Below are positions 1 through 25,130 of a stretch of 25,130 nt of DNA, one piece after another. The notes below the pieces were generated by a model. It did not search any database. It was not told the DNA's origin and worked only from the letters and a program-made list of their open reading frames with translations. Numbering within the stretch: the stretch's first letter is position 1; the number at the start of each line of letters is the position of its first letter. Origin of the DNA: Bugula neritina (lineage: Eukaryota > Animalia > Bryozoa); contig CAXIUT010000114.1 in the NCBI GenBank assembly GCA_964035545.1, forward strand, positions 1 through 25,130. Reading direction: 5' to 3'. Made by a program: the position numbers and the translations under genes.

Positions 1-63
1 CCCAACCCCAACCCCAACCCCAACCCCAACCCCAACCCCAACCCCAACCCCAACCCCAACCCC
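1..63 (+). repeat. Left telomere (CCCCAA)n
   Basis: Perfect C4A2 repeats from base 1; Tetrahymena-type telomere repeat. Confidence 0.99.
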
Positions 64-180
64 ATAATTAATTACAATGAAATTGATATCAATATCAATA
101 GCCTATCTATTAATTAATAGTTGAAGAATTATTAAGAGATAATTAAATCTAAATCTATTACTTGATAGATAGATAAATAA

Positions 181-445
181 ATATATTAGTAGATGAATCA
201 ATATATTAGTAGATGAATGAATATATTAGTAGATGAATCAATATATTGGTATATGAATGAATATATTAACAGATGTATGAATATATTAGTAGATGAATCA
301 ATATATTGGTATATGAATGAATATATTGGTAGATGAATCAATATATTAGTAGATGAATCAATATATTGGTATATGAATGAATATATTAACAGATGTATGA
401 ATATATTAACAGATGAATGAATATATTAACAGATGAATCAATATA
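181..445. repeat. Subtelomeric 20-bp tandem array, about 13 copies
   Basis: Unit like ATATATTAGTAGATGAATCA in phase at 181, 201 ... 421, with TAGT/TGGT/TAAC variants. Degenerates after about 445. Confidence 0.93.
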
Positions 446-3400
446 GCGAGTAGATAGATTATATAGATTTATATAACTACTAGATGAATGAATGTAATTA
501 GATGAGTGAATATAATTAGTGGATCAATAAATATAATTAGATCAATGAGTTGTTAGCCCAAAAGAAAAGTTTCTAAAGAAGTTCATAGCAATCAAAACTA
601 TCTTAACTTTATAAAAAAGAATCACCTTTTCATGTACCTTTACCTTTAGTCAGACAATAAAACTTTTCATAGTTAACTAATTCTAAGCTCCAGTCTCCAA
701 GTAAACCCTAATACCATGGGAATGGAAGTGGTAATTTTTCTTATAAGAAAACAAGTTAGAAATAATAACTGTCAAAGCCGCCATCAAATAGAGTAATCCA
801 TGATTCTCTATCTAAATTTCAACTTAATTCCAATCAACTCAACCAGATAAGCTAGATTTATAGCATATAGAAAGGAAACAGTGCTTAGTCAACGACTATT
901 TATGATTCAGTTCTTAAAAAGAATAACGAGATAGCCAATAATTTAAATAAAAAGACAAAACATTCAAAGCATGAAGCAGCAAAAGAGTTACTGTTCCATT
1001 TGAATAAGAACAAATCTACCTAGCATAAAAAAATATAATTTAAATCAATCAACATAGACAGATACAGCTCTATCCCTGACTCTCCTTAACTCAACTTGAA
1101 ATTCCCAATGATTTAGAAAAAGACCTACGCAACTATTACAGGTGAACAATAAGATAGAGCTAATGATATAAATCTGAGATAGAGATTGAAGATCATATAG
1201 AAGAGATAGAAAAAAACCTAACTCTAGTCCGAAAGAAAAAATCAATAAAGAGAAAAGTAGAAATAATAGACAGATAAAAAATAAAGATCCCTATAGAATA
1301 AATTCAAAATTAGATAATAATTATATGGACTATTGCCCTCTTTTAAAACTCAAAACCTGCACTATTAGATCCTAAAAAAAAATAAATACTTCAACCCCAA
1401 TAGATATAAAAACCAATCAGATAAAACATAAAGTCCTCTCAAATAAATGCTCTAGGAGTATCTATAAAAAAACATCCTCGTTAAATGTTCATCTATCCAC
1501 ATCAAAAGTAAATAAAAGTAAATAAATGCCATTATCAATAGAGATATATTTGATGTGACTATGTTCGGAGATAAGTAGGATATATAGTTGAACGATAGTG
1601 CTAGAACCACCTAGCTCTTCATCAAGCCTGGTTCAGAAATAGACTCCTATGCCACAGTCTAAAACTCATAAATCGTCAAATAAGTGTAAATTAAAAATAG
1701 AGTAAAAAAACCACCCATCACTTAACTCAAATATGAAGGAGACCTATCCATCTACGAACTCAAAATCAGATATTTCAGATAATTTCTATTTATGGTTAAT
1801 TTGACCCATCGAGTTTTTGATCCAATTCTACTCAAAGAAGCTAACTCTCTCAAACATTAAAATAAATACAAATTCTACCTAGGAAAAGGAAATAACTATC
1901 TTCTCATAAAGTCTCTTCTAAAAAGAAGATTCTGGTGGACATCAGAAGAAGACCCTAAAAAGTCTAACTTTGTGTGGACTCAACTCAAAGTCAACTACAT
2001 CTATCAACTTCAAAAAAGAAGTTAAAACTATCATACTTACTTCAAACTTGACAAAGCTATATCAAGTCCCTCATCATCTCCTAAAAAAAGAAAAAAGAAA
2101 AATCAAATATAAAACAAACAGCCTAATAAAATAAGTATCTATAAAGCTCCTCTGCCTACAAATGATAAAAAAATATTTACTAATTCAGATAAAAAATATT
2201 ATGACTAGTTCCTTGAAAAAGCAGGTAATCCTTAAAAACTCCTCAAATTCACCAACAGACTAAAATACTTCTAATAAAACTTCTTCATTAAACATAGAAC
2301 CGAAGATATCTCTAACTAAAAAGTTCATAACCATCTATAATTCAACTATTTTATTGGAAACAAAAAAGCTCTCTTCTATAATCTTAAACAATACTACTAG
2401 CTTCAAAAAAAAAATGTTTTTGAAGTCATTCCTTTGACTTTCCATATCAAAAACGGACTCTCAGATCCTCAGTACTAACTCTTCATCAAAGAATTCAAAA
2501 ATACAAAGCAGCAGCCCTCGAAACACAGCAAAAACAATGTTTGGATCGTAAAACCTGGAGAACTATCCAACAGAGGACAAGGAATAACAGTCATTGACGA
2601 GATATATGAACTCAATAACATCATAAAAAAGAAATAAAAACACTTTAACGGACTATAAAAGACATATATCGTTCAGAAATATATAGAAAGGCCTTTACTT
2701 TACAAGGGGAGGAAGTTTGATATAAGACATTTTATGATGGTTAGTAGACTTCATGGTATTATGAGAGCCTATTGGTTCGGTGAAGGCTATATCCGCACTT
2801 CATCCTATGACTACAACATCGATTAAGTGGGAGATTAAATGATCCATCTCACCAACGATGCTATTCAAAAATATTCTTAAGGATATGGCAAATATGAGTA
2901 AGGCAATAAGGTATCTTACAGCTAGTTTCAGAGATATATGGATTCTAGCCATGGATAAGGAAAGTTCAGCTTTAGTGAGATGATTTATCCTCGAATGAAA
3001 GAAATTGGCTTAGACTCAATCAAGTCAACTTACCTCCAGTTAGATCCCAACAACACATAGCATAATTTTTAAATATTTGGACTCGATTTCATGATAGACA
3101 GTAACTACAAAGTATGGCTCATAGAAGTTAATACTAATCCTTGTCTATAACTCAGTAGCAAACTGCTTAACAGAATAATACCTACCATGCTAGAACAGAC
3201 GATGAGACTTACTCTTGATGTCATCTATCCTCCTCCTACACACTACATCAACTCACAAAAATACCTAGCTCCTGATAGTCCACTCTAAAGGTTGCAGTAC
3301 TAGCTTATCTTTGACGAGAGCAGAGATGGAAAAGCTATCTAATAACTCTATACCAATGTAAAACTGCTAGATATGGGCAAAGTTGATTAAGAAGATTAAA

Positions 3401-3450
3401 CCTATTAAAATGATGGAAAATAAATTTAACTTGATAACGATATTAATTGA
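433..3450 (+). CDS. Tubulin-tyrosine-ligase-like (TTLL) family protein, about 1005 aa, no intron needed; start may be 433, 484 or 502
   Basis: One frame open to TGA 3448-3450 with TAR=Glu. Motifs GKGNN..KRRFWW, HNHLEFN..GNKKALF, WIVKPGELSNRG, YIVQKYIERPLLYKGRKFDIR, IHLTNDAIQK, FEIFGLDFMID, LIEVNTNPCLE. Confidence 0.93.
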
Positions 3451-4400
3451 TTTTGTCTTCATTTTCTTTTTAATTAAGAAATCTATTATCACTTACTCTC
3501 AACATAGATTTACTAACATCCCTTTATTTCTTTCTTTTAAGATAACGATATTAATTGATTTTGTCTTCATTTTCTTTTTAATTAAGAAATCTATTATCAC
3601 TTACTCTCAACATAGATTTACTAACATCCCTTTATTTCTTTCTTTTAAGATAACGATATTAATTGATTTTGTCTTCATTTTCTTTTTAATTAAGAAATCT
3701 ATTATCACTTACTCTCAACATAGATTTACTAACATCCCTTTATTTCTTTCTTTTAAGATAACGATATTAATTGATTTTGTCTTCATTTTCTTTTTAATTA
3801 AGAAATCTATTATCACTTACTCTCAACATAGATTTACTAACATCCCTTTATTCCATTCTTTTAAGATAACGATATTAATTGATTTTGTCTTCATTTTCTT
3901 TTTAATTAAGAAATCTATTATCACTTACTCTCAACATAGATTTACTAACATCCCTTTATTCCATTCTTTTAAGATAACGATATTAATTGATTTTGTCTTC
4001 ATTTTCTTTTTAATTAAGAAATCTATTATCACTTACTCTCAACATAGATTTACTAACATCCCTTTATTTCTTTCTTTTAAGATAACGATATTAATTGATT
4101 TTGTCTTCATTTTCTTTTTAATTAAGAAATCTATTATCACTTACTATCAACATAGATTTACTAACATCCCTTTATTTCTTTCTTTTAAGATAACGATATT
4201 AATTGATTTTGTCTTCATTTTCTTTTTAATTAAGAAATCTATTATCACTTACTATCAACATAGATTTACTAACATCCCTTTATTTCTTTCTTTTAAGATA
4301 ACGATATTAATTGATTTTGTCTTCATTTTCTTTTTAATTAAGAAGTCTATTATCACTTACTCTCAACATAGATTTACTAACATCCCTTTATTCCATTCTT
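3433..4400. repeat. 108-bp tandem array, 9 near-identical copies, starting in the last codons of the TTLL gene
   Basis: Unit starts at 3433, 3541, 3649 ... 4297. Variants: TTCCATT in copies 4, 5 and 9; TACTAT in copies 7 and 8. Confidence 0.97.
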
Positions 4401-4527
4401 ATTTTAAGTATTCTTTTGAGATACATCTTCTTTTATACTAAGTATTTTTTACACTAATTATTTCAACTTTTAAGATTTCTTGATGTTTATAATTAAGAAC
4501 AAATAAACTAATAAATAATTTAATACT

Positions 4528-5504
4528 ATGTAAGAATAGTTTCCTAATGATTTCGACAGTTAACAACATAAAATGATCTAGAATAGCTTTTAATCTTCAA
4601 CCAATAATTATATATAAATGATAGTTATCATAAATAAAATTTAAATCATAGAATAATATTATTTCTTAAAGAAATGTTCAAAGCAGTCGAGAATACCCAA
4701 CAATTCCTATCTTTCGGTCATCACCAAACTAAAAGTCAAGCTATCAGCGAGCAACTTCCCTCTTTTCATAAAAAATAAAAGAAAATTAGGTTCAGCTAGC
4801 TTTAAAACAATCCTTCTTTTCTCTAGTAAAAAGTAAATAAAAATAAATGCACAGTTTTAAAACTCATCGGCAATAAATAATAAAACATATAAGCAATGGT
4901 CAACTAGTTTGGATGCAAATGCGGATGGAAGTCGTAATTCAAAAACATCCTCAATCTTCTCATCAATAAAATATATCGACTCAGAAACGAAAGAAATCAA
5001 CTCAAATCACGACTATCATCCTACACACAAAACCAATAAACAAAAAATACAAAAGATATAGGCACCTATACCCATCCTCTCATCTCAAATAATCAATAAA
5101 TGCTAGAAAATTATATCAAAAACAATAATCAAGAGTAAAATATAAACAAATAAACATTTTCTATGAACACTCATAAAATATAGTAATTTTTTGAAGATAC
5201 TCCTGTCCTCAGACTATCTGACAGGTTCAATTAAACCAACCTACTAGAAAGCCTACCTTCACATCGACTACCAACCGACTCCAAGTCATAAAACTAACTA
5301 GAAATCTCTTCAGAATCATCATCAACCATCAATGTCCTCCGATAATACACACAAAATTCATAAAAAAGAGTTTAAAATATAAGTCATCTCCTAAAAAGCA
5401 ATAAAATAAACCTTAACACTCTCTAAAACCATATAGAAAAAGTACATTGCATCAAACAACTTTAAAAATACGACCAAAATAAAAGAAATCGTATTCTCTT
5501 CTGA
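4528..5504 (+). CDS. Hypothetical protein; core ORF 4674-5504, possible 5' exon from 4528 via a 23-nt intron at 4559-4581
   Basis: Frame open under TAR=Glu to TGA 5502-5504. The spliced start reads MEEEFPNDFDKELLIFNQELY...FLKEMFKAV. No family recognised, and the 5' structure is inferred. Confidence 0.6.
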
Positions 5505-5585
5505 TTTATATATATAACCATTTCAGTACTTCTTTTAAATTTGCATTTTATGCTATCATTTGTTGATTTATATCACTTGATCATT

Positions 5586-5708
5586 TAAGGATCTATAAAA
5601 GGTAATTAAGGATCTATAAAATGTAATTAATGATCTATAAAAGGTAATTAATGATCTATAAAAGGTAATTAATGATCTATAAAAGGTAATTTAAGGATCT
5701 TATAAAAA
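5586..5708. repeat. 21-bp tandem array, about 5.5 copies, just upstream of SNRNP27
   Basis: Unit TAA(G/T)GATCTATAAAAGGTAAT; ends about 8 nt before ATG 5716. Confidence 0.9.
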
Positions 5709-5715
5709 TCTTTAA

Positions 5716-6102
5716 ATGAGCTAACAAACAAAAAAACAATAAGAAAGAAGATTAAAATTAGCAAAACTAGCATAAATACACGATAGCTCTGACAACTCCA
5801 ACAGTCGCTCCCGATCCAGAGACAACTAAGCAAAATAAAAGCACTCCTCATCACCAAATAACAAATCAAAATAAAAAGAAGAAAAATTAAATCAAGAATA
5901 AAGCTAATAAGAACCTAACTAATATGTAGACTAGGATCAGATGGCTAAGATGATGGGCTTTTCTAGTTTTTCTTCAACTAAGAATAAAGACCACAACAAA
6001 AGTTCCCAATAAGGAGTTTTCAAAAACAGCAAAATGCGTCGATAGTATCGACAATATATGAATCGAAGGGGAGGATTTGATAGAAAACTTGATAAAATAT
6101 GA
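5716..6102 (+). CDS. SNRNP27: U4/U6.U5 tri-snRNP 27 kDa protein, 128 aa
   Basis: C-terminal MAKMMGFSSFSSTKNK...RREYRQYMNRRGGFDRKLD matches the family signature; short SRSRSR tract. Confidence 0.9.
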
Positions 6103-6111
6103 TAAAGACAA

Positions 6112-7661
6112 TCAGTGAGGTCTGTTATGTTCAAACTCATCATTCCTAATTAAAGATTCCAGCATATTAGCAGACTGTATCCGCTAGTAGAAAGGAGCCG
6201 TCTGAGATTTCGACTTCTTCCGGTTGTACTCTTTAGAGGCCTGATGCCAGCTAAACTACTTGTCCATAGTTATCACTGGCAAGTACTCTTCCTCTCGATC
6301 CACCATTATCCCCTTGCTCTTAAATAAATTGTTGATAAAAAGGTCACACAATTCTTTCTCAAAAACATAGCAAGCCTAGTTATTTCTCATTTGCACATCG
6401 ACTGGACTCCAGTAGCTCATCAGTCTGGTTTTTGTTGTCATTGCTTGGGGTATAGTAGACATGCTGTCTGCAGATTTAAGTACTTTAGTGACTTTGTCTA
6501 CATTAAATATGAGACTATTCATCCAGACAGGACTTTACTGGATCTTTTCTAAGTTGTTAGTTCTTTTTTTGCTATTGTAATTGGCAATAGTAGTTAAATC
6601 CTGGATAGTATCTGCCTTTGAAAATCCATTTTGTTCTACTACTCTCCTAAAGATTTTATCTTTTTGATTTTAGGCGTAGGTACACTTATACATTAAATCG
6701 AAGTCTTCTTTATTTACATCAAAAAGTCCTATCATGTAAGGATCTACTACCATTTCCAACATGTTTTAACAGTCTGCACAACAGACGTATTATATTTTAT
6801 CAATTTTGAGTTTTTATAAGATTCCAACTCCTTTAATTGAGGCCTGATAGAAATCTCCAGAGCCATTAGGCATGGTCAATAAATCTGCAGAATCTTTGTT
6901 TTTCAAGCAGACACTTCCGTTGAGATTAAGTACTGGATAATTGTTCTGCATGCAGCATTGAATTTTATCTCCATATTTATATTTTTTTAGAAACTGATTA
7001 ACTTTATCAGCATTACTATTGTTATAGTAGACATAGGTATTAGGAAACTCATATTTGTTTCCTATTTCTTAAAGCCTTTTCATCATTATTTCAAACAGAC
7101 ACAAGTCATGAGGTTGTTCTTTATAAAACTATTTGTTGAACTCTTCTTCACTTTTAGTTGAAGAACTACCCACAAATAATATCACTCCCACTATATAAAC
7201 TACTCCTTACCTCTTTTCTTTACTAAAATATCTTACCCCAACTGACTCAACTTCCTTAACTGCTCAACATCGTTTATATTGTACTTCTGATGTAGGTTGA
7301 TTTTTTAAAATTGTTGTTATTAATCATTCCTGTTTATTTTTTTTTTAATTAGGTTTTGAAACAACTGTATTAATCACGAACTACGAGATCCAGGTTTTAA
7401 AAAGTTATGTTTTTCCATTTTTACAGATAATTAAATTTAGTCCGTTTGTCTGTACATCTTCTTAAGTGGTCCAATAACTGTTTGTGCTAGTATAAACTTA
7501 TTTTAGCTATTACTAATCGCATCCAAGGAAAACAGTCTTACTTCTACCCACATATTTCGTTTTCTAAACAACTAATACATACACTTTATAAAAACTGAGG
7601 CCTCCTCTAACAACTAAGACTCAGATTTCTTGCCCACACTACTCACAGGCTACTGTCCCAT
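6112..7661 (-). CDS. Divergent UDP-N-acetylglucosamine pyrophosphorylase (UAP1)/UDPGP-family protein, about 496 aa, 3 introns
   Basis: After splicing 7564-7582, 7365-7384 and 7191-7210: LGEDILVKKRVGVILFVG, CLFEIMMKRL, QNNYPVLNLNG..MPNGSGDFY, ENMLEMVVDPYMIG, VFEKELCDLF, VDREEEYLP, in the same order as UAP1. Confidence 0.75.
7191..7210 (-). other. 20-nt intron GTAAGGAGTAGTTTATATAG (UAP-like)
   Basis: Joins LGEDILVKKR to VGVILFVG, as expected for the first strand of UAP1. Confidence 0.85.
7365..7384 (-). other. 20-nt intron GTAGTTCGTGATTAATACAG (UAP-like)
   Basis: Restores the frame (ENLDL|LFQNL) and removes a TGA. Confidence 0.75.
7564..7582 (-). other. 19-nt intron GTATGTATTAGTTGTTTAG (UAP-like)
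   Basis: GT..AG; joins ATG 7661 to the next open frame. Confidence 0.6.
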
Positions 7662-7847
7662 CAATATTATAATCAATCATTTCAAATTATATTACCAATA
7701 TTTACCATTAACTATTCACCTAGCTATTTTCATTTACACTATTATCTATCTATTATTTACCATTAACTATCTATCTAGTATCTTTTAAAAGCCAAATCAG
7801 TAGAACAGATATGATAGGGATAGGTAATTAGATATTATTATATTTAA

Positions 7848-9872
7848 ATGTAAGAAGAAGAACAGGAATAGAAATAAACCATCAGTAAAATAGAATCTAT
7901 CGTCAACTTTAAAGAACTCTACTATCAAGAAAGAGATAGAAGAATTTAACTAGAAAAACAACTATAAGCCTAAAAAATAAAAGTAAAAAAATTAATGTCC
8001 ACCAACTCTAAATCAAAAGCTAGATATTGTGCCTATTGTTCTACTCACCTTTCCTCAAAAAAATAAATGTCAAAAGATGAAGGAGTAGTCCTCTCATAAC
8101 TAAAAGGCTTCTCATAAAAAATGGAAAGCATGAAGTTTCCTTCCCTTAAGAAATAACTCACTTAACCCAGCATCATCTCTAAGATTTAATAAGGACCCAA
8201 CAAAAAGAAACATGTAGGAATGATATAAAACTTTACAGTCTTCGGAATCAAAGAATCTGTGATTGATGAATATGTTCTTGAAAGTGGAGTAATCAACGAA
8301 TTTGAAGGATAAATTCTCTACTCCAAAAACTAGTAAAACTAAAGCGAACTATTAGCTCCAAAACTAGTATTTCCATCAGGCATGGTCATCAAAAAATGCA
8401 GTAGTTTGAAAGCCAAAGAGAAAACTATTGAGCTAATGTCCTACTGCTATACTAACCTCAAATGCTTCCTCCTTAACTTTGAATGTCAAGACCCTCACTT
8501 TGTATAGCATCACTACAACAATGATCTTCTTAATTACATCAATCCAGAGCATAGGCTTTTCTGTATTTGCATCGGTATACACGATTACACCAATATTTAA
8601 AACAAAAAAGATAAAATAAACGTCTCTTTGGGCAATATCTAAAACTCGAATGGATCTTTTCCCAGTTTATAGTCAGATAAAATCAAAAGCGAAGGTCACT
8701 AAAACCCAAACTCGCACAACAAAGATTCAGCTAAATCTATAGACCTAGTTCTTTAAAACCTCAATGACGTGCAAATAGGAATCACCCAAAGAGTCTATTG
8801 TATCATGACTTATTATCCTTTTTTCAGTTTTTTTGAATAAATTCTTAGAAGTCTCATCAATATCGTCAAGATGGAAAGACTAGCTATCTACAAGCATAAT
8901 AACTAAAACATCAAACTCACCATCAAACAAACTGACTCCAAGTTTCAAAATGAAAGAATGGTGACGCTACTAAATGACTGTCTCAGAGATCTAGAATTCA
9001 AAAAGGTCAATTTCAACAAATAGTATGAACTCAGACTTATTAACCAACAAAAAATAACCATGCTGACCTACTGGGATGAAGCCAAAACCTTCTTCACAAG
9101 AGAGTGGATTTATTCAATAGTCAGCATGTTCAATTTTGAAACATTCATAGAACTCTTTACTCTTATTATGCTCGAAGACAGAGTAGTTTTCATCTGCTAA
9201 AACTCTCATATCCTTACTCATGCCATCTTCCTCTTCTCTCATATTCTCCTTCAACCTCTCAACTATCCCTTCCCAGTAGTAAACATCATCCCTCGTCAGA
9301 AAAAAGAAGAAAACAACGATTACCTTAATGCTCCTTTTCCAGTAGTGTATGGTCTTCTAAAGAAGAAGAAATCTCAGGAAGACAAAAATATAATAGAAGA
9401 CTATGATATGACCTATGTGTTTCTTAGTCCCGAGAAAGTAGATATCTATTACCGCTAAGATAGAAAGAAAATACTAAACAATAGATCAACCAAACTTATG
9501 AACCACAAAGAACTGAAAGATATTTTTAAAGATTTAAAGAAAACAAGAAAGAAATAACCTAAATCTATTAAATACGAACTCTAGTCGACTGACTACTGCA
9601 TCGTGGCAAACATCGAATAGAAGGAGAAAGGTCTCAGAATAGTGTCGATAGTTAATCAATTTGTCAGCTAGGAGATAGTTAAAAAACTGCCTTCAACAAT
9701 TGAGATATAAAACATAAAGAAAAAGATAGATAGCAAAGATTTACTCGAACAGAAAGATTAAACAACATATATTATGAACTTAATTATGAATGACTTCAAA
9801 AAAACTAATAAAGATCCCTTCGTACTCGCACTCCTCAACACACAAATCATCAACAACCATCTCTTCATATGA
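7848..9872 (+). CDS. DENN-domain protein (putative Rab GEF), 674 aa
   Basis: Start and stop in the same frame. uDENN-like LVFPSG and VYCIMTYYPFFSFFE; DENN core LIMLEDRVVFICENSHILT..LLQPLNYPFPVVNIIP..DYLNAPFPVVYGL. Confidence 0.85.
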
Positions 9873-9934
9873 TCGTGTATCTTTAAAATCTAATTCTGTC
9901 TTTTATTAACACTCATTCTGTAGAACCAATTCCT

Positions 9935-10130
9935 TATTTAATTAACTATCTAATCAAGACAAATCTGTATTTAATTAACTATCTAATCAAGACAAATCTG
10001 TATTTAATTAACTATCTAATCAAGACAAATCTGTATTTAATTAACTATCTAATCAAGACAAATCTGTATTTAATTAACTATCTAATCAAGACAAATCTGT
10101 ATTTAATTAACTATCTAATCAAGACAAATC
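9935..10130. repeat. 33-bp tandem array, 6 copies, containing the stop codon of the minus-strand gene 10119-10931
   Basis: Unit TATTTAATTAACTATCTAATCAAGACAAATCTG; CAAGAC ends at 9960, 9993 ... 10125. Confidence 0.97.
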
Positions 10131-10931
10131 CCAAAATCTGAAAGGAAGCTTTCGACTATTGACATTTTCATTCACAACTACTCCTTCCTAACTAAAAGTA
10201 ACTCCATGATCTTTCTTTTCCTTATTTTCAATTCTAATCTTGCTCTCTTCTCCTTCTCTCTTTTTCTTCTGAGGAACATAGCCCTTGTCTAACATATCCA
10301 CATCAAACTACAAAGGTTTAGGCTTTAGCCTCTCGCTATCTATCTAAAAATATTATTCATCTTTCCTATCTGCCATGAACTATCCACATAAAGGTCTTCC
10401 ACATTTTTGCTGAAAATTCTATTTCAGGGTTCTATATTGTGCAGAATGTCCTCGAAGTTCCTTTCCCTTACCTATACTATTTTTATTTGATTCTTTTGGT
10501 TTGTTTATGCGTTTATCATTTTGATGGGTTGGTTTTACAACTTTTTTCTTTTCTTCTGCTTTTCTGATCTGTTCTTCTTTTCTATGTTTTTCTTCCATTT
10601 TCTTCTTTTTGTGCATTGACTCGATTATTTACTAGTCATTTTATTCAAATCTATTACTATCATCTCTACCATCGTTATCTGGATCTGAATAGGTGTAATA
10701 GGCTTGATTGATCATTTTTTGAGGCTCTTCATTGATAAAGTTACTTTCAGCTAGTTCTTGCTGAGGCAAAGGTTCAATATTTCCAGATTTAGTTCCCTTG
10801 ATGGGCTAGTTGTCGTTCAAAGAGTGAATGAGTTGTTTGTTAGGAAGAGGATTAGTATGAGCTGAATTAGATTTTGCTATTGAGAATTGATTGTTAGTAG
10901 TAGATATCACAACTCCCCTTTTTTTACTCAT
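10119..10931 (-). CDS. Hypothetical charged, probably disordered protein, 270 aa, ending SRKLPFRFWDLS
   Basis: Single frame from ATG 10931 to TGA 10121-10119 under TAR=Glu; includes supplied ORF 10419-10616. Confidence 0.75.
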
Positions 10932-11103
10932 TTTTCTTATATATTAACTATCAATAATCAATATAATCTAATAGTTCATTTGACAATAAATACCTCACTA
11001 GCTATCAATCATATTACTATTCTCATTTAAAACATAAGATCTTGAGAAACATTTCAATGAAGAGTATTTGAATGATAAATTAAATCTTTGATTATAATAG
11101 TTG

Positions 11104-13580
11104 ATGGGAAAGAAAGGAAAATACAGACAGCAATAAGAAGAAGAACAGCCTAAAAAGAAAACTATGATCACTGAATAACAACTCATGGATAAAACTCACA
11201 TGGATAAAACATAGTTTATTCCACTACTACCCTCAGAATCATTATATCCTCCTTTCATCTATAACTCATACTCAGAAACTGCCCTCGAAAAAATAGTATC
11301 CGATCTCAACTACCTCCTCTACACCACTTTCAAATAGTTCTGGGCTACTCTACTCTACAACCCGACTCTCAAACACTGCCTATCATCCTGTCTCACCTAC
11401 CTTCATAGACGATGGCTCAACAACTACGTTTTTTCAAAGCAATCCTTTGACGAGTTTTAAAAAGAGGAAATTTGCCAATAAAACTATGGACAGGTGAAAT
11501 AACAGATGTCATACTAGACAACATAAGGATTAACCAAAGTTATTCTCTTAATCTACCATAGAATAGTCAGTTTTAATTCTTAAAATAGCTAACTATCAAT
11601 GCTCTACAAAATACCATAGTAAATAACAACTAAGTACCTCATAGATGTCCCTAGACTTCTATAAATATGCTAAATATTTGGATAAAGTAATGGTCATATA
11701 GTTAAATATATAATTAAAATGTACGCAAATACAAGAAAAGACTTTTTCAATGAAATAACCAATACAGTATTGCCTCTACTTTTTAGAAAAGTCTAATAAC
11801 TGATTAGAACAACCAAAGGTCAAACAGATAGATAATAATATGGCATTAATTTTAGTTATCAAAGGCTGGCAGGGATGAAACTGAGTCAAGGATAATAATA
11901 GCTACAAAAGAAGACAAATATTCTAATGCAATATCTTAGTTTTATCTCTATGATTGGTTCTTTGATAAAATTCTTTCCTTAAGACTGCAAAGACCATTGC
12001 TACTACAACTCACAAGTTCATGTTTTGTTTTAAAACATATTTTTGTAGTTATAAGTAGCATACAAGAGTTGGAACTATCAATCCCAATAGATAAAGTTTT
12101 TAGGAATGATTAATACAGTAACCAAAAGATGTATTGACTATTTTGTTTAATATTTCAAAAGATGCAACTAGATTTTAGTTGAAAAACATAAGACTCATTA
12201 TCTATAAGCCTATGTACTTAGCTTATAAAGGATATTTAAAGATTTCGGGAGAAGATTAAACATAGGCAAAAAGAATCAAAATAGAAATTTACTTATGTAC
12301 AAAAATAATACAAAAATAATTTGATATTCACAGTATGCTACATAACATTTATAAAATTGATATTGACTATTAGTGCTATCAATTCAACCTCTAGTATCTC
12401 AAAGATATCATCATTTCATTCGATAATTAATTCAAATAATAGTATCTGGCTGAGGAATAACCCAGGCAGTAATAAATAGAATAATAAACTCAACCAGATC
12501 TTCAAAAACAAGAATAAATATCCCCTTAAAATAAAATCAATTCATAAAAATAATTAAAAAAGAAGTAATAAAAGGAGTCAAAGAAGAAGGAATAAAAGGA
12601 GTCAAAGAAGAAGTAAAAGAAGGAGTAAGAGAAGGAGTAAGAGAAGGAGTAAAAGAAGGAGTAAGAGAAGGAGTAAGAGAAGGAGTAAGAGAAGGAGTAA
12701 AAGAAGGAGTAAGAGAAGGAGTAAGAGAAGGAGTAAAAGAAGGAGTAAGAGAAGGAGTAAGAGAAGGAGTAGTAAGATGTGAATATAAATAAAAAAGAGA
12801 AAGAGGTAATGAAAGATGATATGGCGTCATTATAGTTATTAGTACCAAAAAGAATGAGAAGTGAAGATTACTACTAAAAATTATATGCGAATTTTAACAA
12901 AAATTATTATAAAGGATAGTATGATGATGATTATGATTAAATAGCTGATCATGATAAACGTCCTCTCTTCTATGAGTAAGATTCTTCCAGCTAATAAGAA
13001 GAGGAAAAATAAAAAAGACTTGTTAGTAACTCAAAATATCTAGAACATATCAACAGCATTCATCATCATAAATATTAAGTCAACAGGCAAGAAGTCAGAT
13101 AAAAATATATCAATCAGCCCAAATATGGAAGAACCCATCATGAAGATACTAAAAATAATCCAAATACCAGCTACAATTGTAACAAAAACAACAATACTAA
13201 CAAAAACAACAATACTAACAATAATAATAGTAATAGTAATAACAACAATAACAGTAACAACAACAATAACAGTAACAACAGTAGTAATAGCACAAAGAAC
13301 ACAAAATATGCTATAAAAAAATGATAAAAATGTTGATCAAAACAAGAAAAAATACGTATAAAAAAGGTCATAGATCAAAGAAGAATTTTAGTAGGAAGAC
13401 AAAAGGTGTGAGTACAGATAAAAAGAGGAGTTGGGATAAAAGGAGTAAGAGCAAAGAGGAGGTCAAGGCTACAAGAAAAGCAATAAAAGTTATGCCTATA
13501 AGCCTAAAGATAAGCATGAAAATAATGATAAGGGCAGAAACAAAAACAAAACAAAATAGTATAAAGAAAAAAGATATTGA
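11104..13580 (+). CDS. ASCC2: Activating signal cointegrator 1 complex subunit 2-like, about 806-824 aa, with two +1 frame breaks (near 12300-12324 and 13272-13324)
   Basis: DLNYLLYTTFKEFWATLLYNPTLKHCLSSCLTYLHRRW, VILLIYHRI, IDVPRLLEICEIFGESN and EYDDDYDE parallel ASCC2 blocks. How the breaks resolve is uncertain. Confidence 0.78.
12556..12772 (+). repeat. Coding 12-bp repeat TAA(G/A)AGAAGGAG encoding (EEKE)n inside ASCC2
   Basis: Visible tandem repeat, read as a Glu/Lys tract in the ASCC2 frame. Confidence 0.9.
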
Positions 13581-13671
13581 TTTAACTCTTGAATTTCATT
13601 AGTATTAATAAAGAGTATTATTTGTTAAATTTATTTAAATTAATAAAATATTCAGAAGAATGTACTAACAA

Positions 13672-14687
13672 TCATTGTTTATTCAACCTATCTAATTCTC
13701 TATTCAATATTTATTCTGTATTTTACGACAGAACTTCAACTTCTTTCCTTAAATTGTTATAAAATCTCATCTTTATAAAAGATTAAGTCTCTTTTGCCTT
13801 TCTCTTTTCATTGCCAGTTTAAATATGTTTTTTATCCTCAACTCCTATCTATTTTTAGTTTTTTACACTACTACAATGATTGCTTTATTTTATCTGTGGA
13901 ATAAAAGGAACCTACTCATATCTACTATTTATTTAATGGTAAAATTTATTCAAAAACTGCTTATTTCCTATATTTTTACCTGACTTTGAGTCAAAAATAT
14001 TTCCTATAAATTTTTATAAATATTGATTCAAGTTATCTTCTACATCTATATCTTTTTAGATAACTATTGATCTCTTTTAGTTAATAACTCTTTCAATAGT
14101 TAGTAGTATATTTTTGAGGTCCATTTTCAAATTATTTTATTTTCTCTTTATTTGATATATATTTTTTACTTTATCAATAATCATTTTCAAAGGAACCACT
14201 ATTTCTTCAGATTAAGGCATTTAGATAATAATATTTTGAGACTAACTAAATAGTTTAAACTTCTCTTGACTTCTAAAGTATGGAAGTTTAATCTTCTTGG
14301 ATAAAAATTTTATATCCTCTTTTGACTATGAAATCCCATGAAGATACCTTTCAATAGATAAAGATAATGATTTCTATACTAGTTAAGAGTTACATCTTCA
14401 AATTTAAGAAATCTAAATGATCGAACCAAAGATGCCCTACTCACTTATTTCTATTTACAATCATCCCCTTTCTCTCGACTTCTCAAATTCTTTAAAACTT
14501 CCTCTCTCTTACTACATTTATTTTGTTTTATTCTGGACATTTTGCTTGTCTTCATCATAAAGGATTTATTCATTTTAGATAGAAAAGAAGAATTAAACAT
14601 CTACCCGTCATATTGAGACAAATCTGTTTGCATAGCCATCTCTTTTTGTCCTTTTTTGCTTGGAAACAAAGAATTTACCTTTATCAT
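13672..14687 (-). CDS. Hypothetical protein, about 331 aa, one 20-nt intron at 14374-14393
   Basis: ATG 14687; intron GTAACTCTTAACTAGTATAG joins FLKFED to KSLSLSIERYL; TGA at 13674-13672. Confidence 0.65.
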
Positions 14688-14748
14688 CTTTGTAGAAGAA
14701 TAGAATATATCAATTAGATTTCATTATTTAATTTCATTATTTATAGCC

Positions 14749-16468
14749 ATGAGTAGATACGCTTAAAAAAAGGTCTCCTACAAAGCCAAAGAACAAATCT
14801 CCTCCAAGTATGGTTTCGAATACGACTAAAGCACTATCAACTACCGCACCTAAATACCTGACTTTCCATAAAAAACAAAAAATAGACCTGATGATAAAAA
14901 CAAACTCAAAAAGATACAGTAGATTGATGATAAAATTCAAAAGCTAAAATAATCAAGACAGTAAAAGAAGTCTGAGATAAAGAAGTTAAACTCATCGTTC
15001 GATGAAGAAATAAATGAATACAAGGATCAAGTATCTTTGGGAAGAAGATGTATTGAAGTGCTAGAATTTGATATTGAGAAAATAGGCTATGAGATAGGTA
15101 GAAAGAGTGGAATAATAAAAAGATTTCAGAGTAGAGCATAAGATTTTGTTTCTAATATCAGATAGTTAAAAAATAAAACTAGAGGGAACAAAAAAATGAA
15201 TAAGACTTATGATGAGATGACCAATAGAGAACTAGATAACTAGAAATCAAGAATATAAAGTATAATGTCAACAAAAATATTAAATAAAAAAGAATAAACT
15301 TAACTAAACAACAAATTACTTAAGATAGATAGAATAAAAGTAGAACCAAATAGAAATATATTTAATAATGATAATCCTGAAGAACAAAAAAAGATAATAG
15401 AATTATAAGACTAAATTAAATCTATTAGAGATAAGTAACATAAAGTCAAAAATGAAAGAAATAATCTTTTCCAAGAAAAAGATTAACTAGAATTAAAAAT
15501 ATAAGATATCAGGTAAGATATTCAAGATATCATTGATAAACTTAAAGAAGTAGCATAGGTAGCTGATTCTAACTAAGATGTAAAAAAGTTATCATAATAG
15601 TCAAAAAAAATTAAATAATCTATTTATAAACTTAGATAAGATATAGCTAAAATAAACTCAGATTATTAATAAAAAGTAAAATAGTATTAAACAGAACAAT
15701 AAAAGATAAAATGGATAGCTTGGGCTACTAAAATTCAATAGAAAAGAAGATAAGAGTGGGATTAGTAAAAAGCATAAAGAAAAAAACAAAAATTAAGATA
15801 AAAAAATGCATAAAAATAAGGTAAAACTAAAGATAATAACAAAACTAAAGATGGTAAAAACAAATGATGATAAAAAATAATAGTAAAAACCTCAATATTA
15901 AAGAAAAATAATCAATAAAAATCAAAAATAAATAGATACTTGTACTTTCTTGATTGATTATTGTAAAAGACTTTATCCAACCTCACCTTCTAACTTTAAA
16001 GGAATTAAATAAAGACAATAAGTTAATATCGATAATGAACTTAAAAAAGGTCAATGGGCTAAATAAAAAGGAGTTTCGATTGTTTAATGCAAAAAGAAAA
16101 AAGGAGATGAATAAGAAACATCAAAAGTCAAATATAATAGAAAAAAACATCAAAAATAAAAAGACTAAGATTAATAAATAGTACCAACTAATCGATTCTC
16201 TCATAATTACTTTACTGCTCAATCTTTCGACTCAGTTAAAGTACTTCCTCCAGCAAAAGTATAGTAACTTGAGGCAATAATTAAAGATCTCTAAGATAAA
16301 GTTGAATACTACTTGAGTCACCCTCAAGAAAGTGTTGAACAGAAATTTGCTAAAGACAAGCACTTTGTCGAAAAAGCAGTTCAAAACTAAGAAACAAAAC
16401 CAAAATATAACAAGTATAAACCTCAAAACAAGAGTGTAATTAACAACGATGACTTCCCAAGTCTATGA
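14749..16468 (+). CDS. Bfr1/proton-pump-interactor-like coiled-coil protein, about 572 aa, with a +1 frame break near 15856-15867
   Basis: Long coiled coil, then in the +1 frame EIDTCTFLIDYCKRL, FSHNYFTAQSFDSVKVLPPAKVEELEAIIKDLEDKVEYY and terminal DDFPSL. Family call from recalled motif layout. Confidence 0.7.
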
Positions 16469-16556
16469 TTGAACCCTTAGTAAATTCATCTAAAATACTA
16501 TAAATAAATATTAATGTTAATAGATAAAATTAATCATAATAACAAATATATTAAAA

Positions 16557-18218
16557 TCACAACTATTTCTTTTTATTTTTTACCATATTAACACAAACTA
16601 ATTCCTGAAGTAGATGATTTTTTTTAATATTTTAATCCTCTTTCAGATTTACTCCTAATTTTTTCCATAAAAGCTTTATATCTTTTCTTGATAAATCAGC
16701 CTTCAAATACTTTTTATATAGTCTCTTCAAATCGTCTTCACTTATTCCCTCACTAAACTATCGAAAAAGCTTATCTACTGAAACCCTTAATTCTCTACAT
16801 TTATTCATAAGTTATATCTTGAATTCATTTATTTTTATCTCATTTTTAGCTGTCATTAATATTAGCTAAAAAAACAACTTTTTTGTACTTAAATCAGTAT
16901 CACTTAAAGATTCAACAAATCTATTTTTTTATATCAAGTTAAACTAATTTTAACAAACGTCAAATATTTAACAAAATTCATTAAAAGATAATCTTGCATT
17001 TTCCTTAGAATATCTTCTAAAAAGTAAATAAACCTAATTCATACTTAGATGATATCCAAATTCTTCGAAATAATCTTTAAAGTTAGAGGCCAAAATAGTA
17101 CCATTTTTATCTTTAGGCAAAGTATCATAAAATAAAACAGGATAAAAGTCAGGACATAGACATAATTATATCCTCAACTCTTAAGTTTTCCATTCAATCA
17201 TTAGAATCTCCTTAAGTTTCAATAAAATCAAACATATATTTCTTCTATATAACAGCTATTATTGACTTACTTTTGATACTAACTTTATTTTGTGATTAGA
17301 ATCTATCCTATGTATATGCTTCTATATTGATTTTTTCTTTCTAATAGCTCCATCATAGTTGTATATAGGACGATGCAAACAGTCATAAAATTAAGGTCTC
17401 ATCATCATCCTCGATTTTTTAGATGATAAAGGCTTTATATCTTTGTACGATTGACAAGATAGTAGAGATTTAGGACTTGTTGGACAAGTTATCATCGTAC
17501 TTATTTTGTTGAATTTACAAGCACTATCCTAATTCATAGTTTTAATTTTTTCCGAAAGACAACCCGTCCATAATGATTTCAACCTCTAAGCAGTTATATT
17601 ACCTGTAATCTTCAAATATCTAGTAAAAAATTAACTTTTATTTATCTCTTCATCTTAATCATCCCAAAACTATCTATTATTAAACTCACCTAAAAGTTCA
17701 CAATCTAAATCTCCATTTTAATCAGTCATTTCGGCTATCCATTTAATTAATTCTTCTGAATCAAGTTAAATTTTAGAACAATAGTGATGAATAGACATAT
17801 CTAGTTCCAATATTTTGACAATAATGTTAAGCAAATAGTTTGGAATAGCACCAATTGCTTACCTTTAGACTGCCATCTTAGCTAAAAGACGATCTTCTTT
17901 ACTCAAAAGTAAAGTAGAAAATTCAACGAAAGATAAACTACATAATATACAAACATACTTCAAACTACTATTATGACTATTCCATCTTACAGATTGTTCC
18001 AACGACTCCACCATATCTTCTTGAACTTTCAAAAAATCACAAAGTTGTTTAAAGCCGATCACTTTTTTATCTTTTGCAACGGATAAATAAGCATCTTTTA
18101 AGTTGAAAGTAATTTCATGGTTTATTTCTTGTCTAAGAATCTCCATTTAGTTCTCAGCTTAACTAATAAAACTGATAGTATCGATGATTTTTCGTTAAGC
18201 TTCAGTCATATTGATCAT
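16557..18218 (-). CDS. Ciliate-type EF-hand-like repeat protein, about 550 aa; possible in-frame 21-nt intron at 17938-17958
   Basis: One open frame. Repeated modules EILRQEI..FNLKDAY and EELRIELCLCPDFYP..KDKNGTI; YLLFRRYSKENARLSFNEF. Confidence 0.75.
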
Positions 18219-18240
18219 ATTCTACGATTTAAATAATTAA

Positions 18241-19412
18241 TCACTAATCATAATCGATCAAAAGTTTTATTCTAAAACACTTGAACATGCCCTTAATAGA
18301 CTTTCCCAAAGAAATCAACCCTTGTTCTTCCATTTCCTTCAAAAGAATAGTCAAATTGCCCTGAACTACTCCGAATTGACTCAAAACATCAAACATGTCC
18401 TTTTCTAAACATTCTCCCTTATTCTTTTTAAGATATTCTATTATTTTAGAATACAAAGATGGCAACTAGTTAGCTTTGTGTCTTATATTTATCTTTTAAT
18501 CCCATAGCTTTTGCACTTAGTTGATAGTTATTTGTCCCTTATTATCACTTTCAAGATGAATACTTACTGCCTTATGTAAAATTTAAAGAATAGTTCTCAT
18601 ATCGCTGCTATGATGAGCCAGTTTCTTACAAACAAACATCAAAGAATGATGAGAAAAATATTTGCATCCTTCCAATCTCTCATCTAAAATCTATTTAATT
18701 TGTTCATAAGAGTAAGGTTTAAAAACTAAACGATTATCACCCATTCTAGAATTAATTTTTCCAGATAATTTTTCAGGAAAATCCATTGTATTAGCAATGA
18801 TTATGAGACCCAATTTCGAAGTAGCCTGGAAAACCCATTCAAACAAATTATAAAATATTTTTTGATCCTTAGTTAGTAAGAAATCAACTTAATCTATCAC
18901 TATTATCAAAGGATTTTTTAATCGACTTAAAGCATTTGAAATAAGACTTTAATATCCTCCCTTTTTTATTAAATTATCTTCTTTAGATAGTATATTCCAA
19001 ATAGATCTAAAGACGTCTTCAGGTCTTTTGAGTGTCATTGCATTGATAAAACCAAAATTTACCCTTTTTACATAGTGATTGCTCAATCTTTTGAGGATCT
19101 CCATGGTTGAAGCAGTTTTTCCGATTCCTGGTATACCTGAAATATCTGTCTTAACAATTGGGTACATAATGTTTTTGCATTAATACGATTCATCATACAA
19201 TCCTGAATGAACTGACTGATCACCTATTTTTATTCATTTCTACCCACTATTTCATCAGGAATGTAATTGCTAGTCAATCGATTGATATTCCATTTGACTT
19301 TAGGAAGTTAATTCTTAATTATTGATCCTATAGTGGTCTCATTGTTTTTTGATGGCATTGATTTACTCTTTATAGTCTTTTTTTAACATAAAGTCCTACG
19401 ATTTTTCATCAT
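18241..19412 (-). CDS. ORC1: Orc1/Cdc6-family AAA+ ATPase, about 383 aa, one 20-nt intron
   Basis: YIPDEIVGR, Walker A LYISGIPGIGKT, FINAMTL, Walker B IIVIDEVD, YNLFEW, IANTMDFPEK..SRMG, FKPYS. ANTMD favours Orc1, but Cdc6 is not excluded. Confidence 0.88.
19146..19165 (-). other. 20-nt intron GTACCCAATTGTTAAGACAG (Orc1/Cdc6)
   Basis: Removal rebuilds TLYISGIPGIGKT exactly. Confidence 0.93.
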
Positions 19413-19477
19413 TTTATATGAGAATTGATTACATCGCTCCTATCACAAAAATAAGTACGTATAATTATTTTGTTGAT

Positions 19478-20713
19478 ATGTTTTTCGGGCAAGGAGGAAC
19501 TCAAAATCAACCATAAAACTAAGAAAAATAACCAGTTAACACCACTGAATTCTACTAACTACTCGATCTACCTAAAGATGCAACCACTGAACAAATCAAA
19601 AAAGCTTACAGAAAGAAAGCTCTTAAAGAACATCCAGACAGAGGAGGAAATCCATAAAAATTCAGAAGAATCAAATAAGCTAGTGAAGTTCTGACAGATC
19701 CCTAAAAAAGACAACTATATGATGAGTATGGATAAGAAGGTGTAAAAAATGGAGGTCCTCATGCAGGAAATATGTTTGATTTTTTCAATCCAAAACAAGA
19801 CAATAAACCTAAAAAGATGAAACCTAAACTCGTCAAAGTAGAAGTTACACTATAAGAAGTCTATTCGGGTACTATGAAACAAATTACTGTTTCTCGATTT
19901 AGACCTTGTACATAGTGTGAAGGAAAAGGAGGAAAAGAAGGAAGCGTAACTCAGTGTGATACATGCAAAGGCAATGGTATTACAGTCAAAATGGTTCAAA
20001 TAGGACCAGGAATGTTTACTCAAGCTCAAGCAAAATGCGATAAATGTGAAGGTCGAGGTTAAACTATCAAGGAGTAAGATAGATGTAAGGTATGTTTAGG
20101 TAAAAAGGTAAAATAAGAGGAGAAAACACTTGAAGTACCTATAGAGCGAGGAGTGCCTGACTCGCATGACTACGTTCTTTATGGATAGAGTGATGAAATA
20201 CCTGGAATTATAGCTGGTGATGTATATGCTAGAATTAGTATTCTTAAACATGATGTTTACTAAAGAAGAGGAGCAGATCTAGTTATGATCAAAGAAATAT
20301 CACTTTTATAAGCATTGACTGGATTTATGATCAAAATCAAACACATTGATGACAAATAATATATTGTTGCTACTGCTCCTGGCTAAGTACTTTAGAATAA
20401 AGAACTCAAAACAATCAAAAAATTAGGAATGCCTTTCTATAAAGACTCTTTATCATTTGGTAATCTCTATCTCTAGTTTATTGTAACTTTTCCTTCTGAC
20501 AACTCTTTGAACAAAGATCAAGTGGCAGCTTTAAGAAATGTTTTCAAGTATACTGAAACGAACGAAGGATTAGACAAGAATCCTATATCATCAGCTTTAG
20601 ATGATTACTCTGAGGATCTTTTGAACCCAAGATCATCGAAATGTTCTGGATAAGGAGAAGATTAAGAGGATGAAGGTGAAGGAGGTCAAGGAATTCCATG
20701 TCAAGCTCAATGA
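19478..20713 (+). CDS. Type I DnaJ/Hsp40 (DNAJA/Ydj1-like), 411 aa
   Basis: J domain with HPD (KKAYRKKALKEHPDRGG), four CxxCxG zinc-finger repeats, ERRGADL..LLEALTG, GMPFY, C-terminal CaaX-like CQAQ before TGA. Confidence 0.96.
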
Positions 20714-20761
20714 TAGGTTACATCTATGAACTATTTATTAATGATAAAAAATAATTATAAA

Positions 20762-22167
20762 TCAAAAATGTTATTTTTGTATGTTTTTGGCTCCATTAAG
20801 AATGAGTTGATCAACTATTTAAACAACTTTTTTAGAATGATAATCATGATTTCTTTTTTTACTAGGAATAGGACTAGAGTTGAATATTTTATTTCTAAAA
20901 TATGAAGGAATATTATTATATCCTATTACAGCACCTACTAATCCAAGAACTATACTGCAGTTCGTATCACTATTAAACCCTTTAGCTAGAGTTCTAACAC
21001 CAGATTGAATAAAGTTTTTTTTCATATCACTGTAATTGCCATCTATCTCAAGTATTTAGTTGATAGCCATTGTAAAAGGTTGTTTCAAATTATTTGCATT
21101 TCCAGTAGTTATAATAGTTTACTCACCATCTTCAATACATTTCCAGAGATCAATCATCTGTTATGAACCAAAATTATAAACAAATTGAGCTGCTTGATGG
21201 TAGGCTAACTTATGATCACCCGTCAACATTATACAACGCAGCAAATTGGCATATATTAGAGCACTCTATCTGACAAAAGCATTAGGAGCTATCAGTCGCA
21301 TCTACTCTGAATATCTAGAGATTTACCACTAATCAAACGGTTAAACTCATATTCATCTAGCTCTAATGACCAAATAACAAGAGGAATTATTCTCACTAGA
21401 CCTAAGTTACTTTCTTGTTTCATATTTCTCAAAGAACCTGCCAGAAGTTGATCTCCTAAAGTTGACATATCGATTTTTCCGCTTTGTTTTCTTTTCTTTC
21501 TGATTTAACTAAAAGATATTCCTATTAAGACAGGAAGATCGAAAGGCTTACTATCCAACCACTCCAAGTACTTTCGAGCTACAATATTTTGATTATAGCT
21601 TCCTTGACCTTCAATTAATGCCTCGCTTAAAGCCAAATTAATCTACCATTCATCAGTACACTATCCACTTTTAAGATTCATGACGCCTCCACCTCTCATC
21701 AATAAAGCCTAGTTTATTGAGTGAGGATTATAGGGTTTGTTGACAACATAAGCTCCCAGAGAATCACCGATCACAAACCCGAACATAGCACCATAAGCCC
21801 GATTGTAAGTATCATTTTTAGCCAAATTCAAACAACGATGATAAGTCAATAGCTGTGCCTGTACCTGACCTTCAAGAATGTCTAGATACTGACTCTTACC
21901 TTTTTTCATGCTGGAACATTTTGGCTTATCTTCCGATTTATCTTAGTTCACCAGAATATAGCTATGACTTCGACTACTAACAGTTTGCTTCTCTCTTGCT
22001 TTCTGCTCCTCAGTTTTTTGCAAGCTTTGAATGAACATACTAACAGACTCATCAGCCATACTTACCGACTCAAATGAGTGTTCAAAATCATAAACCTAGC
22101 TGCCACTAAAGGAGTATTCTTCTGAAGATTCTGTTCTAATTCTTAACTGAAGTATTTTGGATGCCAT
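20762..22167 (-). CDS. ADP-ribosylglycohydrolase (ARH/DraG) family protein, about 461 aa, one 20-nt intron at 21307-21326
   Basis: RAYGAMFGFVIGDSLG, GGGVMNLKSGECTDEWE, YLEWLDSKPFD, NLGLVRIIP, NSDTNCSIVLGLVGAVIGYNNIP; intron GTAAATCTCTAGATATTCAG restores the frame. Confidence 0.87.
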
Positions 22168-22496
22168 TCGATAGTTATATAGCTATCAATTATCAATAAC
22201 GACATATTCTCTATTCAATCGAATAGTAGCCATAGTATAGTCAATCATATCATCAAGAGAGACAAGGAATTACTTATCATTACAGATAAAATAGAATATA
22301 ATCCTTTATTAAGTCTTTCTAATTCTAACTTATTTTTAAATTCTGATATCCCGCTCATTTAATACTCATCTTCTCTTTCTTCACTAAAACTCCACTTTAG
22401 CTCTTTTTCAATCTCAATGCTCTCTATTCATCTCTAAATCATCCTTATATCCTCTAATTATTCTTATTTAATTTGATCCAATCATATGCAGATCAT

Positions 22497-22769
22497 TCAT
22501 TTCTTCTTGGCAACTCTTTTACTCTTCTTGGCAGCAGGTTTTCTCTTAGGAGCCTTCTTAGCTACCTTCTTGGTCTTCTTTGCTTTAGGTTTGGGAGCAG
22601 AAGCAGCCTTGAGAGTTTCAGCCATAGTTCTAGTCTTGGTAGCTTTCTTCTTAGCCTTGAATCCTGCGGCTGCTGATGCAAGAGTAGCATCCATAGAAGA
22701 AGTTCTCTTCTTCTTTCCAACTCCAGCAGATTTTAAAGTAGCTTTCATTGTTCTTGTAGCTTTAGGCAT
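22497..22769 (-). CDS. Lys/Ala-rich histone H1-like protein without globular domain, 90 aa
   Basis: MPKATRTMKATLKSA...KAPKRKPAAKKSKRVAKKK; composition like ciliate macronuclear H1; no TAR codons. Confidence 0.78.
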   Translation of the reverse strand: MPKATRTMKATLKSAGVGKKKRTSSMDATLASAAAGFKAKKKATKTRTMAETLKAASAPKPKAKKTKKVAKKAPKRKPAAKKSKRVAKKK

Positions 22770-22941
22770 TTGTATCTGATTAATTAATGATAAACTTGAT
22801 TTAAATTCTACAATATATACTATCCATAATTCCAACAATCAAATCTAGCTTAAAATAGTCATAATTAACACGAATTTTATATTGATTTAATACCTTCTGA
22901 TATAATTGATTCATATCATTTTTATTAATAATAATAACGAC

Positions 22942-23871
22942 ATGGATAGTAGTTTTCAAACCCTTAAATCATCATTAAATTGTTTTTTAGATAGTCCTCA
23001 TTTCGATCATGACTCCTTTCTAACTCAATTGGGTAGAGTTTAGTAATCAGCTCACTACTATAAAAAAAAATATCACTAAATGAAATCTATTAATGAGTCA
23101 ATAATCACTGCTATCAAACGAGTATACTCACGAGAAGTTGGCTAATAACTTTAACTACTTATCGAAGCATCCTAAAAAGCATTTAAAGACAATTCCAATC
23201 AAATCGATCATCACTAATTAACCAATAACTTTTGTTAAAAGATAATAACCTATGGAAGCAAACTCCTATCAGAACAATCTGTAGATAATCAACCTGATAA
23301 ACTTACTAGAACTATAAAAAGTGATTTATAAGCATCAAGCTTCATCACATAAAACCTGAAAAAGCTCCCTATTTCTCCAGATTTATCTAAAAGCAACCAT
23401 AAAAATGTATTTTCCAAATAAAGTTCAATAAAAAAAGACTAAGCAGAGGTCAGTACAAGAAGAAGTTACACCTCAATTAACAAAAAAATAGCTACATAAA
23501 TATATTGCTAACTGTGCTAAAAAGTATATAAACCTAATGAATTTGTCAATCATGCATAGATGTGTAAGTATTAATTAGAATATATTTACAATAATGATAA
23601 AGTTAAATCTAAAGAAAGTAAATGTCTACCTCTTGAGATCAATTATAATAAAATGATGAAAAATCTTTTAAAAATTCGATAAGAAATTTAACAACAAATC
23701 ATTGTGATCAGTTCTTCAAAAGAATAAATAGATAGAATCAACCTTAAAAAGTAATTATAAAAATAACTTAAAAAAGTAACAAAAGTTATACAGTAAAAAT
23801 AGTCAGAAATAAAGAAGAAAAAGTATCACTCTCAAATCAAAATCTATAAAAAACATCATAAATATCGATGA
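22942..23871 (+). CDS. Hypothetical protein, 309 aa, with C2HC zinc-finger-like motif and C-terminal coiled coil
   Basis: Single open frame; YCELCEKVYKPNEFVNHAEMC. Confidence 0.75.
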
Positions 23872-23906
23872 TTTATAAAGTTATTAAACACTTATTTAAT
23901 TTAGTA

Positions 23907-24658
23907 TCATTAATTGCTATTATTTGAATACCGAAATGCAAAAGGTTAAAATTACATACTCTAAGGCATATTCATCCTTTTTATTTCATCTTCTACTATG
24001 CAAGCAGGCTCCATCTCCATCTTTACTGGCCTATCACAGTTTAAACAGTCCTAACAACTGCAAGAATACCCACATCTTACACCAGCAGCAAAACAAGTAC
24101 AGTATTTTTTATTGCATTTAGTCTTTTTACAAGTGCAAGTCACCTTTGGGTCAGTTTATTGCAGTCCAGAACGAACTACTTTACGACTTTTAGCACGAAT
24201 GCACTCTTTACAGCAATATTTATCCAAGCACTATTAGTTCTTGGCAGAAAAGCAAGGACAACGGTCCTCGTTACAAGTCTAGTAACATGTACAAATATGG
24301 TTTATTTACTATTTTGGTTCGTATGAAAAACGATTGTTCATTGCTTAAGGTCCACTTTTCAAAATTGTTTTAAAAGGATTGAAGCCTTGCTCCTACTATC
24401 TCATCATCTACTTCTCAATGATTGGCTGCTCACCTTACTCAGCTAACATTTTGTAGTAAATATCTGATTTTCGAGAGCCTTAAAGACTCATGACTCTGTG
24501 TGAGAAGAGACTTACTCGATCATGCTATGTTGTTTACTTAGAGATCTATCTCTTTCTTACCAACTGCCTCTATCTAGAGATCGAATGCTTGAGATATTAG
24601 ACCTTTTGGATTAAACAGATATTTTACTACCCCATCTATAAGGCTTTTCGGGTTACAT
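23907..24658 (-). CDS. Tesmin/TSO1-like CXC (CRC) domain protein, about 243 aa, one 20-nt intron at 24496-24515
   Basis: [33 protein letters not shown] preceded by a divergent Cys cluster; intron GTAAGTCTCTTCTCACACAG. Confidence 0.87.
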
Positions 24659-25049
24659 TCTAAAACTAAATATTATAGACTATCAACCACTGTTCTAGAC
24701 AAGAAGAAAGAGATCAATATTTCTAGAAAATAACTTTAAGAGCAAAACTGATAAAGAATAAAAAGAGAATAGTTTGAAACTTTGAAGAGTGGATGAGTTT
24801 GAGGTTTTACAGTTGTTCTAGTTGATATATAAAAGATAAATAAAAATCAAAATAAACTTTATGTCATAGCATTATAAATCATCAGATATTTTATCAGATT
24901 TAATAATCAAATGAATAATTATTTCGTTAATATTATCAATGAAAATGTCCTATTTATACGAAATGACCACTCTTTATTTAAAAATGAATTATTGTTATTT
25001 AATTTAAATATTATTTATAGGTGATAGTTGGTATTTGTTTTGAAAATGA

Positions 25050-25130
25050 GGGGTTGGGGTTGGGGTTGGGGTTGGGGTTGGGGTTGGGGTTGGGGTTGGG
25101 GTTGGGGTTGGGGTTGGGGTTGGGGTTGGG
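25050..25130 (-). repeat. Right telomere (TTGGGG)n
   Basis: Perfect G4T2 repeats to the last base, oriented opposite to the left telomere. Confidence 0.99.

Follow-up and report, generated by a model that had tools for sequence, protein, structure and literature searches.

The closest described system is the +1 frameshifting of Euplotes at AAA-TAA and AAA-TAG, which goes together with position-dependent termination. The +1 sites of Euplotes originate by insertion of a single base a short distance upstream of a stop (PMC12275403). Thus the DNA pattern alone cannot separate recoding from error. The second pattern to be compared is that of homopolymer consensus errors in long-read assemblies, especially in low-depth cobiont contigs, where short homopolymers change by one base and the changes are clustered. 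As to the type of gene, the yeast Bfr1 or "nuclear segregation protein" family consists of long charged coiled-coil proteins with a short conserved C-terminal region.

The locus described here has in common with Euplotes sites the AAA-stop followed by a +1 open reading frame, and a single-base insertion just upstream. It differs in that the stop is TGA, in a ciliate with the peritrich code, that the relatives lack the break and that no such signal is seen across the genome; in addition, other breaks in the Bugula neritina assembly lie off stops and are of both signs. With homopolymer errors it shares the one-base change in a short run, the clustering, the absence of the break from the short-read assemblies of relatives, and the continuation of conserved coding sequence through the site. 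The difference is that HiFi data usually get runs of 4-5 bases right. The AAA-TGA break, which might be taken for a new kind of programmed frameshift, is most likely an artefact instead.

The Bugula neritina assembly tzBugNeri2.1 (Darwin Tree of Life) was made with hifiasm from PacBio HiFi reads at 132x, has a QV of 53.7, and has 7.3% of its length in unplaced scaffolds (PMC11480708). The window, i.e., the whole stretch of 25,130 bases analysed, is contig C123 in a 216-Mb assembly of 321 contigs and represents a complete linear chromosome with C4A2/G4T2 telomeres on both ends. TAA and TAG codons of the window align opposite Glu in homologous protein fragments, and the code is thus that of peritrichs, with TGA as the sole stop; the alignment speaks for Glu and not for Gln. 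The window is a 25-kb macronuclear chromosome of a peritrich-type ciliate, a cobiont co-assembled with Bugula neritina.

A separate feature of this chromosome is a tandem array at 3433-4400, in which a 108-nt unit occurs about nine times; the copies are 98-99% identical and free of gaps. The repeats sit within a 352-codon open frame on the plus strand that is without any TAA or TAG, and the codon tracker favoured the minus strand.

The frame break and its surroundings

The 5′ frame (1 mod 3) of the coiled-coil gene ends GGT AAA AAC AAA TGA, with the TGA at 15865-15867, whereas the frame at 2 mod 3 stays open between 15221 and its TGA, which occupies 16466-16468. As at Euplotes sites, the 0-frame ends at a stop that follows a shift-prone codon (mostly AAA in Euplotes), here AAA-TGA (15862-15867), and a homologous open reading frame is conserved over 200 codons in the +1 frame. 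The +1 break reported in the first-pass annotation, with continuation from GAT at 15866, is therefore present, and its estimate of about 200 further conserved codons agrees with the 200 that were counted. Coordinates of this and of the other frame breaks in the window are in Table 1.

Table 1. Features at the frame breaks of the window (all positions are those of the window).
Feature	Position	Strand	Basis and remarks
5′ part of the coiled-coil ("Bfr1-like") gene, ATG to in-frame TGA	14749..15867	+	frame 1 mod 3; colinear with the L025 and L034 orthologs, 56-58% identity
A5 run, probable site of the surplus base (A4 expected)	15856..15860	+	ortholog frame matches and local 15-nt repeat
AAA TGA T, where the 5′ frame stops; GAT, the first +1 codon, overlaps this stop	15862..15868	+	direct reading
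3′ part of the coiled-coil gene, +1 frame, 200 codons and TGA	15866..16468	+	frame 2 mod 3; 59-65% identical to orthologs; shared end ...DFPSL*
A5 run, second unshared +1 break (J1), neighbouring gene	12301..12305	+	pinned by homology, ..LLMYK followed by IIQKEFDIHS, versus LLLYKIVQKEFDVHS; next 0-frame stop ATT-TGA 12322-12324, six codons on
A7 run (13315-13321) then TGA, third unshared +1 break (J2), neighbouring gene	13315..13324	+	located within 13180-13322, most likely at the A7 run
Neighbouring conserved gene, unknown family	11104..13577	+	spread over three frames in the window; a single frame in each of the two relatives

Important for the length of the A run is a local 15-nt repeat, GGTAAAACTAAAGAT, which is in register only with four As at 15856-15860. 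If the run has four As, the unit becomes GGT AAA ACA AAT GAT (GKTND) and is in register with the upstream GGT AAA ACT AAA GAT (GKTKD), the two being identical at 13 of 15 positions. The break thus lies in an A5 run for which both the orthologs and the local repeat predict one base fewer. One extra A in GGTAAAAAC, which the first-pass annotation had put forward as the alternative to its frameshift candidate, is favoured here, since four As restore the register of the repeat and the orthologs are unbroken.

The shift would also be removed by a tiny intron that escaped recognition, or by a germline insert left in place, if its length were 1 mod 3. The ciliate does possess introns of 20-21 nt, and two conserved ones are found on the minus strand of the window. 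That at 17938-17958 is 21 nt here and 20 nt in the GC-rich relative; that at 19146-19165 measures 20 nt in the window as well as in one of the relatives, and in the other relative its place is taken by an in-frame 21 nt. In both introns an A lies six bases from the 3′ end. However, GT..AG candidates across 15818-15890 have lengths of 12, 30, 30 and 63 nt, none of which is 1 mod 3, and there is therefore no candidate of 16-30 nt with the length needed; candidates farther upstream are followed by sequence whose old frame still agrees with the orthologs, and the length of the protein fits the orthologs without any removal. An intron or germline insert is thus an extremely improbable explanation, and the earlier statement that no fitting intron exists and that the two 30-nt candidates leave the frame unshifted is confirmed by the lengths. 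An apparent break in L024 at 7839-7851 proved to be a 20-nt intron that is 21 nt in the window.

No RNA structure was detected downstream of AAA-TGA (z = -0.01), and AAATGAT is not enriched in the window, with 20 occurrences observed versus 15.3 ± 4.3 expected. No paralogs or second alleles of the coiled-coil gene were found in its own genome. A Pfam search with pieces of the ortholog displayed sub-threshold coiled-coil matches only, with no model above threshold, and an Atlas search gave no usable match for the gene. Kinship to the yeast Bfr1 family, as in the label "Bfr1-like" of the first-pass annotation, is therefore tentative.

Orthologs and the other breaks of the window

A 58-residue stop-free piece of the coiled-coil gene was used as query for orthologs, and homologous fragments led to the contigs that carry them. 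Two full orthologs from related ciliates were detected in short-read metagenome contigs, one in L025/L032/L036 (GC 53%) and one in L034 (GC 40%). The related metagenome contigs belong to JGI 3300073656 and 3300073936 and to ENA ERZ27295712. In both relatives the gene is one unbroken frame across the site, and gene order is kept over about 22 kb between the window and the relatives. The metagenome scans revealed no further orthologs of the gene, and the synteny of L041 is limited to the V-ATPase gene. Other assemblies were searched for sequence of the same species, by exact match with a bacterial-code open reading frame and by homology with a wrong-frame open reading frame beside the site, and both searches were blank.

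The two pieces of the window gene were aligned to the orthologs with an X placed at the break. Both parts are colinear with the orthologs, with identities of 56-58% in the 5′ part and 59-65% in the 3′ (+1 frame) part. The match is in frame 1 through REKNAEKEGK (about 15818) and in frame 2 from DDKK (15866), and the length of the protein agrees with that of the orthologs with nothing removed. As the 3′ part is conserved as well as the 5′ part, there is no sign of decay. The coiled-coil gene is thus conserved and, evidently, functional; its break belongs to this assembly or to this species alone.

Synteny extends to window positions 8721-22020, where order and spacing are almost perfectly kept versus L036/L032 and L034, across three ciliates with GC contents of 28%, 40% and 53%. 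The relatives carry this gene set on contigs of 77-82 kb versus the telomere-capped 25-kb chromosome here.

The comparison with the relatives covered about 17 kb of coding sequence of the window. Exactly three frame changes in it are neither introns nor present in the relatives, all of them +1 and all within 12.3-15.9 kb, a span of 3.6 kb; every one falls together with an A run of at least 5. The relatives show no frame breaks in the same genes, over about 30 kb of orthologous coding sequence. The two broken genes contain 30% of the homopolymer runs of at least 5 among the compared genes. A fourth apparent break, at 6107-6112 of the window, was rejected, as it consists of a true gene end and the antisense shadow of the next gene.

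At two of the three breaks the old frame ends in AAA-TGA-T, the second being at 13319-13325. Under a null of insertion in runs of at least 4, with one A dropped at each of the three runs, this context is expected in 10-18% of cases (p about 0.03-0.09). The K/N/D-rich composition (xxA AAT GAT) is such that the AAA-TGA-T context arises readily. The uniform +1 sign and the AAA-TGA-T context are small-sample hints of a real phenomenon.

The neighbouring gene also has low-complexity expansions at 12460-12800 and 13180-13300 that are specific to the window and absent in the two orthologs. One is an E/K repeat of roughly 100 residues, and the other is a run rich in Asn.

One-base gaps elsewhere in the assembly

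The sole ciliate copy of V-ATPase subunit d in the assembly is on contig C31 (L021:1700-2900, minus strand), and this was compared with L038, an 87%-identical contig from a close relative. There are zero gaps over about 900 nt upstream, followed by four 1-nt gaps in 215 nt. Three are in exons, at 2053 (-1), 2027 (+1) and 1959 (+1), spanning 95 nt; the deletion gives rise to CAT-TGA, and the two insertions are a G without a nearby stop (2027) and an A. The fourth is in an intron, which is 19 nt in C31 versus 20 nt in the relative. The conserved V-ATPase d protein continues straight past every shift.

A stop-triggered +1 mechanism cannot account for the C31 breaks, because one is -1 and one is +1 without a nearby stop, in a single-copy gene that is essential. 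C31 thus provides independent breaks in the same assembly that are not attributable to recoding, and frame breaks in this assembly need no Euplotes-like mechanism. The C31 gaps are clearly a local cluster of consensus errors.

One A in the run at 15856-15860 is probably surplus. It would be absent from the DNA of the organism and would have entered the co-assembled ciliate contig as an error of the consensus. The coiled-coil gene would then be an intact, conserved, single-exon ciliate gene with a true run of four As. The surplus A would shift the final 200 codons by +1, and the old frame would meet AAA-TGA two codons later. Local stretches of the ciliate contigs seem to be covered by reads that are too few or too poor, from which clustered one-base homopolymer errors would follow. 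A sequencing artefact is favoured because the two relatives are unbroken and similar one-base slips are found elsewhere in the assembly. It should be noted that a miscalled A4 run is rare in a HiFi assembly of normal depth and that the QV of 53.7 applies to the whole assembly; the three window breaks are also all +1, with two old frames ending in AAA-TGA-T, which hints against an artefact.

The extra A may be real and not decoded, either as a recent insertion or as a somatic or minor macronuclear variant that was picked by the assembler, and a truncated product would be made from that copy. Homopolymer slippage is also the commonest true indel mutation, and variants occur in polyploid macronuclei and in mixed epibiont populations. 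Euplotes woodruffi has a macronucleus-only indel (PMC12275403). However, with three events in two adjacent conserved genes and another three in the V-ATPase d gene, of which there is one copy, essential genes would be disabled, and no substitution decay is seen downstream of the break. A real but undecoded insertion is therefore considered unlikely.

Homopolymer irregularities are also present in the telomere tracts, where 21 of 785 runs are of wrong length, in both directions. These are compatible with error and could alternatively be biological.

Telomeric repeats are found at internal positions as well. Contigs C10, C11, C14, C18, C24, C29 and C30 are among those (in L002-L021) that have internal G4T2 tracts with further sequence beyond, and they resemble several small chromosomes joined end to end. 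The internal tracts may stem from chimeric ligation, from joins made by the assembler or from telomere addition at alternative sites.

Gene ends and the programmed frameshift reading

The window and L002-L021 yielded 54 putative gene ends, placed by a codon-usage tracker and not by transcripts. AAA-TGA-T terminates 3 of the 54, and AAA makes up 8.7% of codons. The base after TGA is T in 46 of the 54 and A in 8, with G or C in none, which represents a strong tetranucleotide stop context. With AAA near its background rate and T the usual base after TGA, AAA-TGA-T looks like a normal, even preferred, terminator. Avoidance of AAA-TGA, which would be expected for a frameshift signal of the Euplotes type, is thus not seen at these putative gene ends.

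Nor were many genes found that need a shift at stops. Three breaks occur in 17 kb, one of them six codons upstream of a stop, and of 110 ciliate kinase domains about 70 have no break. A scan for dynein AAA_6 gave four ciliate copies, too few for break statistics. The codon-usage Viterbi frame tracker was run over 190 kb and recovered 20-nt introns well; its +1 and -1 events beyond introns, several of which are gene boundaries, were not counted as evidence.

Stop-triggered +1 ribosomal frameshifting of the Euplotes kind would require the extra A to be real. At AAA-TGA the Lys-tRNA would re-pair on AAU and translation would resume at GAU, giving ...GKNK-DDKK.... In its favor, AAA-stop with +1 continuation is the exact Euplotes motif with TGA in place of TAA or TAG, there is a second AAA-TGA-T break at 13319-13325, all three window breaks are +1, and AAA ahead of the first stop is somewhat commoner than the null predicts. 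The origin of Euplotes sites by single-base insertion a short distance upstream of a stop (PMC12275403) would also suit the break at 12301-12305. Against it stand the two relatives without a break in this gene or in the orthologous coding sequence compared, the C31 breaks that are -1 or off stops, the kinase domains, and the flat RNA structure score; the frequency of AAA-TGA-T among gene ends, near that of AAA usage, and the T after TGA put the site itself in a preferred terminator context. Programmed shifting at this site is accordingly rated quite improbable. The first-pass annotation had offered the site as a candidate of the Euplotes style, and this gains no positive support, as the orthologs are unbroken, other breaks are not tied to stops, AAA-TGA-T ends ordinary genes, and no RNA structure is present.

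A broader form of the same idea is that this peritrich-code ciliate tolerates single-base insertions by a +1 shift at the next internal TGA, preferentially at AAA-TGA-T. All three breaks of the chromosome would then be real and would represent a second independent origin of Euplotes-like obligatory frameshifting, which is highly improbable. If true, obligatory stop-triggered frameshifting would be met for the first time beyond the euplotids, with TGA as its stop, and this would bear on how ciliates discriminate internal from terminal stops.

The preferred reading, a surplus A, has consequences for other genes of the cobiont. Roughly 300 ciliate scaffolds are in the Bugula neritina reference, with local clusters of one-base indels. 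Thus "broken" ciliate genes found there should not be called pseudogenes, recoding or novel architectures before the reads are checked.

A further observation from the surveyed sequences is a 3.5-kb tandem duplication in L004, at 2444-5948 and 5936-9446, with 96% identity between the copies. Indels in the coding part are in multiples of 3, and one-base differences are found solely past the stop.
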